Source of the DNA: Candidatus Borrarchaeum weybense
Lineage (GTDB): Archaea > Asgardarchaeota > Sifarchaeia > Borrarchaeales > Borrarchaeaceae
Reading direction: 5' to 3'
Length of the DNA: 64,000 nucleotides
Assembly: GCA_019057385.1 (NCBI GenBank)
Contig: JAHQJS010000004.1
Location: 676,962-740,961, forward strand
Below are positions 1 to 64,000 of the stretch, piece by piece. A model generated the notes under the pieces. That model was not told the origin of the DNA, made no database searches, and saw only the letters and a list, made by a program, of their open reading frames with translations. The position numbers were made by a program, and so were the translations under genes. Every line of letters begins with the position of its first letter. Position 1 is the stretch's first letter.

Positions 1-2
1 AG

Positions 3-1370
3 GTGCTCACTGAACTTGATCTGTCAATGACTAAGTCTATCTCTGAGGTCATGGAGAAGGTCAAAACAAAGGTAAATGAGTTGCCTGATGGAACCTGGCT
101 CAAAGGTCATGGTTGGGATGAAAGTAACTGGACCGAGAAAAGATATCCCACAAAGAAGGATATGGATCCAGTATCTCCTAATCATCCAGTTGTTCTTACA
201 CCATATTACTGGCATATGGTTACAGTGAATAGCCGTGCTCTCGAACTAGCTAAGATTAATAAACAAACTCCAGATCCTCCTGGAGGAAAGATTGAGAGAG
301 ATCTGACAGGTGAAGCCTCTGGAGTGTTGAAAGAGGAAGCAATGAAGTTAATCGATAAAGCACAACCGCCATTAACTGAAACACTAGCAATGAAGGCTAT
401 AGAGAAGGCATGTGAGATCGTGTTACAATGGGGCTGCGCGAGTATTCACGAGTTAGCCTCAACTTCAAGTGATTTAAACACCTATCAAAAAGCTTTTGAA
501 AAAGACCTTCTAAAGGTACGCTCATATGTCTTACCGGCGACACGGTATATTGAGAATCTGTTAGATGGACTGGATACTCTCGGTATCAGAACTGGCTTTG
601 GTAATGAATTTGTCAAACTAGGCTCTGTGAAAATCTGGTTTGACGGCGCAATGGGATCACATACAGCTGTATTTTCTGAACCCTATGCCGATGATCCGAC
701 AACAAGTGGATTATATACGATTTCTCCTGAGCAACTCAACTTAACTGTAGCAAGGGCACATAAAATAGGAATGCAAGTTGCTATTCATGCCATTGGCGAT
801 AAGGCAATCGAGGAGGCTCTTGATGCTATAGAAATAGCGGTTAAGGATGAACCAAGAAAAGATCATCGTCACAGGATCGAACACTGTGAAGTCATCAACG
901 AAGATCAAATACGAAGGATGAAGCGGCTAGGAGTCATTGCTGCAGTACAGCCCAATTTCGTTGGAGAGTGGGAACATCCTGGAGGAATGTATGAGCAACG
1001 ATTAGGTTTAGAACGCCTGAAACTCTGCAATCCGTTTAGGAATCTAATCGATGAGGGGATTACTGTTACATTTGGAACTGACTGTGGCTATTGTCCACCC
1101 TTTCCCTTTAATCCTTTGTATGGTCTATGGTCCGCTATATGCCATCCTATAGAGGCGCATCGCATCACATTAGAGGAAGCTGTGAAATGTTATACGCTTA
1201 ATGGTGCATACGCTTCCTTTGAGGAAAAAATAAAGGGATCAATTGAACCAGGAAAACTTGCCGATATAGCGATTCTATCGGAGGACTTGACCGCAATAGA
1301 TGCAGAAAGAATCAAAGATGTAAAGGCAGATCTGACGATGGTAGGTGGAAAGATTCAATGGCAAGCGTAA
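3..1370 (+). CDS. Amidohydrolase 3 family protein (YtcJ-like), 5'-truncated by window edge
   Basis: Motifs H..VNSRAL, PDPPGGKIERD..G..GVLKE.A, VKIWFDGAMGSHTA, HAIGDKA, RHRIEHC, FGTD, YTLNGAYA..EE..KGSIEPGKLAD. Confidence 0.9.
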   Translation: MLTELDLSMTKSISEVMEKVKTKVNELPDGTWLKGHGWDESNWTEKRYPTKKDMDPVSPNHPVVLTPYYWHMVTVNSRALELAKINKQTPDPPGGKIERDLTGEASGVLKEEAMKLIDKAQPPLTETLAMKAIEKACEIVLQWGCASIHELASTSSDLNTYQKAFEKDLLKVRSYVLPATRYIENLLDGLDTLGIRTGFGNEFVKLGSVKIWFDGAMGSHTAVFSEPYADDPTTSGLYTISPEQLNLTVARAHKIGMQVAIHAIGDKAIEEALDAIEIAVKDEPRKDHRHRIEHCEVINEDQIRRMKRLGVIAAVQPNFVGEWEHPGGMYEQRLGLERLKLCNPFRNLIDEGITVTFGTDCGYCPPFPFNPLYGLWSAICHPIEAHRITLEEAVKCYTLNGAYASFEEKIKGSIEPGKLADIAILSEDLTAIDAERIKDVKADLTMVGGKIQWQA

Positions 1371-1400
1371 ATTAATCGGTCTAGTGTAGATAAAAACTGT

Positions 1401-1576
1401 GTTCACAATGTGACTAGTTCTGTTAAAATTTTGCGCGTGAATTTCAATAACGCTCTTCATCGCTGGTCATCTTGCTCGCTAACGATGCGGACGGGCTTGA
1501 TTGATAATATTTGGACTGTTAAACGGTTACAGATCGCGATTATTGCTTCTATCATCATCAAATCAAAAGGACTACC
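1401..1576 (+). mobile_element. Degenerate 3' remnant of an IS1-family transposase with putative right end
   Basis: Translation VHNVTSSVKILRV...RWSSCSLTMRTGLIDNIWTVKRL resembles the IS1-type C-terminus (HN..R..K.LR...W..R.PAM.AGLTDHIWTV.ELL); GGACTACC at 1569-1576 is the reverse complement of a GGTAGT-type IS end. Confidence 0.5.
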
Positions 1577-1811
1577 CAAAAGTTTACAGACACGAATAGA
1601 TATATTTCCGGATATATTTGTATGTTTCTGAGTGATAATATATTTTTCAAAATCATCGAACTATAAGAGGGGTCTGGGAAATTGCAAATATTTCAGAAAG
1701 AAGTGAGCTTATTTATCTTAGCTTTCCTTCCCTTCCCCCCTTCTTTCTTTGAAAATTGTAATTAGTTCGCTTAATTGGAATAATTGGAATGCATTTAAAG
1801 GAGTGAAGGAA

Positions 1812-2267
1812 ATGTCTGAAAGACCAAAGGGTTTACGTCTTGTTAGTACCATACAATTCATTGGAGGAATCGCTGTTGCTGCTAGTTCTTCATTAGCCTT
1901 CTTCCTCGCAATATATTTGACACGCCGAATGATGTCAGATGTTTATTGGTCCGATTATGACCTTATAGTAACGCCTAGATTTATACGATTTGCAACGATG
2001 TTCGGAATTACGCTACTTATTGTAGGCATTCTAGGGTGTATTACGGCATATGGACTTTGGAAACTCAAGCCTTGGGGCTTTTTTGGGTCAATAACTGCAA
2101 ACGGTCTTATAATACCTGTATTTCTTTGGATAGGAGACCATTTGTTTGTAGAGTGGTTTGTTGGTTCGCCACTCCGGCCTTTTATTTGGATTATGATAGC
2201 TTCTTTACTCTGGATTCCGATAGTCTTTTTGGTATATCTATTCTTCATCAGAGAACATTTCAAGTAA
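1812..2267 (+). CDS. Small multi-pass membrane protein
   Basis: ATG at 1812 preceded by GGAGTG; about four hydrophobic segments; RPKG...GLWKLKPWG pattern. Confidence 0.75.
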   Translation: MSERPKGLRLVSTIQFIGGIAVAASSSLAFFLAIYLTRRMMSDVYWSDYDLIVTPRFIRFATMFGITLLIVGILGCITAYGLWKLKPWGFFGSITANGLIIPVFLWIGDHLFVEWFVGSPLRPFIWIMIASLLWIPIVFLVYLFFIREHFK

Positions 2268-2325
2268 TAACATAACTTTACCAACTGTTCTGGAGTTTAT
2301 CTAAACAGACTAGGAGGGAAAATAG

Positions 2326-2994
2326 ATGGTGAGAAAAAAAGCAAAAGTTCTCATAAGTTTCATTAGTGCACTCATAGTTTTTCTCTTAGCTAGTACCGCA
2401 ACAACAACAGTTGCGGCTGGAGACTGGGGGAATTTAAAGGTTCGCGACGAAATAGAATGGAAAATAGTGCCAGATCCAGTAGACTTCCCTGACTTAGCAG
2501 TATATGTGGAATTAAAGATTACGGGTTTTAGGGAGGCAGACATGGCGTATAGATATAGTATGACTGCAGTTAATGATTCGTCCACCGATGTTATTCATAC
2601 TGATGCTCAAGGCACGGCCGACGAGGAAGCATGGTATGTATTTTCACAGAGTTACCTGCAAAAAATGAAAGCGTATGCAGAAGATGATCCGAATATGACA
2701 TGGACAGAGACCGATTTTAATTGGAAGGGAACTAATTACAAGGCATACTACTTGAAACGAATTGATGATGGGGGTATCTTTGAAGGTTGGATGGATCAGG
2801 GCACGGGAATCTCCTTTGAAATATGGTGGACTATTGGCGGAACAACTTATACATATGTTGAACTGGAGAGGACAACCGCCAATCTAACTGAAACTGAGGG
2901 ATTGTGTCTAGGTACAATCCTTATTGCTTTCGTTTCTGTTTCAACACTTGTCTCTTATAGCATTGCACGATATAAGAAAAAGAAAAGGACCTAA
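2326..2994 (+). CDS. Secreted protein with C-terminal membrane anchor
   Basis: GGAGG SD, basic plus hydrophobic signal peptide, C-terminal TM helix followed by KKKKR. Confidence 0.8.
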   Translation: MVRKKAKVLISFISALIVFLLASTATTTVAAGDWGNLKVRDEIEWKIVPDPVDFPDLAVYVELKITGFREADMAYRYSMTAVNDSSTDVIHTDAQGTADEEAWYVFSQSYLQKMKAYAEDDPNMTWTETDFNWKGTNYKAYYLKRIDDGGIFEGWMDQGTGISFEIWWTIGGTTYTYVELERTTANLTETEGLCLGTILIAFVSVSTLVSYSIARYKKKKRT

Positions 2995-3178
2995 GTCCAC
3001 ATTTCTTTTTTTCATCCATTTTAGTTACTCTAGGTATGGATACTGTCCTTGTTTAATCCAATTCTTCTATTCTAATAATCTCACTGTTGAGGTTGTTGTT
3101 GAGGTTTGGTCTAAATGAAGCTGTTTCCAAAGACGGTACAAAAAGAGAGGAAGTCATTAAAATAACGGAGGTGATCAG

Positions 3179-4012
3179 TTGAGGAAAATAGTTCAAACAA
3201 TGTTATTAGTAATGTTACTTGCCACAGGCTTTTATTTAATTCCTCCTGTAAGTGCGTCCACAAGTGAAATAGGATTCAATTATACGTGGGAGGAAGAAAC
3301 TGGCACTGAAATACACTTTAACTTTGTGTTTGATGTAACAACGACAAGCCCATCACTGCTGTTTGGTGGGACTGAACGCTTCCACATTGACCTTCAACCA
3401 TCTCGTACAGAACTTAGTCTTGAGTTGGTAATGAATGGATACGGATTCTGGGACGTAACCTTTGAGAGCGAAGCACCAATAGGAGAAGAGACATTTAGAA
3501 TTGAAACACCAAGTTTGAGAGATCAATACGGAATAGAAGCGTTTTTGATTGGTGTTGATGGTACTCCTTATGTAAGTTATTCAGATGATGGGAGGCTTAG
3601 TGCAAGTGGAACATTAAGTTGGAATGATGCTGGTAGCAAATCATTCAGTGTAACCGCTCCATCAGGTATTGGTGATGGAGATATAAGAGCAACATGGCAA
3701 TATGAATGGAAGGTTCGCTTTGGTTTGGATCTTGTAGGAATTGGAGACCTTTTCAACGAGTGGAATGAAATGGGTGATTTAAAAAGTCCACGAATGCAAA
3801 ACTATCATCTATATTACGGATTTGGCTGGCTTGTTGTTGTTCTTGTAATTATTGTGGCTATTCCAGTAGCACTGGTTATTAGAAGAAAGAGAAAACTCAA
3901 GCCAGAACTTGAAGCAGAACCAGAACCTTCAGAAATGTATTGCAGGTCTTGTGGAAAGCCTATTTCAACGACAAGTGAATATTGTAACTTCTGTGGGACA
4001 AAGGTTGAATAA
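3179..4012 (+). CDS. Single-pass membrane protein with cytoplasmic zinc ribbon
   Basis: GGAGGTG SD, signal peptide, TM helix then RRKRK, C-terminal CRSC...CNFC. Confidence 0.8.
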   Translation: MRKIVQTMLLVMLLATGFYLIPPVSASTSEIGFNYTWEEETGTEIHFNFVFDVTTTSPSLLFGGTERFHIDLQPSRTELSLELVMNGYGFWDVTFESEAPIGEETFRIETPSLRDQYGIEAFLIGVDGTPYVSYSDDGRLSASGTLSWNDAGSKSFSVTAPSGIGDGDIRATWQYEWKVRFGLDLVGIGDLFNEWNEMGDLKSPRMQNYHLYYGFGWLVVVLVIIVAIPVALVIRRKRKLKPELEAEPEPSEMYCRSCGKPISTTSEYCNFCGTKVE

Positions 4013-4355
4013 AAGGAGCAGAATTATGAACTGCTGAAGTTTAAGCCGACTCTTAGGCTCTAAAAATAGAAAAAGGACGGAAAATGAGAATCCTAATAGT
4101 GGACTCCCTAGAAGTTATGAGGGATTAGGATTTAAAAATGAATCAAAGCTCTATGGCTCGTTAGATGGATCCCGGCCTGTATGTAAGTTTCACTTTCGTG
4201 TTAATACTTATTTCTGTCATTTTGTATACTTCAACACGCATCTAAGTTGATATTACTCTTTTATCATTCATTTCTTTTCAAATGAAGTTATCTAGTTTTT
4301 TAAATTAAATTAGATAAAAAATAAATTCTATATTGGCAAGCACAAAACTGATTCT

Positions 4356-5111
4356 CTATCCAAGCATGTACAAGCCTGCAAATGGTCGATGAGATACTGG
4401 TTTCACCACAATGAATTCCCCGTCTAATAGTTTTTCCAATGGTATACCAAACAAAGTTGAAAACTTCTGTAGAGTAGATTCTACTTTTTTCATATCTTGT
4501 TCTTTTGCCACATGCATTTTTGTTCCAACACCGAGTTGGTCTTCAGTTACTTTTCCTCGAATGAAGATTTTTCCGCCATGCATTCCCGTACCTACCCATT
4601 CACCCACTGGTGATCCATTTTTGCGGTTCATTCCTAGGACTATAATTGTCCCACCTGCCATATATTCGCCACAGAAATCGCCAACGGATCCTCCTATGAT
4701 GATTACTGGTTTCTTGTTGTGATATTCTTTCATATGGATGCCTATTCTATATCCTCCATTACCTTGAGCTAATATTTCTCCTCCACGCATTCCATAGCCC
4801 GCAATGTCTCCAATATTGCCATGAATGATGATTTCGCCAGCATCCATAGTATTTCCTACGCCGTCTTGAGTGTTCCCAAAGATTTCTATCGTTGGACCTC
4901 GCATAAAGGCGGCAAGATCCTGTCCTGGAGTCCCAAAGACATCTATTTTTAATTTAACGTCCTTTAATCCCGTACCGATATATCTCTGGCCGTTTACGTT
5001 TTCAAGTTTAAGATAGTCAACTTTATCGATCGTGGCAGCATGATATACTAATTCATTTAATTCTCGAAATGTTAATGACTCCGCATCAATAACACTTTCT
5101 TCTTTCTCCAT
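4356..5111 (-). CDS. gltB3: Glutamate synthase domain 3 subunit (GXGXG beta-helix), copy 1
   Basis: NVNGQRYIG, GTPGQDL, DGVGNTM, GEYMAGG, GTGMHGG; in operon with domains 1 and 2. Confidence 0.88.
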   Translation of the reverse strand: MEKEESVIDAESLTFRELNELVYHAATIDKVDYLKLENVNGQRYIGTGLKDVKLKIDVFGTPGQDLAAFMRGPTIEIFGNTQDGVGNTMDAGEIIIHGNIGDIAGYGMRGGEILAQGNGGYRIGIHMKEYHNKKPVIIIGGSVGDFCGEYMAGGTIIVLGMNRKNGSPVGEWVGTGMHGGKIFIRGKVTEDQLGVGTKMHVAKEQDMKKVESTLQKFSTLFGIPLEKLLDGEFIVVKPVSHRPFAGLYMLG

Positions 5112-5115
5112 ATTA

Positions 5116-6624
5116 TTACGCTCCAGCTGGTTTTACTCCGAGTACATCGAGGGTAGGCTGTGTCAATTCAATCGCTCTTAAACGATCTCGATTGCTCCTT
5201 AGACTTTCGATGGAATTTAATCCGAGTGCTCCTAGTATCTCCTTTAGTTCATCATTCCATGCTCTAATTAGATTTGCAACTCTTTGCGCCGCTTCTTGAA
5301 CTTTTAACCTCCTAGTCAAATCAGGACGTGTAGTTGCAATACCCCATGGACATATCCCTCTATAGCACTGTTGACATACACGGCAACCCATAGCTATTAA
5401 CACCGGAGTTCCAATTTGTATTGCATCCGCACCCAGCGCAATTGCCTTGGCAACTTCAGCAGCAGATCTAATTGAACCCATTGCGATGATTGAACCCCAA
5501 TGCCTTATGCCTTCATCCCTCAATCTCTGATCTACTGAAGCAATGGCAGCCTCGATTGGTATACCCAAGTGGTCCCGTATCGCCGTAGGTGCTGCTCCTG
5601 TGCCTCCGGTTAATCCATCAAGAAGTATCCCGTCTGCTCCTGCACGCAAGATACCGCTTGAAATCGCTGCGGAATTATGAACCGCGGCAATTTTTACAAA
5701 GACAGGTTTCTTGTAGCGCGTAGCTTCCTTTAACGCATAAATGAGCTGTGATAAATCCTCTATTGAGTAAATGTCGTGATGTGGTGCAGGGCTGAGGGCG
5801 TCTGAACCTTTTGGAATCATTCTCGTTTGAGATATCGCCTGGCTAACCTTTTCGCCTGGCAAATGGCCACCTATACCGGGCTTTGCACCTTGGCCAATTT
5901 TTATCGTCATTGATGCTGCGACATCTAGGTAATCTGCATGAACACCAAATCGTCCACTTGCCACTTCAACATCAATATAATCGCCGTATTCGTATAACTC
6001 GACGGGAAGCCCTCCTTCTCCTGAGCCAAATATAGTGCCTACCTCCTTCGCTGCCATCGCCAGTGCTTTAAATGCGTTGAAAGAAAGTGCACCATAACTC
6101 ATATGACTGATCATAATCGGTGTTTCAAGTTCCAGTTGAGGTGAAACGCTCGTCTTTAATTCTACATTATTGTCAATGTCATTAAATTCGAGTTTTTCAG
6201 GTTTTTTGCCAAGAAATGTTTTAATTTCAATGGGCTCCCGCAAAGGGTCGATTGATGGGTTAGTTACTTGGCAAGCATCTATTACTAAACGATCAAACAG
6301 TCGAGGGTAGGGAAGGGGTGTGCCAACTCCCGCAATTAACGCAGAACCCGTATTGGCCTGCATCCATATGGCACGCTTAGTATCATCATTATATACGTAA
6401 TGATAAGGAAGAGTTCCTGGATGCTTTTCAATGGTTATAGCCTGTTGTGGACACATAATGGCGCATCTTTGGCACGCAACACAATTCTCATCTATCGGTT
6501 TAGGTCTATCTGTATATGTCATGGCATCAAACGTGCAGTTAATCATGCATCGTTTGCAATGTTTGCACTTTTCATAATCTACAGTTATTTTATACTCTGG
6601 TAATACACCCGCCATCACTATCAC
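5116..6624 (-). CDS. gltB2: Glutamate synthase FMN-binding subunit with N-terminal 2x[4Fe-4S] ferredoxin, copy 1 (start possibly 6615)
   Basis: MSYGALS, GEGG, ASGRFGV, IKIGQGAKPGIGGHLPGEKV, SPAPHHDIYSIEDL, C..C..C...CPWGI. Confidence 0.93.
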   Translation of the reverse strand: MIVMAGVLPEYKITVDYEKCKHCKRCMINCTFDAMTYTDRPKPIDENCVACQRCAIMCPQQAITIEKHPGTLPYHYVYNDDTKRAIWMQANTGSALIAGVGTPLPYPRLFDRLVIDACQVTNPSIDPLREPIEIKTFLGKKPEKLEFNDIDNNVELKTSVSPQLELETPIMISHMSYGALSFNAFKALAMAAKEVGTIFGSGEGGLPVELYEYGDYIDVEVASGRFGVHADYLDVAASMTIKIGQGAKPGIGGHLPGEKVSQAISQTRMIPKGSDALSPAPHHDIYSIEDLSQLIYALKEATRYKKPVFVKIAAVHNSAAISSGILRAGADGILLDGLTGGTGAAPTAIRDHLGIPIEAAIASVDQRLRDEGIRHWGSIIAMGSIRSAAEVAKAIALGADAIQIGTPVLIAMGCRVCQQCYRGICPWGIATTRPDLTRRLKVQEAAQRVANLIRAWNDELKEILGALGLNSIESLRSNRDRLRAIELTQPTLDVLGVKPAGA

Positions 6625-7760
6625 GTCTTTTGAGTAATTGACATTTCAATGCCTCTATGTCGTTCAATGGCTTCTTCTTCTAGTTTGGCAATTATTGGAT
6701 GCCCCGCTTTTGGCGCCCATACGTCTTCTGGGTTCTTTTCTATAGAACGTATCGCCTGTTCTTCACTTGACATGTAAACTTTGTCTTCTTTTACTCCAAC
6801 AATGAGCGGACGAAGTTTTATTCTATCATTCAGGCCTAATAGGGTCGTATTGTTCGCTACCAATATGCTAAAAGGCCCATTAAGTAATGCAGAAGCGTAA
6901 GTAATGCGAATTGATTTTAAAATTAGCTTCTTTTGTAATGAAGGTTCCCGTTCTATCTGTGACCAGAATCTAGGAGCAAGTGCTTCACAAGCTAACGCAA
7001 GAGGCAGCTTATGGCGTCTAACTAGCAGGTCAAAGAGATATGCGACGACTTCTGTATCTGTTAGGAGAGTGCACTTATATCCATACATTTCTAGGTATCG
7101 CTTGTTGGTTCCATAAGATGAAATCTCGCCGTTGTGAATCACAGACCAATCCAGTATGTTGAAGGGATGTGCACCGCCCCACCAACCAGGCGTATTCGTT
7201 GGAAATCGCGTATGTGCTAACCAGAGGTATCCTTTGTATTCTTCTAGTCTATAAAATGCTGCGACCTCATCTGGATGTCCAACAGCTTTAAACACACCCA
7301 TGTTTTTTCCGCTTGACAAAACGAATGCATCGCCGATATTTTCATTGATATGCATCACTAATCTTATTATGTAATTATCTTCCTCTGTCTTCTGCATGTT
7401 CTTATCAGGGGTTTCTAGAAAAAACCTCCAGAGGATGGGAGGGTTAGTTATTTCGCTCACTTTATTAATGGGGATCTTTTCGTCAGCAACGATTGTTGCA
7501 TTCTTTGCAAGATAACTTTCAACATTCGTCAGGGCCGTTTCATCTTTTGTCATTACCTGCACAGCATATTTATCAGAATACTTTGGAAAGATTCCATATA
7601 CTGCAAATCCAGCACCTAAACCATTACCGCGAACTTTCATTGAATTAATCATTTTAATTGGATATTTGCCTTCGATCAGTTTTCCTTCTTTGCTTAAGAT
7701 CCCTGCAAGTCCGCAGCCATCTATAATTTTATCATCATGATATTGGACCATCATCTTCAC
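6621..7760 (-). CDS. gltB1: Glutamate synthase class II glutamine amidotransferase subunit, copy 1
   Basis: CGLAG after short propeptide, RGNGLG, HTRFPTNT..WWGGAHPF, HNGEI, DTEV, DRIKLRP. Confidence 0.9.
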   Translation of the reverse strand: MKMMVQYHDDKIIDGCGLAGILSKEGKLIEGKYPIKMINSMKVRGNGLGAGFAVYGIFPKYSDKYAVQVMTKDETALTNVESYLAKNATIVADEKIPINKVSEITNPPILWRFFLETPDKNMQKTEEDNYIIRLVMHINENIGDAFVLSSGKNMGVFKAVGHPDEVAAFYRLEEYKGYLWLAHTRFPTNTPGWWGGAHPFNILDWSVIHNGEISSYGTNKRYLEMYGYKCTLLTDTEVVAYLFDLLVRRHKLPLALACEALAPRFWSQIEREPSLQKKLILKSIRITYASALLNGPFSILVANNTTLLGLNDRIKLRPLIVGVKEDKVYMSSEEQAIRSIEKNPEDVWAPKAGHPIIAKLEEEAIERHRGIEMSITQKT

Positions 7761-9084
7761 AATCCAATTTCTTTTTTAAAAGTTTTAGTTTTATTTTTTT
7801 CAATTCAGGAAGATCTAATTCTTCTCTAAAAACACTTGAGTCGGGTAATCCTCGTCCAGAGGCTAATAACATGTTTTTCTTTTTATTTATGAAATCTGGG
7901 ATTTTTCCTCTCTTAGAAGCCATATTTTTTAATTGAGTGAAGAAATCTGTCAACCCAAAACACTGTGGGCATAATTCGTAGCAGGTGTGACATGCAATAC
8001 AATTCCAAAACTCTCCTGCATCGATAACACTTTCTAAATTTCCATTTAACACGTCCTGGACTATCTTATGAGGCTCAAAGTCCTCTACTTCCGCAACTGG
8101 GCAATCTTCTTCACAAGCACCGCATGAAGCACATATTCGTAGAGATTCATAGTCAAAATGACGTTTTATTTCATCAAGAGCAATCTGTTTCATGCGCAAT
8201 TTTTGAAATACACTATCAGTTGGAATAACATGATACGGAAAACTAATTTCTACAACATCCTCCATGCCAAGTGCAATTCCAAGAAGTTCCAAGAAGTAGA
8301 ATGTAGGGATCTCAAAATTGGTTTCATCAATTCTATTTACCTGAAACTGTGCTAAATCATATTGACTAAAACAATATGGACAAACAACCGCAATACCATC
8401 TGTGCCCCGATGTTGGAGCGATTCAAGTTTTAATCTTACAAGATCGTAGGCTGCCTGTTCAGAAGTCGAAGAGAGACTTCCTCCACAGCATAACATTTTT
8501 TCAGGATAATTTAATGGTGTTGCACCTATTGCTTCTATCAACCTATCAAAGACACTAGGATCAATAGGATCGTCAAACAGAATCTTATCGCTTGGTCTCA
8601 GAAGGTGACAGCCTGGATGCGTTGCAATTGTTACTCCAGTTAATGGGCGGGTTATGTGCTCTTCAATTTCTATTGGACCAATATCGAATGCCAAAACTTC
8701 TAAAATATCTTTTACGTGAACAGAGCCATTATAGTGTAATCCTTCTTCTTCAGCAAGTAGTTTATTAATTTCGTTTCTAAGGGCGCTATTTTCCTTAAGT
8801 TCCATATTTACGTTTTTTAACGTGCCATAGCACCCATTACAAAAGGAGATAATGTCAAGACCTCTTTCTTCGGCAATCGCGAGGTTTCTGGCAGCGATGG
8901 CGTACCAAGTCCTTTCATCATATCCTCTTATGCTAAGGGGATCAGGACAGCAACTGAAGTCATCTAAGTCAATAATATCGACTCCTAATTTCTCAAGGAC
9001 GCGTTTCGCTAATATTTCGATGTAGGGATATTTATTTTGGATCAAACAACCGTAAAACGCAGCATATTGTTTGTCTTTTTTCAT
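7735..9084 (-). CDS. Heterodisulfide reductase B-like (2x CCG) fused to C-terminal HdrC-like 2x[4Fe-4S] domain
   Basis: FYGC, SCCPDP, CNGC, HPGCH, CCGG, VCPYC..QYD, then CASCGACEEDCP and WNCIACHTCYELCP. Confidence 0.88.
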   Translation of the reverse strand: MKKDKQYAAFYGCLIQNKYPYIEILAKRVLEKLGVDIIDLDDFSCCPDPLSIRGYDERTWYAIAARNLAIAEERGLDIISFCNGCYGTLKNVNMELKENSALRNEINKLLAEEEGLHYNGSVHVKDILEVLAFDIGPIEIEEHITRPLTGVTIATHPGCHLLRPSDKILFDDPIDPSVFDRLIEAIGATPLNYPEKMLCCGGSLSSTSEQAAYDLVRLKLESLQHRGTDGIAVVCPYCFSQYDLAQFQVNRIDETNFEIPTFYFLELLGIALGMEDVVEISFPYHVIPTDSVFQKLRMKQIALDEIKRHFDYESLRICASCGACEEDCPVAEVEDFEPHKIVQDVLNGNLESVIDAGEFWNCIACHTCYELCPQCFGLTDFFTQLKNMASKRGKIPDFINKKKNMLLASGRGLPDSSVFREELDLPELKKIKLKLLKKKLDCEDDGPIS

Positions 9085-9200
9085 GTGAGCATGATCTCCT
9101 GTTTACATCTGACAACATATTTACATATATCAAGGTATTAGACAAAGTGTTAATAAATCTTGTTATTTTGACTATTTGTACTGAGTAGGGCTATTTATAC

Positions 9201-9243
9201 TGAACGTTTGATGATTTTGGAACGTATTTGTTGAACATTTTGA
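9201..9243. promoter_or_regulatory. Putative operator TGAACGTTTGAT (plus variant TGAACATTTTGAT) upstream of glutamate synthase operon 1
   Basis: Identical 12-mer at 35789-35800 upstream of operon 2, same orientation relative to the genes. Confidence 0.35.
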
Positions 9244-9377
9244 TATTCAACACTACGGGGTCTTTTTAAATAATTAATCAAAATGTCATAAATATACGTA
9301 AAGTCCATTTTTAGATAACAGATAATTATATATACTATAAGTCTAATATTATACTCAAAGTACAAAAAATAGGAAGT

Positions 9378-10154
9378 GTGAATATGCATCCGGCAATAAT
9401 TGGTATAATGTATGTCATAGCGTTCTCGGTTTTATCCGTAGTTATTATGGTTAAAACAAAGTTCAACAACTTGTTGCGAATTGGGCTTTTAATTGCAGCA
9501 TTGCTTGCGTTTTATGTGCTTCCAACTGGACATTTGATCGGCTTAATGCCTAAATTGGGTTCTAACGGTGTAATGGCTGAAACAGGAGACGTTGGATCAG
9601 GTATCGTTACAGCGTATTCTTTCCCTTTAGCATTGTTAGCACTCATTGTAACACTTGGTCTTACCTTCTTTGTAGGACGTGCATTATGTAGTTATGGATG
9701 TCCTGTCGGTGTAGTTCAAGAACTCCTCTATGAAGCCCCAACTGGCAAAAATGGCGGAAACAAACTGACCTTGCCTACAAAAATCAGTTATTTCATAAGA
9801 TTGGGAGTACTAGGTCTGATAGTTGTCCTAGTTCTTGTCTTTGGTCTTGGACTTATTCAAATAGCAGCACTGTCTCCATTGGTAATTCCTGTGGCGTTCA
9901 TTATAGGTGTTTGTATTATAGCATCAATTTTCGTATATAGACCCTTTTGCAGGCTTTTCTGTCCCTATGGTGCCTTGGCAGCATTAGTGGCGAAATTCTC
10001 CAAAGTCAAACCAGGGAAGGGAGATTCATGTACGGAGTGCGGACTTTGTGATATGAACTGCCCAACAGGAGAATTAAACGAAAAGTATGGTGAATGTTAT
10101 CTCTGTGGACGATGTGTTCGAACATGCAATGTAGATGCTGTAAAATTCTGCTGA
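9378..10154 (+). CDS. Membrane 4Fe-4S binding protein (NapH/YccM-like polyferredoxin)
   Basis: TM helices, GRALCSYGCPVG, RPFCRLFCPYGA, CTECGLC...CP, CYLCGRC...C. Confidence 0.88.
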   Translation: MNMHPAIIGIMYVIAFSVLSVVIMVKTKFNNLLRIGLLIAALLAFYVLPTGHLIGLMPKLGSNGVMAETGDVGSGIVTAYSFPLALLALIVTLGLTFFVGRALCSYGCPVGVVQELLYEAPTGKNGGNKLTLPTKISYFIRLGVLGLIVVLVLVFGLGLIQIAALSPLVIPVAFIIGVCIIASIFVYRPFCRLFCPYGALAALVAKFSKVKPGKGDSCTECGLCDMNCPTGELNEKYGECYLCGRCVRTCNVDAVKFC

Positions 10155-10237
10155 GAGTAGATGATTTTGCTATCTACGGATAGCATTTTTTTTAAATTTG
10201 AAAGAATTTCGTTATTAGGTAATTGAAGGTGTAAAAA

Positions 10238-10969
10238 ATGACAGGGTCAAATGATAGAAATGCTGAAACAAAAACAGGTGCGAAATTAACGAGGAAAGAA
10301 CGTAAAAAAACGTTTCAAAAACAACATGATCTTGATGCGGCAACGGAACTGTTCAAAAAAGCCCCCTATGATGATGTAACGATGGATGATATAGCAGAAC
10401 AAACGCTGTTAAGCAGAGCTACATTGTACAAATATTTTGGTGGTAAAGAAGGCATCTACTTCGAAATCGGTATTCAAGGTTTTAGAATTATTTCCAAAAA
10501 GCAAGAAGCACTAATCAAATCTGAATCTTCTTCAGGACTCGATAAAATCTTAAAATTAAGCGAAACTATCCTTAGATATTTGTTTGAAAATCCATTAAGT
10601 CATGAAATCATGCGCCATTACCTTGTTACGGAAAATAAAGCAGAAATTACCACTGATAAGATCCTGAGGAAAATGAAATTAGGGGAAGATGTGGAGAATC
10701 CTTCTGATAGAATACGAGCAAGGTTTTTACAAGAAATCCGCAAATTCGAGAAACCCTGGGCAATCGCAGTGGAACAGGGTTTCAAAGATGGATCAATCCA
10801 CCAGGATATGAATCCCGATCATTTAGTGCATTTCCTTTTTATGATCATTTCTGGGATTGTTGATCGTGCCAACTTGGAAAGAGTAATGATGCAAAAGGTG
10901 AACTTATCCGTCGAAGACATCATAAAGAGGACTATTGATCTGATCCGGAAAGATTTGGGAAGTGACTGA
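10238..10969 (+). CDS. TetR/AcrR family transcriptional regulator
   Basis: AATELF...YDDVTMDDIAEQTLLSRATLYKYF..KE. Confidence 0.9.
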   Translation: MTGSNDRNAETKTGAKLTRKERKKTFQKQHDLDAATELFKKAPYDDVTMDDIAEQTLLSRATLYKYFGGKEGIYFEIGIQGFRIISKKQEALIKSESSSGLDKILKLSETILRYLFENPLSHEIMRHYLVTENKAEITTDKILRKMKLGEDVENPSDRIRARFLQEIRKFEKPWAIAVEQGFKDGSIHQDMNPDHLVHFLFMIISGIVDRANLERVMMQKVNLSVEDIIKRTIDLIRKDLGSD

Positions 10970-11016
10970 ACTCTTACGAATCATTAATTTGAAATATACA
11001 AAAAATTTGGCAGGAG

Positions 11017-11544
11017 GTGAAAAAAATTAGTTCAAGACATGATAAACACGAACATCTCGTAGGCGAAGAAATGCCTTATTCACATCTGCTGCAATTAAGT
11101 TCTGCAGTAGTGTTTCTACTAGTCTGGTCATTAGATTCTTTTATTTTCAAATTCTCTGTTTGGTTTGCAAATTTTGTGCCATGGGTGTTTCGATTAATTC
11201 TGGCTCTATGTGTGATCATACTTGGAATTATGCTAGCGCGTTCAGCGGAAAAGGCGTTATTTCAAGAAGAACTTGAGTCACCTAAAGTGGATGTAATTGA
11301 TACAGGGATACTTGGTCATGTGAGGCATCCTTTATACCTTGGAGTGCTATTAGTCTATATTGGATTCATTCTGGGAACATTTTCGTTGATTTCAGTTGCA
11401 GTTTTCGTATTAGTTGCATTAATTCATAATAAATTGGCAAATTATGAAGAACAGGATCTTGAGCGGATATTCGGTGAAGAGTATTTAGAATATAAGAGCA
11501 GGGTGCCAAAATGGATTCCACGCTTATCATCGGCCACTATCTGA
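11017..11544 (+). CDS. Isoprenylcysteine carboxyl methyltransferase/PEMT family membrane methyltransferase
   Basis: GI.GHVRHPLYLG, EE..L...FGEEYLEYK.RVPKWIP. Confidence 0.88.
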   Translation: MKKISSRHDKHEHLVGEEMPYSHLLQLSSAVVFLLVWSLDSFIFKFSVWFANFVPWVFRLILALCVIILGIMLARSAEKALFQEELESPKVDVIDTGILGHVRHPLYLGVLLVYIGFILGTFSLISVAVFVLVALIHNKLANYEEQDLERIFGEEYLEYKSRVPKWIPRLSSATI

Positions 11545-11567
11545 TCCTAAACTGTGAAGAAACAGTA

Positions 11568-12203
11568 TTAATCCTTTTTAACCTTTTTTTGACAGTATTT
11601 TACAATCTCCTGTGCACTCTTCCCTACTAACTGCTGTTCATCAGCCTTTATCGGATTATAAAGAAGGTTTAGACCCTTGAGGTTAGTGAGGTGCTCCAAT
11701 CCCTTAAGCTCTTTTATCCGGTTTGACCAAAAGGAGAGTTCTCTGAGTTCGGTAAGGTTTTCCAATCCTCTTATCTCTTCTATTTGATTCTCACTAAGAC
11801 CTAGATGTTGGAGGTTAGTGAAGTTCTCCAATCCCTCAAGCTCTTCTATTCGATTATGACAGAGATAGAGTCCTTGGAGGTTAGTGAGGCTCTCCAATCC
11901 CTTGAGGTTTTCTATTTTATTATCCATAAGGTTCAATTTTTTTAGGTTAATGAGAGATCCCAATCCTTTGATCTCTCTTATTCGATTATATTGGAGGTTG
12001 AGTTCTTTGAGATTTTTGAGATTCTCCAACCCTTCAATCTCAGTGATATCTTTAATCCCAATATTGCTAAGATCAAGTGTGCCGTTCTTGACATGATATT
12101 TCCTTCCTTTAACCGTCACAAAATCTGAATCTGGACTCATACACGGCACCACTTTCTTTTGTTGAAAGAGTTTATCCTCCTCTGAATTACGCGTGACTTT
12201 CAT
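11568..12203 (-). CDS. Leucine-rich repeat protein, SDS22-like 22-aa repeats (likely start 12140)
   Basis: About seven LxxLxLxxNxIxEIxGLExLxN repeats; 66-bp periodicity in DNA. Confidence 0.9.
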   Translation of the reverse strand: MKVTRNSEEDKLFQQKKVVPCMSPDSDFVTVKGRKYHVKNGTLDLSNIGIKDITEIEGLENLKNLKELNLQYNRIREIKGLGSLINLKKLNLMDNKIENLKGLESLTNLQGLYLCHNRIEELEGLENFTNLQHLGLSENQIEEIRGLENLTELRELSFWSNRIKELKGLEHLTNLKGLNLLYNPIKADEQQLVGKSAQEIVKYCQKKVKKD

Positions 12204-12263
12204 CTTGCATATTATAAATCTGATCCTAATAAGTTTTTTAAATCCTTAAATATATAGTATTAT

Positions 12264-12672
12264 TGTCTACTTTGCCACATCTGGCAATAGATGACACGAT
12301 CTAGTGTCATATTTGGCAACCAAGTAGAGCAATTCAGCAAGCAATAGAAAATCTAATTGCCACATATGAAATAGGTCACATGATCTATATCACATCTGGC
12401 AAACAGACAACACAAATCTAGTTGCCGTACCTAGCACAGGTAGAACTATTCAGCAGTTAACAAAAGATCTATTTGCCAAATTTGACAAATAGGTCAACAC
12501 GATCTAGTTGTCATATCTGGCAAACCAGAAACACCCAATCTAGTGATTAAAACAGGATTTGTTGTCACATCTGGCATATAGGTGACATAACCTAATTGCC
12601 ATATCTGACAACCAAGTAGAGCAATCCGACAGTTAACAAACAATCTAATTGCCACATTTGGCGAAGTAGACA
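12264..12672. repeat. Array of ten imperfect 16-bp palindromes (consensus ATCTAR-TTGYCAYATYTGRCAA) bounded by 17-bp terminal inverted repeats
   Basis: Cores start at 12272, 12304, 12357, 12387, 12422, 12473, 12508, 12562, 12596, 12649; ends TGTCTACTTTGCCACAT and ATTTGGCGAAGTAGACA match 15/17 as inverted repeats; spacers are themselves repeated. Confidence 0.88.
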
Positions 12673-12703
12673 TCTTAAAATAGAATATAAACGAGGTGAA
12701 AAG

Positions 12704-13936
12704 ATGTCTGCGATGATTCACCAAATTCCTATGCAGATCAAAATCCATGATCAGATTGTGGGAAATGGTGCGCATTATTGGGATACTCCTGCCAAGTGTG
12801 TTAATTTTGCTGCTTCACTGCAGAGGAGTGATATTACAAAAGATTTAATGTATAACGTTAATAAATCCACAGAATATCCTTTTCGTAGAAAGGTAAACAT
12901 AAGAAGAATAGACTTGGAGTACTGCCAAAAAGGTGTAGTAGAAGGACGAACTATCACCTACAAACCAGCACACAGTATAAAATTCATAGACCCTAACACT
13001 ACAAGTAATGAAGGATTCCTAAATGAACTCAGAAATTCTTCTTTTGCTGTTGATATTCCTCTTTGGTTCGCTAAAAAATCTGGTGACCTTGATTTAATGC
13101 CTTTAGGACATGCTTTAAAGAAATGGAATATGCAAATGATCTATCAGTATAAAGGGTGCAATCTTAATTGTCGGTATTGTTACGTTAGTGATATTGACAA
13201 CTCCGCCACAAAAGGGTGTTGTTCTAATATAACTCCGCGAGATATATTCGATTCTTACAGATTTTATAATGAACAGGGAAAAGTACAAGGCATTCGCTGT
13301 AGTGGAGGTGAACCAAGTCTATATTTGGATCACATACACAAAGTTATTAGAGTTTTCAAGGAAGAAAACAAGCCTGTTCTTATCCAACTTGATACCAATG
13401 GTTCAACATTTTCTTATATTGAACACATGCTAAAACATGACCCCAATTGGGATGATGTCATGATTCAAGACCTTGCCGAACACACGATGGTATTTTTTGC
13501 ATTTAAAGGAACCGATGATAAAACAATTCAGGAGATAACAAAATCAAAACTTACTTTAGATGATCAGTTTAATACTCTAAGATTTTACGTATCTAATGAT
13601 TTCGATGTGTACTTAAACCTATATAGTTCCAACCCTGTAACATTACCTTCTTTTATCGGACGGCTTGACGAAGAGTATGGTTCTAACGCTATAAGAAAAT
13701 TGCGTTGCCTTCCGCTAGAACTTTATTCTCCAACAAAACAAAGACTTGAGAGAGACGCTAAACATAAAGACATGTTTTTCAGGCGGCATCCTGAGCAATA
13801 TGCAACAGGTATCGGCATGAAGTGGATGCTAGATTTCCAAGCAAGTGCTAGATACTTGAAAAGAATATGCAGAGAAGAATATGGGTTCAAATACCCTGAA
13901 GTTATGCGCTGTAACTATAAAATAGGGGATAGGTGA
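12704..13936 (+). CDS. Radical SAM protein
   Basis: GCNLNCRYC (CxxxCxxC), IRCSGGEPS, LDTNG; GAGGTG SD. Confidence 0.9.
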   Translation: MSAMIHQIPMQIKIHDQIVGNGAHYWDTPAKCVNFAASLQRSDITKDLMYNVNKSTEYPFRRKVNIRRIDLEYCQKGVVEGRTITYKPAHSIKFIDPNTTSNEGFLNELRNSSFAVDIPLWFAKKSGDLDLMPLGHALKKWNMQMIYQYKGCNLNCRYCYVSDIDNSATKGCCSNITPRDIFDSYRFYNEQGKVQGIRCSGGEPSLYLDHIHKVIRVFKEENKPVLIQLDTNGSTFSYIEHMLKHDPNWDDVMIQDLAEHTMVFFAFKGTDDKTIQEITKSKLTLDDQFNTLRFYVSNDFDVYLNLYSSNPVTLPSFIGRLDEEYGSNAIRKLRCLPLELYSPTKQRLERDAKHKDMFFRRHPEQYATGIGMKWMLDFQASARYLKRICREEYGFKYPEVMRCNYKIGDR

Positions 13937-13942
13937 TCGTAA

Positions 13943-14866
13943 ATGCATGTAGAATCACTTGGTGGTCTAACTGCTCTTCTACCCTCACTCGCAACATTCG
14001 TAATCAAAAAGGGAAAAATTGGAAATAGAGAAGAACTATCAGAGAAGGAACGACGAATTTCTACATTTTTGGATCGATATAATGAAGTTACACCACAAGA
14101 TATTCTTAAGCGCGAAGAACATGCAGAATTCGGAATTAGACACGTCCCTGCCGAGCACATCCAATTCATGGTTGACAATGCGTTTAGTTCCGCAATTGAA
14201 CAGCTGTATAAGAATGAAATAATTGCTTCGGATTCTGAAAATTTCGGATCCAAACTAAAAGAATTTCGGGGAATTGCTCAAAAATTAGAATACTTACGAT
14301 TTTTGCCTCGCTTAGACATGAACGTTCTGAAAGAGGAAGGTCGATTAATTGAATTAAGAGATAAGTCGTTAGATGAACTCACGCAGTTTAAGTTAATGTA
14401 TGAGGGCCCCTTATTCACGTTAGCAAATATACTTGAGTCAGTATCAAATCATACTTGCTGGATGCATCTCTTTAAGCTCATTCCCTATTTGATTCGCAAA
14501 GAAGTTTCTATCAAAGAAATGATTGAAATGACTCATAAGGTAACTGATATGTCGATAGATGCACAACCTATAGTTACTCCCGCTGAGAAACTCAAGTCGA
14601 TCTCCGACACTCTTGAAACGCTTTATCAGGGATTTAAAGAAGAAATATTTGAATCTGATGCTCCTAAGATAAATGTACTCGAATTGATTCAAGAGATCCT
14701 ATCCACGCTTGACAAACAAATGGATAATCCAACAGATTATTTAGAGGTGAACGAAGTCTTGGGGAAAGGGGGCTTCAGGCACTCATCGCGCTTCAAAAAA
14801 CTGAATAGTCCTACATACTTGGTTCAAAACACACAGGCTGCAAAAGGAGTTTTCTTTTCTCAATAG
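13943..14866 (+). CDS. Hypothetical helical protein
   Basis: 307-aa ORF with AGGTGA SD, 6 bp after the radical SAM stop; no motif recognised. Confidence 0.7.
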   Translation: MHVESLGGLTALLPSLATFVIKKGKIGNREELSEKERRISTFLDRYNEVTPQDILKREEHAEFGIRHVPAEHIQFMVDNAFSSAIEQLYKNEIIASDSENFGSKLKEFRGIAQKLEYLRFLPRLDMNVLKEEGRLIELRDKSLDELTQFKLMYEGPLFTLANILESVSNHTCWMHLFKLIPYLIRKEVSIKEMIEMTHKVTDMSIDAQPIVTPAEKLKSISDTLETLYQGFKEEIFESDAPKINVLELIQEILSTLDKQMDNPTDYLEVNEVLGKGGFRHSSRFKKLNSPTYLVQNTQAAKGVFFSQ

Positions 14867-14923
14867 GCTTCTTTTATTCTAAGAATATTGTGGATGTTTG
14901 ATACGAATGGAGGAAAAAATTGA

Positions 14924-15673
14924 ATGAAGGTCGCAATAATTGATGGAACAGATATACGAGGAGTAGGTTTAGCTTTACGCTGGGCAAAAAACAGTGATAT
15001 AAATCTCCTTATCGGATCCAAAGATGAAAATGCTGCAATTAAGGTCGCAGCAGAAATTCGAAAAACTACAGGTGCGTCCCAAGATCGTGTTACTGCCATG
15101 TCAATTATTGACGCTGCAAAAAATGCAAATATAGTTGTTTTAACAGTCCCATTTCGAGAACAAATTTCTACACTCGAAGAAGTAAAAGACTATCTAAAGA
15201 AGAATACCCTACTGATAGATACAACGCTCCCAATAGAAGTGGATGATGACGGTGAACCGGTTTTTGTGCAAGTTGAGGCAGGTTCTTGTGCCCAACAGGC
15301 AAATCAGATAGTGGGAGATAGCGTAAAAGTTGTTTCCGCCTTTAAACCTCTTGGAGCTGAGTGTCTCTCCAATCTGGATGAAGAATTAACATGTGATGTT
15401 ATTGTTTGTAGTGATCATGACGACGCGAGAAAAATTGGAGTACATCTAGTAGAGAAACTCTCATCAACACTAAAGATTACAGAAGGTCCTCTTTCTTTTG
15501 ACCATCTCTCAGAAAAACTGGTTGCCACGCTGATCAACTGGAATAAAAAGTGGGGGCAGTTATGCAACGTCATACGAGTTCCAATGGAAGGCGTTGAAGG
15601 ATCGATGTGTAGTTGTTTGAATCCCTTCCTTAAGTTGTGTCCGAATAGAGGCATAAAATGTCTGTCTATATGA
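14924..15673 (+). CDS. F420-dependent NADP oxidoreductase-like protein with altered Rossmann motif
   Basis: MKVAIIDGT..RG.GLALRW, IGSK, VLTVPF, GSCAQ, VVSAF, CDVIVCSD, GPL match NpdG/Fno; GGTGxxG is replaced by DGTDIRG. Confidence 0.75.
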   Translation: MKVAIIDGTDIRGVGLALRWAKNSDINLLIGSKDENAAIKVAAEIRKTTGASQDRVTAMSIIDAAKNANIVVLTVPFREQISTLEEVKDYLKKNTLLIDTTLPIEVDDDGEPVFVQVEAGSCAQQANQIVGDSVKVVSAFKPLGAECLSNLDEELTCDVIVCSDHDDARKIGVHLVEKLSSTLKITEGPLSFDHLSEKLVATLINWNKKWGQLCNVIRVPMEGVEGSMCSCLNPFLKLCPNRGIKCLSI

Positions 15674-15690
15674 AAAAATAACGATAATTT

Positions 15691-16461
15691 GTGTTTGAGG
15701 CAGAAGATTGTATGAATGATCATTTATCACAATTAGAAGATCGATTTCTGGTCCTTTTATATAAAAACGCAGGTATTTTTCCGCTTTATGAACGAATGGA
15801 CTTTGGCAAGACGGAGCTTTCGCTAGGTAAATTGATTTTCTGGTACGCTGGAAAACTTGAAATCGGAACAAAAACTCTTCTAAGGACATTGAAGAGTCTT
15901 GAAGAAAGAGGAATCATTGAAAGGAAGGACTGTGCAAGAAAACGTTCTTTATTAATGAGATACATCCTCACAAAAAAGGGAAGGGAACTGGCAATTCAAT
16001 TTATGACAAGATTAGAAGCAGCATGCTCCAAAGCGTCAGAATGCTATATCAAAGTATTAACAAAGACAGAGAGCAGTGAAGGTGCAGAACAGCCACTTTT
16101 TGCGATAAAAAAGGGACATATATTAGCAATCGAGAACGTTACAGTAAAGAAAGAATTCACAGGGGGCACAGAGTTCGTTATTACATTTGGAGACACGCTT
16201 GTAGTTACAGTTAGAACGAAACATGCAGCGCATGAGGTTTTCATAAAAGGACTTACTTACGACGCTAAGTCTTTTGAGAAGGCAAAACGATATGCACTTG
16301 TCATTTTACGGCAGAGACGCAATTCCAAAAGAAATCAAATATCTTCTAAATTTGTTCCTCTCACTCCCATCTCAGGGGACTATCTTTCAAGAAAGCTACC
16401 TTTACGGCAAAAAACTAAAAAACTTCTCGAAGAATGGAAGCGACATACGATTCCTTTCTAG
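15691..16461 (+). CDS. Winged-helix DNA-binding domain protein
   Basis: TLLRTLKSLEERGIIER...RYILTKKGRELA (MarR/PadR-type wing). Confidence 0.7.
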   Translation: MFEAEDCMNDHLSQLEDRFLVLLYKNAGIFPLYERMDFGKTELSLGKLIFWYAGKLEIGTKTLLRTLKSLEERGIIERKDCARKRSLLMRYILTKKGRELAIQFMTRLEAACSKASECYIKVLTKTESSEGAEQPLFAIKKGHILAIENVTVKKEFTGGTEFVITFGDTLVVTVRTKHAAHEVFIKGLTYDAKSFEKAKRYALVILRQRRNSKRNQISSKFVPLTPISGDYLSRKLPLRQKTKKLLEEWKRHTIPF

Positions 16462-16513
16462 CGCACATTACTTAAGATGTTGTATTGAAAAAAAGGATAA
16501 ATGACAACATGTT

Positions 16514-17350
16514 CTATTGAGCCCGTGGGTATGAACCTAGGATATACAGGAACGACGTCAGTTCTTTGAGTTCCTCAAGAGCATCACTAAATTTTTTATC
16601 CTCAATGTGTCCTCCAAAATCCAGAAAGAAGATATAGTCACCAAATTTCTTTTTTGAAGGGCGTGATTCGATTTTTGTCAAATCTATATTCCTTTCCGCA
16701 AAGGGACGAAGCGTCTCGAAAAGAACGCCAGGTCTATTGATAATTCCATATACAATAGATGTTTTATCATTGCCTGTTGGTTTCTTTAGTTCTTTGCCCA
16801 CGATAACGAACCGCGTAACGTTGTTTTCCGCATCCTGAATATTTTCGTCTAAAATCTTGAGTTGATATTTTATCGCTGCTCTTTTTGACGTAATAGCCGC
16901 AGCATTTTCGTAGATGCCTCCAGCCACTTTAAGTGCCGCTTCAGTGGTAGAAGCTGCTGCTAATACTTCTGCCATTGGATAGTTTTTGTTGATGTATGAC
17001 TTACATTGTGAGAGTGCCTGTGGATGTGAGATAATGGTCGTTATTCTCTCAGATAGATCTGTAGCTAAAACATGGGCAATGGGAAGTAAGATCTCTCCAA
17101 CTACTTTGATATTTTCGTTAACAAGTGAATCCAATGTAGAAGTAACTGAACCCTGTAAAGAGTTCTCAATGGGGACTACTCCAAATTCGCAAATGTTTTT
17201 TGCAACAGAATTAACTACAGCTTCAATTGTTCTGTAAAACTTGAAATGGGTCTCATCAAAAACCGTTAATGCTGCAGCTTCAGTATAAGTTCCTCTAGGG
17301 CCGAAAACCCCAACTTTTTCATTTTCAGAAAAGACGATACCCCTGCATAT
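16514..17350 (-). CDS. pheA: Prephenate dehydratase with ACT domain; frame is open to about 17350 but lacks a canonical in-frame start
   Basis: Upstream of the annotated TTG (17134) the frame encodes VGVFGPRGTYTEAAA and GVVPIENSLQGSV; downstream SHPQALSQC, NVTRF, DLTKIESRP, LGSYP. Confidence 0.9.
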   Translation of the reverse strand: MCRGIVFSENEKVGVFGPRGTYTEAAALTVFDETHFKFYRTIEAVVNSVAKNICEFGVVPIENSLQGSVTSTLDSLVNENIKVVGEILLPIAHVLATDLSERITTIISHPQALSQCKSYINKNYPMAEVLAAASTTEAALKVAGGIYENAAAITSKRAAIKYQLKILDENIQDAENNVTRFVIVGKELKKPTGNDKTSIVYGIINRPGVLFETLRPFAERNIDLTKIESRPSKKKFGDYIFFLDFGGHIEDKKFSDALEELKELTSFLYILGSYPRAQ

Positions 17351-17417
17351 TCAATCCTCCGTATACAGCAGAAATATCGCATTAGGTTATCCCTTAAATA
17401 GTTTTCTAAGGGGATTA

Positions 17418-18530
17418 TCATTTTCTCTTTTTCTTCTTAAATTCCTTAACGATTTCGATATACTCTTTTACGGGAATGACATTTGGCTTCCGACGAAACC
17501 CTGCAGGTATGGTTGCATCACAACGAGAACAGAGGTTTGAACTTTTCTGCCAATCCTTGAATTCATCAGCATGTGCTGGATATCGACAATGAGGACAAAG
17601 AACAACGCCACGATCCTTATCTTCGGATTTAAAATCTTGAAAGCAAAATATGCATTTGAAATCTTCCAATGTCAGTATCCCTGCTTTCGGTTTGAGTTTT
17701 TCGAATTTTTCACTCATTTTAGGTTTTGTTTTCCGTTTAGTTTTCTTCCTAGTTGGAGTTGTAACTGCTGTTGTTGTTTTCTTGGTAGTTGATCTTTTCT
17801 TCTTGGTGGTTGGTGAGGTACTACGAGTTCTTGTCGTTGTTGAGGTGGTAGTTGTGATGGTAGTTGATCTTCCACCCCTAGGAGTTGTTGACGAACTGCC
17901 TGTCGTGCTACCGGTACTACTACTTTCAGGTATGTCTCTGCGAATAACTGTTGAAATGTCAGGGATTGCAGATTTTCCACCGAATATCCCAAATACGATC
18001 AATAAAAGCAATGAGATAATACCCAGTAGCCAAAACATTAAACCAGAGAAGAATTCCAACGCGAAATAAAATCCAAGGATTGTAATTAAAAAACTTAGAA
18101 GAATGCCAAATTTGCGGGCACTAAATGATTTCTGTCCAATATAAACCACTGCATATCTTTGGAGACAAGAATAAAGTATGAATAAGCCATACATAAGATA
18201 CGGAACTGCAAAAATGAATGTCCACGGACTCAATTGTACTGTTGAAGTCTCCAGAAGATTCCCTCTGAGTAAACCTGTAGAACGTCCCCACAAACTGTAA
18301 AGTATTCCTATAAACAGAGGACCAAAAACAAAGAACGAAGTATTATGCGGTGAGCGAAATTCACGAGCATATTTTACCCTAATTACGAATGCTAAGGTAA
18401 AACATATCCAACATCCAACAGCTAGCCAAGAAACGAACACATCTGTTGAGTTTTCAATTCCCATGCCATGTACAACTGCAGTAATTAGGCTCGCCAGTAA
18501 TATGATGGCATACCATCGCTTTTGTACCAA
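17418..18530 (-). CDS. Polytopic membrane protein with Ser/Thr/Lys-rich linker and C-terminal RING-like zinc finger (putative E3 ligase)
   Basis: About six TM helices; CIFC-x15-CPHC-x4-H..EF..W-x6-CSRC; last gene of Ubl-E1-E2-JAB run. Confidence 0.8.
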   Translation of the reverse strand: MVQKRWYAIILLASLITAVVHGMGIENSTDVFVSWLAVGCWICFTLAFVIRVKYAREFRSPHNTSFFVFGPLFIGILYSLWGRSTGLLRGNLLETSTVQLSPWTFIFAVPYLMYGLFILYSCLQRYAVVYIGQKSFSARKFGILLSFLITILGFYFALEFFSGLMFWLLGIISLLLLIVFGIFGGKSAIPDISTVIRRDIPESSSTGSTTGSSSTTPRGGRSTTITTTTSTTTRTRSTSPTTKKKRSTTKKTTTAVTTPTRKKTKRKTKPKMSEKFEKLKPKAGILTLEDFKCIFCFQDFKSEDKDRGVVLCPHCRYPAHADEFKDWQKSSNLCSRCDATIPAGFRRKPNVIPVKEYIEIVKEFKKKKRK

Positions 18531-18570
18531 TATTCCTTTACCACCATTCTTCTAATGAATTATTTCTTAA

Positions 18571-19347
18571 TTAATCATCATCATATTCAAGATAGAGTGC
18601 TTTTCCCTCTGATATCGGGTTTATAAACTCCAAAAGTTCCGGTAGTAAACGCATATCCAACTGGCCTTTAACATCAAAAGGCACCTCAAACCACGAACGT
18701 GATTTTAAATCCGCCTTGAAGATCTTGAAGCCTAATGATTTGCCGTCAATTAAGTAAGGGTCAATTACGAGAGCAAGCGATTTAGGCCATAGTTTCTGGT
18801 ATCTGATCTGGGTATCGAAATCATCCGTGCTCATAAAAAGTCCATAAGATGGGTGAGAATGATACCAACCGCAAATGAATAAGTTGTTCTTTTTGATATC
18901 GTTGAAAGCCCTCACGTAATTTTTATAATCCTTGATTTCAGCAGAAACGGCTGATCCATGTCCCATCGGATAAGCGTCTTCTATTTGAACTATAAGACCG
19001 TTATCATCTAATTTACCTGCTAGAAGTCCAATAACTTCTATCCATTGATTCTTTGGAATTCTGGAATTGGCATATTTGAATGAATGGCTTGCAATTTTGA
19101 GAATCGTCGTGACCGAAATGGTTATTGTTTCCTTATCTCTTACAGGTTCAGTAGTGACAAGTTCTTGAGTTGATATTTCTTCAGTCTCTAATTCATCATC
19201 AGGTCGGACAGTAATCTCTTCTCGGAGTTCCTCGGACATCAATAGTTCACTGCGGATTTCTTCAAGAAGTTGTTTTTTTAATTCTTCTTTGATTTTCTTT
19301 TTCAAGTCTTCTAAATCCAAAGCGTCTTTTGGTCCGTCACTATTCAT
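18571..19347 (-). CDS. JAB/MPN+ (JAMM) metalloprotease, Rpn11/CSN5-like deconjugase
   Basis: EVIGLLAG, GWYHSHPSYGLFMSTDD (HxHx7Sx2D), ALVIDP. Confidence 0.92.
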   Translation of the reverse strand: MNSDGPKDALDLEDLKKKIKEELKKQLLEEIRSELLMSEELREEITVRPDDELETEEISTQELVTTEPVRDKETITISVTTILKIASHSFKYANSRIPKNQWIEVIGLLAGKLDDNGLIVQIEDAYPMGHGSAVSAEIKDYKNYVRAFNDIKKNNLFICGWYHSHPSYGLFMSTDDFDTQIRYQKLWPKSLALVIDPYLIDGKSLGFKIFKADLKSRSWFEVPFDVKGQLDMRLLPELLEFINPISEGKALYLEYDDD

Positions 19348-19358
19348 TTAAATCGCCT

Positions 19359-19895
19359 CTACCATTTTTTGTTGGCAAATTTTTTGGTCAAATGTTTTAC
19401 TTTTTTATTAAAGTTCTTTGGGTCATTTATAAGCTCAAGTGCAGCCTTCTTGTTAAAAACGTCTGTTGGATTAACATAATACCCCTTTGTATTCAACATT
19501 GCACGAATTGCTTGTATAACAGTTACAATGGTTTTTGATGGACTCCACCCGCCTTTTTTCCCAACATAATTCGGATCTATAAGACCAAGACAGATATTTC
19601 GCTGTCCTGGATATTCGTGAGGTTTAGGCCAAAAATTCGGATGCCAAATACCAGTATGCATGCGCATAAATGGAGGGTGACGTGGATAATCTGGAGGGAA
19701 TTTAATTTCAAGTTTGAATAACCCACCTTGATATGGGGTTCCCTTGGGACCAATTAGCGTGATAGCAAGGTGATCTATGCTTTTTTGACCTGGAAACGGT
19801 TTTAATTGCGCTATTACACCTTCTTTCAGCATTTTTTTAAGTGCTGCATTATCTTGCGAAATTCGACTACTTCTAACACTCATTTTTTTCACCAT
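19359..19895 (-). CDS. Ubiquitin-conjugating enzyme E2
   Basis: GPKGTPYQGGLF.LEI.FP.DYP..PP, HPN, catalytic ICL, WSP. Confidence 0.93.
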   Translation of the reverse strand: MVKKMSVRSSRISQDNAALKKMLKEGVIAQLKPFPGQKSIDHLAITLIGPKGTPYQGGLFKLEIKFPPDYPRHPPFMRMHTGIWHPNFWPKPHEYPGQRNICLGLIDPNYVGKKGGWSPSKTIVTVIQAIRAMLNTKGYYVNPTDVFNKKAALELINDPKNFNKKVKHLTKKFANKKW

Positions 19896-19966
19896 TTATA
19901 ATAATCATATCTGTTTTTCTACGCTGTCAAAACATCAAATAGAGACTTTTTACAACCATTTGCAAT

Positions 19967-21199
19967 TTAACTGATATGTAACGTTATGAAAAGTTCCCCA
20001 TTTTTAAATCCCGCAGCAGTAACGAGTTCAAGATCTCTTAATTCGTTTTGATAAGGCGTACCATCTTGATCTACTTCTAATACATTGTCAAAATCCATTA
20101 TTGTCAAAATAGGCTCCATTTCAGGGTCTATTACAAACCCCTTTTTAATAAGTGAACTAATTATTTCGCTGCAAGGGTCAGCACGGCTCATTGTGATATC
20201 AATTCTTCGAACATTATCACCGCACTGTCTGCATTGGGGATTTCGATTCTTTCCTATTGAATATAACTTCATAGTCATTGCATTGAATATTTTGTATGAT
20301 TTAACCGGTTCACCAAGACTTTTATTTCCTTTTATTGTGTGTAAGATTTTGATAACTTCGTGAGACTGGAGGGCACTAATCACGGCGTTCATAGTTATAA
20401 TGCCAGGATCATGTATATCGATAAGCTGAACGATTTCGGCTCGTGAAAACAACGGCAGGAAATTATGGCGTTCTGCGAGTTCATTCGCTTCTTTCTGAAT
20501 AAAACTGATGTGTTCAATGTTTTTAGGATCTGCTTCGTCAAGCTCGAACTGTTCCATAAGGGATAGATATGCTTTAAAAACGCAATGGACTCTTTTTCGT
20601 GGAACTCCAACGACCGTACACGCTGCCATGTCATCCATTTCAGCCTCAGGCATTGGGTAGCACTCAAAACATGCGTTTTCATAGGGGAAAATCGTGTAAA
20701 CATGACCATGAAATCCCACAACACCTCCATCAACGAGTGGTTTATTGAAGCGCACACACTGTGCATTCAGGTTAAACCGGGCATTCATTGAGTCCAGTCC
20801 ACCGACAACAACATCCGCTGCGTCATAGATTGCGGGATCAAGTCTCTCAAGTGAGGTGTGGTAACCCTTGATCTTGATGTTCCGATTGATCTCGGTTAAT
20901 TTTTTAGCGGCGACTGTAGCTTTAGGTTCCCCCATTTTGGCACCAACAAAGAGGATCTGTCGATTTAAGTTTGAATGTTCGATTACATCCAAGTCAATGA
21001 GGTCTAGATGCCCGATACCCAGCATGGCGAGATTTTTGGCGATCTCACAACCGAGACCGCCCACCCCTGCAATCAGAACTCGTGAATTCTTAATAATTTT
21101 CTGATCCCAACCATCGAGCCTGAATTGCCGATCGTATAATTCCCGTTCTTCTGAAGTTAAATCTTCACTAAAGAAATCTGAATTTTCCAATTTTTTCAC
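19967..21199 (-). CDS. Ubiquitin-like activating enzyme E1 (ThiF/MoeB fold, UBA2/UBA3-like)
   Basis: YDRQ, GVGGLGCE, DLDVIEHSNLNRQ, GLDS..AR, ACFEC, CT....PR...HC catalytic motif, CRQC. Confidence 0.93.
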   Translation of the reverse strand: MKKLENSDFFSEDLTSEERELYDRQFRLDGWDQKIIKNSRVLIAGVGGLGCEIAKNLAMLGIGHLDLIDLDVIEHSNLNRQILFVGAKMGEPKATVAAKKLTEINRNIKIKGYHTSLERLDPAIYDAADVVVGGLDSMNARFNLNAQCVRFNKPLVDGGVVGFHGHVYTIFPYENACFECYPMPEAEMDDMAACTVVGVPRKRVHCVFKAYLSLMEQFELDEADPKNIEHISFIQKEANELAERHNFLPLFSRAEIVQLIDIHDPGIITMNAVISALQSHEVIKILHTIKGNKSLGEPVKSYKIFNAMTMKLYSIGKNRNPQCRQCGDNVRRIDITMSRADPCSEIISSLIKKGFVIDPEMEPILTIMDFDNVLEVDQDGTPYQNELRDLELVTAAGFKNGELFITLHIS

Positions 21200-21314
21200 C
21201 AGTCTCTATTTTGATTGAAAAGTACGAAATATTCGTACTTTCTTGAGAAGATATAAAAAAATGTTTAAAAGAAAGTGCTCTGTAGTTTTTTGAAAAATGA
21301 AGATTGAATTAAAT

Positions 21315-21653
21315 TCAACCTGCTGTGCTTGCTGGAATTAAGAGGACGGTATCTCCGTCGTTGATCTTATACTCAACTAAAGCACTATCCTCATCCATCG
21401 TAACGCCGTCATGACTTAAATGAAAGTCTGTTGGGGTCAATCCAAACATGTTAGAAACCGTTTCTTTAACGTCTCCCACTCGATACCCGGTATCTACAAG
21501 CAACTTCTGCTTCTTCTCACCGGGACCAATTGTTGACATGAAGTAGACGTTGACTTTCTCCCCTTCAACAATGGGGCTTGATGGCGTTTTTGAACTGATA
21601 TCTTCGGGCTTTTTCTCTTCTGGTTCAAGCTCTTCATCAAATTCTTCAGACAT
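21315..21653 (-). CDS. Ubiquitin-like protein with acidic N-terminal extension, ending ...STAG
   Basis: Beta-grasp pattern (V.DVKE.V...FGL....HL..DG..MDE...L.EY.INDGDTVLL); heads E1-E2-JAB-RING run; AAGGTG SD. Confidence 0.88.
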   Translation of the reverse strand: MSEEFDEELEPEEKKPEDISSKTPSSPIVEGEKVNVYFMSTIGPGEKKQKLLVDTGYRVGDVKETVSNMFGLTPTDFHLSHDGVTMDEDSALVEYKINDGDTVLLIPASTAG

Positions 21654-21880
21654 TTTATACCACCTTATTTTGTAACACAGCCCAAGAAGAAAATGGCACC
21701 TAGATACTTAAATATTTTTAAATTCCTAAAATTTAGCATTTGAAAATTCACAACTACTTGAAGTTCCCTCTTACAACTCAATACTCTAGAACTCTCGAAA
21801 ATGATTTCAATTTCACAAAACACATAGAACGATATTAAATCAATCGTTATATTAACAAGTCTAGTTATGATAAAGAGAGC

Positions 21881-23068
21881 GTGACCCCATTGACTGATGA
21901 TACTCCTCCCAAAACCCAAATCAGCGAGAAAGTACCAGATAAAAAGGTACTTGAGGAACTTAAGAAAGAAAGGGAAAAACTGGAAGAAGAGCGTAAAAAG
22001 TTAGAAAGGGAACGAAATGAATTGGAAAAAAGTATCAAGAAGTTTGAAAGTTACCACGTAACTATCGAAGATCTTGAAAAAAAGAGAAAAGATCGTGAGA
22101 ATGAACTTAAAGATCTTTTAAAAGAAAGGGATCGCTTAAGAAGTGAGTTGGACACGCTTAAGAATGGGGTTTTATTAGAGAAAAAGCGGATTTCCGATGA
22201 AAAAAGATACATTAATATTGAGAAGGAGAAGATCCACAAACAAAATGAAGACCTTGCCAAAGAACTTAGAAAGCAAAATGAAGAACTTGCTAAGGAAATC
22301 AACGCGAAGAATACCGAATTACACAACATTGAAGCAAGAAGTCGGAAAGAGGAGGATCGTATACGCGAGTTAAGAAAAGAAATCTCACGGTTGGAAAATA
22401 GCAGTAATTCTTTACAAAACAAAATTAACAACTTAGAAAACGAAAAAAATCGGCTTGAAACCGATAAGAAACGATTAGAACAAGATAGGAAGAATTTAAG
22501 AGACGAAGTTGATAAAATTAAAAAAGATTCTGAACTTGAGAAGAAGCGGATTTCTGACGAGAAAAAACAAATTGATAAAGATAAAGAGAAACTTCAGAAG
22601 AAAGACAAAGAGCTAGATCGGAATGAAAAAGCATTATGGCGCAAGAAAAAACAAATTGATGACGACATACAAGATCTAGAACGACATCGAAGAAAAGAGG
22701 ATGATCGACTTCGTGAATTGAATAAAACGACATCAAATTTAGAAAACAATAGGCAATCTTTGCAACGAGAAATTAGAGATTTAAAAGATGAAATAAAAAA
22801 ATTGAATAATGAGAAAAAGCGATTAGAACAAGACAGAAAGCAAGCATTAGAAGACTTAAAACGACAAGAAGCGGAAGTTCAAAAGGAAAAACGCGAAATA
22901 GAACATGAAAAGAGAAAGATTAGAGAAGAAAAAAATAGCATCAAAAATGAACGGGAAAAATTGAAACGAGAAAAAGAAAGTCTGGAAAGAGAACGAAAGA
23001 GACTAGAAGAAGAAATTAGAAAACTGAAGAGTATACCAAAAGAAAAAATAAGGACTAAAACTCCTTGA
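21881..23068 (+). CDS. Long coiled-coil protein with internal tandem duplication of about 120 aa
   Basis: E/K/R/L heptads throughout; LEKKRISDEK, RKE.DR.REL and KKRLEQDRK each occur twice. Confidence 0.8.
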   Translation: MTPLTDDTPPKTQISEKVPDKKVLEELKKEREKLEEERKKLERERNELEKSIKKFESYHVTIEDLEKKRKDRENELKDLLKERDRLRSELDTLKNGVLLEKKRISDEKRYINIEKEKIHKQNEDLAKELRKQNEELAKEINAKNTELHNIEARSRKEEDRIRELRKEISRLENSSNSLQNKINNLENEKNRLETDKKRLEQDRKNLRDEVDKIKKDSELEKKRISDEKKQIDKDKEKLQKKDKELDRNEKALWRKKKQIDDDIQDLERHRRKEDDRLRELNKTTSNLENNRQSLQREIRDLKDEIKKLNNEKKRLEQDRKQALEDLKRQEAEVQKEKREIEHEKRKIREEKNSIKNEREKLKREKESLERERKRLEEEIRKLKSIPKEKIRTKTP

Positions 23069-23109
23069 AAGTTATTTTTATGACAGTTATTTGACAAAAA
23101 GCAAGTGGT

Positions 23110-24852
23110 TTAACCCGCTCTACTTGACGGGATTAACAGGATTGTATCTCCATCCTTTATATTGAACTCTTCAAAAATACTGTTTTCATCCAATGTAATT
23201 CCGTTATAAGATAAATGAACTCCTATAGGGTTCAGTCCAAATGAATTCGACACAGTCTCCTTGATATCATTCACTTTGTGATCGAGATTAATGAGTAATT
23301 TTTGTTTCTTTTCGCCAGGTCCAATTGTGGACATGAAGTAGATGTTAATTTGTTTGTCTGTGACATCGTTTTCTATGAGTTTATCGATCTTTTCGCCAGC
23401 GATAGGTTCCGTAATTTCAGAAGTTATCATTGCAGCTGTTTCATCCGTAGGAACTTCTTCTATTGCTGACGGCAGGATGATTTCTTCGACCATTTCTGAG
23501 TCTTCAACGACTTTTTCAAGTTTAGCCTCTTCTTCTGCATGTAATTCCTTTCTTTTAGCCTGCTGTTCCTCTACTTTCTGCCTAAAGTAATTAGTGACTG
23601 TTTCAGTCATAGCATCTTGTATATCATCTTCGTCTATTGTTTTATGGTCGGTTACCAGCCATCGTGCATTAAATTGAATCACATTATCTTCGAATTCGTC
23701 AGGACATATCAGTAAAAATTCACCAGCAGAGAGTTTAGGTAATTGAGCTACTATGTCATTGGCTTTCTCTGGATTCAAACTTTTTAATAGGTGATGCACT
23801 TTTGAGATGTCCTGTTTTGTCATCATACGTCCTAATACCCAGGTGTTTGCTTGTGCCATCGCTTTGTAGTCAATGTCTGCAGGATTTTGAGTTGCAATCA
23901 GATTGCTTACGCCATATTTCCGTGCTTGTTTCATAAGCAGTTGTAAAGAATTCTTAGGGGGAGGATTATAAGGATGTGGTGGCAAATAAGGTGCAATTTC
24001 ATCAACATAGAAAATGAGTTGAGGATCATTCTTTGGATGGCGAAGCATCCATTCATATAATTGTCGGCTTAATGTTGCGATGAAGAAGTGTTTATCGGCT
24101 TCCTTATTCAGCGTGTTAAGATAGATAATGTTTACAGGGGTCTTTCCAGCCTCTACAGGCGTCAAGAAGGTATCGATATCCAGAGCTATACCCATTTCGA
24201 AAATCAGTTTAGTTGCTCCGGTCGCCAAAAATCGAATCTTTTTTGCTAGCTTTCGAATTTCTCTCGTATCGATCACACCAGAAGATCTTTCTTTGAGCTG
24301 TTCAGGAGGATTTTCCACGCATTCAGCTAAAGTCTTTAAATGGTCTAAAGGTGACCCTTGTTCCCTATAATAATCCAAAAGTTGAAAGAGATATGTCTGT
24401 GCTGCTTTCCCGGTATCATTTTCAGGATCGTAGCCTAGGAAACGAATTAAAGTTACTGCTATATTGTCTACTGCCTTTATGATATCTTCAACATCCATTT
24501 CCTCTTCTGAAAATTTTAACGGGTTTATACATAAAGGAATACCTTTTGATGATGCAGGAGTCCAGATACGAACTTCTGCATTTTCCCAATACTCTTCAGC
24601 AAATTCCAGGGGAGTTCCCATCTCTTGAAGTTTCTCTGGATCACCAAGTAGCCCCAGACTTGCAATATCTCCTTGTGGGTCGATTACTAGGGTAGGAATT
24701 TCCTGTCGTGTAGCTTCTTCCACTAATACCTTACAAAAAACAGTCTTTCCAGACCCGGAGGCGCCTAGGGTACAAATATGACGTTTTAAGGTCTTTTTCT
24801 TAAGTTCGACAAATTCCTCTGTTGCTTTATTTTTACCTAAAACTATACTCAC
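23110..24852 (-). CDS. HerA/FtsK-superfamily (DUF87/DUF853-like) ATPase fused to C-terminal ubiquitin-like domain
   Basis: Walker A GASGSGKT, VIDPQGD, Walker B FYVDE, ARKYGV...ATQNP; last 79 aa are 50/79 identical to the Ubl at 21315-21653, ending SRAG. Confidence 0.9.
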   Translation of the reverse strand: MSIVLGKNKATEEFVELKKKTLKRHICTLGASGSGKTVFCKVLVEEATRQEIPTLVIDPQGDIASLGLLGDPEKLQEMGTPLEFAEEYWENAEVRIWTPASSKGIPLCINPLKFSEEEMDVEDIIKAVDNIAVTLIRFLGYDPENDTGKAAQTYLFQLLDYYREQGSPLDHLKTLAECVENPPEQLKERSSGVIDTREIRKLAKKIRFLATGATKLIFEMGIALDIDTFLTPVEAGKTPVNIIYLNTLNKEADKHFFIATLSRQLYEWMLRHPKNDPQLIFYVDEIAPYLPPHPYNPPPKNSLQLLMKQARKYGVSNLIATQNPADIDYKAMAQANTWVLGRMMTKQDISKVHHLLKSLNPEKANDIVAQLPKLSAGEFLLICPDEFEDNVIQFNARWLVTDHKTIDEDDIQDAMTETVTNYFRQKVEEQQAKRKELHAEEEAKLEKVVEDSEMVEEIILPSAIEEVPTDETAAMITSEITEPIAGEKIDKLIENDVTDKQINIYFMSTIGPGEKKQKLLINLDHKVNDIKETVSNSFGLNPIGVHLSYNGITLDENSIFEEFNIKDGDTILLIPSSRAG

Positions 24853-25000
24853 TGTATAGCCTCCTTTTCAGTAGAAGCTAGGACAGTATATACTATATTT
24901 CTTTCCTCTTAGACAAAAAAAATGAATCAAATGGAGGATTATTTAGGCACGATTTTCCGCGAAATATTCGAGGAAACGTTCTCTGGTGAATGTCGGAAAC

Positions 25001-25576
25001 CTAAGGTTTTTTGAACTCTTTTCCGATGGAAAACGCCTTTCCTAGAAATCCTCCCATAGAATAATATTCACGAATTCCGGGAGCATAAGCAATCGGATCA
25101 ATCTTTTTAAAATCGGGATTTCCGTCTTCTCTAAGGCATTCTTCATCAATTTTTACGTCCAAGACTTCGCCCACAAACAGCGTATGCAGTCCTAATTCAT
25201 GAGAATGCACAAGTTTGCACTCAAGAATAAGAGCAAATTCCTTTACGTAAGGAGCGTTTACTAAATCACTCTTGACAGGGGTAAACCCAGTGTCTTCAAA
25301 TTTATTTGTGTTTTTTCCTGAAGCAATGCCAAAATAGTCAACGTGCTTCACGTAGTCTTGAGAAGCAATACTTACCGTGAACTCTTTCTGTTCTAAAATA
25401 TTCCCATAGGTGTAGGTGGCTTTTCTTAAGGCGATAGAGACGCAAACAGGTTTTGAACAGCAAATACTTCCCCAAGCGACCGCCATCACGTTAGGATTTC
25501 CAGATTTATCATAGGTTCCAACTATGAAAACTGGAGTTGGGTAAACGATAGTTTTCGAACCTAGAGATTTTTTCAT
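25001..25576 (-). CDS. Flavin reductase family protein (flavoredoxin-like)
   Basis: [25 protein letters not shown]...KF, V.AP.V.E....[11 protein letters not shown]. Confidence 0.9.
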
Positions 25577-25620
25577 TTATGATCCCCTCTGATATGTGGA
25601 TCAACTATAAGTTTTGTTTT

Positions 25621-26850
25621 TTAAAGAGTTTTTGAAGAAATGGTTTCACTTAATTTCAGTAAAACAATTACTGTCCCAATAATGGGGAAAATTGCAAGAA
25701 ACACGAACATTACACGTAAACCAAATAATTGTGCCGTAATCCCCCCTAAGACTGACCCGGTGACCGCACCAAGAGATAAACTTGAATTAAGGAGCCCCAT
25801 TGCTTCGTTATGTTTAAATTCAGGAGCAACATCTGAAACAAAGGCACTTCCTCCAGTATAAATCGCCGCAAAAACCACGGAAAGAAAGATTTGAATTGCA
25901 AGCAATAAGAAGAGATCATATGCTAATGCATAGATTATCAAGGTAACACTAGTACCTAGTGACCCTAATATTAAAATTGGTTTTCTTCCTATTTTGTCTG
26001 AAAGCTTTCCAATGGGTGCCATTAGGAATCCCGACAGTCCTAAATAGATGCCAATAAGAATTCCAGCCCACGAGTTCGAAAACAATCCTGCAAAGAAAAT
26101 TGATAAGAAAGAAAACGCACCTCCGTAAGCTGAATAACGTAAATAAAATACTACATACAGCCAACTTAAACCATGCTCTTTTAGGTAAGAGTTTTCGTCA
26201 CTATTTGGTAAAAATCGATTTTTCAATGAACTGATTATCCTTCTGAAGTTTCTTTCTTTATTAGTACTGGTTGTAATCTCTATAAGGAAAATTATAGTCA
26301 ATATTACTGCAGTAAATGCAATGGAACATGCAAGGTAAAATGTCACTGCAAAATTGAAAAGATCTGCAATTAATCCTCCTAGAAATGAGCCACACGCCCA
26401 GCCTATGGAAGTTGATGTATTAAGAATACCTAGACTTTTGCCTTTTTCATGCTTCAAGGAAATTGCAGAGACCAACCCCATGCACGTGGGACGAAATCCT
26501 GCAGCAATAAACCCCATAATCCCCATTAGCAAAATCAAAAGCGTTGGAATATTAATGAAGGCGATGAATAGAAGAATAACTGCCATTCCAGATAGACTAA
26601 AGATGATAAACGGTTTACGTGATCCCATGATATCACTTAAAGCCCCCATAAATACTAAACTCACTGTTTGGACACCATAATAGGTCGCTAAAAGGAGGCT
26701 CGCTTGAAGTAGTGTTGCTCCTAAAGATCTCGCATAAAGAGGCATTACGACCAATGGTATTATTATTGCGAACGAGAACAGCAAATTTACAGTGCTTATC
26801 GGTACTAATGATTTCGAAAAACCCTCTTTTTCTGGATCCAAAGGAATCAT
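25621..26850 (-). CDS. MFS transporter
   Basis: About 12 TM helices; motif A GALSD.MGSRK and GKLSDKIGRK. Confidence 0.92.
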   Translation of the reverse strand: MIPLDPEKEGFSKSLVPISTVNLLFSFAIIIPLVVMPLYARSLGATLLQASLLLATYYGVQTVSLVFMGALSDIMGSRKPFIIFSLSGMAVILLFIAFINIPTLLILLMGIMGFIAAGFRPTCMGLVSAISLKHEKGKSLGILNTSTSIGWACGSFLGGLIADLFNFAVTFYLACSIAFTAVILTIIFLIEITTSTNKERNFRRIISSLKNRFLPNSDENSYLKEHGLSWLYVVFYLRYSAYGGAFSFLSIFFAGLFSNSWAGILIGIYLGLSGFLMAPIGKLSDKIGRKPILILGSLGTSVTLIIYALAYDLFLLLAIQIFLSVVFAAIYTGGSAFVSDVAPEFKHNEAMGLLNSSLSLGAVTGSVLGGITAQLFGLRVMFVFLAIFPIIGTVIVLLKLSETISSKTL

Positions 26851-27120
26851 TTCTGCTCGCGTTCGATGTTTTTGATTCGAATTTAAATTTTTGTGTAGAG
26901 GTTGAAGCTGTCATCTAATCACTTAAGCTTTAGATAAGTTTCATTTCGTCTACAAAACGCTGGAGAACAGCTATTCTTGGTGAAAAGTTCAATTCTCATA
27001 TGTGATCGTCTAGCCAATCGCCGAGGTCTGTAAGAACTCTTCTCCTATCCTCTATTAATTCATTGTAATCGCTTCTGGAGACTCCTTCCTTTTAAGGTGG
27101 AGAGGAAAGAGGCGTAAAAA

Positions 27121-28323
27121 CTAACATAAACTGAATAATAACCCTTTTCCATATGTTATCAACTCCACGTTGTTAATTGCGACACTGGGATTTTTTCCTT
27201 TAGGATTGTCCAACACAACTCGTTTTCCGTAACAATGAACTCCTTTTACTCTATATGTGTTATGATTATACTTGACAAGGTCATAGGGTTGCAACTGGTA
27301 TCTCTGTCTCCTAATAGACGGTTTGAATCCCTTTCTATTCTTCTGTAGCGAACGGTTATTGCGCCTGATTTGTATCACCTCATACGGGCGGCAGCGTTCT
27401 TGATTGGTGCCGCCGGCAATGACGAATGCATCATTAATATGAGATTTTTCTAAACCTAACTTATTGCGGTGGTATTTAGTAACGTATCCGTAAGTATATT
27501 CTGCATCTAATTGCTCTACTAGTTTCCAACGAATGTTATTCAGACAGGCGGTTGCTTTAAGTGGCGTCTTTGCCTGCTGCTGGATGTGAGGGTAGCCGAA
27601 CTCCTCGGCGGTCTTATCTCCTTTTTTAAGGTTACATTTCCTACAGGCGATCGTCAAATTCGACACTCGATCTGTCCCACCTCGGCTTTTCGGAACGATA
27701 TGCTCGACTTCTAGGGGCACGCCCGTTTTACCACAATAGGCACATTTGCGTCCCCACTTATCTAACAGGTATTCTTTGACTTCGTAGCCCTGAAGTTCGC
27801 CCTGCTGGTACTCTACGCCTGTAATTTCCGGATGTTGCATTTTGTGAGCGTCGAAATTGCCCACCTCTATTTTTTTGAAGGGTATCGGTAGCATCGTTTC
27901 AAGTGTTTCACCTAATCGAATATGTGAGTCATGCCGATGTTGAATACTGGGGGGTAACCAGCCTTCAGGTCGTGTTCGGTTATCAAATCGTGGTGGTCGA
28001 TACCCTAATCTGCCTCTACGAGTGCTACGATACCTACGTTTTTCCGCTAGCTTGTTAGATACATCCTTGCGCAAGCGTAACGTGCAACTGATGACTTCTA
28101 ATTTATCGGTCGTGGCACTAAATCCGAGTTTCATATATCCCGGGTCTACTCCCAGTTTAATCGATTGTGTCGCCTCTCCGGTGGCATAATTCAACTGAAT
28201 GGTAAACGGGCATCGCTGAACAACTGTTGCCTTGCCTTCTTTTAACAACTTTTTTCCTGTATGTTGTGTGGTCGGCATGAGGGGGTGCCCCCTCATGTTC
28301 AACACATAGATAGGTACTCTCAA
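27121..28323 (-). CDS. iscB: RNA-guided endonuclease IscB
   Basis: PLMP motif, RuvC-I LGVDPG, Arg-rich bridge helix, RuvC-II IEVGNFD, HNH CAYC..EHIVPKSRGGTD..SNL...C..CN, RuvC-III SHINDA; AGGAGG SD. Confidence 0.95.
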   Translation of the reverse strand: MRVPIYVLNMRGHPLMPTTQHTGKKLLKEGKATVVQRCPFTIQLNYATGEATQSIKLGVDPGYMKLGFSATTDKLEVISCTLRLRKDVSNKLAEKRRYRSTRRGRLGYRPPRFDNRTRPEGWLPPSIQHRHDSHIRLGETLETMLPIPFKKIEVGNFDAHKMQHPEITGVEYQQGELQGYEVKEYLLDKWGRKCAYCGKTGVPLEVEHIVPKSRGGTDRVSNLTIACRKCNLKKGDKTAEEFGYPHIQQQAKTPLKATACLNNIRWKLVEQLDAEYTYGYVTKYHRNKLGLEKSHINDAFVIAGGTNQERCRPYEVIQIRRNNRSLQKNRKGFKPSIRRQRYQLQPYDLVKYNHNTYRVKGVHCYGKRVVLDNPKGKNPSVAINNVELITYGKGLLFSLC

Positions 28324-28593
28324 GTCCTATCTCCTCCTTTAACGAGTGTTAAAGTCGGTTGGTTCTCTTCGCCAAGGTTATCAGTCAGTACTCTACGATG
28401 ATCACTGAGAGTTTCCTCTCTGTTTAAACCACCGTTTACAGAGCAAGGGACTAGAGAAGCATCCCTTGGTGTGTTCTTTAACTCTCCTGATAACTTAGAT
28501 ACCGCCATATCCATGACCTCTCTTAGGCTAATCAACTAATTACTCTCAGGTCTCACGACCCAAGCCCCGACTCTTCAGGGTGGGGTAATTGAC
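28324..28593 (-). ncRNA. omegaRNA (HEARO-type) scaffold of the IscB element; guide derives from host sequence 28594 onward
   Basis: GTCAA..ACCCC 5' hairpin, GTTGATTAGCCTAAG, GGATGCTTCTCTAGTCC, CTCTG, CCTTGGCGAAGAGAA; located directly upstream of iscB. Confidence 0.88.
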
Positions 28594-28630
28594 TGTAAAC
28601 CTCATGGTAGAGCCCCTCGTAGATTTTTAT

Positions 28631-29033
28631 CTAACCTCCGCAAGAAGACTCCATCCGACAGGGTGGAGATGAATTGCGGTACGGGTTGTGTCTCACGTAT
28701 CCCTTTCTGCGAGCACAGGGGATAGTGTGCCCATACCAAACTATATTTAACGACCTGTAAAGGTCAGCTCCGCCGAAGCGGGTTTGTCCTCATCACCAAT
28801 GTTGAGGCAGGCACGGAACATGATGATGGTACAGGTCTCGGGATACCGATCTGGGTCGTCCACCATGTCTTTCAGAGCCTGGAACTTGAGGAGCATTCCA
28901 GGGTGATTTTCAGACACTCAGCCCCGAACGTAGTTCATCTGCCTCCACCCTACAGGAGACTTCACTTAGGCTAATCTCCTACCCCTCTACAGGAGCTCTT
29001 TCAACCCCCTTCCGAAAGGGAGGGGTAGTTGAC
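28631..29033 (-). mobile_element. Non-autonomous ORF-less omegaRNA element (IscB-type ends)
   Basis: Starts GTCAACTACCCCTCCC, ends CTCCACCCTGTCGGATGGAGTC hairpin similar to the IscB element end; precise excision restores DKT|IKIYEG; inserted 5' of ATAAA. Confidence 0.88.
28760..29033 (-). ncRNA. Stand-alone omegaRNA scaffold (3' boundary approximate)
   Basis: GATTAGCCCTAAG, CTACGTT, GGAATGCTCCTCAAGTTCC, CTCTG, AACATTGGTGATGAGG parallel the first omegaRNA. Confidence 0.8.
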
Positions 29034-29287
29034 AGTTTTATCCGGCATACTCATTAATTCATCAAGTTCATCTGCACCAAGCACTAATGAATCTGAAGAT
29101 CTGCTTTGAACCAAAGTAGGAATCCTAATCTGACTAACCAATTTCTTGGCTTGCATATTTGCTGCTATTAATTCTGTGCCTAACTTAAAAGTGATTTTAG
29201 AAAGAACTAATGGATCGTCTTCATACACTGTAACTACGTTGGGATCACGAGAAATCTCCGTACTTAATTTGGGATCGATTTTGCGTT

Positions 29288-29395
29288 TCATGAGAAGGCG
29301 CGTCTTCGAGCGTTACCGAATCGTCTCATCAGGTCGTCCAGCACCTGTGTGTCTGCGAATGAGGTGATAACCCCAGGAAGTGTAATCACGGCCAT
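29288..29395 (-). pseudogene. Possible N-terminal fragment of an IS200/IS605 TnpB-related protein
   Basis: MAVITLPGVI...QVLDDLMRRFGNARRRAFS resembles TnpB-related N-termini; GC-richer than surroundings; abuts the deleted hydrolase. Confidence 0.45.
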
Positions 29396-29600
29396 AGTAC
29401 GTCGCTTCCAGTAGTTAGAAAGTTAGTAAGGAGCACCACTCTTATAAACAGACAGACCCCAACCTGTAACTAAAAAAGTGAAGCAGAAGACGGACCCCTT
29501 CAAAATTCACGGATTTTTTTAAAAACCCGAAATTCAAAATTGAAAAAAAGAAGCTGAAAAGGAAAAAAGAGAACGATAAGAGGCCTGAATAATTTTCTAG

Positions 29601-29747
29601 CTAAATCTTACCTTCCTTTTTCAATTTATCAAGCATTTCTCGACCGTGACATTTGATTATCTGCTCTTCTGAGCAGTTTCCTTCTTTAAATGAATCCCTA
29701 ATTTCAGGCTTGTCACATTCACATTCTTCGGCGTGTTTTTCAACCAT
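29601..29747 (-). CDS. Small Cys/His-rich protein (48 aa), not in ORF track
   Basis: GAGGTG SD; MVEKHAEECECDKPEIRDSFKEGNCSEEQIIKCHGREMLDKLKKEGKI. Confidence 0.6.
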   Translation of the reverse strand: MVEKHAEECECDKPEIRDSFKEGNCSEEQIIKCHGREMLDKLKKEGKI

Positions 29748-29948
29748 ACTGTTCACCTCTTAGTTTTACAAACACAGAGAATACTATAACTTGAACTTCT
29801 CTGCATTGCAACTTATTTAGTGATGTTTTTTGTTTTTAGAGAAAATTTTTTATTACTTCAAAAAATATAGTGTATCTGATAATATAAATTGCAAAGAGGA
29901 TGCTATGGAAATAACTTCCCAAAAGTAAAGCGGCAGAAAGGTGATTAT

Positions 29949-30371
29949 ATGATTCAAGAAAATGAATGTAAGAGTTTAGATCATGCTAATAAGTCGGATA
30001 AAGTTACCAATACTAATGAACGCCTTCATTGGCATTGTCTGCAGCATGAAGGAAATCTTAATTGTACAAGTGAATGTGTGCTTCAAAATGCATTGAAAAT
30101 TTTTGGAAAGAAGCATTCTATGTCCATAATTCGGGCTCTTCTGCGTCACAATAAATTACGCTTTAATAAACTACTGGACGCGGTAGGAGGCAGCCCTAAG
30201 ACCCTTACTAAACGTCTAAGAGAGTTAGAGGAACACGGGTTATTAGACCGAGAGACTTATGACGAAATTCCACCTAGGGTTGAATATTCACTTACAAAAC
30301 CTGGAAAAGATTTGGAAGATATCTTTGAAAGGATTTCCATCTGGGCTGGAACTTGGATCGCGAGTAGATAG
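29949..30371 (+). CDS. HxlR family winged-helix transcriptional regulator
   Basis: ALKIFGKKH...II..L....LRF..L....GSPKTLT.RLRELE..GL..R..Y.EIPPRVEYSLT..G; AGGTGA SD before ATG 29949. Confidence 0.9.
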   Translation: MIQENECKSLDHANKSDKVTNTNERLHWHCLQHEGNLNCTSECVLQNALKIFGKKHSMSIIRALLRHNKLRFNKLLDAVGGSPKTLTKRLRELEEHGLLDRETYDEIPPRVEYSLTKPGKDLEDIFERISIWAGTWIASR

Positions 30372-30429
30372 AAGAACGCAAAATTAGAATGAAATTACTA
30401 GAAAACAAAAAATGGTGCGTCAGACAAAT

Positions 30430-30903
30430 TTAATCGATTACTTCTTCAACATAGACTAAAGCTTCATTTGGACAATGTGCCACACATGCTGGAACGTCGC
30501 TATCTGGACAAAGATCACATTTTGAAACCACTTTAACATTGTTATTTTCATCTCGAGCAATAGTAATAGCCCCATACGGGCACACCATGATACAACTGCA
30601 GCATCCGACGCATTTATCTGCGTTATGTTGTACTGTCCCGTCTTCATCAATGTACATAGCACCACTAATGCACGCATACACACAATCAGGTTCATTACAG
30701 TGACGGCATTGCAGTGCAAATGAAATTGGTTTACTTATTTCTACTATTACTTTTGGATCTGGTTTCTGTAATTCGTGTTTGAATGCTTTGATTATGTCTT
30801 TTGATTTAGAATGTTCAACTACACACCAAATCTCACACAGTTTGCAGCCTATACATACTTCTTCGTTAGCATAAATTCTTTTCATAAAACTCATCTGCCT
30901 CAA
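30430..30903 (-). CDS. 4Fe-4S dicluster protein (CooF/DmsB-like)
   Basis: CIGCKLC, CRHC..PDC...C, CVGCCSC...CPYG, KCDLC...PACV..CP. Confidence 0.9.
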   Translation of the reverse strand: MRQMSFMKRIYANEEVCIGCKLCEIWCVVEHSKSKDIIKAFKHELQKPDPKVIVEISKPISFALQCRHCNEPDCVYACISGAMYIDEDGTVQHNADKCVGCCSCIMVCPYGAITIARDENNNVKVVSKCDLCPDSDVPACVAHCPNEALVYVEEVID

Positions 30904-30921
30904 ATTTCAAATGACATTAAT

Positions 30922-31689
30922 TCAATATGCATATAATTTTCCATAAGGACGTTTATGAACAGGAATGAGTTTGGTAAATGGCATATCTAAGATTTCTTGA
31001 TCGTTGAAACCATCAAAATACCATGTAAACTCTCTAATAGCTTTTTCTAGCAATTTAAAGTCTTCTTCGTCCATTTCAACAGGGCTGATTTCTTTTCCTA
31101 ACTGAGACTCTTTTATGTTATCTTCATCGCCACGGATGAAAAGCGTCCCTCCATGCATACCAGTTCCTATGAAATTAGCTCTGTGAGTTTGACCTTTTCT
31201 TAAAGTTAATCCAAGTAAAATTCCGATTCCACCCGCCATATATTCCCCGAAAAAGTCTTGTGCAGTCCCACCGATAACTACAACCGGTTTTTTCAGTAAA
31301 TATTCTTTCATATGCAAAAGACATCTATACCCGACATCTCCTCGTATGAAAATCTTGCCACCACGCATTGACATAGCGAGCAGATCTCCTGCGTTGCCAT
31401 GAACTATGATTTTGCCATCGTTCATCGTATTTCCGATTCCATCCTGACCATTTCCATAAACCTGAATGCTAATAGGTCCGTTCAAAAATGCTCCTAAATC
31501 CTGTCCAGGTGTACCATTTATTTCAATCTCTATCTGACGATCGTAAACACCAGTACCAATATAGCGATGTCCATATACATTATCAAGAATGAGTTTCCTA
31601 ATTCCATTGGTTGCTGCTTGTCTTATTTTTTCATTTAATTCACGGAAAGGTATGCCCGCAGCATTAATTACCTTAGCATAAGTGCTCAT
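30922..31689 (-). CDS. gltB3: Glutamate synthase domain 3 subunit, copy 2
   Basis: NVYGHRYIG, GTPGQDLG, DGIGNTM, GEYMAGG, GTGMHGG. Confidence 0.88.
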   Translation of the reverse strand: MSTYAKVINAAGIPFRELNEKIRQAATNGIRKLILDNVYGHRYIGTGVYDRQIEIEINGTPGQDLGAFLNGPISIQVYGNGQDGIGNTMNDGKIIVHGNAGDLLAMSMRGGKIFIRGDVGYRCLLHMKEYLLKKPVVVIGGTAQDFFGEYMAGGIGILLGLTLRKGQTHRANFIGTGMHGGTLFIRGDEDNIKESQLGKEISPVEMDEEDFKLLEKAIREFTWYFDGFNDQEILDMPFTKLIPVHKRPYGKLYAY

Positions 31690-33186
31690 CTATTGTCCAG
31701 CCCCCTTTACACCTAACACCTTTAGTTCCCAATCGGCTAAATCGATCCCACGTAAATGCAATCTGTTTCCTCTAAGGCTTTCTAATGCGTTGATACCCAT
31801 TCCACCAAGCATTTCTTTAACTTCTAAACTCCAAGCTTTTAGTAAGTTGAGCAATCGTCTTCTTGCGATATCTGGGTTTAATCGTTTTGCCAAGTAGGGG
31901 TCTTGTGTGCATATGCCCCAATTACATTTTCCTGTATAGCAACGCTGGCAAACAGTACATCCCATAGCTACAAGAGCAGCGGTCCCAATATAGACTGCAT
32001 CTGCACCCAGAGCGATTGCTTTAACAATATCTGCAGAATTCCGGAAACCACCTGCACATATAAGTGAACATTGATTTCGGATGCCTTCTGCACGCAATCG
32101 GTCATCAACCGATGCAAGTGCAAGTTCAATTGGAACCCCTACATTATCGCGAATAATTTGAGGGGCGGCACCTGTGCCTCCACGGAACCCATCTATTGCA
32201 ACAATATCTGCGCCTGCACGTACAATACCTGACGCTATTGCCGCTGCATTGTGAACTGCTGCAATTTTGACTGAAATCGGTTTGTAATTTGTAGCTTCTT
32301 TCAGAGCGTAGATCAGAGTAGAAAGATCTTCAATGGAGTAAATGTCATGTTGAGGAGCAGGAGACAAGGCATCAGTGCCTTCTGGTATCATTCTGGTTTG
32401 TGAGACTGTAACTGAAACCTTTTCACCTGGTAAATGTCCACCTATACCTGGTTTCGCTCCCTGTCCAATTTTAATTTCAACGATCCTTGAGGTGTTTAGG
32501 TAATCTGAGTCAACGCCAAATCGTCCTGAAGCACACTGTACGATAGCATTATTACCATATTTTCGCAGTTCAAGAGGTAATCCTCCTTCTCCTGTATTAA
32601 ACAGCGTTCCAAATTCTGTAGCAGCTTGTGCTAATGCCTTTTGTGCTTGAAAACTTATCGCACCGAAGCTGATCGCAGAGAAGATAATGGGCGTTTCTAT
32701 CCTTACTTGTTCTGTTTCTTCATATTCTAGGACTCCATTTTTATAAGAGAGCCCCTCAGGCTTTTTACCAAGATATATGCGAAGTTCCATCGGTTCCCGC
32801 AAAGGATCTATGCTTGGATTTGTTACCTGTGATGCATTGATAAGTAAATGATCAAAATAAATTTTATATGGTTGTGGGTTGCCACATCCCGTAAGTAAGA
32901 CGCCTCCAGTTTCTGCCTGCTTTTTTAAATTGTTTATAACTTCTTTTGTCCAACTAGCATTAGGACGATAATCAGCTGGATTTGGTCGAATAATTAGTGC
33001 ATTAGTTGGACATAGGACTGCGCATCTTTGGCAACCAGCACAGTCTTCTTCTTTCACAAACATAAGATCAAGTTCTTCATCATGTCTATGAACCTCGAAC
33101 CCACACTGTCGAACGCACACGCCACAACGTATGCATCTGTCTTCATTTCTTTCAATAAGAAATTCTGGGAGTAATTGTGATTTCAT
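31690..33186 (-). CDS. gltB2: Glutamate synthase FMN-binding subunit with ferredoxin domain, copy 2
   Basis: NTGEGG, QCASGRFGV, EIKIGQGAKPGIGGHLPGEKV, SPAPQHDIYSIEDL. Confidence 0.93.
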   Translation of the reverse strand: MKSQLLPEFLIERNEDRCIRCGVCVRQCGFEVHRHDEELDLMFVKEEDCAGCQRCAVLCPTNALIIRPNPADYRPNASWTKEVINNLKKQAETGGVLLTGCGNPQPYKIYFDHLLINASQVTNPSIDPLREPMELRIYLGKKPEGLSYKNGVLEYEETEQVRIETPIIFSAISFGAISFQAQKALAQAATEFGTLFNTGEGGLPLELRKYGNNAIVQCASGRFGVDSDYLNTSRIVEIKIGQGAKPGIGGHLPGEKVSVTVSQTRMIPEGTDALSPAPQHDIYSIEDLSTLIYALKEATNYKPISVKIAAVHNAAAIASGIVRAGADIVAIDGFRGGTGAAPQIIRDNVGVPIELALASVDDRLRAEGIRNQCSLICAGGFRNSADIVKAIALGADAVYIGTAALVAMGCTVCQRCYTGKCNWGICTQDPYLAKRLNPDIARRRLLNLLKAWSLEVKEMLGGMGINALESLRGNRLHLRGIDLADWELKVLGVKGAGQ

Positions 33187-33188
33187 TA

Positions 33189-34331
33189 TTATGATTCACC
33201 TACCGCATAAACAGCTTCTTTATTATAGAGAACTTTACGATCTTTTAATCGACCGATAATCGGTTCACCGCCTTTTGGAGTCCATGTGGTTTCAATATCA
33301 GGACAAACTAGGCGGATAGATCCCTCTTCCGAAGATAAGTAAAGCATGTCATTCTTTTCATTAATTCCTGCACTTAAAGGTCGAAGTCTGATTCTATCGG
33401 TAAGTCCGATCATTTCACCTTCGTGTGCTATAATTATTGTAAATGGTCCATTAAGTAAGAGATCGCCGAAAGCCTTTCGTAGCGTTGTATATTGGTTGCG
33501 AAGTTTTTCATCCTCTAATGCGTCTATTTCACTCCAAAGAGGCGCAGAAAAGACTTTGGCAACTAAATCAATCGGTAAATTATGTCTCCTCATTAACAGA
33601 TCAACAGCATAGGCTATAACTTCTGTATCCGTGAACAATGTGCAGATGTAGCCATACATTTCAAGGAAACGTTTGTTTGTGCCGTAAGAGGAAATCTCTC
33701 CATTGTGTACTACAGACCAATCTAAAACACCAAAAGGATGCGCTCCACCCCACCACGCTTGTGAATTTGTCGGGAATCTACCGTGGGCAGTCCAAAGATA
33801 TCCTTTGTACTCTTCTAAACGGAAATATTCGCCAATCTGTTCTGGGAATCCAACACCTTTGAAGATGCCACTATTTTTACCACTTGAGAAAACAAAAGCG
33901 TCCTGAATTTGTGTATTGATCTCCATTACTTTCTTCACAATGTAGTCTGGATTTTCAACAGGAGGCTTTACGAAATAACGCCAGACTATTGGTGCATGGA
34001 GTTGATCAATGCTAAGAGTTGGTTTAGTGGGAATTTCTTCGTCAAATTCGATCTCAAAATTATGCTTAAGAAAATCTTCTGTGAGTTCTTTTCCTTTTCT
34101 AGTTTGATACATGATATGAAATGCATAATAATCCTTGAATTCGGGATATAATCCATAAATTGCAAAGCCTCCCCCTAAGCCATTGCCTCTCTCGTGCATG
34201 TTAGCAATCGCATGAAGTATGTCATTTCCATAGAACAAATCTCCTTTAACATTCATCATTCCGAAGATAGAACAATTAGAAATGACTTTATCATCATTAT
34301 ACGGATTCGCTATTTTCTTCAAGTCATGCAT
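33189..34331 (-). CDS. gltB1: Glutamate synthase class II amidotransferase subunit, copy 2
   Basis: CSIFG, ERGNGLGGG, HGRFPTN..AWWGGAHPF, HNGEI, DTEV. Confidence 0.9.
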   Translation of the reverse strand: MHDLKKIANPYNDDKVISNCSIFGMMNVKGDLFYGNDILHAIANMHERGNGLGGGFAIYGLYPEFKDYYAFHIMYQTRKGKELTEDFLKHNFEIEFDEEIPTKPTLSIDQLHAPIVWRYFVKPPVENPDYIVKKVMEINTQIQDAFVFSSGKNSGIFKGVGFPEQIGEYFRLEEYKGYLWTAHGRFPTNSQAWWGGAHPFGVLDWSVVHNGEISSYGTNKRFLEMYGYICTLFTDTEVIAYAVDLLMRRHNLPIDLVAKVFSAPLWSEIDALEDEKLRNQYTTLRKAFGDLLLNGPFTIIIAHEGEMIGLTDRIRLRPLSAGINEKNDMLYLSSEEGSIRLVCPDIETTWTPKGGEPIIGRLKDRKVLYNKEAVYAVGES

Positions 34332-35623
34332 GAGAGGTTCTCCTTTGCCAGTAAATCATTTCTTACTTGATCGCTCAAGTGGATAAGACCGAAATCTTCA
34401 GAAAGTAAATCATCCTTGAATTCCGAGACATCAATTTTGTTTCTCATTAACCCAAGGAAAATTCCTGCACGATCTATCTCATTAGCTAGAACGAATCCCA
34501 TTATTTTATTATCCTTTAAAATAATTGATTTGTAAAAACTCTCTGTGTTTTGGCTTAAAATCTCGTAATCTGATTTTTCTTCGTCTGAAAGGTTGATTAT
34601 TCCAGCAGAGATGATTGGAAATCCAAAAAAGGTCGTAGAATTCATGCTGGTGCCCCAATAGTACTCTTTACAATCACCCGCCATATTGAATCCTGCGATT
34701 CTCCCACCTACAAAAGCGGTTGGCCACAACGGAGTCAATCTGAAAGAATCCATAATAAAATCATAGACTTCTGCACAATCACCGCACGCAAAAACATTGG
34801 GCACACTAGTCTCCATTTTCTTATTAACTAAAATTCCCCGGTTGACTTCTACTTCACTTTCTCTAACTAATTCTATCCTTGGTCGCACACCTATCGCAAT
34901 AACTACAATGTCGCATCGGATTGTAGTTCCATCTTTTAGAACGACTCCCCCTACTTCATTAGGATTTGAGAAACTTCCAGTAATTTCTGAGATAGTGTTA
35001 CCAGTTATTATCTTGATGTCTTGATTTTCCAGGACTGTTTCAACCCATTGAGAGGCTGGTTGATCAATTACTAGTGGCATAAGTCGATCTAGAAGTTCAA
35101 CAACAGTAACTTCAAGTCCTTTCATTCTTAATGCTTCAGCTGCTTTGAGTCCAATAAGCCCTCCGCCTAAAATAACAGCTCTGCCTTTCTTTTCGGATAT
35201 GGTTTTTTGGAGCTCAAGTGTAGTGTCAAGTGTGTTGAACCCCCTAAAAACTCCTGTCTTATCTAGACCGGGCATATTTGGGACGAAAGGTGTGCCACCA
35301 GTAGCTAGTAAAAGTTTCTCATAATATAATTTTTTTCCATTATCTAACGTAACTTTTTTTTCGTTAAAATCGATATTTGTTGCTTGAGTGCCAAAAAAAG
35401 TAGCTACGCCGTTATCCTCATAGAAATTAGGCACTCTAAGATAAATATCGTCTAGTTTAATTTTTTCAGCTAGTAGATATGAAATTAAAGGTCTTGAATA
35501 AGCCGAATAGGGCTCATCAGAGATTACTGCTATTTCATTGGTTTTGTCAACCTCTCTTATTGCTTCTATAGCTCCTATCCCACCAGCTGAGTTTCCAATG
35601 ATAATGTACTTGTAATAATTCAT
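34319..35623 (-). CDS. FAD-dependent NAD(P)H oxidoreductase (NirB/rubredoxin reductase-like)
   Basis: IIIGNSAGG, LLATGG, VILGGGLIG, ETSVPNVFACGD; likely start MNYYKY at 35623. Confidence 0.9.
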   Translation of the reverse strand: MNYYKYIIIGNSAGGIGAIEAIREVDKTNEIAVISDEPYSAYSRPLISYLLAEKIKLDDIYLRVPNFYEDNGVATFFGTQATNIDFNEKKVTLDNGKKLYYEKLLLATGGTPFVPNMPGLDKTGVFRGFNTLDTTLELQKTISEKKGRAVILGGGLIGLKAAEALRMKGLEVTVVELLDRLMPLVIDQPASQWVETVLENQDIKIITGNTISEITGSFSNPNEVGGVVLKDGTTIRCDIVVIAIGVRPRIELVRESEVEVNRGILVNKKMETSVPNVFACGDCAEVYDFIMDSFRLTPLWPTAFVGGRIAGFNMAGDCKEYYWGTSMNSTTFFGFPIISAGIINLSDEEKSDYEILSQNTESFYKSIILKDNKIMGFVLANEIDRAGIFLGLMRNKIDVSEFKDDLLSEDFGLIHLSDQVRNDLLAKENLSCMT

Positions 35624-35788
35624 AGGACACATCGTCCATAGATTCAATAGTTTACATTTGTCAAAGATCGATTCAATAACTTGCTTTTGTCCCAAATCGA
35701 TCAATTACAATAAGGATATCGCTTTAAATGTTTTGCGTTGATTCACAAATGTTGAACTGAAGAAATGTTCACTCCGAGCTTGTTTTTT

Positions 35789-35800
35789 TGAACGTTTGAT
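35789..35800. promoter_or_regulatory. Putative operator TGAACGTTTGAT upstream of glutamate synthase operon 2
   Basis: Exact match to 9201-9212; flanked by AATGTT variants. Confidence 0.35.
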
Positions 35801-35827
35801 ACGTTTTCTAATACTCAGCAAAATATT

Positions 35828-35847
35828 CAAACAAACAAACAAACAAA
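35828..35847. repeat. (CAAA)5 short tandem repeat
   Basis: caaacaaacaaacaaacaaa in the glnA-glt intergenic region. Confidence 0.7.
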
Positions 35848-35985
35848 TTCTCGCAAATGTTTGATCGAATGTATACTTTCTGAGATAGTAATTAACACGG
35901 GTTTTTTCTTTTCTAACTCATTACAACGTAAAGAATTAAAAAAAGAAATGAGGAAAGGGACTTCCGCATTACACATGGTTATGAA

Positions 35986-37380
35986 TTACACACGGATAAG
36001 ATATTTGTCAATTTCCCACTGTGTAATTTTCTGCTTGTGATCGGGGTCGCCCTTCACAAACTCTTCATACTCTGCAACTTCAGCACGTTTCAATTTGAGA
36101 TATAAGTTAAAGGTATATTCGCCAAGCGCTTCTTTTATCACTGTGTCTTTTTCTAATTCATTTAAAGCTTCAGTTAATGAGCCTGGAAGCGTTTTTATGC
36201 CTCTGTCTGCTAAGTCTTGCTCAGTAAGATCATAAACATTCAACCCTGTACAGTTCAATGTTTCTGGCATCTCAATTTGGTTTTTAATTCCGTCAAGGCC
36301 TGCACTCAACATGACGGCGTAGGCCAAATATGGGTTACAGGAAACATCAGGACACCTAAACTCTGCGCGAATAGCTTTTTCCAGATTTGGATGATAGTTT
36401 GGTACTCTAACGAGGGCAGATCTATTTGCGAAAGCCCAGCTAATATAGACAGGAGCCTCATAACCTGGTACTAAGCGTTTGTATGAATTAATAGTGGGTG
36501 CTACAACTGCAGTTAAAGCTTTAGCGTGTTTTAATAGACCACCAATATACCATTTACCCACATCGCTAAGAGAACTATCAGCACTAGCGTCATAAAACGC
36601 ATTTTTTCCTGTGTCAACTGCAAAAAGACTTTGGTGAACATGCATTCCAGAACCGTTTTCACCGTAGTATGGTTTTGGCATGAAAGTCGCATACATCCCA
36701 AGCTGCACCGCCATCGCCTTTGTTGCTTGTTTGTAGGTTATGGATTTATCAGCTGCCTCTAATGCCTCTGCGTATCGAAAGTCTATTTCGTGCTGCCCGG
36801 GAGCAACCTCGTGGTGGCTCATTTCGATTTCCAATCCGAAATCTTCCATTGCAAGAATTGCAGCTCGACGCACGTCAGTTCCCATATCCATTGGCATCAT
36901 ATCAAAATAGCCGCCAGAGTCCATGGGGCTCATACAACCGCCGTTATCCATTCTTACTAAGAAAAATTCGAGTTCAGGCCCTGTTAAAAAATTATAGCCC
37001 ATATCTGTTGCTTTCTTTATTGCTCTTTTTAGAATATAACGCGGATCGCCTTCAAACGGTCTTCCGCCAGGACGCATAATATCGCAAATCATTCTCGCAG
37101 TTGTTAATTCCTTAGGTCTCCATGGAAGAATAGCCCAAGTGTTTGGGTCGGGCATAGCTATCATATCTGAATCATAGATGGGAGTAAAACCCTTTATGGA
37201 AGAGCCATCAAACCCCGTACCATTAGTTAATGAATCTCCAACGTGAGTGATCGGAATTGCAACGTTCTTGAGCGTCCCGAAAATATCTACGAACTGGAGT
37301 CGCAGAAATTTGACATTATGTTTTTCTGCGAGTGCAGCCAATTCTGCAATTTTCTCTGTGTTAGTTTCTATAGTTTTCAT
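35986..37380 (-). CDS. glnA: Glutamine synthetase type I
   Basis: FDGSSI.GF, GPELEFF, HHEVAPGQHEI, TFMPKP..G.NGSGMHVHQS, NSYKRLVPGYEAP, NRSA..R, R.EFR.PD..CNPY; start MKTIE after GAGGT. Confidence 0.96.
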   Translation of the reverse strand: MKTIETNTEKIAELAALAEKHNVKFLRLQFVDIFGTLKNVAIPITHVGDSLTNGTGFDGSSIKGFTPIYDSDMIAMPDPNTWAILPWRPKELTTARMICDIMRPGGRPFEGDPRYILKRAIKKATDMGYNFLTGPELEFFLVRMDNGGCMSPMDSGGYFDMMPMDMGTDVRRAAILAMEDFGLEIEMSHHEVAPGQHEIDFRYAEALEAADKSITYKQATKAMAVQLGMYATFMPKPYYGENGSGMHVHQSLFAVDTGKNAFYDASADSSLSDVGKWYIGGLLKHAKALTAVVAPTINSYKRLVPGYEAPVYISWAFANRSALVRVPNYHPNLEKAIRAEFRCPDVSCNPYLAYAVMLSAGLDGIKNQIEMPETLNCTGLNVYDLTEQDLADRGIKTLPGSLTEALNELEKDTVIKEALGEYTFNLYLKLKRAEVAEYEEFVKGDPDHKQKITQWEIDKYLIRV

Positions 37381-37735
37381 TTTTTTACCTCTTTTTTTTA
37401 TGGTAATTTCAGTTTTTTGTACAATTGTTTTATCCGATATTATACAATGTACAGTTTTTTTAACTGACATTGTCCATTTTTTGGTACTTTAGAATGTGAA
37501 ATTAAACACTTGGAAGTGTATACTATTTATAAATCTTACGTACGACTCATAAAAAGTATACATATTTATGTATAAAGGTAATATGTGTCTCAAAATGAGG
37601 GCGTTAACAACTTTTTTGGAGCGTTTCTAGAAATAACTTTTTTATTCTATTTCGTAATCTTTTTTATTTCACTAAAGGCTAATTCAGAATTATCAAACAC
37701 CGAAAAATACAATTGGACTAAACAGGAGGGCTATT

Positions 37736-38422
37736 GTGCAAATCTGTGTAGCTGTCGGAGAAAAAAGTATAAACAAACTTTTCATGTTGATATCTAACGC
37801 TGAGTTTCAAGCAGATCTCATTGAATTTCGTCTAGATTATTTGGAGGCCCTCGATTATGGTGAATTAGAAAAACTATTAGAAAAAATGAAACTCCCTGTA
37901 ATTTTTACTGTCAGACGTAAGAACGAAGGTGGTAAATTTAAGGGGAGTGAAGAAGATCGTTTCAAGACTCTTAATAACTTAATTGATTTGCGCCCCGATT
38001 TCATTGACATCGAATTAAGTAGTCCATTTCTAAATGAGGATCTCGTAGATTCTGCAAAAAAGGTTGGAGTAAAAATCATTGGTTCATATCATTCATTTCA
38101 AGATACTCCACCAACCCATGTTCTCTTAAAGAAAATAGATATGGCGTACAGATTGGGTATTGATGTAGTGAAAATAGTAACTTATGCAAAAGAAATTGAA
38201 GATAACTTAATAATTTTAAGTTTACATAGCGCGGCGGAGAAATATCTCAGAGAAATGGAAATTGTAACATTCTGTATGGGCGAAAATGGTTTAATCTCTA
38301 GGGTATTATGTCCTTTATTCGGTTCAAAATTTACATTTGCATCATTCGGGGCGAATGTTACAGCGCCGGGTCAAATTAGCATTCAAAAAATGAGACGGAT
38401 TCAGAAATTGATAAGTGAATGA
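37736..38422 (+). CDS. aroD: 3-dehydroquinate dehydratase type I
   Basis: DLIEFRLD, IFTVR...EGG, DIEL, SYH.F..TP, VKIV, MGE.G..SR, APGQ. Confidence 0.93.
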   Translation: MQICVAVGEKSINKLFMLISNAEFQADLIEFRLDYLEALDYGELEKLLEKMKLPVIFTVRRKNEGGKFKGSEEDRFKTLNNLIDLRPDFIDIELSSPFLNEDLVDSAKKVGVKIIGSYHSFQDTPPTHVLLKKIDMAYRLGIDVVKIVTYAKEIEDNLIILSLHSAAEKYLREMEIVTFCMGENGLISRVLCPLFGSKFTFASFGANVTAPGQISIQKMRRIQKLISE

Positions 38423-39296
38423 AATGATCACGTCAGAAACACAGCTTTGTGGACTAATTGGACATCCAGTCAAACACTCTCTTTCTCCAATTATGCACAA
38501 CGCAGCATTCAAAGAAGTTGGCATAGATGATAAATACTGCTATTTAGCATTTAACGTCCTCGAAAGTGATTTAAAACAGGTGATAACTGCAGTTAAAACC
38601 TTAAACATCCGAGGATTGAATGTCACTATCCCTCATAAACTTGCTGTAATGGAATACCTTGATCTTATTGATACGACAGCACAAAGCATTGGTGCTGTTA
38701 ATACAATTGTAAATAATCAAGGATTTCTCAGAGGATACAACACAGATCTTCTAGGCGTGACAAATGCATTAAAGGAAGCCGAATTTGATCCAACAAACAA
38801 AAAAATTGTGATATTAGGTGCTGGTGGTGCAGCACGGGCAGCATCATTTTCAATCGGAAGAAAAGCAGCTGAACTCGTCATCGTGAACCGGTCAATAGAA
38901 AAAGCTAATGAGCTTTGTAACGACTTATTGGAAAGTGTGATTGTTGAAGCCCGATCTCGTGAGTTATCAGAAAAAATTCTAAGAGAAGAGGTCCAAAATG
39001 CAGATCTGCTCGTTAACTGCACATCAGTTGGAATGTGGCCCGATGCAAACCAAACATTACTTAAACGAGAAATTATCCCTGAAACTATCACAGTTTTTGA
39101 CACTGTCTATAACCCTCTTGAGACACAACTATTGAAAGATGCAAAAAAGGCAGGCGCAAAGACAATTTCTGGCTTAGCCATGTTTGTATGGCAAGGTGCT
39201 ATAGCATTTGAGTTGTGGACGGGAGCTAAAGCTCCTATTCAAAAGATGAAAGAAATTGTTAGTGAAAAATTGAAAGGCGGCAGAAATGAAAAATAA
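38415..39296 (+). CDS. aroE: Shikimate dehydrogenase
   Basis: GHPVKHSLSP.MHN, GLNVTIPHK, IGAVNT, GYNTD, GAGGAA, NCTSVGM. Confidence 0.95.
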   Translation: MNEMITSETQLCGLIGHPVKHSLSPIMHNAAFKEVGIDDKYCYLAFNVLESDLKQVITAVKTLNIRGLNVTIPHKLAVMEYLDLIDTTAQSIGAVNTIVNNQGFLRGYNTDLLGVTNALKEAEFDPTNKKIVILGAGGAARAASFSIGRKAAELVIVNRSIEKANELCNDLLESVIVEARSRELSEKILREEVQNADLLVNCTSVGMWPDANQTLLKREIIPETITVFDTVYNPLETQLLKDAKKAGAKTISGLAMFVWQGAIAFELWTGAKAPIQKMKEIVSEKLKGGRNEK

Positions 39297-39792
39297 TCTT
39301 GTAATCATAGGTTTCATGGCGACAGGAAAAACCAGTGTAGCACAAGCTCTAGCTAGCAAATTAGGAAAGGAATATGTAAGCACGGATGATTTAATTGTAA
39401 AAAAAGCTAACAAATATATCCCGAAAATCTTTGAAGATGATGGCGAGATCAAGTTTAGGGAACTTGAAATAGAAATAGTTAAAACAGTCTCAGAAATGGA
39501 CGATATCGTTGTAGATTGCGGTGGAGGCGTTGTTCTCAATTGGATAAATGTTGTAAGGTTGAAAGAGAAGGGAATTATAGTTTTACTAACAGCATCTGTG
39601 GAAAGGATATTGGAAAGGTCTTCTTCGAGTACAGAAAGACCTTTACTTAACGTTCAAAATACAAGGGAAAAAATTGTGGCACTATTGAAATTTCGAGAGC
39701 CTTTTTACGAAAAAGCTGCAGATGTGATTATTGATACAAACAACCTTAGTATTGATAATATTGTTGCACAAATCTTGGATTTCTTAAAATAA
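39286..39792 (+). CDS. aroK: Shikimate kinase, bacterial (NMP-kinase fold) type
   Basis: GFMATGKT, IF..DGE..FR.LE, GGGVV, RPLL, R...Y..AD. Confidence 0.93.
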   Translation: MKNNLVIIGFMATGKTSVAQALASKLGKEYVSTDDLIVKKANKYIPKIFEDDGEIKFRELEIEIVKTVSEMDDIVVDCGGGVVLNWINVVRLKEKGIIVLLTASVERILERSSSSTERPLLNVQNTREKIVALLKFREPFYEKAADVIIDTNNLSIDNIVAQILDFLK

Positions 39793-39808
39793 TGGACGTT
39801 AATAAAGC

Positions 39809-41071
39809 ATGAAAATAAAAATAACCCCCTCTGCGATTGAAGGACAAGTTGTAGCGCCTCCTTCCAAGAGTTACACTCACAGAGCACTAGTTTGTTCAGC
39901 GTTAGCTAACGGTGAGAGTAAAATAATTTCCCCACTAAACAGCGATGATACAGAAGCTACGATGGATTTATTGGAGAAACTCGGTGTTAAAATACGTGTT
40001 AAAGAAGACTTTTGGAATGTAAATGGTGGACAGTTACATCAACCTAAAGGAGATCTGTTTTGTCGAGAATCTGGAACAACTATGAGATTTATGACAACAA
40101 TTTGCTCACTAGTCAACGGAACCTGCCGATTGACTGGTGGAAGTTCACTATCAAAAAGGCCAATGAAACCATTGATTGACGGATTGAAACAACTAGGCGT
40201 TGAATGTTCCTCTGAAAGAGGATTTCCTCCTATAATTGTTAAAGGAGGGCTGATAGGTGGGCGCACAAAAATTCCGGGTAACATAAGTTCTCAATTTATT
40301 TCTGCTTTGCTTTTAGTAGCACCTCTAGCAAAAGACGATACAGAGATAATACTTACAACACCCTTAGAATCTAAGCCATATGTTCTGATGACAACAGATG
40401 CACAAAGACAATTTGGTGTTGAAATTGGGGCTTCTGAAGATTTAAGAAAATTTTGGATAAAAAAACAGGCTTACAAACCAATGATTTACAAAGTTGAGGG
40501 GGATTGGTCGAGTGCAGCATTGTTATTATCCTCTGGTGTATTGGCTGGGGAAATCGAGGCACAAAATTTGAATGCAAAAAGTTTACAAGCAGATAGAGAG
40601 ATCTTGAATGTGCTAAAAAAAATGGGAGCAGAAGCTATTTCAAAAAATGGGAGTATAAAACTAAAGAAATCCGAATTAGAAGCCCTCGAATTTGACGTAA
40701 CTAATTGCCCGGATCTATTTCCAATACTTACAGTTCTTTGTGCAGTTGCTGAAGGTAAAAGTAAATTAACGGGGATCAAAAGACTCAAGATAAAAGAATC
40801 GGATCGAATTGCTGCAATGAAAGAAGGTTTAGTGAGAATGAATGTAGATGTGAGCGAGGAGGAAAATAGTATTATAATTAAAACCTCAAAACCTAAGGGA
40901 GCGATAATAGATCCGAAAAACGACCACAGGATAGCAATGGCATTTGCTGTTTTATCGTTAGTTGCAGAGGGTGAGACTTTAATCCAAGATGCAGAATGTG
41001 TATCAAAATCATTTCCAAATTTTTGGGATGTAATGAAACACTTAGGTATGAATTTTGAGGAGATAACATGA
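39809..41071 (+). CDS. aroA: EPSP synthase
   Basis: PPSKSYTHR, ESGTTMRF, SSQFISALL, DWSSAA, KESDR, DHRIAM, KSFP. Confidence 0.96.
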   Translation: MKIKITPSAIEGQVVAPPSKSYTHRALVCSALANGESKIISPLNSDDTEATMDLLEKLGVKIRVKEDFWNVNGGQLHQPKGDLFCRESGTTMRFMTTICSLVNGTCRLTGGSSLSKRPMKPLIDGLKQLGVECSSERGFPPIIVKGGLIGGRTKIPGNISSQFISALLLVAPLAKDDTEIILTTPLESKPYVLMTTDAQRQFGVEIGASEDLRKFWIKKQAYKPMIYKVEGDWSSAALLLSSGVLAGEIEAQNLNAKSLQADREILNVLKKMGAEAISKNGSIKLKKSELEALEFDVTNCPDLFPILTVLCAVAEGKSKLTGIKRLKIKESDRIAAMKEGLVRMNVDVSEEENSIIIKTSKPKGAIIDPKNDHRIAMAFAVLSLVAEGETLIQDAECVSKSFPNFWDVMKHLGMNFEEIT

Positions 41072-42177
41072 GTAATAGCTTAGGTGAAAAATTTCGGATA
41101 ACAAGTTTTGGTGAGAGCCACGGAAAATGTGTGGGTGTCGTGATTGACGGTTGCCCTAGTGGTTTATCGTTATCCGAAGATGATATCCAACCTGAATTAA
41201 ACAGAAGACGTCCAGGTCAAAGCCAGATTACTACTAAGCGACAAGAAGAAGATCAAGTAGAAATTCTATCTGGCGTCTTTAATGGTTACACAACAGGTGC
41301 ACCAATTTGTATGCTTATTTGGAACAAAGACGTTGATTCTACTAAATATGAACTCTTTAGGGATGTACCTCGACCAGGTCATGCCGATTTCACTGCACGC
41401 CAAAAATATGGTGGATTCAACGATTATCGAGGCGGTGGTAGATTTTCAGGTAGAATAACCGCTAGTTTCGTGATGGCGGGTGCTGTAGCCAGAAAACTCC
41501 TAAGAGATGTTTTAAATGTAGATATTACTGCCCATACTATTGAAATAGGCGGGATCAAAGCAAAGAAAATAGAGGATATATCATTAATTAAGAAAAATGT
41601 TGAAAAAACTCCTATACGAACTGCTGATTTAGAAACTGCCGAAAAGATGATTGAACTAGTAATACAGGCAGAGAATGAAGGAGATAGTATAGGAGGAATA
41701 ATCGAATGTATAGTAACAAATGTTCCAATTGGTTTGGGTGAACCAATTTTTTCTTCTTTAGAATCAGACATTAGTAAAGCAATTTTTTCAATTCCTGCAG
41801 TTAAGGGAATAGAATTTGGTGCTGGTTTTCGTGTTTCAAGAATGAAAGGCTCTGAAAATAATGATAAATTTACCTTTAAAAATGGGCAAATTCTCACAAA
41901 AACAAATAATGCAGGTGGAATTTTAGGCGGTATATCAACTGGCATGCCTATTACATTTCGGATAGCGATCAAACCCACAGCTTCAATCACGAAAAAACAA
42001 GAATCCGTGAGTATTTCAGAGAAAAAAGAAACTGAACTTCAAATAGAGGGAAGACATGACCCATGTATAGTCCCAAGAGCTGTACCAGTTGTTGAATCCA
42101 TGACAGCGATGGTTTTAGCCGATCATGCGATAAGATATAATGTAATTCCGCCAGTAATCAGGAGGATGACTTCTTGA
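41068..42177 (+). CDS. aroC: Chorismate synthase
   Basis: FGESHG, RRRPGQ, RPGHAD, GGGRFSGR, GGILGGIS, GRHDPC. Confidence 0.96.
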   Translation: MSNSLGEKFRITSFGESHGKCVGVVIDGCPSGLSLSEDDIQPELNRRRPGQSQITTKRQEEDQVEILSGVFNGYTTGAPICMLIWNKDVDSTKYELFRDVPRPGHADFTARQKYGGFNDYRGGGRFSGRITASFVMAGAVARKLLRDVLNVDITAHTIEIGGIKAKKIEDISLIKKNVEKTPIRTADLETAEKMIELVIQAENEGDSIGGIIECIVTNVPIGLGEPIFSSLESDISKAIFSIPAVKGIEFGAGFRVSRMKGSENNDKFTFKNGQILTKTNNAGGILGGISTGMPITFRIAIKPTASITKKQESVSISEKKETELQIEGRHDPCIVPRAVPVVESMTAMVLADHAIRYNVIPPVIRRMTS

Positions 42178-42440
42178 GTTTAGAAGAATTCCGAGACGAA
42201 ATTAGAGATACTGATCTTAAAATATTGGATCTTATTAAAAAACGACTGGATATCGCTAAAAAGATAGGTTTGTATAAGAAAAAACACCAATATCCAGTTA
42301 AAAATGTAAAGGTAGAAGAAAAAGTAATAGAGCATGCGAAAAATCATGCTTTAAGTCTTGGAATACCTACCGAACTTGCAGTCAATGTAATTAAGTTGTT
42401 AATCGAATTTTCTGTGAAAATTCAACTACAGAATCTGTAA
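42174..42440 (+). CDS. Chorismate mutase type II
   Basis: LEEFRDEI...D..IL.LI.KRL....IG..K; overlaps aroC stop. Confidence 0.88.
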   Translation: MSLEEFRDEIRDTDLKILDLIKKRLDIAKKIGLYKKKHQYPVKNVKVEEKVIEHAKNHALSLGIPTELAVNVIKLLIEFSVKIQLQNL

Positions 42441-42463
42441 GTAGTCTTAACGATCGATGAAAA

Positions 42464-43060
42464 GTGATTAAAGTGATTCAAAATGTTATGAAGCGACGAA
42501 GAAGCATTAGAAAATTCAAGAAAGATAAGTTTGGAATTGAAAAACTCTGTTCAATTCTGAAAGCAAGCTTACTGGCACCTTCAGGTGCAGATCAAAGCCC
42601 ATTTACTTTGATTATAATTGATAATGAGCAGTTGAAAAGACAGATAAGAACTGAATGTGAAGTTGCAGACAAAGATTTCCATGAGGGGTCCCCTGCTTGG
42701 CTAAAAGAGTGGTTTGCTAAAAAAAATATCACAACTGAGAAAAAGTTCCTTACAGACGCTCCGTTTTTGGTTGTATTAGCTGGAAATACCACGATGCCCT
42801 ATTGGTTAGAATCAACCTGGATTTCAATAGCATATCTCATTCTAGCTGCCGAAGAGGAAGGCCTGGCCACATTAACATATACACCTGGTCAAATGAAGTT
42901 TCTCATGCCGCTTTTAGAATTGCCAGAAGTGTATGAACCTGTAGTTATTCTTCCAATAGGATATCCTGACGAATTTCCGACTAAAATTGACAATGGTGAT
43001 AAAGAAACTAAAATCTTTTTTAATAAATTTGGTGTTGAAGAGAATTCTTGTCGTTCTTAG
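42464..43060 (+). CDS. Nitroreductase family flavoprotein (iodotyrosine deiodinase-like)
   Basis: RRSIRKF, APSGADQSP, K.FL.DAP, ES..I, GLATLTYTP, PIGYP. Confidence 0.85.
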   Translation: MIKVIQNVMKRRRSIRKFKKDKFGIEKLCSILKASLLAPSGADQSPFTLIIIDNEQLKRQIRTECEVADKDFHEGSPAWLKEWFAKKNITTEKKFLTDAPFLVVLAGNTTMPYWLESTWISIAYLILAAEEEGLATLTYTPGQMKFLMPLLELPEVYEPVVILPIGYPDEFPTKIDNGDKETKIFFNKFGVEENSCRS

Positions 43061-43118
43061 TCAATTTTATATTTAAAAAATTGTTAATAATAGCCTTAAA
43101 TGATTTTTTAAGCGAGGT

Positions 43119-45212
43119 TTGTCTCTTATGCAGACTAGTCTTAACAAATTCATTAAGAAAAGGGCAACATCGTTTATTCTCTTGCTGATTTTAGTAACTA
43201 GTTCTTTTGCTATACTGTCGTCATATTTACCGCTCGTAGATGAAGATCGTTTTTCGCCAAAAGGCGAAGATCGAGTTCCTCTTACAACATGGAAATTCAA
43301 GATAGATCCGAATAAAGATGGAATGGAGGAAAAATGGTTTGAGGTAGATTATGAGGATTCACGATGGCAAGATGTAATAGTGCCTTCTACATGGAATTTA
43401 GAGCCAGATCTTGAATGGTATAAAGGTCTTGGCTGGTATCGCAACCATTTTTTTATCCCTGATGCTTGGCAAGCGTCGCAAAGTGACGAATTGATAAATG
43501 TACACTTTCTTGCTGTATTTCTTAAATGCGATGCGTGGTTAAATGGTTATTATCTTGGAAATCATCGTGGAGGTTATACTGATTTTTCTTTTGATATTTC
43601 TTCAATTGTTAATTACAAAGGTGAAAATATTCTAGCTGTCCGAGTTGATAATCAGTTATATAATACTCAAATTCCAGCTATATCATTTGATTGGTGGTTT
43701 TGGGGTGGTTTAACTAGGGAAGTATTCATAGAAAAACGTCCTCGACTACAGATCTCAGATATTTCAATAACTACAAAGGTATTAATGAATGATCTTGCAC
43801 TCATAAATGTGACTTGCACAATTAATAATGATTATAATTCTGACTTCGAGAGCAACATCCAATTAAAACTTTTGAGAGATAATATCCTTACTTATTCTTC
43901 TTCTTTTGACATTTTAATTAGTTCTAATGATCATTATCGATGGTCTAAGACTTTATTTCTGAATAATCCTAAATTATGGTCTCCAGAGAATCCAAATTTA
44001 TACAAAGCAGTAGTTAGTGTAAGTGTCGAGAATAAAGTACACCATAGAGTTGAAGAGCGGTTTGGAATACGTGAGATCAAGAGAAAGGGGAATGCACTAT
44101 ATTTAAACAATAGAATGATCTTTTTGCGCGGATTCTCGCGTCACGAGGATCACCCCGACTATGGGAACATTTTGCCATCCGACATCCAGTATAATGACCT
44201 TAAAATGATAAAGGAAAGCGGAGCGAATTTCGTTCGTCTTGCTCACTATCCTAATCATCCCTCTGTTTTGGAAATCTGCGATGAGCTAGGGCTCTTAGTT
44301 TGGGAAGAAATTCCTGCTTGGCATATTCCTCCCGAAACTTTATCGAATCCTAAAACCATCGAAAAGTGGGCTAAACCACAGCTAAAGGAAATGATCCAAC
44401 GTGATAAAAATCATCCAAGTATCATCATTTGGTCAATTGGTAACGAATTTGATACTATGTCCGCTCTTTCGTTAATTTACGTTCGCAAGATGGTCAATTA
44501 TACTCGAAGTTTAGATAATTCACGTCTAATTACTTATGCTACAAATAGATATCAAGGAGATCTTGGTTATGATTATATTGATGTTATATCAATCAATGCG
44601 TACATGGGCTGGTATACTGCGGAGATTAATGAGTTTGGAAAAATATTAGATGATATCCACAAATATAATCCCAATAAACCTATTCTGATAAGTGAATTTG
44701 GTGCTGGTGCGGTTTTAGGGAAAAGAGGGGAAGGGAAATATACCGAAGATTTTCAAGTAACCTTTTTGAAGGGTTATTGGAGTCAAATAGAAGAACGAAT
44801 GAGTGGAAGCTCCACCAACACAGGCTATGTTGTCGGAGCCGCTTGGTGGGTGTTTGCAGACTTTAAGAGCCCGCGACGTATACATAGTCAAATTCCAAAA
44901 TATAACCTAAAAGGCGTTGTAGATCAATTAAGGCAGCCAAAATTAGCATATTTTGAAATAACAACTCTTTTCAGCACTTCACCCAATAATTCTAAAACTC
45001 TTAGAAGCGCGCTTTTGTTTAAGAGCGATACTACCTTAGAATTGTATAGACAGTATTCTTGTTTCAAAAATTCCCAAACTCAGTATTCTCGCATTCAAAT
45101 CTTAGAAAAACACTTAATTTATACGAGTATAGACTCCAGCAATAAGCGTAAACTCATTTTCGACTTTTTGAAAACGGCTTTCGAAACGATAGCTTTTAAA
45201 AACATTGAGTAA
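43119..45212 (+). CDS. Glycoside hydrolase family 2, beta-glucuronidase-like, with N-terminal TM/signal
   Basis: WYR..F, GGYT.F, LWSPE.P.LY, RHED, GANFVRLAHYP, WSIGNE, ISEFG, N.KG. Confidence 0.92.
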   Translation: MSLMQTSLNKFIKKRATSFILLLILVTSSFAILSSYLPLVDEDRFSPKGEDRVPLTTWKFKIDPNKDGMEEKWFEVDYEDSRWQDVIVPSTWNLEPDLEWYKGLGWYRNHFFIPDAWQASQSDELINVHFLAVFLKCDAWLNGYYLGNHRGGYTDFSFDISSIVNYKGENILAVRVDNQLYNTQIPAISFDWWFWGGLTREVFIEKRPRLQISDISITTKVLMNDLALINVTCTINNDYNSDFESNIQLKLLRDNILTYSSSFDILISSNDHYRWSKTLFLNNPKLWSPENPNLYKAVVSVSVENKVHHRVEERFGIREIKRKGNALYLNNRMIFLRGFSRHEDHPDYGNILPSDIQYNDLKMIKESGANFVRLAHYPNHPSVLEICDELGLLVWEEIPAWHIPPETLSNPKTIEKWAKPQLKEMIQRDKNHPSIIIWSIGNEFDTMSALSLIYVRKMVNYTRSLDNSRLITYATNRYQGDLGYDYIDVISINAYMGWYTAEINEFGKILDDIHKYNPNKPILISEFGAGAVLGKRGEGKYTEDFQVTFLKGYWSQIEERMSGSSTNTGYVVGAAWWVFADFKSPRRIHSQIPKYNLKGVVDQLRQPKLAYFEITTLFSTSPNNSKTLRSALLFKSDTTLELYRQYSCFKNSQTQYSRIQILEKHLIYTSIDSSNKRKLIFDFLKTAFETIAFKNIE

Positions 45213-45327
45213 GTCATCCCTTTAGAATTTTAAATCATTATAAAATTAGGAATAATTATGCGCGCAAAAATAATAATGGTGAAATGGTGTCCCATTTAGT
45301 TGCTGAATATGATTTTAATCCATTTTT

Positions 45328-46032
45328 ATGGAGTTGACATCTCTGTTAGGTCGTTTCAAGCAAATAACTGAAAAAGTCTTTAAGCCATTCGCAAAAATTC
45401 TCGCAGATCTTGGACTCAGGCCAAATCATCTTACAGTAATTGCATTCATACTTTCAGTTCTTACAGCATATTTAATTCTAGTTCATGATTTCGCTTGGGC
45501 TGCAGTAACATTGCTTGCTGCAGGTGGATGTGATCTTCTTGATGGATTAGTTGCCCGTATTACTAATACCGTTACGATCAGAGGCGGTTTTCTAGATTCC
45601 GTTTTCGATAGATATAGTGATGCTGTAATTATCGGAGCAATTACTTTTTCGGGTAATTGTGACCCAATTTGGGGTGTTCTTGCGATTTTTGGTTCACTCT
45701 TAGTTAGTTACGTTAGGGCTCGTGCAGAAGTTGCAGGAGCAAAACTAAGTGGGATAGGTCTCGCGGAAAGACCAGAAAGGCTTGCTATAATTGCATTCTT
45801 TTCATTCTTCAATTATTCAATTCACCATGAACTTTTCAATACCGTCAATTATATAGACCTATTTAATGCGCAGGGAGACATTCTTATTCGGATCAGTATG
45901 TTAACATACGGCCTTAACTTTGGCATGATTATCCTTACAATCCTCACACAAATTACATTACTGCAAAGGATTTGGTATGCCTGGAAACACCTATCTGGTG
46001 AACCTATATCCCATGAAAAAGAATCTAGTTGA
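45328..46032 (+). CDS. CDP-alcohol phosphatidyltransferase (archaetidylinositol phosphate synthase-like)
   Basis: PNHLT, DLLDGLVAR.......GGFLDSVFDRYSD, SYVRARAE, ERPER. Confidence 0.92.
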   Translation: MELTSLLGRFKQITEKVFKPFAKILADLGLRPNHLTVIAFILSVLTAYLILVHDFAWAAVTLLAAGGCDLLDGLVARITNTVTIRGGFLDSVFDRYSDAVIIGAITFSGNCDPIWGVLAIFGSLLVSYVRARAEVAGAKLSGIGLAERPERLAIIAFFSFFNYSIHHELFNTVNYIDLFNAQGDILIRISMLTYGLNFGMIILTILTQITLLQRIWYAWKHLSGEPISHEKESS

Positions 46033-46079
46033 ACCTATACTATGGCAAAAGACCAATCAACAAGAATGAGACTCTTAAT

Positions 46080-46457
46080 TTAACTCTTTGAGTTCCCTTG
46101 TACCTTAACTGAAAATACATCTGTTAATAGTTTTTCTAAGAATTCTTTCGCATTAAGCATTTGTTTTTTACCAAGTTCTGTTGCATGGTAGTATTTTCTA
46201 TCAGGTCTTCCCATTGGGGACTCTTCCCAAGACTCGTCCACGAGTTTCTCACTCTTCATTTTGTATAGAACAACGTAGCAACTAACTCTAGCCGGCGAGA
46301 AATCGAAGTTCTCTTGAATTTTTTGCCGGATTTCATATCCGTACATTGGACGCTCTTGGAGAAGCCGCAGGACGTAAATCCATAGATTCTCCTTTGTCAA
46401 TTTCTTTATCAATCTTTTATAAGCCTTGGTTTCTTGCGCCTGCTGCTCTGAACTCAT
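46080..46457 (-). CDS. PadR family transcriptional regulator
   Basis: LWIYVL.LL..RPMYGYEI, Y.VLYKM, RKYY..T..G; GGAGG SD before MSSEQ. Confidence 0.88.
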   Translation of the reverse strand: MSSEQQAQETKAYKRLIKKLTKENLWIYVLRLLQERPMYGYEIRQKIQENFDFSPARVSCYVVLYKMKSEKLVDESWEESPMGRPDRKYYHATELGKKQMLNAKEFLEKLLTDVFSVKVQGNSKS

Positions 46458-46612
46458 CACAATCCTCCTGTTATGCATGTGTTGCATGCTTCACTTTAAA
46501 AAAGATATGGTAAATAGAAACGACTATCCTTCCTATTAATGTTGTAATCTTTATAGCTCTATTTATTTTTAAAAAACTTATTAAAGCTAGCCCACTTAAA
46601 GCCTTTCAATTT

Positions 46613-47473
46613 TTGGAGGAATTTTCTTTGGCTGATTTAATGATAATTTTATACGCTTTAGCTGGGATTGGAGTAGGGTTTATAGCAGCTTTACTAGGGC
46701 TTGGCGGTGGATTCATAATGGTACCTCTCCTGAACTTGGTATTTGGAATTCCAATTCGCCAGTCTATCGGGACAAGCCTTTTTACGATCGTTTTTACCTC
46801 TTCTAGTAGTAGTGTAGAGTATGTAAGAAAAAGGGTCACTGATCTTAAATTAGGGGCAATGATGATCCCCTTTACTATTACTGGCGCTGTGATAGGGGCG
46901 AATGTTTCAGTACTAATACCTGAAGACATTCTCAAGGCTATTTTTGGTGTTGTACTCTTTATCGCAAGTGTTCGGATGTTCCTGAAAAAGAATAACAAGG
47001 ATAAATTAGGCCTACAATCTGATACAGAAGAGGACGTATCTGGCTCAAAGTTTCTGTGTGTTAGTCGAATATGCACTGAACCGGATGGGACTCAATTTGA
47101 GTATACCGTGAGCATTCCTCTAATTGCATTATTTGGTTTTTGTGCAGGCTTAGTGTCCGGTTTATTGGGAGTGGGGGGTGGCATAATCCAAGTTCCAGTA
47201 CTGAATCTGATATTTGGAATACCAATTCATATAGCGATTGCAACATCGCTCTTTATTATCATTTTCACATCAAGTTTTGGCATGACCACTCATTTATTGC
47301 TGGGAAATGTAATCCTATCTATAGGCATTTTATTGGCTATTGGTACGGTTATCGGTGGACAAATTGGTGCACGAGCGGCGCAAAAAATAGAAAGAAGGAA
47401 ACTCAGAAAAATTTTTGCTATTTTAATGGCGTTTGCTGGTATTAGAATGTTTATTTCATTATTTGCTATTTAG
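46613..47473 (+). CDS. TauE/SafE (TSUP) family sulfite exporter
   Basis: Two repeats G...GLLG.GGG.I.VP.L..FGIPI..A.GTSL. Confidence 0.9.
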   Translation: MEEFSLADLMIILYALAGIGVGFIAALLGLGGGFIMVPLLNLVFGIPIRQSIGTSLFTIVFTSSSSSVEYVRKRVTDLKLGAMMIPFTITGAVIGANVSVLIPEDILKAIFGVVLFIASVRMFLKKNNKDKLGLQSDTEEDVSGSKFLCVSRICTEPDGTQFEYTVSIPLIALFGFCAGLVSGLLGVGGGIIQVPVLNLIFGIPIHIAIATSLFIIIFTSSFGMTTHLLLGNVILSIGILLAIGTVIGGQIGARAAQKIERRKLRKIFAILMAFAGIRMFISLFAI

Positions 47474-47495
47474 AAGAGAACTTGAAGGTGGTTAA

Positions 47496-49175
47496 ATGAA
47501 TGTTGCAAATGCGATTGTTAAGATTATGGAGTCTGAAAAAACAAAATACGTTTTTGGGCATCCTGGCACACAGACACTTCCTCTTTATGACGCTCTTTAT
47601 GATTCAAATATTTATCACGTTTTAGTCAGACATGAACAGACTGCATCACAAGCTGCAGATGCTTACGCAAAAATTACAGGTAAGGTAGGTATTTGTGATG
47701 CTTCGCTTGGACCTGGTGCGATGAATTTAGGAATTGGAATTGCTGGGGCATGGATTGATTCTACACCGATGATCGCATTTACTGGAGACCGAAGTGCAGA
47801 AATCATAGGGAAAGGCGCATTTCAGCATATTGAAATGCAAGGCATCTTCCACCCCATCACTAAACTCTCTAATGTTCTTTCACTGCCCGATAAAGTTTAT
47901 CATACCATCAGGACTGCCTATCGAGTTGCGTTAAGCGGACGTCCAGGTCCGGTACATATAGTGATACCTGAGGACGTACTTCGTAAAGAAATAAGTGGTG
48001 AAGAAGATATAAAATCTGAACGAATATATAGAGCCTTTGCAAAGCCAAGGGCCGATCCCGAGTTAATCAAGAAAGCTATTGATCTACTTTTACAGGCTGA
48101 ACGCCCAGTAATCTTGGCGGGTGGTGGATGCCACTATTCTCCCGGTAGTGCCTATAAAGAACTACTAGAACTAGCAGAACTGTTATGGATCCCAGTTGCA
48201 TGCACTCTGAATGGACGTGGATGTTTTCCTGAGGATCATCCTCTTTCTATAGGCAGGACAGGAGTTTTTAGCGCAAGATACGTTAATAAATTTGTTTATC
48301 AGGCGGATGCACTTCTGGCAGTTGGATGCCGCTTTGCTGACTTAAGTATGAATCATTGGAAGATTATCAATCCAGAAACGAAGATTATTCACATTGATAT
48401 AGATCCTACAGAAATTGGGAAGAATTATCCAGTTGAAATAGGTATTGTTGGAGATGCAGGAGCCACGCTGTCCGATCTTATAAATGTCCTCAAACAGCAT
48501 CTAACAACGCCACGAGCAAAGGATACTCCTTGGTTGCAAATGCTAGAAAATGGAAAGAAAGAGTGGCAAAATGAAATACATGACAAGATAACATCGGATG
48601 ATGTCCCTTTGAAGCCCCAACGAGTTATAAAAGAGGTTCGTAAATTCTTCGACCGTAAAACAGTTTTTACGCTTGATGCAGGTGAGCACAAAATGCTAGC
48701 GGCTGCCAATGGCTTATTAGATATTTACGAACCTGGCACATGGATTAATTCTGGAGAATTTGGACCCATGGGGTACGGACTACCAGCAGCTATTGGATCC
48801 AAAGTTGCCAGACCAAATGATAATGTTGTTGTCATAGCCGGAGACGGAGGTTTTTCTATGACACTTCAGGAATTGGCAACCTGTGTGAAACATAATTTGC
48901 CGGTAATAAGTTGTGTGCTAAATAATGATTGCCTTGGAGTGATTAAAACCTTTCAACGTAGAACTTATGATTCTCGTTTTATTTCATGTGATCTTAAAGG
49001 ATCAAATCCCAGTTTTGTAAAAGTTGCTGAGGCTTTCAATTGTTATGGCGAAAGGGTAGAAAAGCCATCCGAGATCATACCCGCATTGAAGAACGCATTG
49101 AATGCAACAAAAGAAGGCATCCCTGCGGTACTTGAATTCATTACAGATCCCTTTGAAGCACCAATTCGCGTATGA
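47496..49175 (+). CDS. Thiamine pyrophosphate enzyme, acetolactate synthase large subunit-like
   Basis: VFGHPG, VRHEQ, GPGA.N, GRPGPV, MGYGLPAAIG, GDGGF...N. Confidence 0.9.
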   Translation: MNVANAIVKIMESEKTKYVFGHPGTQTLPLYDALYDSNIYHVLVRHEQTASQAADAYAKITGKVGICDASLGPGAMNLGIGIAGAWIDSTPMIAFTGDRSAEIIGKGAFQHIEMQGIFHPITKLSNVLSLPDKVYHTIRTAYRVALSGRPGPVHIVIPEDVLRKEISGEEDIKSERIYRAFAKPRADPELIKKAIDLLLQAERPVILAGGGCHYSPGSAYKELLELAELLWIPVACTLNGRGCFPEDHPLSIGRTGVFSARYVNKFVYQADALLAVGCRFADLSMNHWKIINPETKIIHIDIDPTEIGKNYPVEIGIVGDAGATLSDLINVLKQHLTTPRAKDTPWLQMLENGKKEWQNEIHDKITSDDVPLKPQRVIKEVRKFFDRKTVFTLDAGEHKMLAAANGLLDIYEPGTWINSGEFGPMGYGLPAAIGSKVARPNDNVVVIAGDGGFSMTLQELATCVKHNLPVISCVLNNDCLGVIKTFQRRTYDSRFISCDLKGSNPSFVKVAEAFNCYGERVEKPSEIIPALKNALNATKEGIPAVLEFITDPFEAPIRV

Positions 49176-49195
49176 ATTGAATTTGAGGTGAGTTT

Positions 49196-50149
49196 TTGAA
49201 AAATGTGCCTGCAATAGTTGTGCATGGTGGAGCGTGGGATGTAAGTCGTGAACTAGTTGGTCCAAATAAAACTGGAATAAGTCACGCAGCTATAGCTGGA
49301 ATTGAAGTCCTTAAAGCCGAAGGCAATGCTTTAGATGCTGTTGAAGCAGCGATTAGGATTTTAGAAGATGACGATTCGTTTAACGCTGGAATTGGTTCAG
49401 TACTGACCTTAGATGGACATATTGAAATGGATGCTGCTATTATGGATGGAAAAACGCTGAAGGCGGGTGCTGTAGGATCTGTTTCAAATGTTCGCCATCC
49501 TATTTCTTTAGCGAGAAAAATTGCTGAAGAAACGATCCATGTGTTTCTTGTTGGTAAGGGAGCCGATGACTTTGCCAGGGCTGTTTGCGCACAAGAAGTT
49601 TGTTCTTTTGGCGAATTAGTTGTTGAAAGAAGGAAAAAATTATGGGAGGATATAAATGAGCGTATGGGCGATAAACTCGTTGATGGATATCTCAAAGCTC
49701 AGGTGGAACTACTTGACAAATATCCTCTTCTCAAAAACGTGCCCTTAGACACTGTCGGTGCAGTTGCCATTGATAAAAACGGAGATATAGCGGCTGGAAC
49801 TAGTACTGGTGGCATGCCGATGAAGTTATCGGGACGAATTGGTGACTCTCCATTGATCGGATGTGGCACCTATGCAGATAATGACTCTGGTGGTGTTTCA
49901 GCAACAGGGCATGGAGAGTCAATTATCAAAACAACTCTCGCGAAAACTACTTGCGATTTAATAGAGCGCGGGCATAACGCCCAGAAAGCTGCAGATGTTG
50001 CAATTGATTTTCTATGGACGAAAATTGGTGGCAAAGGCGGAGTTATCGTGATCGACAAAAACGGAAATGTGGGTTTATCTTATAACACAACAAAAATGCC
50101 AAGAGCTTGGATGAATACCGAGATGTCCACTCCAGAAGTGACAATATAA
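49196..50149 (+). CDS. Isoaspartyl peptidase/L-asparaginase (Ntn hydrolase)
   Basis: VVHGGA, FNAG.G, EMDAAIMDG, TVGAVA, TSTGG, GRIGDSP, TGHGE. Confidence 0.93.
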   Translation: MKNVPAIVVHGGAWDVSRELVGPNKTGISHAAIAGIEVLKAEGNALDAVEAAIRILEDDDSFNAGIGSVLTLDGHIEMDAAIMDGKTLKAGAVGSVSNVRHPISLARKIAEETIHVFLVGKGADDFARAVCAQEVCSFGELVVERRKKLWEDINERMGDKLVDGYLKAQVELLDKYPLLKNVPLDTVGAVAIDKNGDIAAGTSTGGMPMKLSGRIGDSPLIGCGTYADNDSGGVSATGHGESIIKTTLAKTTCDLIERGHNAQKAADVAIDFLWTKIGGKGGVIVIDKNGNVGLSYNTTKMPRAWMNTEMSTPEVTI

Positions 50150-50169
50150 TATTCAAACTGTAAGAGAAC

Positions 50170-50350
50170 TTATTTTTCTGGAGTATCGTCGATATAAATC
50201 TGTGTGACGGATGTGGCGTCTGCATCGAAAGATGCGTCTTCGGTGCTAAAGTATCGCAAAATGGAAAATCTAGAGTGATCGCGGAAATTGCTATGGATGT
50301 GGGCTCTGTGTTACGACATGCCCCAAAGATGCGACACACCTCGTAGAAGG
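50170..50350 (+). pseudogene. Frameshifted 2x[4Fe-4S] ferredoxin-domain fragment
   Basis: CDGCGVCIERCVFGA, then after a frame break near 50287 CYGCGLCVTTCP; no start codon found. Confidence 0.7.
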
Positions 50351-50518
50351 TAGTTCACTCGATCCTCCTACAAATGTATGTATATTAAAAATATGTAAAT
50401 AAAAAAAATATAAAAACTTGAACTATACATACATATTTTTATAAGTTTAGGTTGGAAAGTTGATCACCAACCTATAAGGAAAATAATTTCTAGATTAAAT
50501 CATATGGGGGGATATTGC

Positions 50519-50863
50519 ATGACAACTGAAGAAATATTAAAACACCATTTAGAATCATTTGGAACTGGGAATGTAGATGAGATAGTAAAAGATTACACTG
50601 AAGATAGTGTGATATTTACACCAGATAAAGTGGTTAAGGGTCTTTCAGAGATACGAGCCCTATTTAAAATGTTCACCACCGAATTATTGCCACCTGGGTG
50701 CGATTTTAAGCTGCTGCAACAGCAAATACAAGAAAATGTAGCATACATTGCATGGAATGCAGAATCGGAATCACATAAATTCTATATCGGAACTGATACA
50801 TTTGTTATCAAAGATGGAAAGATAGGACTTCAAACTTTTGCAGCACATGTTGAAAAAAAATAA
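50519..50863 (+). CDS. SnoaL/NTF2-like protein
   Basis: TTEEIL.HHL..F..G..D.I..DY..D, G...IR..F, YI.W, GTDTFV..DGKI..QTF. Confidence 0.85.
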   Translation: MTTEEILKHHLESFGTGNVDEIVKDYTEDSVIFTPDKVVKGLSEIRALFKMFTTELLPPGCDFKLLQQQIQENVAYIAWNAESESHKFYIGTDTFVIKDGKIGLQTFAAHVEKK

Positions 50864-51078
50864 GTGTTGAGTATTCTGGATTTAACCAGCCAAATACACA
50901 AATTTAAAAAACCATCAATATTCTGTCTTCTTATGGTAAAAAGAATAGCAGTAGTGGATAATGAGAAACTGCAATGCATCGCTAATTAGTTCGTTTTCTT
51001 TTTAGTCATCAGACAAAAAATTAGGAATTGGGCCTGCTGTGCTATTGATAGGTTGGTGCATTGGTTTAATTATGTTTT

Positions 51079-51609
51079 TTAAATTGCGTTTTTTTTAAAG
51101 TCCTTGTTGGTAACAACAATGAACTTCCAGGGTTGAGTGTTCCCAGCGCTAGGAGCAAACCGACCTGCTTCCAGCACCCTCTTTATGAGATGTTCTGGTA
51201 CCGGCTTGTCCGAGAAGTTTCGCACGCTACGCCGCATGAATATCACTTTCTCGCCAGCATTCCATTGATCGGATTTACCTTCAGCATCCCGAGGTTCTAG
51301 GGGCGTTCTAGCTGGCAAGGGGCCAGGAAGAGTTTTCCAGAACCCTGAGTCCACGTGGTATGATTCAATGATAGAGATAGCATCCTCTGGGCAGGCTACC
51401 ATACAGTTGTAACAGCTAAAACATGGCCAGTTTTCTTTCATTTTTGGAATGTAATTCTCATCTATTTCCCATGTATCGAAAGGACAGTTCTCAATACACA
51501 ACCCACATTTCTCTCCGGTACATTTATCAGGATCCGCTTTCAATTTTCCCCAATGAAAATCATCTGGACTATATATCGGTTTCAAATCTTTTTCCCAGGT
51601 CATAGGCAT
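51079..51609 (-). pseudogene. Ferredoxin-nitroreductase fusion, 3'-truncated
   Basis: Two Fe-S motifs, then RRSVRNF...AGRFAPSAGNTQPWKF, ending soon after; most of the nitroreductase domain is absent. Confidence 0.75.
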
Positions 51610-51806
51610 GATTTTCCCTCCTTATTCTGACCCCAATTCAAGAAAATAATCGTAAAATTAAGAACAAAATGTTTGTATGGGCTATTCATACTTTTAGAAT
51701 TTTCTTTTACAAATTACAAATTGTAAATCTCTCTAGATCTGACTCTTGGGCAAAAACTTTAAGACAGATGGGACAAAAAGCACTTCAGAGAATAATATAT
51801 GTAATC

Positions 51807-52949
51807 TCATGATTTAGTTTTTAGTACTCTTCTCGCTTCATCTATTTTTTCTCGGATTACATAACCTGGGGGCGGGCAACCTTCGATGAATATTCCAAAC
51901 TCTGCAAGTTTTTTGCAGCAGTTACCTACCAAAACATTCTTTTTACATTTTTCATTAAATTGAACATCTGGACCTATATAAAAAGTAGAATTTTTGAGAT
52001 CGTCAAGTCTTCCATCAATTTTCGCGTACTCCAAATTTCTTAACAATTCTGTAAGACATCCACTACAGGCGTTCCCATTTATAAGTTCAATTCCTTTAAA
52101 TTCTTTTAACTGCAACCAAGGCTCTTTGAAGGTTCTCTTAACTGTATCTATTGGCGCACCGTACAGTTCCATGTTATCAATGTCAATTTCACCCAACCCT
52201 TTTGAATATGCATATTCAAGGTGTTTAATTTCGTTTGGATCCATTCCCATGATTTCTGTACAAACGCTATCTACAGTTACTGGTTCAAATCCTGCAACGA
52301 TCAAACCCATTTCTACTGGAGTGCCTCTTGAAGGTCCAAGTCCTTCTAATCCTACAATACCATCTGCGATGACGATGTCTGGAGTGAACGTTGCATTCAA
52401 ATCGGCGATACCTTCTTCCAGCCCAGCAAAATGTACTTTAGCTTTCTCTCTCCTAGGCAGCACACCTTTCATATTTTTCAAAGCTAATGTGACGCCCGTT
52501 GCAACATGGGTCTTCATTACAGGAATATCGATAATTACATCACTTTCAACTACAGTTTTAACAGTTCGTACTTCTTTTAGCACAGTTCCTTTTGTAATAG
52601 GGACTCTTATAACTTCATCTTTATCAAAATCTACAATTTTCACAGATTCCTTTTTTGCTACTTCGTACATTCCTGAGGCATGTAAGCATTCTTCGGTAAC
52701 TCTCCCATGTACCGAACTCTCACCAATTACTGGTGTTGCTCCTAACTTTTTTACCATTTTAACTATAACATGAACTACCTTTGCATCCGTGATGATACCT
52801 GAACCTGGTGAAAATGAGCCCTGCACATTAGGTTTGCATAATACAATATCCCCTTTAGATATAACAGTCTCAAGACCGCCTATTTCATCAAGTGCCTTAG
52901 TTATATCTTGTTCTATGTTGCCAGTGCTTGAAATCGCAACAGGGTGCAA
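51807..52949 (-). CDS. DUF362 domain Fe-S protein
   Basis: VLCKPN, P.MKTH..TGVTLALKNMKG, DGIVGLEG.GP..G, ACSGC, GNC, GCPP. Confidence 0.85.
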   Translation of the reverse strand: MHPVAISSTGNIEQDITKALDEIGGLETVISKGDIVLCKPNVQGSFSPGSGIITDAKVVHVIVKMVKKLGATPVIGESSVHGRVTEECLHASGMYEVAKKESVKIVDFDKDEVIRVPITKGTVLKEVRTVKTVVESDVIIDIPVMKTHVATGVTLALKNMKGVLPRREKAKVHFAGLEEGIADLNATFTPDIVIADGIVGLEGLGPSRGTPVEMGLIVAGFEPVTVDSVCTEIMGMDPNEIKHLEYAYSKGLGEIDIDNMELYGAPIDTVKRTFKEPWLQLKEFKGIELINGNACSGCLTELLRNLEYAKIDGRLDDLKNSTFYIGPDVQFNEKCKKNVLVGNCCKKLAEFGIFIEGCPPPGYVIREKIDEARRVLKTKS

Positions 52950-52981
52950 TTAATCGCCTCTTTTAATTCATACATGCATCC

Positions 52982-54013
52982 TTAAGGGATCAACAATACC
53001 TTGATAGCGTCTTTACTTTCCATCAGTTGAAAGCCCTTTTCCCACTGCTCTAGTGGTAGTGTTGCAGAGATTAAGGTTTTTACTTTAAGTTTTTTGAGTG
53101 AAATTAACTTAATTGCCAACTTCCAACTTGTCCAGAGCGTCCCCCATGAACCTTTTACTTCCAATTCTCCTTCTACAATTTTATCTAGGCTTATATTTAT
53201 TTCCCGTCCCGTAAGACCAACAAGTCCTATCTTTCCTCTTCTTCGGACAATATTAAAAGCTTGTTTTTGTGCTGGTGGTGCGCCTGAGCATTCAAAAACA
53301 ACGTCAGCGCCTAAATCATTTGTTATTTCTTTTATTTTTAAAGTTGGATTCTCTTGTTCAACATTAATGATATGATCAGCACCTAACTCTTTGGCAATTT
53401 CCATTCTATCTTGGTCTGCAGCTATACCTGTGACTATGGTTTGGGAGGCGCCTGCAAGTTTTACTAATTGAAGAATTAACAATCCCATTGGTCCTGGTCC
53501 CAATATTACTACAGTGTCCCCCATGTTAACTGGTACCATCTCAGTGGCATGGATTGCACAAGCAGCAGGTTCAGCTATTGCAGCTTCTTCGAAAGGGATA
53601 TCTCTTGGCAGTTTATGAGCAATTTTTGCTGGTACTGCCATATATCTAGCAAATGCCCCATTAGCTCGAGCAACACCTAGAATTCTCTTGTTCGGATCAA
53701 TACATCTATTTGTAAAACCTATTCGACAAAAATGGCAAACGCCGCAATTAATTGTTGCTGGTGATGTTACTTTGTCTCCAGCTGCGAAATCTGTTACATC
53801 ACTTCCAGCTTCAACAACAACTCCCGCATATTCATGACCTAAAGTCACAGGAGGCACATAATGGGATTTGTCATGGAGAATGTGAAGGTCCGTTCCACAG
53901 ATTCCTGCTGCCTTTATCTCTACAAGTAATTCATCAGATTTGATTTTCGGAGGTTCTAAGTCCTTAAACTCGACATTACCTTCTCCCTTAGCAGTTTTCA
54001 TAAGGACTTTCAT
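52982..54013 (-). CDS. Zinc-dependent medium-chain dehydrogenase (sorbitol/threonine DH-like)
   Basis: GICGTDLH, GHE, CGVCHFC...C, EP, GPGPMG. Confidence 0.92.
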   Translation of the reverse strand: MKVLMKTAKGEGNVEFKDLEPPKIKSDELLVEIKAAGICGTDLHILHDKSHYVPPVTLGHEYAGVVVEAGSDVTDFAAGDKVTSPATINCGVCHFCRIGFTNRCIDPNKRILGVARANGAFARYMAVPAKIAHKLPRDIPFEEAAIAEPAACAIHATEMVPVNMGDTVVILGPGPMGLLILQLVKLAGASQTIVTGIAADQDRMEIAKELGADHIINVEQENPTLKIKEITNDLGADVVFECSGAPPAQKQAFNIVRRRGKIGLVGLTGREINISLDKIVEGELEVKGSWGTLWTSWKLAIKLISLKKLKVKTLISATLPLEQWEKGFQLMESKDAIKVLLIP

Positions 54014-54211
54014 TCAATAACATTCTCCTTTCACGATTTTTTCTGAATTGGTTTAACAGTGTTTTGAAATTTATCAATCTCTTCTAAAGATAAGACTGAT
54101 TCTTTTTGTATTGTTTATATATATGCATCAGTGCTGATTAAGATATGACTTTCTCAGTAGCAATTTATGATTTTAGTTAGCCCTTTAAGTTCTTGATATT
54201 AGGTGTTATAG

Positions 54212-54985
54212 ATGAGCTCGCGAGTGAGAGACGCATTCAAAGGTTTAGGTTTAACAGACTATGAAATCAGTGTATATATGACATTATTACACTTAGGACC
54301 ATCTCCCGCAAGTGAAATAAGCGACGATAGTAATGTACCTCTCTCAAAAATCTATGAAGTTCTTCGCAAATTGGAAGAAAAGGGGTTTATTCAAGTAAGA
54401 AAAGGTGATATGCAGCATAAAACAAAAATTTATAGTGCTCTAGCACCAAATGAGGCAGTCCAATTTACATTGCAGAGCATTGAACGAGAACTCAAAGATT
54501 TTGGTCAAGTTGTTGTTGACGAACTCACTCCTGTTTATGAAAAAAGTGGTGAGCCCGAATATCATCAGGTAACGCTAATTAACGGAACTGCGAACTTACT
54601 CGAAAAAGCATTTGAGACACTTGATAATTCACGATTGACGGTTCTTGTAACTTTGCCATTTATCACAGACGCATTAGTCAAGTTATTTGAGCCAGCAATG
54701 CAGATGCTTATAAAAAGAGGAGTGAACCTCCGAGTCCTTATTTCCAAAGGCTCATTGCCCCTGTCAGCCTTAGACCGATTGGCAGAAAGGATACAAGTAA
54801 GAGTTAGAGATGCCCTATTCGGTGGAGGGATCATCAGTGATAGTCGTGAAGTACTTATCATTCTCGGAGAAATTACAGGTAAAGATATACAGCCTACTTT
54901 TGGAATTTGGTCAGAACATGTAGGATTATCGAGATTTGCAGAAGACTATTTTGAATTCCTCTGGAGTTCTGCAGAGCCATATTGA
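54212..54985 (+). CDS. TrmB family transcriptional regulator
   Basis: LGLTDYE..VY..LL..G...ASEIS..S.VP.SKIYEVL..LE.KG. Confidence 0.9.
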   Translation: MSSRVRDAFKGLGLTDYEISVYMTLLHLGPSPASEISDDSNVPLSKIYEVLRKLEEKGFIQVRKGDMQHKTKIYSALAPNEAVQFTLQSIERELKDFGQVVVDELTPVYEKSGEPEYHQVTLINGTANLLEKAFETLDNSRLTVLVTLPFITDALVKLFEPAMQMLIKRGVNLRVLISKGSLPLSALDRLAERIQVRVRDALFGGGIISDSREVLIILGEITGKDIQPTFGIWSEHVGLSRFAEDYFEFLWSSAEPY

Positions 54986-55208
54986 ATTCATAATAAACCC
55001 GTTTTATAAAAACCTCATCCTTTTTGGTCAAAAAGGTATCATTTATTAACAATATAATTGAATTAATATAGTGAGAAAATCTTTTTAGAGCAAAACTATG
55101 TAGTATTGAAATTGTTAAGAAATATGACATTTGCGGCATTCGGAAGTTAGATATTTTAATATGATTGTATTTAACTGAATTTATCATATTCTACTAGGAG
55201 GACGATCG

Positions 55209-55439
55209 TTGGAAGAAGTTGTTTGTGTGAATTGCGGAAAGGTAATTGGAGGCCCTGAAGACATCTCAGGGGACGATGCAAAAGTTTTAGCATGTGATCT
55301 TTGCGGAAAGCCCGTATGTGGTGATTGCGCTAAGCACCTTAGCATGTATGTATCGGAAGGAGGGGTTCGTAGGCTAAGGAGTTTACGATTATGTCCAAAA
55401 TGCGCACCAAAATCGCGTAAAACCTATAAAGATGTCTAA
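55209..55439 (+). CDS. Small zinc-finger protein
   Basis: AGGAGG SD; CVNC, CDLC..VC..C, CPKC. Confidence 0.7.
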   Translation: MEEVVCVNCGKVIGGPEDISGDDAKVLACDLCGKPVCGDCAKHLSMYVSEGGVRRLRSLRLCPKCAPKSRKTYKDV

Positions 55440-55577
55440 TCGCAAAGTATTTTTTATTTACTATTAACTAATTTTTCTCAATTTTGTACGAATATAATCG
55501 GTATTACAATAGTAATATTTCTGTATGCGAAGCCTTTATAAGGAAGTTATACACAGCCCTCATGAGGAGGGTTGTGA

Positions 55578-55739
55578 ATGAAGCTTATCTCGGTTAAATT
55601 GCCAGAGAAATATCTTGAGGGGCTTGATACCTTAGTTCGAATAGGTGTGTATCCGTCACGGAGCGAAGCGATTCGTGTCGCAGTCAGAGATCTCTTGAAG
55701 CGAGAAGTATGGGAAAAAGGGGTACCTCCTAGTTCTTAA
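55578..55739 (+). CDS. Ribbon-helix-helix regulator (CopG/CdrS-like), not in ORF track
   Basis: GGAGG SD; MKLISVKLPEKYLEGLDTLVRIGVYPSRSEAIRVAVRDLLKRE. Confidence 0.88.
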   Translation: MKLISVKLPEKYLEGLDTLVRIGVYPSRSEAIRVAVRDLLKREVWEKGVPPSS

Positions 55740-55815
55740 TTGCCGCTGAAAAATCTAAAGATGGTTTCTTTTAATTAATCACTGATCAATTTATCTTTCG
55801 AGGAGTTTTTATACA

Positions 55816-56535
55816 ATGACACGTAATCTCTTTCATTTAAAATACGGGATTATCCCTGCTTGTGATGTTAAGAGTGTATCCGAGTTAGAAAATCTCGTTG
55901 AATTGACTACTGGTATTGAAGGAATTGTAGGCTACAAAATAGGTTTTTCATTAGGTTTAAGTCATGGGTTACGAACTGTTGTCGATACTATCGAAAGACA
56001 TTCTGATTTGCCTGTAATTTATGATCATCAAAAAGCAGGTACAGATATTCCTCAAATGGGGGGGCTTTTTGCACGAACATGCAAAGCGAGTGGTATTACT
56101 GGAGTTATCATATTCCCACAAGCTGGACCCGTAACCGAGGAGGCTTTTATAAGCGCTCTAATTAGTGAAGGTCTCATACCTTTGGTTGGAGGCGAAATGA
56201 CTCATCCCAAGTATTTAGCGAGTGAGGGAGGCTTCATTAGAGATGAATCGATTGAAGAAATGTATTTGACTGGCGCAAGAAACGGTGTGACATATTTTAT
56301 TGGTCCTGGAAATAAACCTAAACGAATAAATCATTACGTAAAACTCCTAAGAAATGAAATCCCACAACCTATGTTTTGTATGCCTGGCATCGGGCGTCAA
56401 GGTGGAGATATTAAATCCGCATTTGAGGCAACCGAAGGGCTACCTGCATATGGAATTGTCGGGAGAGCTATATATGCGGCATCTGATATAAGAAAAGCTG
56501 CAAAAAAATACTGCGCTGTAGCTTTAGAATCATAA
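55816..56535 (+). CDS. pyrF: Orotidine 5'-phosphate decarboxylase
   Basis: IPACD, GYKIG, YDHQKAGTDIP, PGIG.QGG, IVGRAIY. Confidence 0.85.
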   Translation: MTRNLFHLKYGIIPACDVKSVSELENLVELTTGIEGIVGYKIGFSLGLSHGLRTVVDTIERHSDLPVIYDHQKAGTDIPQMGGLFARTCKASGITGVIIFPQAGPVTEEAFISALISEGLIPLVGGEMTHPKYLASEGGFIRDESIEEMYLTGARNGVTYFIGPGNKPKRINHYVKLLRNEIPQPMFCMPGIGRQGGDIKSAFEATEGLPAYGIVGRAIYAASDIRKAAKKYCAVALES

Positions 56536-56589
56536 AAGTTTATTAGTCGGTACTTATTTTGGTGGGTAGTTACAGTGAGGCTTGTTGGA

Positions 56590-57204
56590 TTATCGAGATC
56601 GACCTTTTTCAAAATTGATTCGAATTTCTTCATCGGTTTTGATTTTTCGCACAGCTTTTCTTGCTTGTAATCCACGGGCTGCCCATCTCTTAGCTACAAT
56701 TATTGAATTTGCCCTATTTAATTGACCTTCAATAAATTCTTTATCATTATCACTTATTATAGCATCTAACTCCTCTTCTTTCATGGTGGAAAATCCATCT
56801 CTCCCTCCTACCTTAAGGTTGGCAAAATCTTTGAATCGTAATTTTTTCATTGGTTTTGAATTTAAACGATTAATATCAGCTTTTGTTTTTGGATTAACTG
56901 GATCGTGCCATTCAATAACATCTTCCCAATTACCTTTATCAAGATATTGTCCTCTATAATCTTCATTTCGCAATACTTTCTTGAAAAAATTAGTTAAATG
57001 TACAGACGATGGTTTTACATTAAAATTTCTCACATACTCTGCAAGAATGTTTTTTCCCCTACGGACGATTATTCTGTATCGAATAGGAGGGTCTTCACGA
57101 TTCTTTAAACTATCAAGTATTTCCCAATCGTCTACGTCATCAATTAATTGAATGTGATACTGCTTTCTTTTAATTGCAAATATTTTTTCTTTCACTTTAA
57201 TCAT
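56590..57204 (-). CDS. Hypothetical basic protein
   Basis: 204-aa ORF overlapping the upstream gene; ends RWAARGL....AVRKIKTD. Confidence 0.7.
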   Translation of the reverse strand: MIKVKEKIFAIKRKQYHIQLIDDVDDWEILDSLKNREDPPIRYRIIVRRGKNILAEYVRNFNVKPSSVHLTNFFKKVLRNEDYRGQYLDKGNWEDVIEWHDPVNPKTKADINRLNSKPMKKLRFKDFANLKVGGRDGFSTMKEEELDAIISDNDKEFIEGQLNRANSIIVAKRWAARGLQARKAVRKIKTDEEIRINFEKGRSR

Positions 57205-58660
57205 CCATTACTCTTTGGCACAACCAACGTATCATAGCAATGTTTCGCTTTGTTTGATTTTCTACAATTTTTTTGATACTACAGCCAATACTTTGTAAAA
57301 CATTTTCCAAGTTGTTTATTGCCTTTAAATAAATTTTTGAAAGGTTTAGGAAACATTCAATGTAATTAAACTCTTGATTCTCTATTTGATCATCAATAAT
57401 TTGTTCAGTCTTTGAAACAGTCTCATGCGTAAGTTGTTGTTCATAGAAAGGAATAGGCTCTTTTGGTTTGACCAACCCAAATTTTGCAGATACAATGAGC
57501 AGGTCAACATGAGTTGGCCAAGAGTTTTCTAAAAGAAGATGTTTTAAGAAAAGAAATGTCTTTCCAAGATATCTTAGAAGCGCTGGGGAATTTATTTGAG
57601 AACTTTTCGTTGCTGAGCATGAAACGATTAGTAATGCTCTTGTTTTTCTAGTTTTAGGATTCAATAATAGTTTATTTAGGAGACCTTTTTCTGTCATTAT
57701 TTTGTTTTGTTTTTCACCAACAGTCCTGAGAAATTGGCGCGGTGTGTAAATAAATTTACCTAAGAGATCTTCAAACTTGACTTTATTTTTGACTTTTTTA
57801 CAATCAGCAGTGATCGATTGAAATCTTAAATAGCGTATAAAATCATTAACAAATTGATACGCTATCTCTTTCAGACTTAAAAACATCTCATTTTCTGTTT
57901 TTGTGCCTAGAAAAAACTGAGTTCTGTTTTGGTAAAGACGAGATGGGATCTCAACTATTTCTGGGTTTTGATTTTTTGGATCATCAAGGAAAATCTTCGA
58001 AGGAAATGTTTTGCTAGAATCCCATTGAATATCTTTTATATGCCTAAGTTCTCCGTTAGAAAGAAAAACGTTTGAACGATTTGTTTGAAGCGAAGCCTTG
58101 ATATTCTCAATATTTCCATTACAATGATTTAAGCGCCATGATATATAGTCAGAAAGTCTTCGTAGTGGTAATACTGTGAAATAAAACCTTATAAGATTCT
58201 GTGAAGAAATAATTTCAAATCTAAAGCAATAGTAAATTGCTATTCCCGAACGTCTAATCTGAAAACTCCGAAAAGGAATGTATCCGAAAAAATAATTATC
58301 TACTTCTAATTCACCAAGAAAATCTTCAATTAACTCCAATAATGTTTCTTTAGTCGTACCTGGTGAAATTCTGACTTCATAAATTACCTCTTCTTGTGTT
58401 ACACCAAGGTTTTTTTGCCTAGGCGAACTAAACAGCCTTAGAAACTGATTTTGAGGCAAAGATTCATTCAAAAAGTGATCATGTAAAGGTTCACCTTCTA
58501 AATCAGTGATTTGAAACGATGCATCAACAAAGATAGGATCTATACGAATGTCAGTTCCATGAATTTCACAAAATTCTCCTAATGAACTCTTCACTAAAGT
58601 TCTGCCACAGAAACAAACAGGTTTCTTTCGAACAGGTTTTAAATCTTTTAGCTTTAACAT
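57197..58660 (-). CDS. Hypothetical protein with N-terminal Zn knuckle and C-terminal DUF6884/YaaA-like domain
   Basis: CFCG...CEIHG; LLIVSCSATK...PALLRY.G...LLIVSAKFGL......PFYE. Confidence 0.7.
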   Translation of the reverse strand: MLKLKDLKPVRKKPVCFCGRTLVKSSLGEFCEIHGTDIRIDPIFVDASFQITDLEGEPLHDHFLNESLPQNQFLRLFSSPRQKNLGVTQEEVIYEVRISPGTTKETLLELIEDFLGELEVDNYFFGYIPFRSFQIRRSGIAIYYCFRFEIISSQNLIRFYFTVLPLRRLSDYISWRLNHCNGNIENIKASLQTNRSNVFLSNGELRHIKDIQWDSSKTFPSKIFLDDPKNQNPEIVEIPSRLYQNRTQFFLGTKTENEMFLSLKEIAYQFVNDFIRYLRFQSITADCKKVKNKVKFEDLLGKFIYTPRQFLRTVGEKQNKIMTEKGLLNKLLLNPKTRKTRALLIVSCSATKSSQINSPALLRYLGKTFLFLKHLLLENSWPTHVDLLIVSAKFGLVKPKEPIPFYEQQLTHETVSKTEQIIDDQIENQEFNYIECFLNLSKIYLKAINNLENVLQSIGCSIKKIVENQTKRNIAMIRWLCQRVMDD

Positions 58661-58674
58661 TGCAGCCCCTCCCC

Positions 58675-59961
58675 TTACTCCCTTTCAATTAGTTGATAGT
58701 TTCTCGATTCTCCCTCAACTTCCTGAATTCCAAAGAGCAGCTCTGACATTATCCTTAATACTGACAATGCCTTAGCAGGATTAAAATTACTTATTCCTGA
58801 GCCCCTAAAAAAGCCCACAAGATCCATAAACCCGACTTTTCCTTCAGGGGCTCTTTTTACAAATGTGAGGGTTTCGGAAAAAATAGGATTGTCCTTTATA
58901 TGTTCTTTAAATTCACTTTGAAATTCATCCTCTGCTGATAAGGAGACCAGTTTTTCCCCTTCTGGAGTTAACCAGATCTTTTTCTCTCCTTTGATAGCCA
59001 AGTCAAATTTAACGAGCATGCCTAATATTCCGCCAATGGTGGAATTCGCGAATTCAAGTTTTTCTTGAAGTTCTTTAGGTCGGTGAAGGGTTTTCAGTCC
59101 TATTAACACATCCCTAAGATGAGAAACATACACTGGAATGAAACCAGAAACACTATCTTCAAGTTTCTTCCTTCTTGACCTCGAAAACGGTGAAGAATAC
59201 CGTTCTTCAACAAGTGAGATGCCCTCTTCTGTTTGTTTAAGTATTTCAAGCTCGGTAAACATTTTTAAAAGAAATCTGGACCAGTTCGGGATATTTTCCT
59301 CTGCAGCATTGGAGAATATCTCTAAGAAACTATCCCAAGATTTGTCATGTGGCACCAGAAACATATTCTCTAGCCATTCGTAGTTTGCATCATTAAGATG
59401 AGATTTATTTAGAAACAAATATCTTAATGCTGCGCCTTCGGCAGTTAGAGACACAGTTCGACTACGTTTTTTGGTAGCAATTTTAATAATTTCATAATCA
59501 GCAAGTCTTTCTATAAGCTCGATCCCTTCTACAAGAGAAGTTCCTTCCAATAATTTGTTTTCTGATTTGGTGATTTTATTTCCTTTGAATTGCATAAAAA
59601 ACCTTTCAATTGAAAGTTTCTCAAAATCCTCACCTAGTGATTCAATTGGCTCTTGAATACCTTCTTCAACTGACTTTTTCAATTCTAAGAGATCATGAGC
59701 AATGGTCATCATTTTTTGTTCGATTTCTTTTAAAAAAATACTAATGCCTTTCCAGTCGGTATGAATTTCATTATTAGTTTTAATGAGCTGCTTGATTTGA
59801 AGTCCAGCAATTATGTTTTCATAATCAGAAAAACCCTGCTTGGCAAGAAATCTAATAACCTGCGATTTTTTTAATGGTGCTTCAAATATTTTTTGAAGTA
59901 GAAGGGCCTCCCCTGGTGCCAAATACCCCGATAATACCAAATAAGTTGATAACGCTTCCAT
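58675..59961 (-). CDS. Multi-winged-helix domain protein
   Basis: Repeated wing motifs (SLTAEG, LVKFDL...IWLTPEG.KL). Confidence 0.6.
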   Translation of the reverse strand: MEALSTYLVLSGYLAPGEALLLQKIFEAPLKKSQVIRFLAKQGFSDYENIIAGLQIKQLIKTNNEIHTDWKGISIFLKEIEQKMMTIAHDLLELKKSVEEGIQEPIESLGEDFEKLSIERFFMQFKGNKITKSENKLLEGTSLVEGIELIERLADYEIIKIATKKRSRTVSLTAEGAALRYLFLNKSHLNDANYEWLENMFLVPHDKSWDSFLEIFSNAAEENIPNWSRFLLKMFTELEILKQTEEGISLVEERYSSPFSRSRRKKLEDSVSGFIPVYVSHLRDVLIGLKTLHRPKELQEKLEFANSTIGGILGMLVKFDLAIKGEKKIWLTPEGEKLVSLSAEDEFQSEFKEHIKDNPIFSETLTFVKRAPEGKVGFMDLVGFFRGSGISNFNPAKALSVLRIMSELLFGIQEVEGESRNYQLIERE

Positions 59962-59964
59962 TTT

Positions 59965-60858
59965 TCATTCCTTTTTCTTATTGTTTTCCTTTTTTTCTCG
60001 AATATATAGTTCCTTGAGTTGAATTAGAGAGTGAATATTATGAATAATCAATAAGTATTGCGCTTCTTCATCCCCTCGCTGAAAATCTTGCAGTGAATTC
60101 TCTTGACATGCCGGACAAGAGCAACTTTTAAGTTGATCCTCAGTTATGTTCCCTATAACTTCATATCGTCCTTCCAAAGTGTATAATCCCCGCACTGAAG
60201 ATAGAATATAGCCAAAACCATCTACAGAATCTGCACCTGTTTCTATCACTAATTTTAACAATCTAGGATGTAAGAATCTACCGAAGACGTGGAGAAAAAA
60301 ACCTTTGGTGATATTACGTGCAGTCTTAATGATGTCTAGCGCCATAGTGAGATCGGATTGAAAGGGGCTTGCTAACCCTCCAATAGCAAATTTCTGTATT
60401 CCAAGTTCACGATACTTTTCAAACATTTCTTTGATAACATCCAAAGAATAACCTTGAAGTGGTCCTATAACCTCACTTTTCTTTGGTCGATAGTCTAACA
60501 ATATTTCAGTGTTCTTGATAGTCTCTTCGACCTTTTGCTTTATGATTTTATCTGTATCTTCTGGGAAAATTATTTGATCTAATGGTACGATGAGATCGGC
60601 TGCAAGAATTGCATGTAATTCGGCGACTTCATACGGATCTAAACTAAAGTTCATAGTCTCTGCGGCAAAAGCCCCCGAATCCATAAAAGTTTCACATTGA
60701 AGTTTTTCATTCAAATAAAAATCTTCTTGTAGAAGAGTAGACTCAAAAAAGCCTACAATGGAAAATAAAACACCTTCATTGAACTGCCAAGGGGCGAATG
60801 GTAAGTCCTGCCATTCAGAAAATGATGGAAAAAGATGTTTAAAATATAGACGAAACAA
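59965..60858 (-). CDS. tRNA-guanine transglycosylase-like (TGT/DpdA family) protein
   Basis: FMDSGAF, PLD, PLQG, FAIGGL, LHVFG, GADSVD, Zn site CSCPAC...HN. Confidence 0.85.
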   Translation of the reverse strand: MFRLYFKHLFPSFSEWQDLPFAPWQFNEGVLFSIVGFFESTLLQEDFYLNEKLQCETFMDSGAFAAETMNFSLDPYEVAELHAILAADLIVPLDQIIFPEDTDKIIKQKVEETIKNTEILLDYRPKKSEVIGPLQGYSLDVIKEMFEKYRELGIQKFAIGGLASPFQSDLTMALDIIKTARNITKGFFLHVFGRFLHPRLLKLVIETGADSVDGFGYILSSVRGLYTLEGRYEVIGNITEDQLKSCSCPACQENSLQDFQRGDEEAQYLLIIHNIHSLIQLKELYIREKKENNKKKE

Positions 60859-61054
60859 CTCGTCTCCCGCCTCTTGTATTATGTCGCCGTGTATTCCTAA
60901 AAAAATATCGTCGTTCTAATTAATATTATGAGAGAGACAATGATGAAAGTGAAAGATTGTTCATTTACTAATACAATCTCACCAGAACTAGTTTCAGTTC
61001 AAAACAAAAGCTATAAAAACGCTTTTGAAAATACGGATCGATAGGTTTTAGAAA

Positions 61055-62608
61055 ATGCAGTCTACGGGCTTAGTGTGGTTTAATCGGTCAGTAACTCGAC
61101 TTCGGACTTTGATAGAGAGAAAATATAACTATTTAATGATTATTATACTTATATTGGGATTTTTACTGAGAATTGGATTTATTTCTAGAGCAATAGGAAG
61201 AGATGAAGCTGCCTTTCTGTATTATGGTTGGATGATAGTCAAAGGAAAAGTTCTGTATCGTGATCTGTTTAATCAAAAGGCACCTGGAGTCTATTTCATT
61301 GTTGCGTTGATTTTCCTTTTTGTTGGAAAACAAATATTACTCGTACGTATAGTATCTATGTTTTTAAGCACTATTACAGCCTTAGTTATATTTAAAATCG
61401 GTTATAAGATAAGTAATCCCTTAACAGGTATAATCGCTTCTTTATTTTTTATATTAGAGCCAGTCACTCTACGACGTAGCACGATGGTTTTTTCGGAAAC
61501 ATTTATGGTTTTTTTTATGGCTTTAGCGGTCTATTTTTACATCTTGGCTCATAAGGGAAACAATTCTTGGCATTATCTTCTTATGGGTATTTTAATAGGA
61601 CTTTCTACAATTATGAGACAGACTGGGATTATATTGGTTCTTGTTATCATTTTTCACCGTCTTTACATTAGATACCCGCTGAAAAATCTACTTCATTCAA
61701 TGGGAATACTAATTGCAGGATTTTTAATGTGCATAATACCGATTGTGGTTTATTTTGTAGCAGTGAATGCTTTAAATGATGCTATCTATTCTATATTTTT
61801 CTTTAATCTATCACCTTCATATGGATTTACTCTGCTTAGACGAGTAGATAATCTTCTTGACGTCTTCCTAAAAGATCCTATTCTTTGGTGTATTGGTTTA
61901 GGAGGGCTGCTTCTAACAGTTGAAAAAAGAAAAGAATGGCAAGTGTTTCTAGCGGGATGGTTTATCGCGTCATTTATTTTGGTCATCTCTCTAAGTACCC
62001 CATATGGTCATTATTACATCCAAATAATGCCTGCATTTTCACTATTAGGTGGAATTCTTGTTGAAAGATTAATTGTCTTAAGTGGGGAGTTGGTAGACAG
62101 CGCATCTCAAAGTCTATTGTATCCAAATATCATAAACTGGCTTTTGGTGGTATTATTACTCATTGGAATAGGGACAATTGGATTAGAATTATACTTTGAT
62201 ATGAAAACAAGTCATGGACTACCATATCAAATTGAAGCAGCGGAGTATGTTAAAACTCATACTGCTCCAGATGAAATAATATTCTCACCTGATTCTGCTT
62301 ATTATCTTCTCACTGATCGACAAAACAAATATCGGATTGAACATTTAGCTGCAGGCCATATAGAAGCATTTGGTATTAGTGATCTACCACATTATTTAGA
62401 GGGCGAGCAAATCAGGTATATTATAATTGACTATAACATCGAAATTTGGAATTTTAACGAGGAACATTATCGTACAACTTTTAATGATGAAACTAGAGCT
62501 GAAGAAGTCAAGATTGTATATGAATGGATTATTGCTAATTACGAAATCGAGGCGACCTTTGGATCCGGCACTGATATGGTAAAAATTTATCGTTCCTCAT
62601 TTTGGTAA
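61055..62608 (+). CDS. GT-C membrane glycosyltransferase (ArnT/PMT-like)
   Basis: DE..F.Y.G......LYRD.F..K.PG, many TM helices, RQ, HYYI. Confidence 0.85.
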   Translation: MQSTGLVWFNRSVTRLRTLIERKYNYLMIIILILGFLLRIGFISRAIGRDEAAFLYYGWMIVKGKVLYRDLFNQKAPGVYFIVALIFLFVGKQILLVRIVSMFLSTITALVIFKIGYKISNPLTGIIASLFFILEPVTLRRSTMVFSETFMVFFMALAVYFYILAHKGNNSWHYLLMGILIGLSTIMRQTGIILVLVIIFHRLYIRYPLKNLLHSMGILIAGFLMCIIPIVVYFVAVNALNDAIYSIFFFNLSPSYGFTLLRRVDNLLDVFLKDPILWCIGLGGLLLTVEKRKEWQVFLAGWFIASFILVISLSTPYGHYYIQIMPAFSLLGGILVERLIVLSGELVDSASQSLLYPNIINWLLVVLLLIGIGTIGLELYFDMKTSHGLPYQIEAAEYVKTHTAPDEIIFSPDSAYYLLTDRQNKYRIEHLAAGHIEAFGISDLPHYLEGEQIRYIIIDYNIEIWNFNEEHYRTTFNDETRAEEVKIVYEWIIANYEIEATFGSGTDMVKIYRSSFW

Positions 62609-62711
62609 ATTCAACTCTCTAACACTTCTCTTCTAATCCCTAGATTTTAACAGAATTTGGATCTTTAGTTAAAAAAATAGAGTGGATGCGATGTTCATCT
62701 ATTAGAAGGGT

Positions 62712-63824
62712 TTAATACTGTTTTTCTCCTGACCGCAGTCCTACAAAAAATATTAAGCCAAACCAAAAGCTGGCGAATAATAAACCGATTGTCAGGAGTG
62801 CAGGATCTGCTTGACCAATCCCTAGAAACGTCCTAATATCAGCGCTACCTGGGTTAAGTCCTGCTATATAATCTGCTGCATAAAGAACTATCATTCCTAG
62901 AATGCCCATAATATAGTAGCGGTCTCTAGTAGCGTTGGTACGAAGTCCCTTGAAGAAACGAATGAGCCAGGTAAGAATTGCTAATCCTAACGCGAAGAAG
63001 TGGAGAACTCTTTCATAAAGCCATTGACCTGCTCCCATCACAGCAGGATCCAAACCTCCACCTAAGAACCAAAGGGCTCCAAACATTAGCATTATCAGGA
63101 TCTCTAAGAGTGATATGGCTCTATCGGGAATTTCACCTACGTAGTGCGGATCAACTTGTCTTGCACCTTCATAAATCAGAGTAATGAAAGCGCCAATGGC
63201 TGCCGCATCTGCTACACATAAAACACCGATATGAATTGGATTAAGTGCACGAGTCCAGATATTCCAGATTGCTGGAGCAATGGTTGAAAAATATGCAACG
63301 TAAAAATCATAGGCCTGCAGGATAGGAATGATCATTAAGATTACGAAAAGTAATAAAGTAAAGATCCAAAACCGGCCTCTTTTTTCGCCATAATCATCAC
63401 TTCTAGGATACATAATTCGTCCTGCAACAAGAAATGCAACAACAATGACGATAAGTGGGGTAAAAAGCGGCATGAAGAAGAAAATAAATGCAATTGTAAT
63501 ATTGACGATATAAAAAAGCCGTACACCCTTTGGAACGTGTTCAACAGCCCTTCCCATACCTGAAAATCCACTAGCAATTGAATCCTTGTAAATATAAATA
63601 AGTAGAATCCATCCTAGAATGAAAGTAATTAAACTTGTAATTAAGAAAAGAACATCCAACGACCCTCCACCAAAGGCAGTGAATTGAATACCCTGAACCG
63701 CCTCGCCGTTCATAACAGAAGGCAGAAGGAAAAATAATATTGGAAAATAGATGATCACGCCTATAAACAGTATTACTACAAGGAGTTTTTCCCAAGCTAC
63801 TTCCCCATAAGACAAATTTGTCAT
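62712..63824 (-). CDS. Polytopic membrane protein of unknown function
   Basis: About ten hydrophobic segments; GGAG SD. Confidence 0.75.
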   Translation of the reverse strand: MTNLSYGEVAWEKLLVVILFIGVIIYFPILFFLLPSVMNGEAVQGIQFTAFGGGSLDVLFLITSLITFILGWILLIYIYKDSIASGFSGMGRAVEHVPKGVRLFYIVNITIAFIFFFMPLFTPLIVIVVAFLVAGRIMYPRSDDYGEKRGRFWIFTLLLFVILMIIPILQAYDFYVAYFSTIAPAIWNIWTRALNPIHIGVLCVADAAAIGAFITLIYEGARQVDPHYVGEIPDRAISLLEILIMLMFGALWFLGGGLDPAVMGAGQWLYERVLHFFALGLAILTWLIRFFKGLRTNATRDRYYIMGILGMIVLYAADYIAGLNPGSADIRTFLGIGQADPALLTIGLLFASFWFGLIFFVGLRSGEKQY

Positions 63825-64000
63825 CTCCGTATTAAGCAGTTAATTTTTTTCATTGCTAATTTTAACTCGCAAGGCTGATAAAAAAAAGTTTTGGAAAAAA
63901 AGTTTACAACACAAAGAAATTTTCTACTAGGTGACGTGGAAATTGAGAGTATTCGGTCATATCTTCATGGAAAACCACGATCAGCGCCTATTTTAGTTTT

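Follow-up and report, generated by a model that had tools for sequence, protein, structure and literature searches.

The noncoding block between a divergent leucine-rich-repeat gene and a radical SAM gene of Candidatus Borrarchaeum is an array of palindrome-like sites, which we conclude is most likely a lineage-specific cis-control element of this orphan radical SAM operon. Positions given here refer to the window, the 64-kb stretch of DNA that was analyzed, and the features discussed are collected in Table 1. We consider it close to an even chance, judging from sequence, that the array is transcribed as the structured 5′ leader of the operon. The reading that ranks next is an operator array in duplex DNA, and the two roles may coexist.

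The first-pass annotation had described ten TTGCCA-N4-TGGCAA-like cores with start-to-start spacings of 32, 53, 30, 35, 51, 35, 54, 34, and 53 bp, and we found an exact match, with 16-bp cores starting at 12272, 12304, 12357, 12387, 12422, 12473, 12508, 12562, 12596, and 12649. When the window was searched for this pattern with up to three mismatches and with shuffled sequence as the expectation, 12 of the 13 matches fell inside the array, compared with a mean of 0.54 and a maximum of 3 matches in the shuffles. Most cores are extended by TCTA-N to the left and by N-TAGA to the right. The sites differ in quality. Site 1 is the sole perfect palindrome of the array, sites 3 and 4 have just one good half-site apiece, and site 5 is very degenerate, with a position-weight-matrix score below the 15.6–24.7 bits of the other sites. 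An additional decayed site lies near 12538–12556.

The spacings fall into two narrow classes, 30–35 and 51–54 bp. As reported before, a long spacer recurs three times (identity 74–77%) and a short ATAG(A/G)T.ACA spacer four times (12287, 12372, 12489, and 12578); GTAG or CTAC words adjoin several units. The array ends 20 bp upstream of GAGGTG (12693), again in agreement with the earlier description, and the ATG follows at 12704. Two other early observations had to be amended. The terminal inverted repeats are present, but the 17 bp first assigned to them is too short, given arms of 25 nt. Helical phasing holds between neighbors but not over the whole array, for which the Rayleigh value was 0.58 at 10.3–10.7 bp (p = 0.17 versus random spacings) and the best-fitting period was 10.8 bp.

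Table 1. Positions of the array, its predicted structural elements, and the surrounding genes and signals in the window
Feature	Position	Strand	Remarks
Divergent leucine-rich-repeat gene	11568–12141	−	Pfam LRR_4, E = 2.5e-29; start probable
Invariant A/T-rich block CTAATAAGTTTTTTAAATC, candidate BRE/TATA box	12227–12245		Identical in five orthologs
Palindrome array	12264–12672	+	Ten palindrome-like sites, 409 bp; unique in genome
Putative closing helix, 5′ arm	12264–12288	+	TGTCTAC + site 1; 25-nt arms, 88% complementary
Predicted hairpin doublet 1 (sites 1 + 2, short spacer)	12266–12325	+	Covariance model 75.8 bits
Long spacer, copy 1	12321–12350	+	Repeat family; conserved in orthologs
Predicted hairpin doublet 2 (sites 3 + 4)	12351–12408	+	Covariance model 70.4 bits; inner halves TGAAAT/ATATCA complementary
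Site 5, degenerate and unpaired	12416–12443	+	Weight matrix 11.7 bits; in 4/5 orthologs
Long spacer, copy 2	12437–12466	+	Repeat family
Predicted hairpin doublet 3 (sites 6 + 7)	12467–12529	+	Covariance model 70.8 bits; missing in shorter orthologous arrays
Predicted hairpin doublet 4 (sites 8 + 9)	12556–12617	+	Covariance model 77.3 bits
Long spacer, copy 3	12613–12642	+	Repeat family
Putative closing helix, 3′ arm	12648–12672	+	Site 10 + GTAGACA; retained in all orthologs, however many inner units they have
Conserved A/T-rich stretch, then Shine-Dalgarno GAGGTGA	12673–12703	+	Shine-Dalgarno 5 nt before ATG
Radical SAM gene, 410 aa, first in operon	12704–13936	+	Pfam PF04055, E = 9e-16
307-aa protein gene, family unassigned	13943–14866	+	Always after radical SAM gene
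NADPH-dependent F420 reductase-like gene (NpdG)	14924–15673	+	TIGR01915, 164.9 bits (cut-off 149.8)
Winged-helix gene, 256 aa, candidate array binder	15691–16461	+	Fourth operon gene

The sites are palindromic, as first described, but they are not independent palindromes. They are arranged as inverted doublets, and the pattern of complementarity indicates that the real units of the array are four long inverted-repeat hairpins plus a terminal helix. Neighbors across a short spacer agree at 17.25 of 22 Watson-Crick positions, compared with 12.5 for random site pairs and 11.0 for a site paired with itself (permutation p = 0.0005). Where a site departs from the consensus, the departure is mirrored in its partner across the short spacer and not within the site itself: TGACAA stands opposite TTGTCA in sites 6/7, TTGTCA opposite TGACAA in sites 8/9, and the degenerate TGAAAT opposite ATATCA in sites 3/4, and a flank pair reads A-T, G·T, or G-C across the hairpin units. 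In an alignment of 11 units, paralogous and orthologous, the long hairpin of ~60 nt is 96.9% paired; its pairing or covariation score was attained by only 6 of 500 shuffles, and three of its pairs run through the series A-U, G-U, G-C or C-G, U-A. The alternative fold into two small hairpins is 72.5% paired, and 496 of 500 shuffles were equal or better. Site 1 can pair just as well with site 10, and hairpin doublet 1 competes with the closing helix for this site. In each of the five orthologous arrays, which range from 233 to 409 nt in length, the minimum-energy fold includes the closing helix (25 bp).

We then have to consider where such an array occurs. By BLAST, pattern, weight matrix, and covariance model, the array motif and the hairpin unit occupy one locus in the 4.18-Mb, 8-contig genome. 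Among 400 Asgard genomes searched with the pattern, motif clusters were found in none beyond the present genome (G000) and its congener Candidatus Borrarchaeum yapensis (G004), in which the array stands at the orthologous locus; elsewhere there were singletons only. The hairpin covariance model, run on 151 genomes, detected the same two genomes plus two chance-level matches, and the two-site pattern had no match in viral contigs. Three other congeneric genomes (69–77% complete) show neither the array nor the radical SAM operon. The first-pass annotation had raised the questions of whether copies or empty sites exist elsewhere and whether homologs of the radical SAM gene carry similar arrays; the array proved to be unique in its genome and to occur in relatives only at orthologous loci, and all five distinct orthologous loci have an array before the same operon, with no empty site. 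The array is always found with the radical SAM operon and nowhere else. One ortholog of 84% identity has an intergenic region of 717 bp.

The orthologous arrays differ in their number of units. G000 has 10 sites, L018–L020 have 7 (1–4 and 8–10), L022 has 6 (1–5 and 10), L030 also has 6, and G004 (= L023) has sites 1–5 and 10 with an unrelated insert. Sites 1–4, site 10, and both outer flanks are kept at all five loci. The junctions between these forms lie inside repeated spacer or flank sequence, indicating that units are gained and lost by recombination between repeats. The spacings show no indels from one ortholog to another, and a distance of 53 bp is restored at the recombinant junction in L018. 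Metagenome contigs from three further studies carry the 10-site form, and one contig has a form that skips 206 bp. A genome scan for clusters of perfect 6-Nx-6 palindromes, which by design misses the present imperfect array and is blind to similar imperfect arrays with other motifs, returned only the regular array C4:148439–151563.

Conservation was assessed against two distant orthologs. Identity was 72–73% at the 4-fold degenerate sites of the adjacent radical SAM gene and 72–77% in the intergenic DNA just upstream of the array. Within the array, it rose to 87–93% for half-sites, 80–95% for the central N4, 82–87% for spacers, and 87–97% for flanks (all of them small numbers), and it reached 97% in the 31 bp from the array to the ATG, in comparison with the distant orthologs of 82% protein identity. 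An array at 82–97% against neutral positions at 72–73% indicates purifying selection on the whole block, spacers included, and not on the half-sites alone.

The genes that follow the array provide one candidate for a binding protein. The radical SAM protein is an orphan, with no specific NCBIfam family and just close orthologs found (82–96% identity), and the 307-aa protein has no Pfam or NCBIfam match. The N-terminal ~110 residues of the winged-helix protein are MarR-like, and its β-rich C-terminal domain is without a match. Hidden Markov models gave weak HxlR/SlyA matches, and the best Foldseek matches were MarR-family dimers, likewise weak (E ~2e-3, target-normalized TM ~0.5, model pLDDT 67). 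The gene is present, always as the fourth of the operon, in every ortholog that reaches that far. Homologs with 53–58% identity in Sifarchaeia adjoin MoxR-VWA genes, not radical SAM genes, and no similar array was found near them in the DNA examined, which was that around these homologs except for one 26-kb contig. A TetR gene close by is not a conserved part of the locus. On the other side of the array, the leucine-rich-repeat gene probably starts at ATG 12141 and not at 12203, because the frame upstream of its MSPDSDF start is not conserved in the orthologs.

Next, we looked at the signals that could place the array inside or outside a transcript. The TATA-like TTAAATATA noted before is indeed present at 12247, but it is not conserved, the orthologs reading TTAACTGTA or TTAAATGTA. 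The invariant block CTAATAAGTTTTTTAAATC is the only conserved TATA-like element upstream of the array. In archaea, the usual distance from TATA box to transcription start is ~26 bp; with this spacing, CTAATAAGTTTTTTAAATC read on the plus strand predicts a start at ~12264, the first base of the array. A leadered mRNA is implied by the canonical, conserved Shine-Dalgarno sequence, and no conserved TATA-like box lies at a workable distance in the stretch separating it from the array. The array contains no run of five or more T, a possible archaeal terminator. The A/T-rich words at 12675–12692 are too close to the ATG for an mRNA that includes the Shine-Dalgarno. They could serve as a promoter for a leaderless mRNA from ATG 12704 or 12713, which would put the array upstream of that promoter, and this counts against a leader. 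Genome-wide, TATA-like words before Shine-Dalgarno-led genes show a weak peak at −40 to −65, too weak to place the promoter here.

A multi-hairpin leader was among the readings offered by the first-pass annotation; it is favored by the sequence statistics, and we infer the transcription that it presupposes. Under this model, the operon would be transcribed from the invariant A/T box at ~12234–12243, and a start at ~12264 would turn the whole array into a 5′ leader of ~440 nt. Short-spacer neighbors, whose complementarity is evident, would pair on the plus strand as RNA to give four imperfect hairpins of ~60 nt. Alternatively, site 1 with TGTCTAC could pair with site 10 and GTAGACA and close the domain, a complementarity found in all five orthologs; closure would leave the conserved A/U-rich stretch and the Shine-Dalgarno free. 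The inner hairpin units would come and go by recombination between repeats, as the 6-, 7-, and 10-site forms show. A dimeric protein probably recognizes the conserved, repeated palindrome as its unit of binding. The MarR-like winged-helix protein is the only candidate, and we speculate that it could govern how far the leader is read through, how stable it is, or how well it is translated.

A more specific version, which we put forward tentatively and would not ourselves bet on, is a genus-restricted structured RNA, a leader of ~230–440 nt that consists of REPIN-like doublets and a 25-bp closing helix, with stems read by the winged-helix protein of the operon. The palindromes would then act both as DNA operator and as RNA decoy, or else the closing helix and hairpin 1 would form a switch.

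Signals that distinguish one strand from the other bear on the choice between RNA and DNA. The non-Watson-Crick cells in the hairpins comprise 13 G·T, 0 A·C, and 6 others. Counted as separate events and including the closing helix, there are ~11 G·T versus 1 A·C (two-sided binomial ~0.006), a count that was made post hoc and by eye. The excess of G·T with almost no A·C hints that the plus strand, which is the operon's sense strand, is single-stranded. In the population contigs, substitutions overall are balanced between the strands (C>T, 9; G>A, 8; A>G, 4; T>C, 3). The fold z-score was −8.4 on the plus strand and −7.6 on the minus strand, and the unit energies sum to −225 and −232 kcal/mol, respectively, so that neither strand is favored.

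Among four informative orthologs, we found no double-sided compensatory change in 46 pairs, and the RNAalifold covariation term of +0.81 gives no support. Consequently, only paralogous units, related by descent, contribute covariation evidence. Complementarity between arms could also arise without selection, through template-switch repair of imperfect inverted repeats. The population variants 12484 G>T and 12667 T>G break predicted pairs. A search of positions 11000–14000 with the Rfam covariance models gave just three chance-level matches (E ≥ 2). A search of sequencing runs for the stretch found 20 DNA runs and no RNA run.

Each arm of a hairpin is itself a conserved 6-N4-6 palindrome, a property needed by an operator for a helix-turn-helix dimer and not by a plain RNA hairpin. 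This brings in the second reading, a double-stranded DNA operator array, which we judge a real possibility at clearly less than even chances. Here, each 16-bp palindrome would bind a helix-turn-helix dimer, most plausibly the operon's own MarR-like protein, cooperatively at distances of ~3 or 5 helical turns, and so control the radical SAM operon. The complex would repress or activate this operon and possibly also the divergent leucine-rich-repeat gene; site 1, just downstream of the A/T box, would block polymerase recruitment, and the other sites would provide cooperativity or roadblocks. The consensus TCTA-N-TTGCCA-N4-TGGCAA-N-TAGA is a perfect extended palindrome whose half-site centers lie 10 bp apart, the usual geometry for such a dimer, and the core sequence has been kept in paralogous units older than the species split. 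The two narrow spacing classes, free of indels between orthologs and restored at the L018 junction, point the same way, as do the purifying selection on the array and the constant presence in the operon of a gene whose N-terminal fold is closest to MarR-family dimers. The lack of any other genomic site for the motif is what would be expected of a local autoregulator.

Other points count against an operator. The half-sites are no better conserved than spacers, central N4, or flanks; phasing over the whole array is not significant; and the deviations are mirrored between neighboring sites, which a dimer site does not predict. In duplex DNA, an excess of G·T over A·C is meaningless. The palindromes at sites 3, 4, and 5 are poor, and the fold matches of the winged-helix protein to MarR are weak, its distant homologs standing in another gene context with no array in the DNA examined. 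The cooperative protein-binding platform of the first-pass annotation is a serious rival, backed by its 6-N4-6 geometry and by the MarR-like gene in the operon, with half-site conservation, phasing, and the mirroring between sites against it.

The array might instead have no function. It would then be a relic or a selfish palindromic tandem expansion (REPIN-cluster-like, BIME-like, or an old MITE) that grew by unequal recombination and hairpin-templated repair and was tolerated in a long intergenic region. We think this improbable. The architecture of inverted doublets with alternating short and long spacers is that of REPIN clusters, the GTAG/CTAC words flank several units, copy number differs between close strains, and the genome has one IS200-type Y1 transposase gene (contig C7). 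Against this stand the single locus per genome, with no dispersed copies in either the pattern or the covariance-model survey, and the lack of any motif copy in 3.4 kb around the Y1 transposase gene; on these grounds, membership in a REP/REPIN family was rejected. Neither a target-site duplication nor an ortholog with an empty site was found, both array ends are kept in every ortholog, and the array is clearly more conserved than neutral sites. Two population contigs that are ~95–96% identical show no change at 12258–12425 (sites 1–4) among the differences listed (all but 12), which likewise argues against a relic. The suggestion of a MITE with multiple transposase sites fails on a unique block, flanks (TTAT/TCTT) that are not duplicated, and five occupied loci of five; the terminal inverted repeats alone fit it.

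An iteron, centromere, or replication-origin array, with sites for a partition or initiator protein, is very improbable. The block is a unique locus, and in its tandem units, each with a 16-bp palindrome, it resembles the plasmid centromeres sopC and parC. The neighboring genes give no support to this reading, of which the iteron and centromere-like forms were among those first proposed: the nine flanking open reading frames (9378–18530, Pfam) have no ParA, ParB, or replication-initiator domain, and the four Orc1/Cdc6 (Cdc6_C) genes lie on contigs C3, C5, C7, and C8, not on C4. There is no A/T-rich unwinding element between inverted boxes. The block is set exactly between a promoter-like box on one side and a ribosome-binding site on the other, and its absence from the three incomplete congeneric genomes fits an accessory island better than a site for chromosome maintenance.

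Finally, frame analysis refuted the idea that the array is a coding repeat in decay or encodes small precursor peptides for the radical SAM enzyme: the core does read Cys-His-Ile-Trp-Gln in one frame at several sites, but the motif copies fall in different frames, stops occur inside the motif (TGA in sites 6 and 9, TAA in site 2 of L018), there are no start codons or ribosome-binding sites, and no stop-to-stop frame within the array exceeds 40 aa. A chance minus-strand frame of 106 aa and a frame leading into the radical SAM gene overlap the 3′ part of the array.

To our knowledge, gene control in Asgard archaea is almost entirely unexplored. If the array acts as RNA, it would represent a new family of structured leaders and a hairpin-forming repeat recruited for regulation; if it acts as DNA, it would be an unusually large operator array of variable copy number and the target of an atypical MarR-like protein. 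In both cases, the array points to tight control of the orphan radical SAM operon. Should the genus-restricted riboregulator prove true, it would be the first palindrome-doublet cluster domesticated as an operon-specific riboregulator in Asgard archaea. The array and the winged-helix protein form a defined pair that is open to tests in vitro, with no need to culture the organism.

Four kinds of known systems invite comparison. The plasmid centromeres sopC of F and parC of R1 consist of tandem palindrome units for a dimeric DNA-binding protein and lie beside an operon. The array differs from them in its inverted doublets, its two spacer classes, and its chromosomal location, and it has no partition ATPase or adaptor gene nearby. 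CsrB/RsmZ-type sponges and the five iron-responsive elements of transferrin-receptor mRNA are repeated protein-binding hairpins. Like the array as a putative leader, they comprise several similar hairpins with conserved sequence and structure and a variable number of units, but their conserved motif lies in the loops, whereas that of the array lies in the predicted stems.

Multi-operator regions are known for MarR-family regulators and for archaeal Lrp-type proteins such as Ss-LrpB, in which palindromes are regularly spaced. They share with the array the 6-N4-6 palindromes, some neighbors about three helical turns apart, the position between divergent genes and beside a promoter-like box, and a winged-helix gene in the regulated operon. 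Such operators have one to three sites; the array has ten, in a copy number that varies between strains. It also departs from them in spacers as conserved as the half-sites, in mirrored deviations, in phasing that is not significant, and in a binder that is a candidate only.

A further likeness is to REPINs and BIMEs. In REPIN clusters, REP palindromes form inverted doublets that fold into one long hairpin or a "clover" of small ones, and short and long spacers alternate (Bertels and Rainey 2011, PMC3116915). The array likewise has imperfect palindromes in inverted doublets over a short spacer, able to form a long hairpin or two small ones; in both, conservation as hairpins is stronger for the doublets than for the single palindromes, and GTAG/CTAC words adjoin the units. 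REPINs are known from bacteria, linked to a RAYT transposase, and present in tens to hundreds of copies per genome, whereas the array is archaeal, confined to one locus, and always placed before one operon. Overall, we see the array as an operon-specific control element under selection, with the build of a REPIN cluster but fixed at a single locus.

Downstream of the array, codons 1-18 of the radical SAM gene (window 12704-12757) contain at least 11 differences from contigs whose identity across the compared stretch is otherwise ~95-96%. Among them is a 4-nt cluster at 12732-12735, where the source genome encodes PMQ and the relatives PRL. None of the differences listed for these same contigs falls in array sites 1-4. 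In the orthologous array of Candidatus Borrarchaeum yapensis (locus L023), a G+C-richer insert of ~65 bp, unrelated to the repeat units, lies between site 5 and site 10 (L023:2870-2935).

Upstream of the array, the divergent leucine-rich-repeat gene is made up of 66-bp (22-aa) tandem units in 3.8 copies. Its annotated start at 12203 is probably wrong, because orthologs keep the start MSPDSDF at 12141 and do not keep the frame upstream of it. As both conserved A/T boxes can also be read as TATA-like on the minus strand, a transcript may run on that strand through the array toward this gene.

Features read on the minus strand (window coordinates)
Feature	Position	Strand	Description
Leucine-rich-repeat gene	11568-12203 (annotated ORF)	-	tandem units at 11675-11924
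Conserved A/T box	12243-12234	-	TATA-like word, ATTTAAAAAA
Conserved A/T box	12692-12685	-	TATA-like word, TTTATATT

At two Sifarchaeia loci (L033:2134-4524 and L034:236-2830), the homolog of the operon's winged-helix protein comes last in a set of three similarly sized genes that share one orientation. Their products, of 249-258 aa, have no match in Pfam, and the genes may be tandem paralogs. A convergent MoxR-VWA gene adjoins the set at both loci.

Single matches to TTGCCAYATYTGGCAA, allowing up to 1 mismatch, occurred in 143 of 400 Asgard genomes and were several times commoner than those to the reversed control pattern; the excess could come from a frequent coding word or from base composition. 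Elsewhere in the source genome, outside the window, perfect palindromes of the TCTTA type (TCCTTA-N5-TAAGGA) recur regularly on contig C4 (C4:148439-151563), with at least 8 copies per ~540 bp across 3 kb; this is probably a CRISPR array.

Follow-up and report, generated by a model that had tools for sequence, protein, structure and literature searches.

A conserved leader mini-ORF before pheA of the Asgard archaeon Borrarchaeum suggests a programmed +1 frameshift that may respond to phenylalanyl-tRNA supply

Introduction

How can a prephenate dehydratase (PDT) be synthesised from a reading frame that offers no canonical start codon until well inside the PDT domain? This question is raised by pheA of Borrarchaeum, which is located on the minus strand of the 64,000-nucleotide stretch of DNA analysed here (the window) and whose beginning is overlapped by a short mini-ORF in a different frame. 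A first, sequence-only reading of the locus had suggested that PheA is reached by a prfB-like +1 frameshift at a Phe codon and is thereby made when phenylalanine is scarce. Bacteria sense the supply of amino acids via leader-peptide attenuators and T-boxes; to our knowledge, little is known about the translational control of amino acid biosynthesis in Archaea.

The pheA reading frame and its missing start codon

The gene body and its first canonical start codon are located as follows:

Positions 16514-17332, minus strand: body of pheA in the +1 frame (UUU UCU GAA ... TAG 16516-16514), encoding prephenate dehydratase and an ACT domain.
Positions 17132-17134, minus strand: TTG, the first canonical in-frame start of the PDT frame, 66 codons past the proposed shift site.

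The identity of the gene product is supported by a Pfam profile search, which assigned residues 13-187 to the PDT domain (PF00800, 1.2e-57; profile positions 1-179 of 181), followed C-terminally by an ACT domain (PF01842, 5.7e-12). The frame is open for 278 codons on the minus strand, from a TGA at 17353-17351 to the TAG at 16516-16514, and reads ICRGIVFSENEKVGVFGPRGTYTEAA; it contains no ATG, GTG or TTG before the TTG at 17134-17132. Since position 1 of the PDT profile corresponds to the V of the VGVFGP motif, approx. 60 residues of the domain are encoded upstream of any canonical start. Gene callers begin at TTG 17134 or later, and the PheA proteins in databases are therefore truncated; those of the relatives comprise 209-245 amino acids and are shortened at the N-terminus in all versions.

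pheA provides the only PDT match in the genome (4.18 Mb, 8 contigs, 37% G+C). The window also contains aroD-aroE-aroK-aroA-aroC and a gene for a stand-alone chorismate mutase (85 aa) at positions 37736-42428 of the plus strand. The genes of this aro operon have ordinary SD-led GTG, ATG or TTG starts, and ordinary starts are likewise found for pheS, pheT, chorismate mutase and aroD. With the shikimate pathway present up to prephenate and a sole PDT, the cell needs pheA for phenylalanine.

As a side observation on the same branch of metabolism, no prephenate dehydrogenase (PF02153) was detected above the cut-off anywhere in the genome.

The leader mini-ORF and its sequence elements

Upstream of and overlapping with the start-less PDT frame, the following elements are found:

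Positions 17325-17348, minus strand: leader mini-ORF ATG CAG GGG TAT CGT CTT TTC TGA (MQGYRLF*), which defines the zero frame.
Positions 17356-17360, minus strand: Shine-Dalgarno (SD) sequence GGAGG, 7 nt 5' of the leader ATG, kept in all relatives.
Positions 17328-17333, minus strand: proposed shift site CUU_UUC, invariant in nine Borrarchaeum-type sequences and in the family of G005.
Positions 17339-17343, minus strand: internal SD-like GGGGU, ending 6 nt before CUU; GAGGU in relatives and GGAGG in the second family.
Positions 17368-17380, minus strand: GCGAUAUUUCUGC, the 5' arm of a 13-bp hairpin predicted by RNAalifold and RNAfold.
Positions 17393-17400, minus strand: TATA-like box TATTTAAG (TATAAAAA in relatives), seen in the sequence and in the alignment approx. 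20 nt 5' of the conserved leader.

The leader ATG is located at 17348-17346 and its stop codon TGA at 17327-17325; relative to this ATG, the PDT frame is displaced by +1. The sequence-only reading had described this arrangement, from the GGAGG with its 7-nt spacing to the peptide MQGYRLF*, correctly in every detail, and its statement that the PDT frame lies +1 to the leader ATG and lacks a start before the conserved N-terminal motifs is also borne out. Within the leader, CUU occupies 17333-17331, the overlapping UUU 17332-17330 and the Phe codon UUC 17330-17328 of the minus strand. From the leader start codon to its stop, CUU_UUC is the sole site at which re-pairing is possible.

The start of the leader appears as a typical initiation site of this organism. 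The 16S rRNA ends with ...GGAUCACCUCCU and contains the anti-SD sequence CCUCC, and GGAGG-N7-ATG is the preferred start context of the genome: of 155 such sites, 97 are followed by an ORF of 100 aa or more, the figure for other spacings being 25-50. In 13 cases, a GGAGG-N7-ATG site is followed by an ORF of fewer than 15 codons, and only at the pheA leader is this ORF overlapped by a long start-less frame in the +1 position. A composite motif consisting of SD, 4-9 nt, ATG or GTG, 12 nt and CTTTTC occurs once, at the pheA site, when both strands of the 4.18-Mb genome (8.4 Mb) are searched. A second genomic match to ATG-N3-RGG-N6-CTTTTC sits within the frame of another gene and was dismissed as chance. 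The TATA-like box is probably an archaeal promoter element, but its promoter function is only inferred.

The predicted hairpin (17334-17380) pairs the 5' UTR with leader codons 2-5 and places the SD and the AUG in its apical part. It is present in most Borrarchaeum sequences, and G/A and U/C (T/C) variants in its 3' arm preserve pairing. The 5' arm is missing in the relatives L020 and L016, and thus the hairpin is not essential to the shared design; the stem is absent from L020 and G005 and weak in L026. According to these predictions the hairpin is an accessory element at most, but it may partly explain the nucleotide conservation of the leader. In Borrarchaeum, the bases of the internal SD-like element double as the 3' arm, and so the conservation of this element could reflect the leader hairpin instead. 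The leader has no Rfam match, and no terminator-like site was found between leader and pheA.

A side observation concerns the 16S rRNA gene itself (G000:C5:332567-335232), which spans 2.67 kb as compared to the 1.48-kb model and thus appears to contain large insertions or introns.

Conservation among Borrarchaeum-type relatives

Nine sequences from eight other assemblies, encoding PheA proteins with 85-99% identity, were compared. They derive from the genome of 'Candidatus Borrarchaeum yapensis', an Asgard archaeon and the closest species representative, from five JGI/NCBI metagenome contigs and from three contigs that were reached via truncated database proteins. In all nine, the SD is followed by a leader-frame start codon and the sequence CAG RGG TAT CG(T/C) CTT TTC TGA. 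Comparing the pheA 5' ends of related genomes for a conserved CTT TTC TGA had been suggested as a check of the original proposal, and the sequence is invariant in the nine relatives. In L028, CGT is changed to CGC, which is synonymous in the leader frame. In L026, the leader starts with GTG, 8 nt past GGAGG, despite diverged upstream DNA. Upstream DNA also differs in L020, and yet exactly SD, leader and pheA are retained in both.

The PDT frame of the relatives is devoid of a canonical start before VGVFGP, with the exception of L019, in which a synonymous Val codon GTG occurs inside the motif. Judging from this alignment, it is in the leader frame, and not in the PDT frame, that a canonical start has been maintained by selection. 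A +1 shift at CTT TTC, as proposed in the sequence-only reading, thus remains the best fit to the compared sequences.

Between the TG of the start codon and TGA, only 2 of 23 alignment columns are variable, while in the coding sequence variation reaches 33% over all columns and 69% at third positions. Selection on the +1 frame is observed throughout pheA, with an overall dN/dS of 0.05-0.08 at a dS of 0.29-0.67 (same-length pairs). For the first 66 codons, i.e. those preceding the canonical start, the PDT frame gives a dN/dS of 0.08-0.15 and the other two frames give values >1. Translation of these start-less codons therefore takes place in the PDT frame.

The same data bear on the possibility that pheA is decaying or artefactual, due to a frameshift mutation or an assembly error. 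The truncated proteins produced by gene callers would be compatible with a broken gene, as would the failure to find a PDT in three genomes of the same genus, although these genomes are incomplete. Against this, the same layout is observed in assemblies obtained independently from seven or more samples, dN/dS stays at 0.05-0.15 with dS up to ~0.67, and the genome, which contains the complete shikimate operon, encodes no other PDT. As far as the aligned sequences allow a judgement, conservation has already largely refuted decay or artefact, and we give it almost no credence. The recurrence of the layout in independent assemblies also speaks against the sequencing or mutation indel that the sequence-only reading had kept as an alternative. 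The -1 slip at ATG AAA AAG, which had also been listed there, cannot be upheld since ATG 17322 is replaced by ATA in G004 and L022, by CTG in L023 and by AGG in L026.

Two further candidates were rejected. A homopolymer indel giving MKKVGVFGP from ATG 17322 would need an ATG that is lost in four relatives, and a third-frame ORF (ATG 17381, MRYFCC...) from which a -1 shift could start is either missing from L020 and L026 or shifted out of register there.

The metagenome contig L020 deserves separate mention: at L020:1313-1585, unrelated upstream DNA gives way to the pheA leader exactly at the SD. The position of this junction suggests that the mobile or functional unit consists of SD, 7-codon leader and pheA.

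A second family with the same leader design

G005 represents another family of the same class, and its PheA shows 55% identity. Its pheA is preceded by GAGGUGA-AAAG-AUG CGG AGG CCU GGC CUU UUC AAA GGA UAU UGA, and the PDT frame is again displaced by +1. Both families share the 7-nt spacing between SD and AUG, CUU as codon 6, UUC as codon 7, a Ser codon (UCA/UCU) as the first codon of the +1 frame and an SD-like RGG that ends 6 nt before CUU; in G005, the internal SD-like element is a perfect GGAGG. The intervening leader codons and the position of the stop codon differ, the G005 stop being located four codons after UUC. As the composite motif occurs only once in the two strands of the Borrarchaeum genome, its recurrence before orthologous pheA genes is not due to chance.

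This comparison helps to decide which codon pair matters. The frame could instead change at the very end of the leader, when Phe-tRNA occupies UUC in the P site and UGA has entered the A site, so that the speed of termination and not the supply of Phe-tRNA would be sensed. Two forms are conceivable, a -2 slip to UUU (...LFSENEK) or an antizyme-like skipping of the U of UGA (...LFENEK). UGA directly follows UUC in all Borrarchaeum-type sequences without exception, the run of four U permits perfect -2 re-pairing from UUC to UUU, and stop codons are the usual slow A-site codons at known +1 sites (PMC5009743). G005, however, has AAA after UUC and its stop four codons later but retains CUU UUC, and the +1 re-pairing of UUC to UCU would be poor. 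We therefore consider a shift at the leader end unlikely. UUC is kept while the stop moves, and what both families have in common is thus a P-site CUU combined with an A-site Phe codon. The earlier idea that a Phe codon, and not a stop codon, serves as the trigger is supported by G005 to this extent, whereas the sensing of phenylalanine remains an inference.

The PDT frame of G005 does, however, contain an upstream GTG, located within the SD, and a TTG, and a conventional start can therefore not be excluded for this single sequence. No further G005-type relatives were found in the protein collection or in 400 Asgard genomes. PDT is present in 131 of these 400 genomes, nearly always as a chorismate mutase-PDT fusion, and the fusion genes whose 5' ends were read have ordinary ATG starts, except for L010 from G023. 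The leader design is limited to Borrarchaeum and G005, and the PDTs of these two are most closely related to each other.

Translation without a frameshift, or joining at the RNA level

An explanation that dispenses with frameshifting is that PheA synthesis begins at some non-canonical codon of the PDT frame itself (for example ATC 17338 in Borrarchaeum; CUG, GTG or TTG in G005), with the mini-ORF acting as a competing regulatory uORF. Unusual starts seem to occur in this and in other Asgard genomes: a DUF362-like gene of the same genome has ATT at GGAGG-N7 where its relatives have ATG, and the Loki-type chorismate mutase-PDT gene L010 has only ATA after its SD. ATC is, moreover, conserved two codons before the T-run, with CTG at the same place in G005. 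The spacing of these codons, though, is far from favourable: ATC/CTG is separated from the main SD by 17 nt and from the internal SD-like element by 1 nt, as opposed to the 7-nt optimum. ATA 17350, which had been named as a possible PheA start, fails because the codon is replaced by GTA in L019 and L020 and by AGG in L026. In addition, L026 and L020, despite their changed upstream DNA, have kept or restored a leader-frame ATG or GTG 7-8 nt from GGAGG. Together, this makes a non-canonical start improbable in our view.

Both cases are observations in their own right. The first is located outside the window (G000:C4:483786-485360, minus strand; locus L074) and encodes a DUF362/COG2768-like Fe-S protein; its ATT follows 7 nt after GGAGG, four same-genus relatives have ATG (MPEKV...), and an out-of-frame ATG is present 4 nt upstream in the Borrarchaeum genome. 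It is probably a case of a non-canonical ATT start in this genome. The second (L010:1400-1480 in G023, another Asgard family) is a chorismate mutase-PDT fusion with 89 upstream codons that lack ATG, GTG and TTG. Here, GAGGTGA is followed by ...ATA TCA GAA GAA, while sister genomes use ATG, and L010 may represent an ATA start or another case of recoding.

The frames could also be joined at the RNA level, either by a BHB (tRNA-type) intron of 3n+1 bases or by a base lost through editing or polymerase slippage. The region is A/U-rich and able to form small hairpins. Every 10-69-nt excision that joins the ATG to the PDT frame was enumerated and scored in eight sequences for a 4-bp central helix with two 3-nt bulges, flanking helices, conservation and retention of the VGVFGPRGT motif. 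No BHB intron at the pheA leader met these criteria in the eight sequences, and the best candidates depended on G-U pairs and were not conserved. Past the T-run, the substitutions follow the codon pattern of the PDT frame (E-N/T/K-E/K/D-K/R-V), so that no more than 22 nt would remain for an intron. The known cases of transcriptional slippage need a longer run than the four U present here. Joining at the RNA level is thus considered very unlikely.

Proposed mechanism

With these alternatives weighed, we favour, with moderate confidence, a programmed +1 frameshift at CUU_UUC that gates the synthesis of PheA and probably responds to the supply of Phe-tRNA; no RNA or protein data are available, and the proposal is derived from genome comparison alone. 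According to this model, ribosomes would bind to the strong SD, initiate at ATG 17348 and synthesise M-Q-G-Y-R-L. CUU, bound by Leu-tRNA, would then occupy the P site, and the Phe codon UUC would be exposed in the A site. If charged Phe-tRNA arrives promptly, Phe would be added, UGA reached and a 7-residue peptide released without production of PheA. If Phe-tRNA is scarce, the paused ribosome could allow Leu-tRNA to re-pair from CUU to UUU in the +1 direction. Ser-tRNA would subsequently read UCU and translation would continue in the PDT frame, yielding the predicted product MQGYRL-SENEKVGVFGPRGT... The slip itself and the identity of the slipping tRNA are inferred.

The slip might be aided by the SD-like GAGGU/GGAGG sequence 6 nt upstream of CUU, which would reach the genome's preferred 7-nt spacing once the slip has occurred. 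By analogy, we infer that the gain from 6 to 7 nt is comparable to the effect of the strained 3-nt spacer in prfB; that the internal SD-like element stimulates the shift is likewise an inference.

In its more specific form, the model describes a switch that senses phenylalanyl-tRNA, in which the Phe codon at CUU_UUC decides between termination after seven codons and a frame shift leading to the enzyme. We put this forward tentatively, as a possibility that is still somewhat in doubt, since the dependence on Phe-tRNA is inferred. If the ribosome slips only when Phe-tRNA is scarce, PheA would be made mainly upon phenylalanine shortage. In the long ORFs of the genome, the codon pair CUU-UUC is observed 292 times with 290 expected (1.01) and is thus not avoided, which would suggest that the pair alone is not strongly shift-prone, although this test carries little information. 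UUC is not rare, with 15.2 occurrences per 1000 codons. Using ARAGORN and Rfam, 26-32 tRNA genes were detected, including only tRNA-Leu(UAG) for leucine and no tRNA-Phe, but detection is poor in this intron-rich genome.

The tRNA search also revealed a tight array of five tRNA genes at positions 19436-19895 of contig C1, which is unusual for an archaeon and may correspond to a mobile element or to contamination.

Comparison with known systems

The bacterial prfB gene for release factor 2 contains the site AGG GGG UAU CUU UGA C, at which an autoregulatory +1 shift occurs. The proposed pheA site resembles it in several respects: a P-site CUU is followed by U, such that Leu-tRNA is able to move onto UUU and thereby enter the frame of the gene body; a purine-rich SD-like element is located upstream; a slow A-site codon would serve as the sensor; and the gene body is in the +1 frame, while the zero frame soon ends at UGA. 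There are also clear differences. The A-site codon of pheA is the Phe codon UUC instead of a stop codon, and UGA comes only after it, by one codon in Borrarchaeum and by four codons in G005. The SD-like element lies 6 nt from CUU in both pheA families as compared to 3 nt in prfB, and the shift would occur at codon 6 of a mini-ORF, so that the whole enzyme is encoded in the new frame. Whereas the prfB product decodes the sensing codon, PheA supplies the amino acid, and feedback would be only indirect via Phe and Phe-tRNA. Finally, the host of pheA is an archaeon.

In the yeast element Ty1, +1 shifting takes place at CUU_AGG_C, where the slow codon is constitutively rare due to a low-abundance tRNA-Arg. 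As in Ty1 and the 'hungry codon' shifts of Gallant, Leu-tRNA would slip from CUU in front of a slow A-site sense codon, and the supply of a single aminoacyl-tRNA would be decisive. In contrast to Ty1, the pheA codon UUC is common and would become slow only upon Phe shortage. The +1 shifts of prfB and Ty1 are driven by slippage from CUU to UUU or UUA in front of a slowly decoded A-site codon, and 'hungry' codons increase such slippage (PMC5009743). No natural hungry-codon shift that makes a useful trans-frame product has been known (Atkins et al. 2016, PMC5009743).

An incidental +1 frameshift occurs in the pheL-pheA system of Enterobacteria, where E. coli pheL ends with UUC_CCC_UGA (Gurvich et al. 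2011, PMC3082878). Both arrangements have a short leader ORF before pheA whose translation reports, or in Borrarchaeum would report, the supply of Phe-tRNA, a Phe codon near the leader end and +1 shifting, in Borrarchaeum as proposed, close to the leader stop. Different from pheL, which has runs of Phe codons and a terminator/antiterminator, the Borrarchaeum leader contains one Phe codon and no terminator. The shift in pheL leaves pheA unaffected; the Borrarchaeum leader overlaps with pheA, and the shift would be required for the enzyme.

Antizyme (UCC_UGA_U) provides a further parallel, with a metabolite-responsive and obligatory +1 shift that yields the main product and forms part of a negative feedback loop. 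It differs in being eukaryotic, in the action of polyamine on termination at a stop codon and in its downstream pseudoknot. In Archaea, only the -1 shift of fucA1 is established as a cellular programmed frameshift, and no cellular +1 shift has been proven (PMC8211752). A published description of a frameshift-gated pheA was not found in the literature.

If the model is correct, pheA would represent the first natural hungry-codon frameshift that switches on a biosynthetic enzyme and would thereby answer the open point on the natural use of hungry-codon frameshifting (PMC5009743). It would also be the first cellular +1 programmed frameshift in Archaea, beside the -1 shift of fucA1 (PMC8211752), and would constitute a compact and portable amino acid sensor of approx. 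45 nt. Standard annotation would then be shown to truncate or miss such genes, which affects metabolic reconstructions of Asgard archaea because pheA is otherwise scored as broken.

Search for further genes with the same device

The genome was searched for a second gene with the same device, via CTT_T sites and via SD-ATG mini-ORFs overlapped by start-less long ORFs, and none was found. One candidate sister leader, the mini-ORF ATG CTT TAA upstream of leuS, was rejected because its ATG is ATT in three relatives.

The leuS region nonetheless shows some features of its own. The mini-ORF (L050:1380-1500 in G000:C5, 5' of leuS) is not conserved, with ATT found, for example, in G002 and G004, and G004 carries an insertion of ~340 nt at its position. 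A conserved in-frame ATG is located 12 codons 5' of the apparent start of leuS.

Follow-up and report, generated by a model that had tools for sequence, protein, structure and literature searches.

The 64,000-nucleotide window analyzed here, meaning the whole stretch of DNA, probably carries a second, self-contained ubiquitin-like conjugation system of this archaeon ("system B"), in which a membrane RING cascade would serve a set of acceptor sites and an ATPase could act as donor. At window positions 17418 to 21653, the minus strand encodes a ubiquitin-like modifier (Ubl), an E1, an E2, a JAMM protease, and a membrane protein of six helices whose RING is divergent (mRING). The features of the locus, with coordinates as positions in the window, are as follows.

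17418..18530, minus strand: mRING, polytopic membrane protein of 370 aa; no Pfam family above threshold
18571..19347, minus strand: JAMM/MPN+ metalloprotease of 258 aa; PF01398 (JAB), E 8.3e-13
19359..19895, minus strand: E2 of 178 aa; PF00179 (UQ_con), E 6.3e-26
19967..21199, minus strand: E1 of 410 aa; PF00899 (ThiF), E 1.5e-60
21315..21653, minus strand: Ubl of 112 aa; PF00240, E 2.4e-5
21654..21880, no strand: divergent intergenic region of 227 bp between the Ubl operon and the coiled-coil gene, from the ORF map
21881..23068, plus strand: coiled-coil protein of 395 aa; only subthreshold coiled-coil Pfam and PADLOC matches
23110..24852, minus strand: HerA/DUF853 ATPase with a C-terminal Ubl; HerA_C 2.8e-13, DUF87 1.8e-12, ubiquitin 2.3e-5

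The named genes are genuine ORFs at these coordinates in the ORF map, and Pfam agrees. A preliminary description of this DNA had reported co-oriented Ubl, E1, E2, JAMM, and membrane RING genes, which the ORFs, the Pfam matches, and the RING evidence below confirm. The coiled-coil gene, on the plus strand between the Ubl and ATPase genes, is transcribed away from the former and toward the latter, so that the ATPase falls outside the transcription unit of the five-gene operon. The promoters of the operon and of the coiled-coil gene presumably both lie within the 227-bp intergenic region, a divergent arrangement that relatives share in the sampled loci, and an 84-aa ORF overlapping it (21665-21919) is probably spurious. 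Given that its relatives open with MTDDTPPK, the coiled-coil protein may start a few codons downstream. The locus is flanked by pheA and genes for a flavin reductase, an MFS transporter, and an IscB-like protein. Twenty sampled loci spread over many families repeat the gene order, which puts the arrangement far beyond chance.

The modifier consists of a disordered, acidic N-terminal arm with a Ser-Lys-Thr-Pro motif (K22-T23-P24), a beta-grasp domain (residues 33-107), and a Ser-Thr-Ala-Gly terminus followed directly by the stop codon. Judged by its sequence, it is ready for use, with an Ala-Gly end and no propeptide. Foldseek matched its AF2 model (pLDDT 80) best to Caldiarchaeum ubiquitin (6fno/6fj7; E 2.8e-7), then to ubiquitin, NEDD8, and ISG15; UFM1 was absent from the top 50. 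All 29 free Ubl orthologues retain a [ST][TI]AG end, which in some is followed by a tail of 1-2 residues and in one by a tail of about 10, and 26 of the 29 have xKTP in the arm. Relatives also encode tandem poly-Ubl proteins, including a head-to-tail triple Ubl (P0271) in which STAG closes every unit; elsewhere there are other fusions with a C-terminal Ubl (CDC48_N/vWA-Ubl and Zn-ribbon/coiled-coil-Ubl), which keep STAG, with short tails.

E1 carries GxGGxG (45-50), NLNRQ (77-81), and the CxxC pairs of a Zn site (177-180 and 323-326), together with an inserted Cys-bearing segment (CTVVGVPRKRVHC, residues 194-206) and roughly 85 additional aa at the C terminus. Its nearest relatives in the PDB were the active adenylation domain of Uba1 together with UBA2 and UBA3 (~1e-35), the UBA3 alignment spanning E1 residues 35-336, and by these alignments it is of the UBA2/UBA3 type. 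Full-length orthologues at 56-83% identity occur in many families, and a further E1 group at 43-46% identity has the same operon. E2 is, by its motifs, a canonical UBC protein with an insertion beside the catalytic Cys: it has the UBC fold, HPN at 85-87, catalytic Cys102, a conserved 13-residue stretch (FWPKPxEYPGQRN) separating the two, and GKKGGWSP as loop 7. Among 18 E2 orthologues, mean column identity was 79%, and H85, P86, N87, and C102 were invariant; its PDB relatives were generic UBC proteins (~1e-15). The JAMM protein has a charged helical N-terminal extension and an intact H-x-H-x7-S-x2-D active-site motif (HSHPSYGLFMSTDD, residues 163-176), and its closest solved structure was the Caldiarchaeum Rpn11-like protein (6fjv; 1.3e-15), followed by Rpn11 and CSN5. 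In the scheme that we propose, E1 would adenylate and then thioesterify the terminal Gly of the Ubl and pass the modifier to E2, while JAMM would be both the tail-processing and the deconjugating enzyme, undoing conjugation and also trimming the 1- to 8-residue tails and tandem poly-Ubl precursors of relatives.

In the candidate E3, mRING, about six TM helices occupy residues 1-185, a disordered linker rich in Ser, Thr, and Lys spans 188-267, and a RING-like domain covers the C-terminal part (~284-370). The ligand pattern C293-x2-C296 ... C312-x2-C315-x4-H320-x2-E323 ... W327 ... C334-x2-C337, whose Cys, His, and Trp positions are invariant in 21 orthologues, has the C2-C2-H-x2-[H/E]-C2 layout of archaeal small RING proteins, and a 51-aa stretch of mRING is 35% identical to the small RING protein of the same genome. 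In Pfam, zf-RING_2 and Prok-RING_1 matched below threshold. The best fold matches of residues 284-370 in the AF2 model (pLDDT 77) were RING/U-box domains, both in Foldseek (TMt 0.5-0.74, E above 0.1, the HRD1 RING among them) and in VIA (Z 6.2-7.8); the membrane domain had no sequence or fold match (Foldseek, VIA). The AF2 model and the VIA fold matches support the earlier proposal of a polytopic, membrane-embedded E3. A predicted E2-RING complex scored ipSAE 0.68, 0.64, and 0.69 against 0.00 for the best control, with 100% contact agreement between model runs and partner pLDDT of at least 89; among solved complexes 58 of 80 reach the ipSAE mark, as do 2 of 110 mismatched pairs, and the score may be due in part to likeness to solved E2-RING complexes. 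The RING is predicted to sit on helix 1, loop 4, and loop 7 of E2, the canonical docking mode. From these models we propose that mRING is a membrane-anchored E3, which would discharge the modifier onto lysine residues of those proteins that are found on the cytoplasmic side of the membrane. Its ligase activity is not assured, because the sixth zinc-ligand position is Glu instead of Cys/His and the Pfam RING models match below threshold. The same architecture, several TM helices combined with a cytosolic RING for recruitment of a UBC-type E2, is also found in the eukaryotic ligases Hrd1/gp78 (RING-H2) and Doa10/MARCH (RING-CH); however, the RING of mRING is C-terminal, after a long disordered basic linker, and has no Pfam RINGv or RING-H2 match above threshold, and the likeness is one of analogy rather than shown homology.

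The coiled-coil protein is nearly all heptad-like Glu/Lys/Arg-rich helix, with short nonhelical ends that carry Lys-Thr/Val-Pro motifs (K17-V-P19 and K393-T-P395). Homologues adjoin the operon in 17 of the 20 sampled loci, across families; in the other three none was detected within 9 kb, one of them ending at a contig edge. This synteny sustains the earlier suggestion that the coiled coil is a partner of the system; the preliminary description had named a lack of synteny elsewhere, for the ATPase and coiled-coil genes, as part of what would count against its proposal, and for the coiled-coil gene we found the reverse. The KTP motif occurred at 16 of 17 coiled-coil N termini and at all 17 C termini but in none of the 17 interiors, against a KTP background of 0.23 per 1,000 aa and a genome-wide [STE]KTP frequency of 0.049 per 1,000 aa. 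The coiled-coil ends and the N-terminal arm of the Ubl thus have the Lys-Thr-Pro motif in common. With less certainty, we infer that the coiled-coil protein may be a dedicated substrate or scaffold and that the Lys of these motifs may be an acceptor or recognition site; KTP could instead be a docking or phosphorylation site. In the SUMO pathway, Ubc9 recognizes a short consensus sequence that surrounds the acceptor Lys, and SUMO2/3 has such a consensus in its flexible N-terminal arm and so forms chains. By comparison with that consensus lysine, KTP lysines in the modifier arm and the coiled coil could give rise to chains or cross-linking. System B resembles this pathway in its disordered modifier arm bearing the same short Lys motif as the presumed substrate and in its UBA2-like E1, whereas its putative acceptor motif is Lys-Thr-Pro rather than psi-Lys-x-Glu and its modifier is no nearer to SUMO than to ubiquitin or NEDD8.

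The same genome encodes, elsewhere, a canonical Gly-Gly ubiquitin with a small RING, a short JAMM, a UEV, an E2, an E1, and an ESCRT set (system A); the genome has Snf7 genes and an ESCRT-I/II-linked ubiquitin locus that shares the contig with ours, at a distance of some 480-570 kb. The statement that ESCRT and proteasome genes are missing from the locus is right for the locus and its flanks. It is conceivable, although we consider it improbable, that our locus is simply the already described Asgard ubiquitin system, feeding the same ESCRT/proteasome pathways, and that the two gene sets are redundant copies. Consistent with this, the two E1s are about equally similar to eukaryotic E1s (about 130 and 128 bits), and Lokiarchaeota are reported to keep discrete Ub and ESCRT regions (PMC9192718); our locus type was probably counted as the "Ub region" in that survey, which relied on generic InterPro domains. 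The architecture is also that of the Caldiarchaeum operon (PMC3082918, PMC5654768), so novelty of the core is not supported. Yet the enzymes of the two sets are only 31-37% identical, which makes the locus a separate, paralogous system, and the two modifiers have no BLAST similarity. System A further differs in its 2-residue ubiquitin tail, small soluble RING, UEV, and ESCRT-I/II neighbors, whereas the Ala-Gly end, membrane RING, own JAMM, and coiled-coil partner of system B are co-conserved across families. Hence the proposal of a dedicated pathway distinct from the canonical ubiquitin system stands, and the Ala-Gly end and distinct E1 suggest that the two cascades may be insulated from one another.

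The five-gene core represents a variant of the ubiquitin operon known from Caldiarchaeum and Asgard archaea. In Caldiarchaeum subterraneum, the operon encodes Ub, E1-like, E2-like, a small RING finger protein, and an Rpn11-like JAMM (PMC3082918, PMC5654768, PMC6043591), and system B matches it in having the same five functions in a single co-oriented operon, a modifier nearest to Caldiarchaeum ubiquitin, and a JAMM nearest to CsRpn11. In contrast, the modifier here ends in Ala-Gly without a propeptide and bears a KTP motif in its long acidic arm, the RING, whose sixth ligand position is Glu, is joined to a six-helix membrane domain, the 410-aa E1 is longer and has an inserted Cys segment and a C-terminal extension, and E2 has its insertion beside the catalytic Cys; a conserved coiled-coil partner and, in this genus, the ATPase-Ubl fusion are added. 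With the ESCRT-linked system of the same phylum (PMC9192718; bioRxiv 10.1101/2023.07.25.550441; PMC11188069), the locus shares eukaryote-type E1, E2, RING, and JAMM, but it is a paralogous set with a different modifier end, a membrane-bound rather than soluble E3, and no UEV, Vps, or Snf7 neighbors. What is new is the paralogous second system, its vertical inheritance, the coiled-coil partner with its KTP motif, and the ATPase-Ubl fusion.

The fusion protein is a P-loop ATPase of the HerA/DUF853 type (Walker A at 30-37, Walker B at 280-285; HerA_C and DUF87 match its first 410 residues above threshold), followed by an acidic linker and, at the C terminus, a Ubl paralogue. This Ubl domain (residues ~501-580, nt 23110-23352) ends in Ser-Arg-Ala-Gly-stop and is 62% identical to the free Ubl (50 of 80 positions). 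All 18 full-length homologues, from independent assemblies, keep Walker A/B and a [ST][TR]AG end; 16 stop exactly after the Gly, one (P0001) has an 8-aa tail, and none of the 18 has a KTP motif in the linker. The ATPase is about 50% identical to stand-alone archaeal DUF853 (PF05872) proteins, with which it shares intact Walker motifs. The C-terminal modules of relatives are a winged-helix-like plus unknown domain or zinc ribbons, and a C-terminal Ubl occurs only in this genus-level clade (at least 72% identity). The earlier view of the HerA ATPase as a general partner is not supported, given this restriction and one locus (L011) in which the fusion gene is unlinked from the operon. HerA/FtsK-type ATPases are usually nucleic acid translocases, which weighs against the reading proposed below; the archaeal DUF853 relatives have no conserved gene partners pointing to function, and the fusion has no NurA-like or other partner.

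We propose that in this genus a duplicated modifier was fused onto the C terminus of a stand-alone HerA/DUF853 ATPase. Because the activatable end is kept exactly and the KTP arm is absent, the ATPase-Ubl would most likely be a donor-only client, and the E1, E2, and E3 of system B would link the entire ATPase covalently to acceptor sites of the system, so that whole proteins are possibly attached via their Ubl ends. It is also possible, though rather unlikely, that the domain is a nonconjugated docking or regulatory module like those of Rad23, Dsk2, and parkin, bringing the ATPase to Ubl-binding proteins or regulating it in cis, and that its place beside the operon is an accident of genus-specific rearrangement. 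The opposite-strand gene between fusion and operon fits such an accident, as do the lone copy in L011, beside RRXRR and reverse-transcriptase genes, and the mobile-element genes next to the fusion in the window (IscB-like) and in a further locus (L012; TnpB-like), and, unlike the free modifiers, the fusion has no acidic KTP arm. Nonconjugated UBL domains, however, usually lose the terminal Gly, whereas here the activatable end is invariant, the domain remains close to the operon's modifier, and the same end with short cleavable tails recurs in the other Ubl fusions.

The proposed attachment of a whole enzyme by its C-terminal end has a bacterial counterpart. In type II CBASS (Cap2/Cap3) and Bil, an E1/E2 enzyme couples targets either to a Ubl or to a whole enzyme through the C terminus of the latter, a step that a JAMM protein reverses. 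System B would share this idea, including the JAMM eraser, and differs in its separate canonical E1 and E2, RING E3, vertical distribution, and true ubiquitin-fold end. We consider it highly improbable that the locus is itself an antivirus or conflict system like Bil (ISG15-like), 6E/Bub, or type II CBASS, with HerA as sensor or effector scaffold as in HerA-Sir2 and kindred defense systems. CBASS Cap2 does conjugate an enzyme's C terminus, mobile-element genes are close by, and PADLOC models for HerA (2.8e-20), mad8, E1-E2, JAB, and E2 match the locus. These matches are generic, though (E2 0.001, JAB 0.002), and none involve the Ubl or mRING. The locus encodes no effector, be it a nuclease, Sir2, TIR, or another, E1 and E2 are separate eukaryote-type proteins unlike Cap2-like fusions, and the archaeal DUF853 relatives are solitary, without defense partners. 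The five-gene core is moreover vertically inherited in fixed order, unlike patchy defense islands. The defense and DNA transfer roles raised previously are thus not supported, leaving the preliminary interpretation as a whole partly supported. The system is not essential to all Lokiarchaeia-like cells, given that a cultured-size single-contig relative (G140) lacks it. Across the phylum, mRING was present in 194 of 400 genomes, and the system was near-universal in several families (118 of 135 genomes in f22, 27 of 31 in f8, and 20 of 22 in f11), a vertical pattern that itself argues against a defense island.

All of the genes named in the preliminary description were recovered when we combined an open reading frame (ORF) map with a Pfam scan. 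Five of them, encoding a ubiquitin-like modifier (Ubl), an E1, an E2, a JAMM protein, and a membrane RING protein (mRING), lie on the minus strand with 11 to 115 nt between neighbors and are here called system B. A coiled-coil gene runs divergently from the Ubl gene, and next to it lies a gene for a HerA/DUF853 ATPase with a C-terminal Ubl (ATPase-Ubl).

Genes of the locus, in window coordinates.
17418-18530, minus strand: mRING, 370 aa, Cys/His-rich C terminus; no Pfam match above threshold
18571-19347, minus strand: JAMM, 258 aa; Pfam JAB, 8.3e-13
19359-19895, minus strand: E2, 178 aa; Pfam UQ_con, 6.3e-26
19967-21199, minus strand: E1, 410 aa; Pfam ThiF, 1.5e-60
21315-21653, minus strand: Ubl, 112 aa, ending Ser-Thr-Ala-Gly-stop; Pfam ubiquitin, E 2.4e-5
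21881-23068, plus strand: coiled-coil protein, 395 aa; Pfam coiled-coil matches all below threshold
23110-24852, minus strand: ATPase-Ubl, 580 aa; Pfam HerA_C, DUF87, and ubiquitin

The flanks hold pheA, a flavin reductase gene, an MFS transporter gene, and an IscB-like gene. The earlier claim that ESCRT and proteasome genes are missing from the locus also held, as none stood among the flanking genes and the ORF map and Pfam scan placed no UEV/Vps23, Vps28, Vps22/25, ESCRT-III, or Vps4 gene within 10 kb. The sequencing runs that contained the locus sequence were all DNA (sediment, soil, and seawater metagenomes), with no RNA run among them. An 84-aa ORF with a TTG start (21665-21919, minus strand) covers part of the spacer between the Ubl and coiled-coil genes and extends over the start of the latter; it is probably spurious. 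The prephenate dehydratase ORF beside the operon (16514-17134, minus strand) is short, as are its counterparts in relatives (L012:18247-18888 and L080:11010-11654; about 206 to 214 aa); the PDT profile is matched only from position 62 on, so in all three loci the frame lacks the N-terminal portion of the domain.

The genome (G000; 4.18 Mb in 8 contigs) belongs to a small class, of which 6 genomes were available. The contig that carries the window (C4) also carries a canonical, ESCRT-linked set of ubiquitin genes, here called system A.

System A and associated genes.
G000:C4:124201-128987: system A locus, with a small RING (127 aa), ubiquitin, a short JAMM (140 aa), a UEV-like E2 variant (245 aa), and two ESCRT-I/II-like genes
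C4:196-199 kb: two Snf7 genes
C4:215510-217105: system A E2-E1 pair

The system A ubiquitin ends in ...TEGGNI, and the ESCRT-linked Asgard ubiquitin system is the one studied previously (PMC9192718; bioRxiv 10.1101/2023.07.25.550441). Between systems A and B, identity is 31% for the E1s, 36% for the E2s, and 37% for the JAMM proteins, and BLAST found no similarity between the two modifiers. Given these low identities and the presence of a canonical set elsewhere in the genome, system B is a second system, separate from the ESCRT-linked one, and its enzymes are, by sequence comparison, distant paralogs of those in system A. At this divergence, we consider it improbable that system B is redundant with the canonical system.

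The modifier and enzyme genes of system B are intact. The Ubl matched PF00240 (E 2.4e-5) with a score slightly below the curated cutoff, and its AF2 model (pLDDT 80) consists of a beta-grasp domain (residues 33 to 107) preceded by a disordered arm (residues 1 to 32). In a Foldseek search with this model, Caldiarchaeum ubiquitin was the top match (E 2.8e-7), followed by ubiquitin, NEDD8, ISG15, and SUMO. All 29 free Ubl orthologs end in [ST][TI]AG, with short tails after the Gly in some only. The E1 (PF00899, 1.5e-60) retains the GxGGxG and NLNRQ motifs and two CxxC pairs; its nearest relatives are the active adenylation domain of Uba1, UBA2, and UBA3 (~1e-35), and the alignment to UBA3 spans residues 35 to 336, the inserted Cys segment included. 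Unlike this protein, the system A E1 also gave full-length alignments to ThiF, MoeB, and UBA5. By its nearest relatives the E2 (PF00179, 6.3e-26) is a generic UBC, with H85, P86, N87, and C102 invariant among 18 orthologs. Its aligned core is ~19 residues longer than that of the system A E2s, and an insertion between the HPN motif and the catalytic Cys is invariant among orthologs. The JAMM (PF01398, 8.3e-13) has its H-x-H-x7-S-x2-D motif intact at residues 163 to 176, and its nearest relative is CsRpn11, the Rpn11-like enzyme of Caldiarchaeum.

Ufm1 homologs with multiple hit regions have been reported from Asgard archaea (PMC12962969). We rejected UFM1 as the identity of the Ubl: PF03671 had no match in the genome at E values up to 1, and UFM1 was absent from the top 50 fold matches. 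Against a UFM1 system more generally, the E1 matched Uba1, UBA2, and UBA3 at ~1e-35 versus ~1e-13 for UBA5, and the E2 bears an HPN motif, which speaks against a UFC1-type enzyme.

The fifth operon gene encodes a RING variant embedded in the membrane. Among 21 orthologs, residues C293, C296, C312, C315, H320, W327, C334, and C337 are invariant and D322 and E323 nearly so. The seven invariant ligands and the near-invariant Glu form a cross-brace layout with His-x2-Glu as the third ligand pair; the small RING protein of system A has His-x2-His at this place. Matches to Pfam RING models (zf-RING_2, 2e-4 to 1e-2, and Prok-RING_1) all fell below threshold. The AF2 model (pLDDT 77) has six confident helices within residues 1 to 185, a disordered Ser/Thr/Lys linker (188 to 267), and a folded region (270 to 370), and this architecture of about six transmembrane helices, long linker, and RING is kept in the 21 orthologs; the linker contains a conserved Arg-x-Thr-Pro. 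Top structural matches to the folded domain were all RING or U-box proteins (3lrq, Ring1b/Bmi1, the HRD1 RING, TRIM21, Rad18, and CHIP). In Foldseek these had TMt values of 0.5 to 0.74 and E values above 0.1, because the RING domain is a small share of the query, and in VIA the Z scores to RING/U-box folds were 6.2 to 7.8. Over 51 aa, the domain is also 35% identical to the small RING protein of system A, and the sole match of an mRING profile among PDB sequences was a marginal one to the RNF24 RING-H2 (E 0.12). For the membrane domain, searches by Foldseek against the PDB, by VIA (wide), and in the Atlas returned only generic helical bundles, and the sole Atlas relative of mRING was its own Asgard cluster of 78 members. 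The family is small: a search of 1.84 billion proteins gave 113 representative clusters at an E-value cutoff of 1e-10.

Predicted complexes of the E2 with the RING domain scored 0.68, 0.64, and 0.69, versus 0.00 for the best control; 58 of 80 solved complexes reach the mark for this score, as do 2 of 110 mismatched pairs. Contact agreement between runs was 100%, and partner pLDDT was at least 89. The predicted interface joins helix 1, loop 4, and the Trp-Ser-Pro loop 7 of the E2 to residues 294 to 298, W327, and 330 to 338 of the RING. Because this is the textbook interface, part of the score may stem from likeness to solved complexes. From its alignments and models, we assign the membrane protein as a RING-type E3 variant with a predicted ligase role.

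System B shares with the Caldiarchaeum/Asgard operons a beta-grasp modifier, a ThiF/MoeB-type E1, a UBC E2, a RING-type E3, and a JAMM. Its five-gene core is a variant of these already known operons, and previous surveys probably tallied it under generic domains. Whereas their modifiers end in Gly-Gly, usually with a short propeptide, that of system B ends in Ala-Gly-stop, and where their E3 is a small soluble RING, that of system B has 370 aa and about six transmembrane helices. The linkage of ubiquitin genes to ESCRT genes seen in the Asgard ubiquitin-ESCRT cluster is likewise absent from system B. The eukaryotic membrane RING ligases Hrd1 and MARCH/Doa10 are analogous to mRING in architecture; its membrane domain gives only generic helical matches, and its RING scores below the thresholds of sequence models.

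System B is deeply conserved. With the E1 as query, we found full-length orthologs at 56 to 83% identity in many families of the phylum, as well as a second E1 group (43 to 46%) that sits in the same operon. The mRING profile matched in 194 of 400 phylum genomes, including 118 of 135 in family f22, 27 of 31 in f8, 20 of 22 in f11, and 9 of 14 in f21; it had no match in f3 to f7, f9, f14 to f16, or f24 to f30, or in the 89 genomes of three further families pooled in our tally. Both states occur as single contigs within f21: the system is absent from G140 (4.4 Mb; weak RING match 2.9e-12, best E1 2.6e-42), and G143 (6.0 Mb) has the full operon and the coiled-coil gene (L066). We examined 20 loci together with 9-kb flanks: the gene order (Ubl-E1-E2-JAMM-mRING) was kept, with one shuffled case (G030), and a coiled-coil homolog adjoined the operon in 17, mostly in divergent orientation. 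Given this family-wide presence and conserved gene order, we conclude that system B is a cellular system passed on vertically and not a defense island.

Defense had been among the roles offered in the preliminary description, and the data turned against it. PADLOC returned only generic matches, the E1 and E2 are two unfused proteins of canonical type, there is no effector, and conservation is vertical and near-universal within families rather than island-like. The bacterial Bil, type II CBASS (Cap2-Cap3), and 6E conflict systems are marked by a fused E1-E2 or noncanonical E2, an effector or CD-NTase, and patchy islands, none of which is found in system B. We regard a defense role as very improbable.

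In several f22 loci (L064:6845-7639, L073:7097-7891, and L070:3530-4324, all minus strand, among others), the stretch between operon and coiled-coil gene encodes a 264-aa protein. A membrane segment lies at the N terminus of this protein, which also bears a degenerate Ubl (PF00240, E 3.5e-4) and ends in ...IPSRKEKN, without a terminal Gly. The same loci encode a second free Ubl paralog of 125 to 142 aa.

The modifier and its coiled-coil partner have a motif in common. In Ubl orthologs an acidic arm (Phe-Asp-Glu-Glu-Phe-Asp-Glu-like) is followed by x-Lys-Thr-Pro (KTP), and coiled-coil proteins carry Lys-Thr/Val-Pro within their first 45 residues and Lys-Thr/Arg-Pro within their last 30. The motif was present in 26 of 29 Ubl arms, 16 of 17 coiled-coil N termini, and all 17 C termini, and it was absent from the Lys-rich coiled-coil interiors. 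Background frequencies were 0.23 KTP per 1,000 aa in the remaining ORFs of these loci and, for [STE]KTP, 0.049 per 1,000 aa genome-wide. Fusions of the zinc-ribbon/vWA type have the motif directly before their Ubl, and the linker of 18 full-length ATPase-Ubl fusions has none. We infer that the shared motif may serve for recognition or as an acceptor.

The ATPase of the locus, of the DUF853 (PF05872) clade in the HerA/FtsK superfamily, scored 49.8 bits to HerA_C (cutoff, 22) and 48.3 bits to DUF87 (cutoff, 23.2), with Walker A (GASGSGKT) at residues 30 to 37 and Walker B (IFYVDE) at 280 to 285. Over its last 80 residues, which close with Ser-Arg-Ala-Gly-stop, it shares 62% identity with the free Ubl; this fused Ubl is a short domain and scores almost equally to the two free paralog types. 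Among 5.8 billion proteins, this combination occurred in only 20 clusters, all at least 72% identical to the query, and the next relatives, ~50% identical in the ATPase, bear other C-terminal modules instead of a Ubl. One paralog lies in the same genome 13 kb past the window end (G000:C4:754221-756125, minus strand; 634 aa, 39% identical); its acidic linker is rich in Pro and Glu, and a helical domain takes the place of the Ubl at its C terminus. The nearest non-Ubl DUF853 ATPases (Bathyarchaeia type and zinc-ribbon type) showed no conserved gene partners. ATPase-Ubl is linked to the operon in genome G004 (L080) and an ENA contig (L012); in L011 it stands alone, without the operon. Mobile-element genes, which may explain the broken linkage in L011, lie beside it in three loci.

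Mobile-element genes beside ATPase-Ubl.
Window 27121-28323, minus strand: IscB-like HNH/RRXRR protein
L012:8558-9943: TnpB-like protein
L011:6772-9466: RRXRR protein and reverse transcriptase

All 18 full-length ATPase-Ubl fusions keep both Walker motifs and the [ST][TR]AG end; 16 of them stop exactly at the Gly, P0001 has an 8-residue tail, and P0014 is left out of this count. Other fusions keep this end as well. A family of ~263 aa joins a zinc-ribbon-like and coiled-coil region to a Ubl that ends in STAG (Ser-Thr-Ala-Gly) plus 0 to 7 residues, and a CDC48_N/vWA-Ubl protein ends in STAG-Cys-Lys. The 380-aa P0271, a polyubiquitin-like precursor in the Ala-Gly modifier family from an ENA contig, is a head-to-tail triple Ubl in which every unit has the acidic arm, KTP, and STAG, the last ending in STAG-Phe-Phe. 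An apparent Ubl-E1 fusion (P0278) was left out, as its garbled junction looks like a frameshift or read-through.

That large proteins repeatedly keep an activatable end, and that their tails need trimming, is the chief argument for their conjugation as donors. The alternative, in which the fused Ubl is a docking domain that is never conjugated, seems doubtful to us. In the mechanism that we favor, the E1-E2-RING cascade would attach the Ubl at the cytoplasmic membrane face, and the JAMM would both process the modifier and erase the modification. A substrate or scaffold would be supplied by the coiled-coil protein, with its KTP lysines as acceptors, and the ATPase would be a donor-only client, tethered covalently. 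We also speculate, while considering it unlikely, that system B is a membrane machine for protein-to-protein ligation and supplies no degradation or sorting tag. The E2 and membrane RING would then join Ubl C termini to KTP lysines, which mark both coiled-coil ends and the modifier's own arm, and this would produce a layer of covalently cross-linked coiled coils beneath the membrane. On this layer whole Ubl-ended enzymes, such as this HerA-type ATPase or the vWA and zinc-ribbon proteins found elsewhere, would be anchored permanently, yet reversibly by the JAMM. If so, a ubiquitin-type cascade would be a general covalent docking system, a use not known in eukaryotes or in any archaeal system studied to date.

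No known group is more closely related to eukaryotes than the Asgard archaea, and the locus bears on how one ancestral cascade became many insulated Ubl pathways and membrane-bound ligases. A whole Asgard clade already runs two separate cascades, and system B has a polytopic membrane RING, Ala-Gly modifier chemistry, an eraser of its own, and a coiled-coil partner dedicated to it. The shared KTP motif supplies a concrete substrate hypothesis, which to our knowledge is rare for archaeal ubiquitin systems, and the components are all small and could be reconstituted in vitro. Donor activity of whole proteins is suggested by the tandem precursor and by the fusions of Ubl to ATPase, vWA, and zinc-ribbon proteins; if real, it would widen the known repertoire of ubiquitin-type chemistry. 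The limited literature that we searched held no description of HerA with ubiquitin in Asgard archaea, a membrane RING in Lokiarchaeota, two insulated systems per genome, a coiled-coil partner with a shared motif, a poly-Ubl precursor, or enzyme-Ubl fusions, including the HerA-type ATPase of the window. The genome encodes a further Ubl-domain protein on another contig (G000:C6:515361-516752, minus strand), a 463-aa ORF with an N-terminal PF00240 match of 31.2 bits.

Follow-up and report, generated by a model that had tools for sequence, protein, structure and literature searches.

Asgard ubiquitin-like systems attract study as precursors of the eukaryotic one, yet hardly anything is known about what they modify and to what end. 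The archaeal ubiquitin operon, described in Candidatus Caldiarchaeum subterraneum and in Asgard archaea, encodes ubiquitin, E1, E2, a small RING protein and Rpn11 (PMC5654768, PMC6043591), and processing of a ubiquitin precursor by an archaeal Rpn11 homolog has been demonstrated (PMC6043591). Bacterial precedents exist both for the conjugation of a whole enzyme and for ubiquitin-like (Ubl) domains that carry N-terminal cargo. The former is established for the cGAS-like cyclase of type II CBASS, which is conjugated via its C-terminus by the E1-E2 fusion protein Cap2 in a reaction reversed by the JAB protease Cap3 (PMC10097602; 10.1101/2022.03.31.486616; PMC11153139), and Bil/Bub Ubls with N-terminal domains have been described as well (Gong et al., 10.1101/2024.11.21.623966).

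The locus considered here lies in a 64,000-nucleotide stretch of the genome of Candidatus Borrarchaeum weybense, referred to below as the window (Table 1). An earlier note on this DNA had proposed that a cascade consisting of E1, E2 and a RING protein may attach an entire HerA-type motor ATPase to target proteins or the membrane, reversibly by means of the JAMM protease, through a Ubl domain located at the C-terminus of the ATPase.

Table 1. Features of the locus, with positions in the window
Feature	Position	Strand	Details or basis
HerA-like ATPase-Ubl fusion gene	23110..24852	-	580 aa, GTG start, TAA stop
ATPase core, aa 1-425: DUF853/YjgR-type HerA-FtsK P-loop domain, no HAS barrel	23578..24852	-	Pfam, PDB sequence match, AF2/Foldseek
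Walker A GASGSGKT, aa 30-37	24742..24765	-	sequence reading; nearly invariant in ATPase alignment
Walker B LIFYVDE, aa 279-285	23998..24018	-	D284, E285 nearly invariant in ATPase alignment
Acidic linker, aa 426-500, predicted disordered from ~aa 449	23353..23577	-	pLDDT, composition, dN/dS
C-terminal ubiquitin-like beta-grasp domain, aa 501-580, end LLIPSSRAG	23113..23352	-	Pfam, phmmer, AF2
Lys/Glu-rich coiled-coil protein, 395 aa, ends in TKTP motif	21881..23068	+	between fusion gene and Ubl operon
Free Ubl, 112 aa: acidic N-terminal arm with SKTP motif, end ASTAG	21315..21653	-	BLASTP, Pfam
E1, ThiF family, 410 aa: GxGxxG, two CxxC pairs, invariant Cys194	19967..21199	-	Pfam ThiF E 1.5e-60; E1 alignment
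E2, UQ_con, 178 aa, HPN...Cys	19359..19895	-	Pfam 91 bits; motif reading
JAMM/MPN+ protease, 258 aa, HSHx7SxxD	18571..19347	-	Pfam JAB E 8e-13; motif reading
Polytopic membrane protein: Thr/Lys-rich basic linker + C-terminal RING/U-box-like domain	17418..18530	-	

The fusion protein and the adjoining cascade

The fusion gene is a single open reading frame without internal stops; its start codon is preceded by GGAGG 7 nt upstream and is replaced by ATG in the ortholog from locus L004. The encoded protein runs from the ATPase core through an acidic, disordered linker to a beta-grasp Ubl domain. Misassembly at the junction, which the earlier note had named as a possible refutation, is excluded because about 20 orthologous proteins from separate assemblies display the same fusion, and because Logan contigs from other runs of the same study span the transition from Ubl through linker to ATPase with 0 differences.

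The description of the N-terminal part as a HerA/FtsK-type ATPase is borne out by matches to the Pfam profiles HerA_C (PF05872; 49.8 bits against a cut-off of 22, E 2.8e-13) and DUF87 (PF01935; 48.3 bits against a cut-off of 23.2, E 1.8e-12), which span aa 10-386. The Walker A, Walker B and RK/ATQ motifs, previously noted as intact, are indeed present, with G30-T37, D284/E285, R311 and A320-T321-Q322 nearly invariant in an alignment of 39 sequences. A PDB sequence search yielded a match to the YjgR structure 11kk over aa 21-382, and the AF2 model (pLDDT 81, mostly 80-95 in the core) retrieved with Foldseek exclusively HerA-type chains among the top 50 hits (E 6e-15 to 3e-11), the top matches being HerA hexamers. 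DUF853 proteins from Bathyarchaeia show 45-53% identity to the ATPase, extending up to approximately aa 425. By profile, motifs and fold alike, the ATPase belongs to the DUF853/YjgR branch of the HerA-FtsK superfamily. With only ~29 residues before Walker A, the HAS barrel is absent, and no gene for a NurA-like or other nuclease adjoins the ATPase gene; the protein is not a canonical HerA of the HerA-NurA type. Judging by its family, the ATPase would form a hexameric ring and translocate DNA or a different polymer. The neighbors of the Bathyarchaeia DUF853 homologs include none that are conserved and offer no clue to the substrate, and a literature search on YjgR and DUF853 returned nothing on function.

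The linker is as acidic as the earlier note had stated (23 D/E vs 9 K/R, pI 4.3), has pLDDT below 50 at aa 449-498 in the AF2 model and differs in length among orthologs. The Ubl domain is modeled as strand-strand-helix-strand-strand over aa 501-577 (pLDDT 84-89), in agreement with the beta-grasp fold, and matches ubiquitin chains in phmmer searches. In Pfam, the ubiquitin profile PF00240 aligns with aa 516-573; its score of 24.5 bits falls slightly short of the cut-off of 25.4 bits, and with the free Ubl it is 24.4 bits. The previously counted identity between the fused and free Ubls (50/79) was essentially right: BLASTP aligns them with 51/84 identities (E 1e-39), far beyond chance, and the identity between fused and free copies is 58-65%. 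Both proteins end in Ala-Gly-stop, as had been observed; the terminal Gly of the fused Ubl is conserved, and the motif is Ala-Gly rather than the Gly-Gly of ubiquitin.

These two Ubl copies are the only ones in the genome, and both adjoin the Ubl-E1-E2-JAMM-RING operon. The features of the eukaryote-like archaeal operons are found here, namely a ThiF-type E1 with a catalytic Cys, a UQ_con E2 with HPN-Cys and the JAMM motif; the E1, E2, JAMM protease and RING/U-box-like membrane protein are all present and look catalytically intact. The RING-like domain is matched by Prok-RING_1 and zf-RING_2 only below the Pfam cut-off (E ~0.006-0.01). Its invariant residues form the pattern C-x2-C ... C-x2-C-x4-H ... 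W ... C-x2-C, with Asp/Glu at the position of the eighth ligand; the best PDB matches of its model are nearly all U-box or RING domains, at a weak level (E 2e-3 to 9e-2, TM ~0.5), and counterparts of the domain, 56-70% identical to it, are found in proteins carrying the annotation Loki-, Hod-, Hermod- or Thorarchaeota. The fusion gene lies beside the operon of the cascade but outside its transcription unit; the opposite-strand coiled-coil gene intervenes. A coiled-coil protein occupies the same position in L004 (511 aa) and in locus L014 of Ca. Borrarchaeum yapensis (569 aa).

We also tested the [S/T/A]KTP motif as a candidate acceptor-site signature; its genome-wide frequency (51 of 4250 ORFs) is approximately that expected, so no enrichment is evident. 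To us, the locus does not look like a known defense system: PADLOC returned only generic HerA, mad8 and Cap2-type family matches, along with coiled-coil noise from the 395-aa protein.

Distribution, origin and selection

The fusion is present in 20 of the 20 orthologs with at least 72% identity, always with the Ubl at the extreme C-terminus, and a search of the 319-1015 aa range turned up no ortholog lacking the Ubl. All 13 aligned orthologs contain the Ala-Gly; in 11 of them the stop codon follows directly, and in the remaining two a stop-to-Leu read-through adds 7-8 residues. The possibility raised in the earlier note, that orthologous ATPases usually lack the Ubl or its terminal Gly, finds no support among these orthologs. 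Among the genomes, the fusion was seen only in one Sifarchaeia/Borrarchaeum genus. In the phylogenetic tree, the fused Ubls form one clade nested within the Sifarchaeial free Ubls, a topology indicating that the fusion arose once, from a duplicate of the lineage's own free Ubl. As the comparisons show, an ancestral C-terminal domain of ~270 aa was replaced once, in this one genus of Sifarchaeia, by the linker and the Ubl. Because the fused copies group with one another rather than with the free copies in their own genomes, gene conversion between the two was rejected.

The neighborhood is kept in three lineages; L004 and L014 both retain it. It is broken in at least one lineage (P0004/P0005), where the fusion gene is unlinked from the cascade, and probably in a second (P0006-P0015), where the same appears to be the case on contigs that are short. 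In the genome G002 (76% complete), the fusion is present, and orthologs of the free Ubl, E1 and JAMM protease were not found.

The fused Ubl evolves under purifying selection (dN/dS 0.09-0.27 at dS 0.3-1.3; linker, 0.31-0.68), 2-4 times faster than the free Ubl (0.04-0.10). The Ala-Gly-stop is kept in 8 of 8 loci despite changes of the Ala codon (GCG/GCA/GCT) and of the stop codon (TAA/TGA). The fused Ubls also retain the columns that are invariant across free and fused copies; among these are the loop STIGPGEK, the HLS motif and the tail LLIP-x-S-x-AG. In the sub-lineage of the window, the tail has changed from ASTAG to SSRAG, at positions aligning with R72 and R74 of ubiquitin, where R72 helps set the choice of E1.

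In other assemblies, Ubls of this family form the C-terminus of a Zn-ribbon protein, of a protein with CDC48_N-like and VWA domains, and of a triple poly-Ubl. In these proteins, the Ala-Gly is often followed by 2-3 residues, as in Ubl precursors, and such short tails resemble propeptides; no E1 or E2 genes were found beside those of the fusions that were examined. An apparent Ubl-E1 fusion (P0129) is a probable frameshift or gene-call artifact, given that its junction resembles translated intergenic sequence, and a 263-aa open frame (G277:C29) proved to be a free Ubl whose frame had been drawn too long.

Possible roles of the fused domain

We regard it as plausible, with the prospects evenly poised, that the fused Ubl is a conjugation-competent tail through which the whole motor is covalently attached to other proteins. 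From charging by E1 to the final tethering, we infer the following steps, which build on the duplication and domain replacement read from the comparisons. The resident E1 would probably adenylate the fused Ubl and form a thioester with it as with the free Ubl, because the duplicate kept the surface of the modifier and its free Ala-Gly end, and would then hand it on to E2. With the membrane RING/U-box-like protein as E3, each ATPase protomer would become isopeptide-linked to lysines of target proteins, and the JAMM protease would reverse the attachment and, where a C-terminal extension occurs, cut it off. In this way, the Ubl would serve as a covalent, reversible tether that places the motor at its site of action. 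The Ubl is preceded by ~50 predicted disordered residues, so that E1 could reach it; a predicted complex of E1 with the fused domain scored 0.02, a value that, obtained without controls, is uninformative either way. The proposal of the earlier note is partly supported: the Ubl always forms the very end of the protein, derives from the modifier of its own lineage, is under purifying selection and keeps its Ala-Gly-stop together with the residues invariant in free Ubls. Other proteins end in the same Ubl, some with propeptide-like tails, and the full enzyme set with its intact-looking motifs is in place. The proposal is weakened by the unlinking in at least one lineage, probably two, and by the 2-4-fold faster evolution. 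The SSRAG tail and the gene content of G002 would also speak against conjugation.

The main rival, which we consider possible but rather doubtful, is non-covalent docking, whereby the Ubl is never activated and brings the ATPase to proteins with affinity for the free modifier, in the manner of eukaryotic UBL/UBX domains. Such partners could be receptors of the ESCRT, proteasome or Cdc48 type, or else the E1, E2 and JAMM enzymes themselves. The unlinking in at least one lineage and the faster evolution of the fused copy, along with the read-through tails apparently tolerated in two orthologs and the other Ubl fusions without adjoining E1/E2 genes, would fit docking and count against conjugation. 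Docking, however, requires neither the extreme C-terminal position nor the free Ala-Gly, both of which have been kept through synonymous and stop-codon turnover. Moreover, the integral UBLs of eukaryotes mostly occupy N-terminal or internal positions, no longer carry the terminal Gly-Gly and stand much further from ubiquitin in sequence than the fused copies do from the free modifier here.

It is improbable, in our estimate, that the Ubl acts in cis or as a decoy, folding onto the ATPase ring, filling the E1 or JAMM site as a pseudo-substrate or, in a variant, being conjugated between protomers; such a Ubl would make the activity of the ATPase depend on how the Ubl system stands, with no transfer to other proteins. 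The long flexible linker would permit intramolecular or intra-ring contacts, and the conserved tail is what binding to E1 or JAMM would need, but nothing points specifically to auto-inhibition. We give similarly little credence to a near-neutral, lineage-specific fusion, in which the Ubl part would do nothing by itself, or to a modifier reservoir released by some protease. The confinement to one genus is compatible with such an origin, as is the fact that JAMM enzymes cut after the terminal Gly of a Ubl, so that releasing one from a C-terminal position requires a different enzyme. Near-neutrality is at odds with the low dN/dS of the Ubl at near-saturated dS and with its retention in every ortholog, and for a reservoir, a protease cleaving ahead of the Ubl is missing from the locus.

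Returning to conjugation, a more specific version appears to us a long shot: an FtsK-like membrane motor, assembled after translation, in which the HerA ring is ligated through six Ubl tails to lysines in the basic Thr/Lys-rich linker of the polytopic RING-like protein or to the adjacent coiled-coil protein. If true, the FtsK layout of membrane anchor, long linker and motor would have been rebuilt covalently and reversibly, and Asgard Ubl conjugation would position a machine rather than mark a substrate. In any case, the locus is a testable candidate, with a modifier carried in cis, the hallmarks of a conjugatable tail and an adjoining complete E1/E2/JAMM/RING-like set. Should the fused Ubl be charged and transferred, archaeal Ubl ligation could tether a whole motor enzyme, something so far known only from bacterial cGAS in CBASS, and a handle for finding natural acceptor proteins would be at hand; should it not be charged, it would provide an early non-eukaryotic example of an integral UBL docking domain.

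Comparison with known systems

The locus shares with the archaeal ubiquitin operon the ThiF-type E1 with its catalytic Cys, the UQ_con E2, the JAMM protease and a RING-like protein. Unlike in that operon, the modifier ends in Ala-Gly, the E3-like component crosses the membrane several times and contains a basic Thr/Lys-rich linker, and the modifier occurs a second time, as the C-terminal domain of a 500-aa ATPase. The proposed joining of a whole enzyme through the glycine at its C-terminus, with E1 and E2 carrying out the attachment and a JAB protease the release, resembles type II CBASS, a bacterial antiviral system in which the cyclase has a ubiquitin-like tail only and no beta-grasp domain, E1 and E2 are fused and there is no RING protein. 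Here, a cyclase gene is lacking, separate genes encode E1 and E2, and the E2 is of the eukaryote-type UQ_con family; the locus may work like type II CBASS without being a member. As in Bil/Bub, a C-terminal beta-grasp domain follows other domains and E1, E2 and JAB are encoded nearby, but the N-terminal parts of the Bil/Bub proteins are small and non-enzymatic (coiled coil, DUF1508, N/G-rich tails), the enzymes are diverged bacterial types and not UQ_con/RING, and a motor ATPase as cargo is unreported.

The ATPase shares fold and motifs with DUF853/YjgR (PDB 11kk) and with hexameric HerA translocases (4d2i, 9x1m; the defense complexes Sir2-HerA and DUF4297-HerA). It differs from them in that it has no HAS barrel, its Walker A motif begins at residue 30, a partner gene for a nuclease or Sir2 is missing and the linker and Ubl stand in place of the ancestral ~270-aa C-terminal domain. 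Literature searches returned no paper describing a HerA-Ubl fusion, and within these searches the earlier statement that this architecture is not known from described archaeal ubiquitin systems held up. Eukaryotic proteins with integral UBL or UBX domains include Rad23, Dsk2, parkin and the UBX cofactors of p97, in which the domain docks on ubiquitin receptors or on the ATPase. Those domains are N-terminal or internal and have no free terminal Gly, whereas the domain described here is located at the extreme C-terminus and carries the tail of the modifier.

The fusion gene and its neighbours

The gene for the HerA-like ATPase fused to a ubiquitin-like domain (Ubl) starts with GTG, with a Shine-Dalgarno-like GGAGG 7 nt upstream. 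In its product, Pfam assigns HerA_C and DUF87 to aa 10-386 and the ubiquitin family, with a score just below the cut-off, to aa 516-573; the ATPase motifs Walker A (aa 30-37), Walker B (D284/E285), R311 and T321-Q322 are all in place and hardly vary across 39 aligned relatives. Canonical HerA has a HAS barrel, whereas the fusion protein has none because Walker A already begins at residue 30. In the AlphaFold2 model (mean pLDDT 81), a confident ATPase core closes with a long helix (aa 417-455); residues 449-498 are disordered (pLDDT under 50), and aa 501-577 form a confident beta-grasp. Foldseek matches of this model include HerA hexameric translocases, DndH, TdpAB and Sir2-HerA; by sequence, E. 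coli YjgR (PDB 11kk), deposited as a 'HerA like helicase', is the only solved structure related over almost the full length. The fused domain is identical to the free Ubl at 51 of 84 positions (E 1e-39), and both end in Ala-Gly-stop. The single ORF, the domain and motif assignments, this identity and the shared end therefore confirm the observation of the earlier note that the ATPase terminates in a copy of the operon's modifier.

Features of the window and of the loci compared
Feature	Position (strand)	Remark
HerA-like ATPase-Ubl fusion	23110-24852 (-)	single ORF, 580 aa
Coiled-coil protein, Lys/Glu-rich	21881-23068 (+)	395 aa; between fusion and free Ubl genes
Its counterparts	L004:11823-13358 (-); L014:3890-5599 (-)	511 aa; 569 aa
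Free Ubl	21315-21653 (-)	112 aa, Ala-Gly-stop end
E1, ThiF-type	19967-21199 (-)	downstream of free Ubl
E2, UQ_con	19359-19895 (-)	downstream of free Ubl
JAMM protease	18571-19347 (-)	downstream of free Ubl
Polytopic membrane protein, RING/U-box-like	17418-18530 (-)	370 aa; downstream of free Ubl
ATPase paralogue	G000:C4:755103-756083 (L007:619-2523, -)	634 aa; ~14 kb beyond the window's end
Acidic protein	L001:12221-12502 (-); L002:11872-12141 (-); L041:3170-3439 (-)	~89-93 aa
IscB-like, reverse-transcriptase and TnpB-type genes	27121-28323 (-); L001:6772-9466; L040:12264-13406; L004:8558-9943

The cascade described earlier as adjacent is indeed nearby, but the fusion gene is a transcription unit apart from the Ubl operon, and the plus-strand coiled-coil gene intervenes. 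In the E1, Cys194 and two CxxC pairs are invariant among 20 homologues. The C-terminal domain of the membrane protein is 56-70% identical to domains in Loki-, Hod-, Hermod- and Thorarchaeota-annotated proteins (all labelled hypothetical), with the invariant residues C-x2-C ... C-x2-C-x4-H ... W ... C-x2-C; Asp or Glu apparently occupies the eighth zinc-ligand position. Pfam yielded no family above threshold for this protein, the RING matches being sub-threshold; the best PDB matches of the domain model are nearly all U-box or RING domains, with weak E-values, and we refer to the domain as RING/U-box-like.

The coiled-coil protein differs in length between the three loci (395, 511 and 569 aa) owing to internal repeats, but has a conserved N-terminus and a conserved C-terminus with a KTKTP-type motif; its gene and the Ubl operon are divergent, with a 228-bp spacer. 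Free Ubls of this family in Asgard genomes (aa 20-24 of the window's free Ubl; L027-L036) carry an acidic N-terminal arm with 1-3 [S/A]KTP motifs directly before the beta-grasp, and the coiled-coil protein also ends with this motif, which is not enriched genome-wide (51/4250 ORFs). It may provide a putative acceptor lysine or phospho-site.

Conservation and origin of the fused domain

For the earlier note, orthologous ATPases that usually lack the Ubl or its terminal Gly would have spoken against its reading. The domain is found in every one of the 20 proteins with 72% identity or more to the fusion protein, the LLIP-x-S-x-AG tail is present in 13 of 13 aligned orthologues, and AG-stop is constant at eight loci despite turnover of the Ala (GCG/GCA/GCT) and stop (TAA/TGA) codons; two orthologues have 7-8 additional residues through a stop-to-Leu change and read-through into the 3' flank. 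Pairwise dN/dS is 0.06-0.12 for the ATPase core, 0.31-0.68 for the linker, 0.09-0.27 for the fused Ubl and 0.04-0.10 for the free Ubl, which points to clear constraint on the fused copy, weaker than that on the free modifier. The HerA-like ATPase bears a selectively maintained modifier copy, with a free Ala-Gly end, on a flexible acidic linker.

Close relatives include Ca. Borrarchaeum yapensis, another 'Borrarchaeota' MAG and Ca. Sifarchaeum marinoarchaea; the window's class comprises just six of the genomes compared. The next relatives (53% identity or less) are ~700-aa DUF853 proteins, mostly from Bathyarchaeia, with an unrelated C-terminal part, and similarity to them stops near aa 425. 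The window's own genome encodes a DUF853-type paralogue (40% identity) without Ubl and with a distinct C-terminal part of ~210 aa. This paralogue seems to correspond to the one DUF853 match of G005, a sister-family genome in which the operon is present but, of DUF853 ATPases, only the 40% paralogue. The Ubl family occurs in 192 of 400 Asgard genomes; among the best 150 of 484 places, the search for HerA fusions proposed earlier put it within a ~600-aa frame only in the genus of the window (at least G000, G002 and G004). A maximum-likelihood tree of 38 Ubl domains unites the HerA-fused Ubls in one clade (support 87/85) nested among Sifarchaeial free Ubls (83/80) and never groups them with the free Ubl of their own genome. 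This topology indicates that the fusion arose once, its Ubl being a duplicated copy of the modifier native to the lineage. Gene conversion after fusion was ruled out by the same lack of grouping.

The window, L004 (P0016, 75% identity) and L014 (Ca. Borrarchaeum yapensis, P0003) share the gene order fusion, coiled-coil (opposite strand), Ubl, E1, E2, JAMM, RING-like, and several lineages have the full E1/E2/JAMM/RING-like set next to the fusion. Synteny holds only in part, however: the P0004/P0005 lineage departs from this order, with leucine-biosynthesis-type genes coming next. In the P0006-P0015 lineage, an 89-aa gene and then a transposon-type gene precede the ends of the contigs. No orthologue of the free Ubl, E1 or JAMM was found in G002, which has the fusion and is 76% complete, so that absence is unproven. 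Wherever the fusion lies apart from the operon, the opposite strand directly downstream always encodes an acidic protein that belongs to no known family. RRXRR+HNH (IscB-like), reverse-transcriptase and OrfB_IS605/TnpB-type genes lie near the fusion gene in several genomes and may account for the rearrangement in some lineages.

Possible roles of the fused Ubl

The terminal Gly of the fusion would be activated by the E1, the E2 and membrane E3 would transfer the entire ATPase protomer onto target lysines, and the JAMM protease would remove it. We consider such reversible conjugation about equally likely to hold or to fail. Its main rival, in which the fused Ubl is a non-covalent docking domain, explains why synteny is broken and why the fused Ubl evolves faster, but leaves the retention of the extreme C-terminal position and AG-stop unexplained; we regard it as rather unlikely. 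The remaining probability is divided between a cis-regulatory or decoy role on the one hand and a neutral or reservoir role on the other. The acidic ATPase linker is complementary in charge to the Thr/Lys-rich, basic linker of the membrane protein (24 K/R versus 5 D/E, pI 11.8). Ligation of the motor onto that linker, rebuilding an FtsK-like 'anchor - linker - motor' layout, would be a conceivable but improbable outcome.

Four further architectures turned up among longer proteins that include the free Ubl; one of them, a Ubl-E1 'fusion', was dismissed as an artefact. The others, from other assemblies (P0122, P0123-P0128, P0130, P0131), are a triple poly-Ubl (units ending STAG, the last STAGFF), a ~263-aa family with an N-terminal Zn-ribbon/coiled-coil and a C-terminal Ubl (STAG, STAGFR or SIAGAIP) and a CDC48_N-like+VWA protein with a C-terminal Ubl (STAGCK). 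The modifier of this Asgard Ubl family therefore lies repeatedly at the extreme C-terminus of unrelated proteins. Often a short tail resembling those on Ubl precursors comes after it, with 2-3 residues beyond AG in several cases; processing of a ubiquitin precursor by an archaeal Rpn11 homologue has been demonstrated (PMC6043591). No E1 or E2 genes lie beside the two of these fusion genes checked in context.

Comparison with known systems

Our literature search found no paper on a HerA/DUF853-Ubl fusion or on a motor ATPase as Ubl cargo, in agreement with the earlier note, which knew of no such architecture among described archaeal ubiquitin systems. An Asgard survey describes many of the domain architectures found in eukaryotic signature proteins as lineage-specific and says no more on this point; a review mentions C-terminal ubiquitin fusions in two algae (PMC11354881). 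The enzymes beside the fusion are of the same type as those of the archaeal, eukaryote-like ubiquitin operon reconstituted from Caldiarchaeum (PMC5654768). Bacterial Bil/Bub Ubls can be preceded by coiled-coil, DUF1508 or low-complexity parts (10.1101/2024.11.21.623966), as the Ubl is by N-terminal parts in the fusion protein. In CBASS, whole cGAS is conjugated through its own C-terminus with Cap2/Cap3 (PMC10097602; 10.1101/2022.03.31.486616), so that an entire enzyme is the conjugated moiety, as proposed here for the ATPase.
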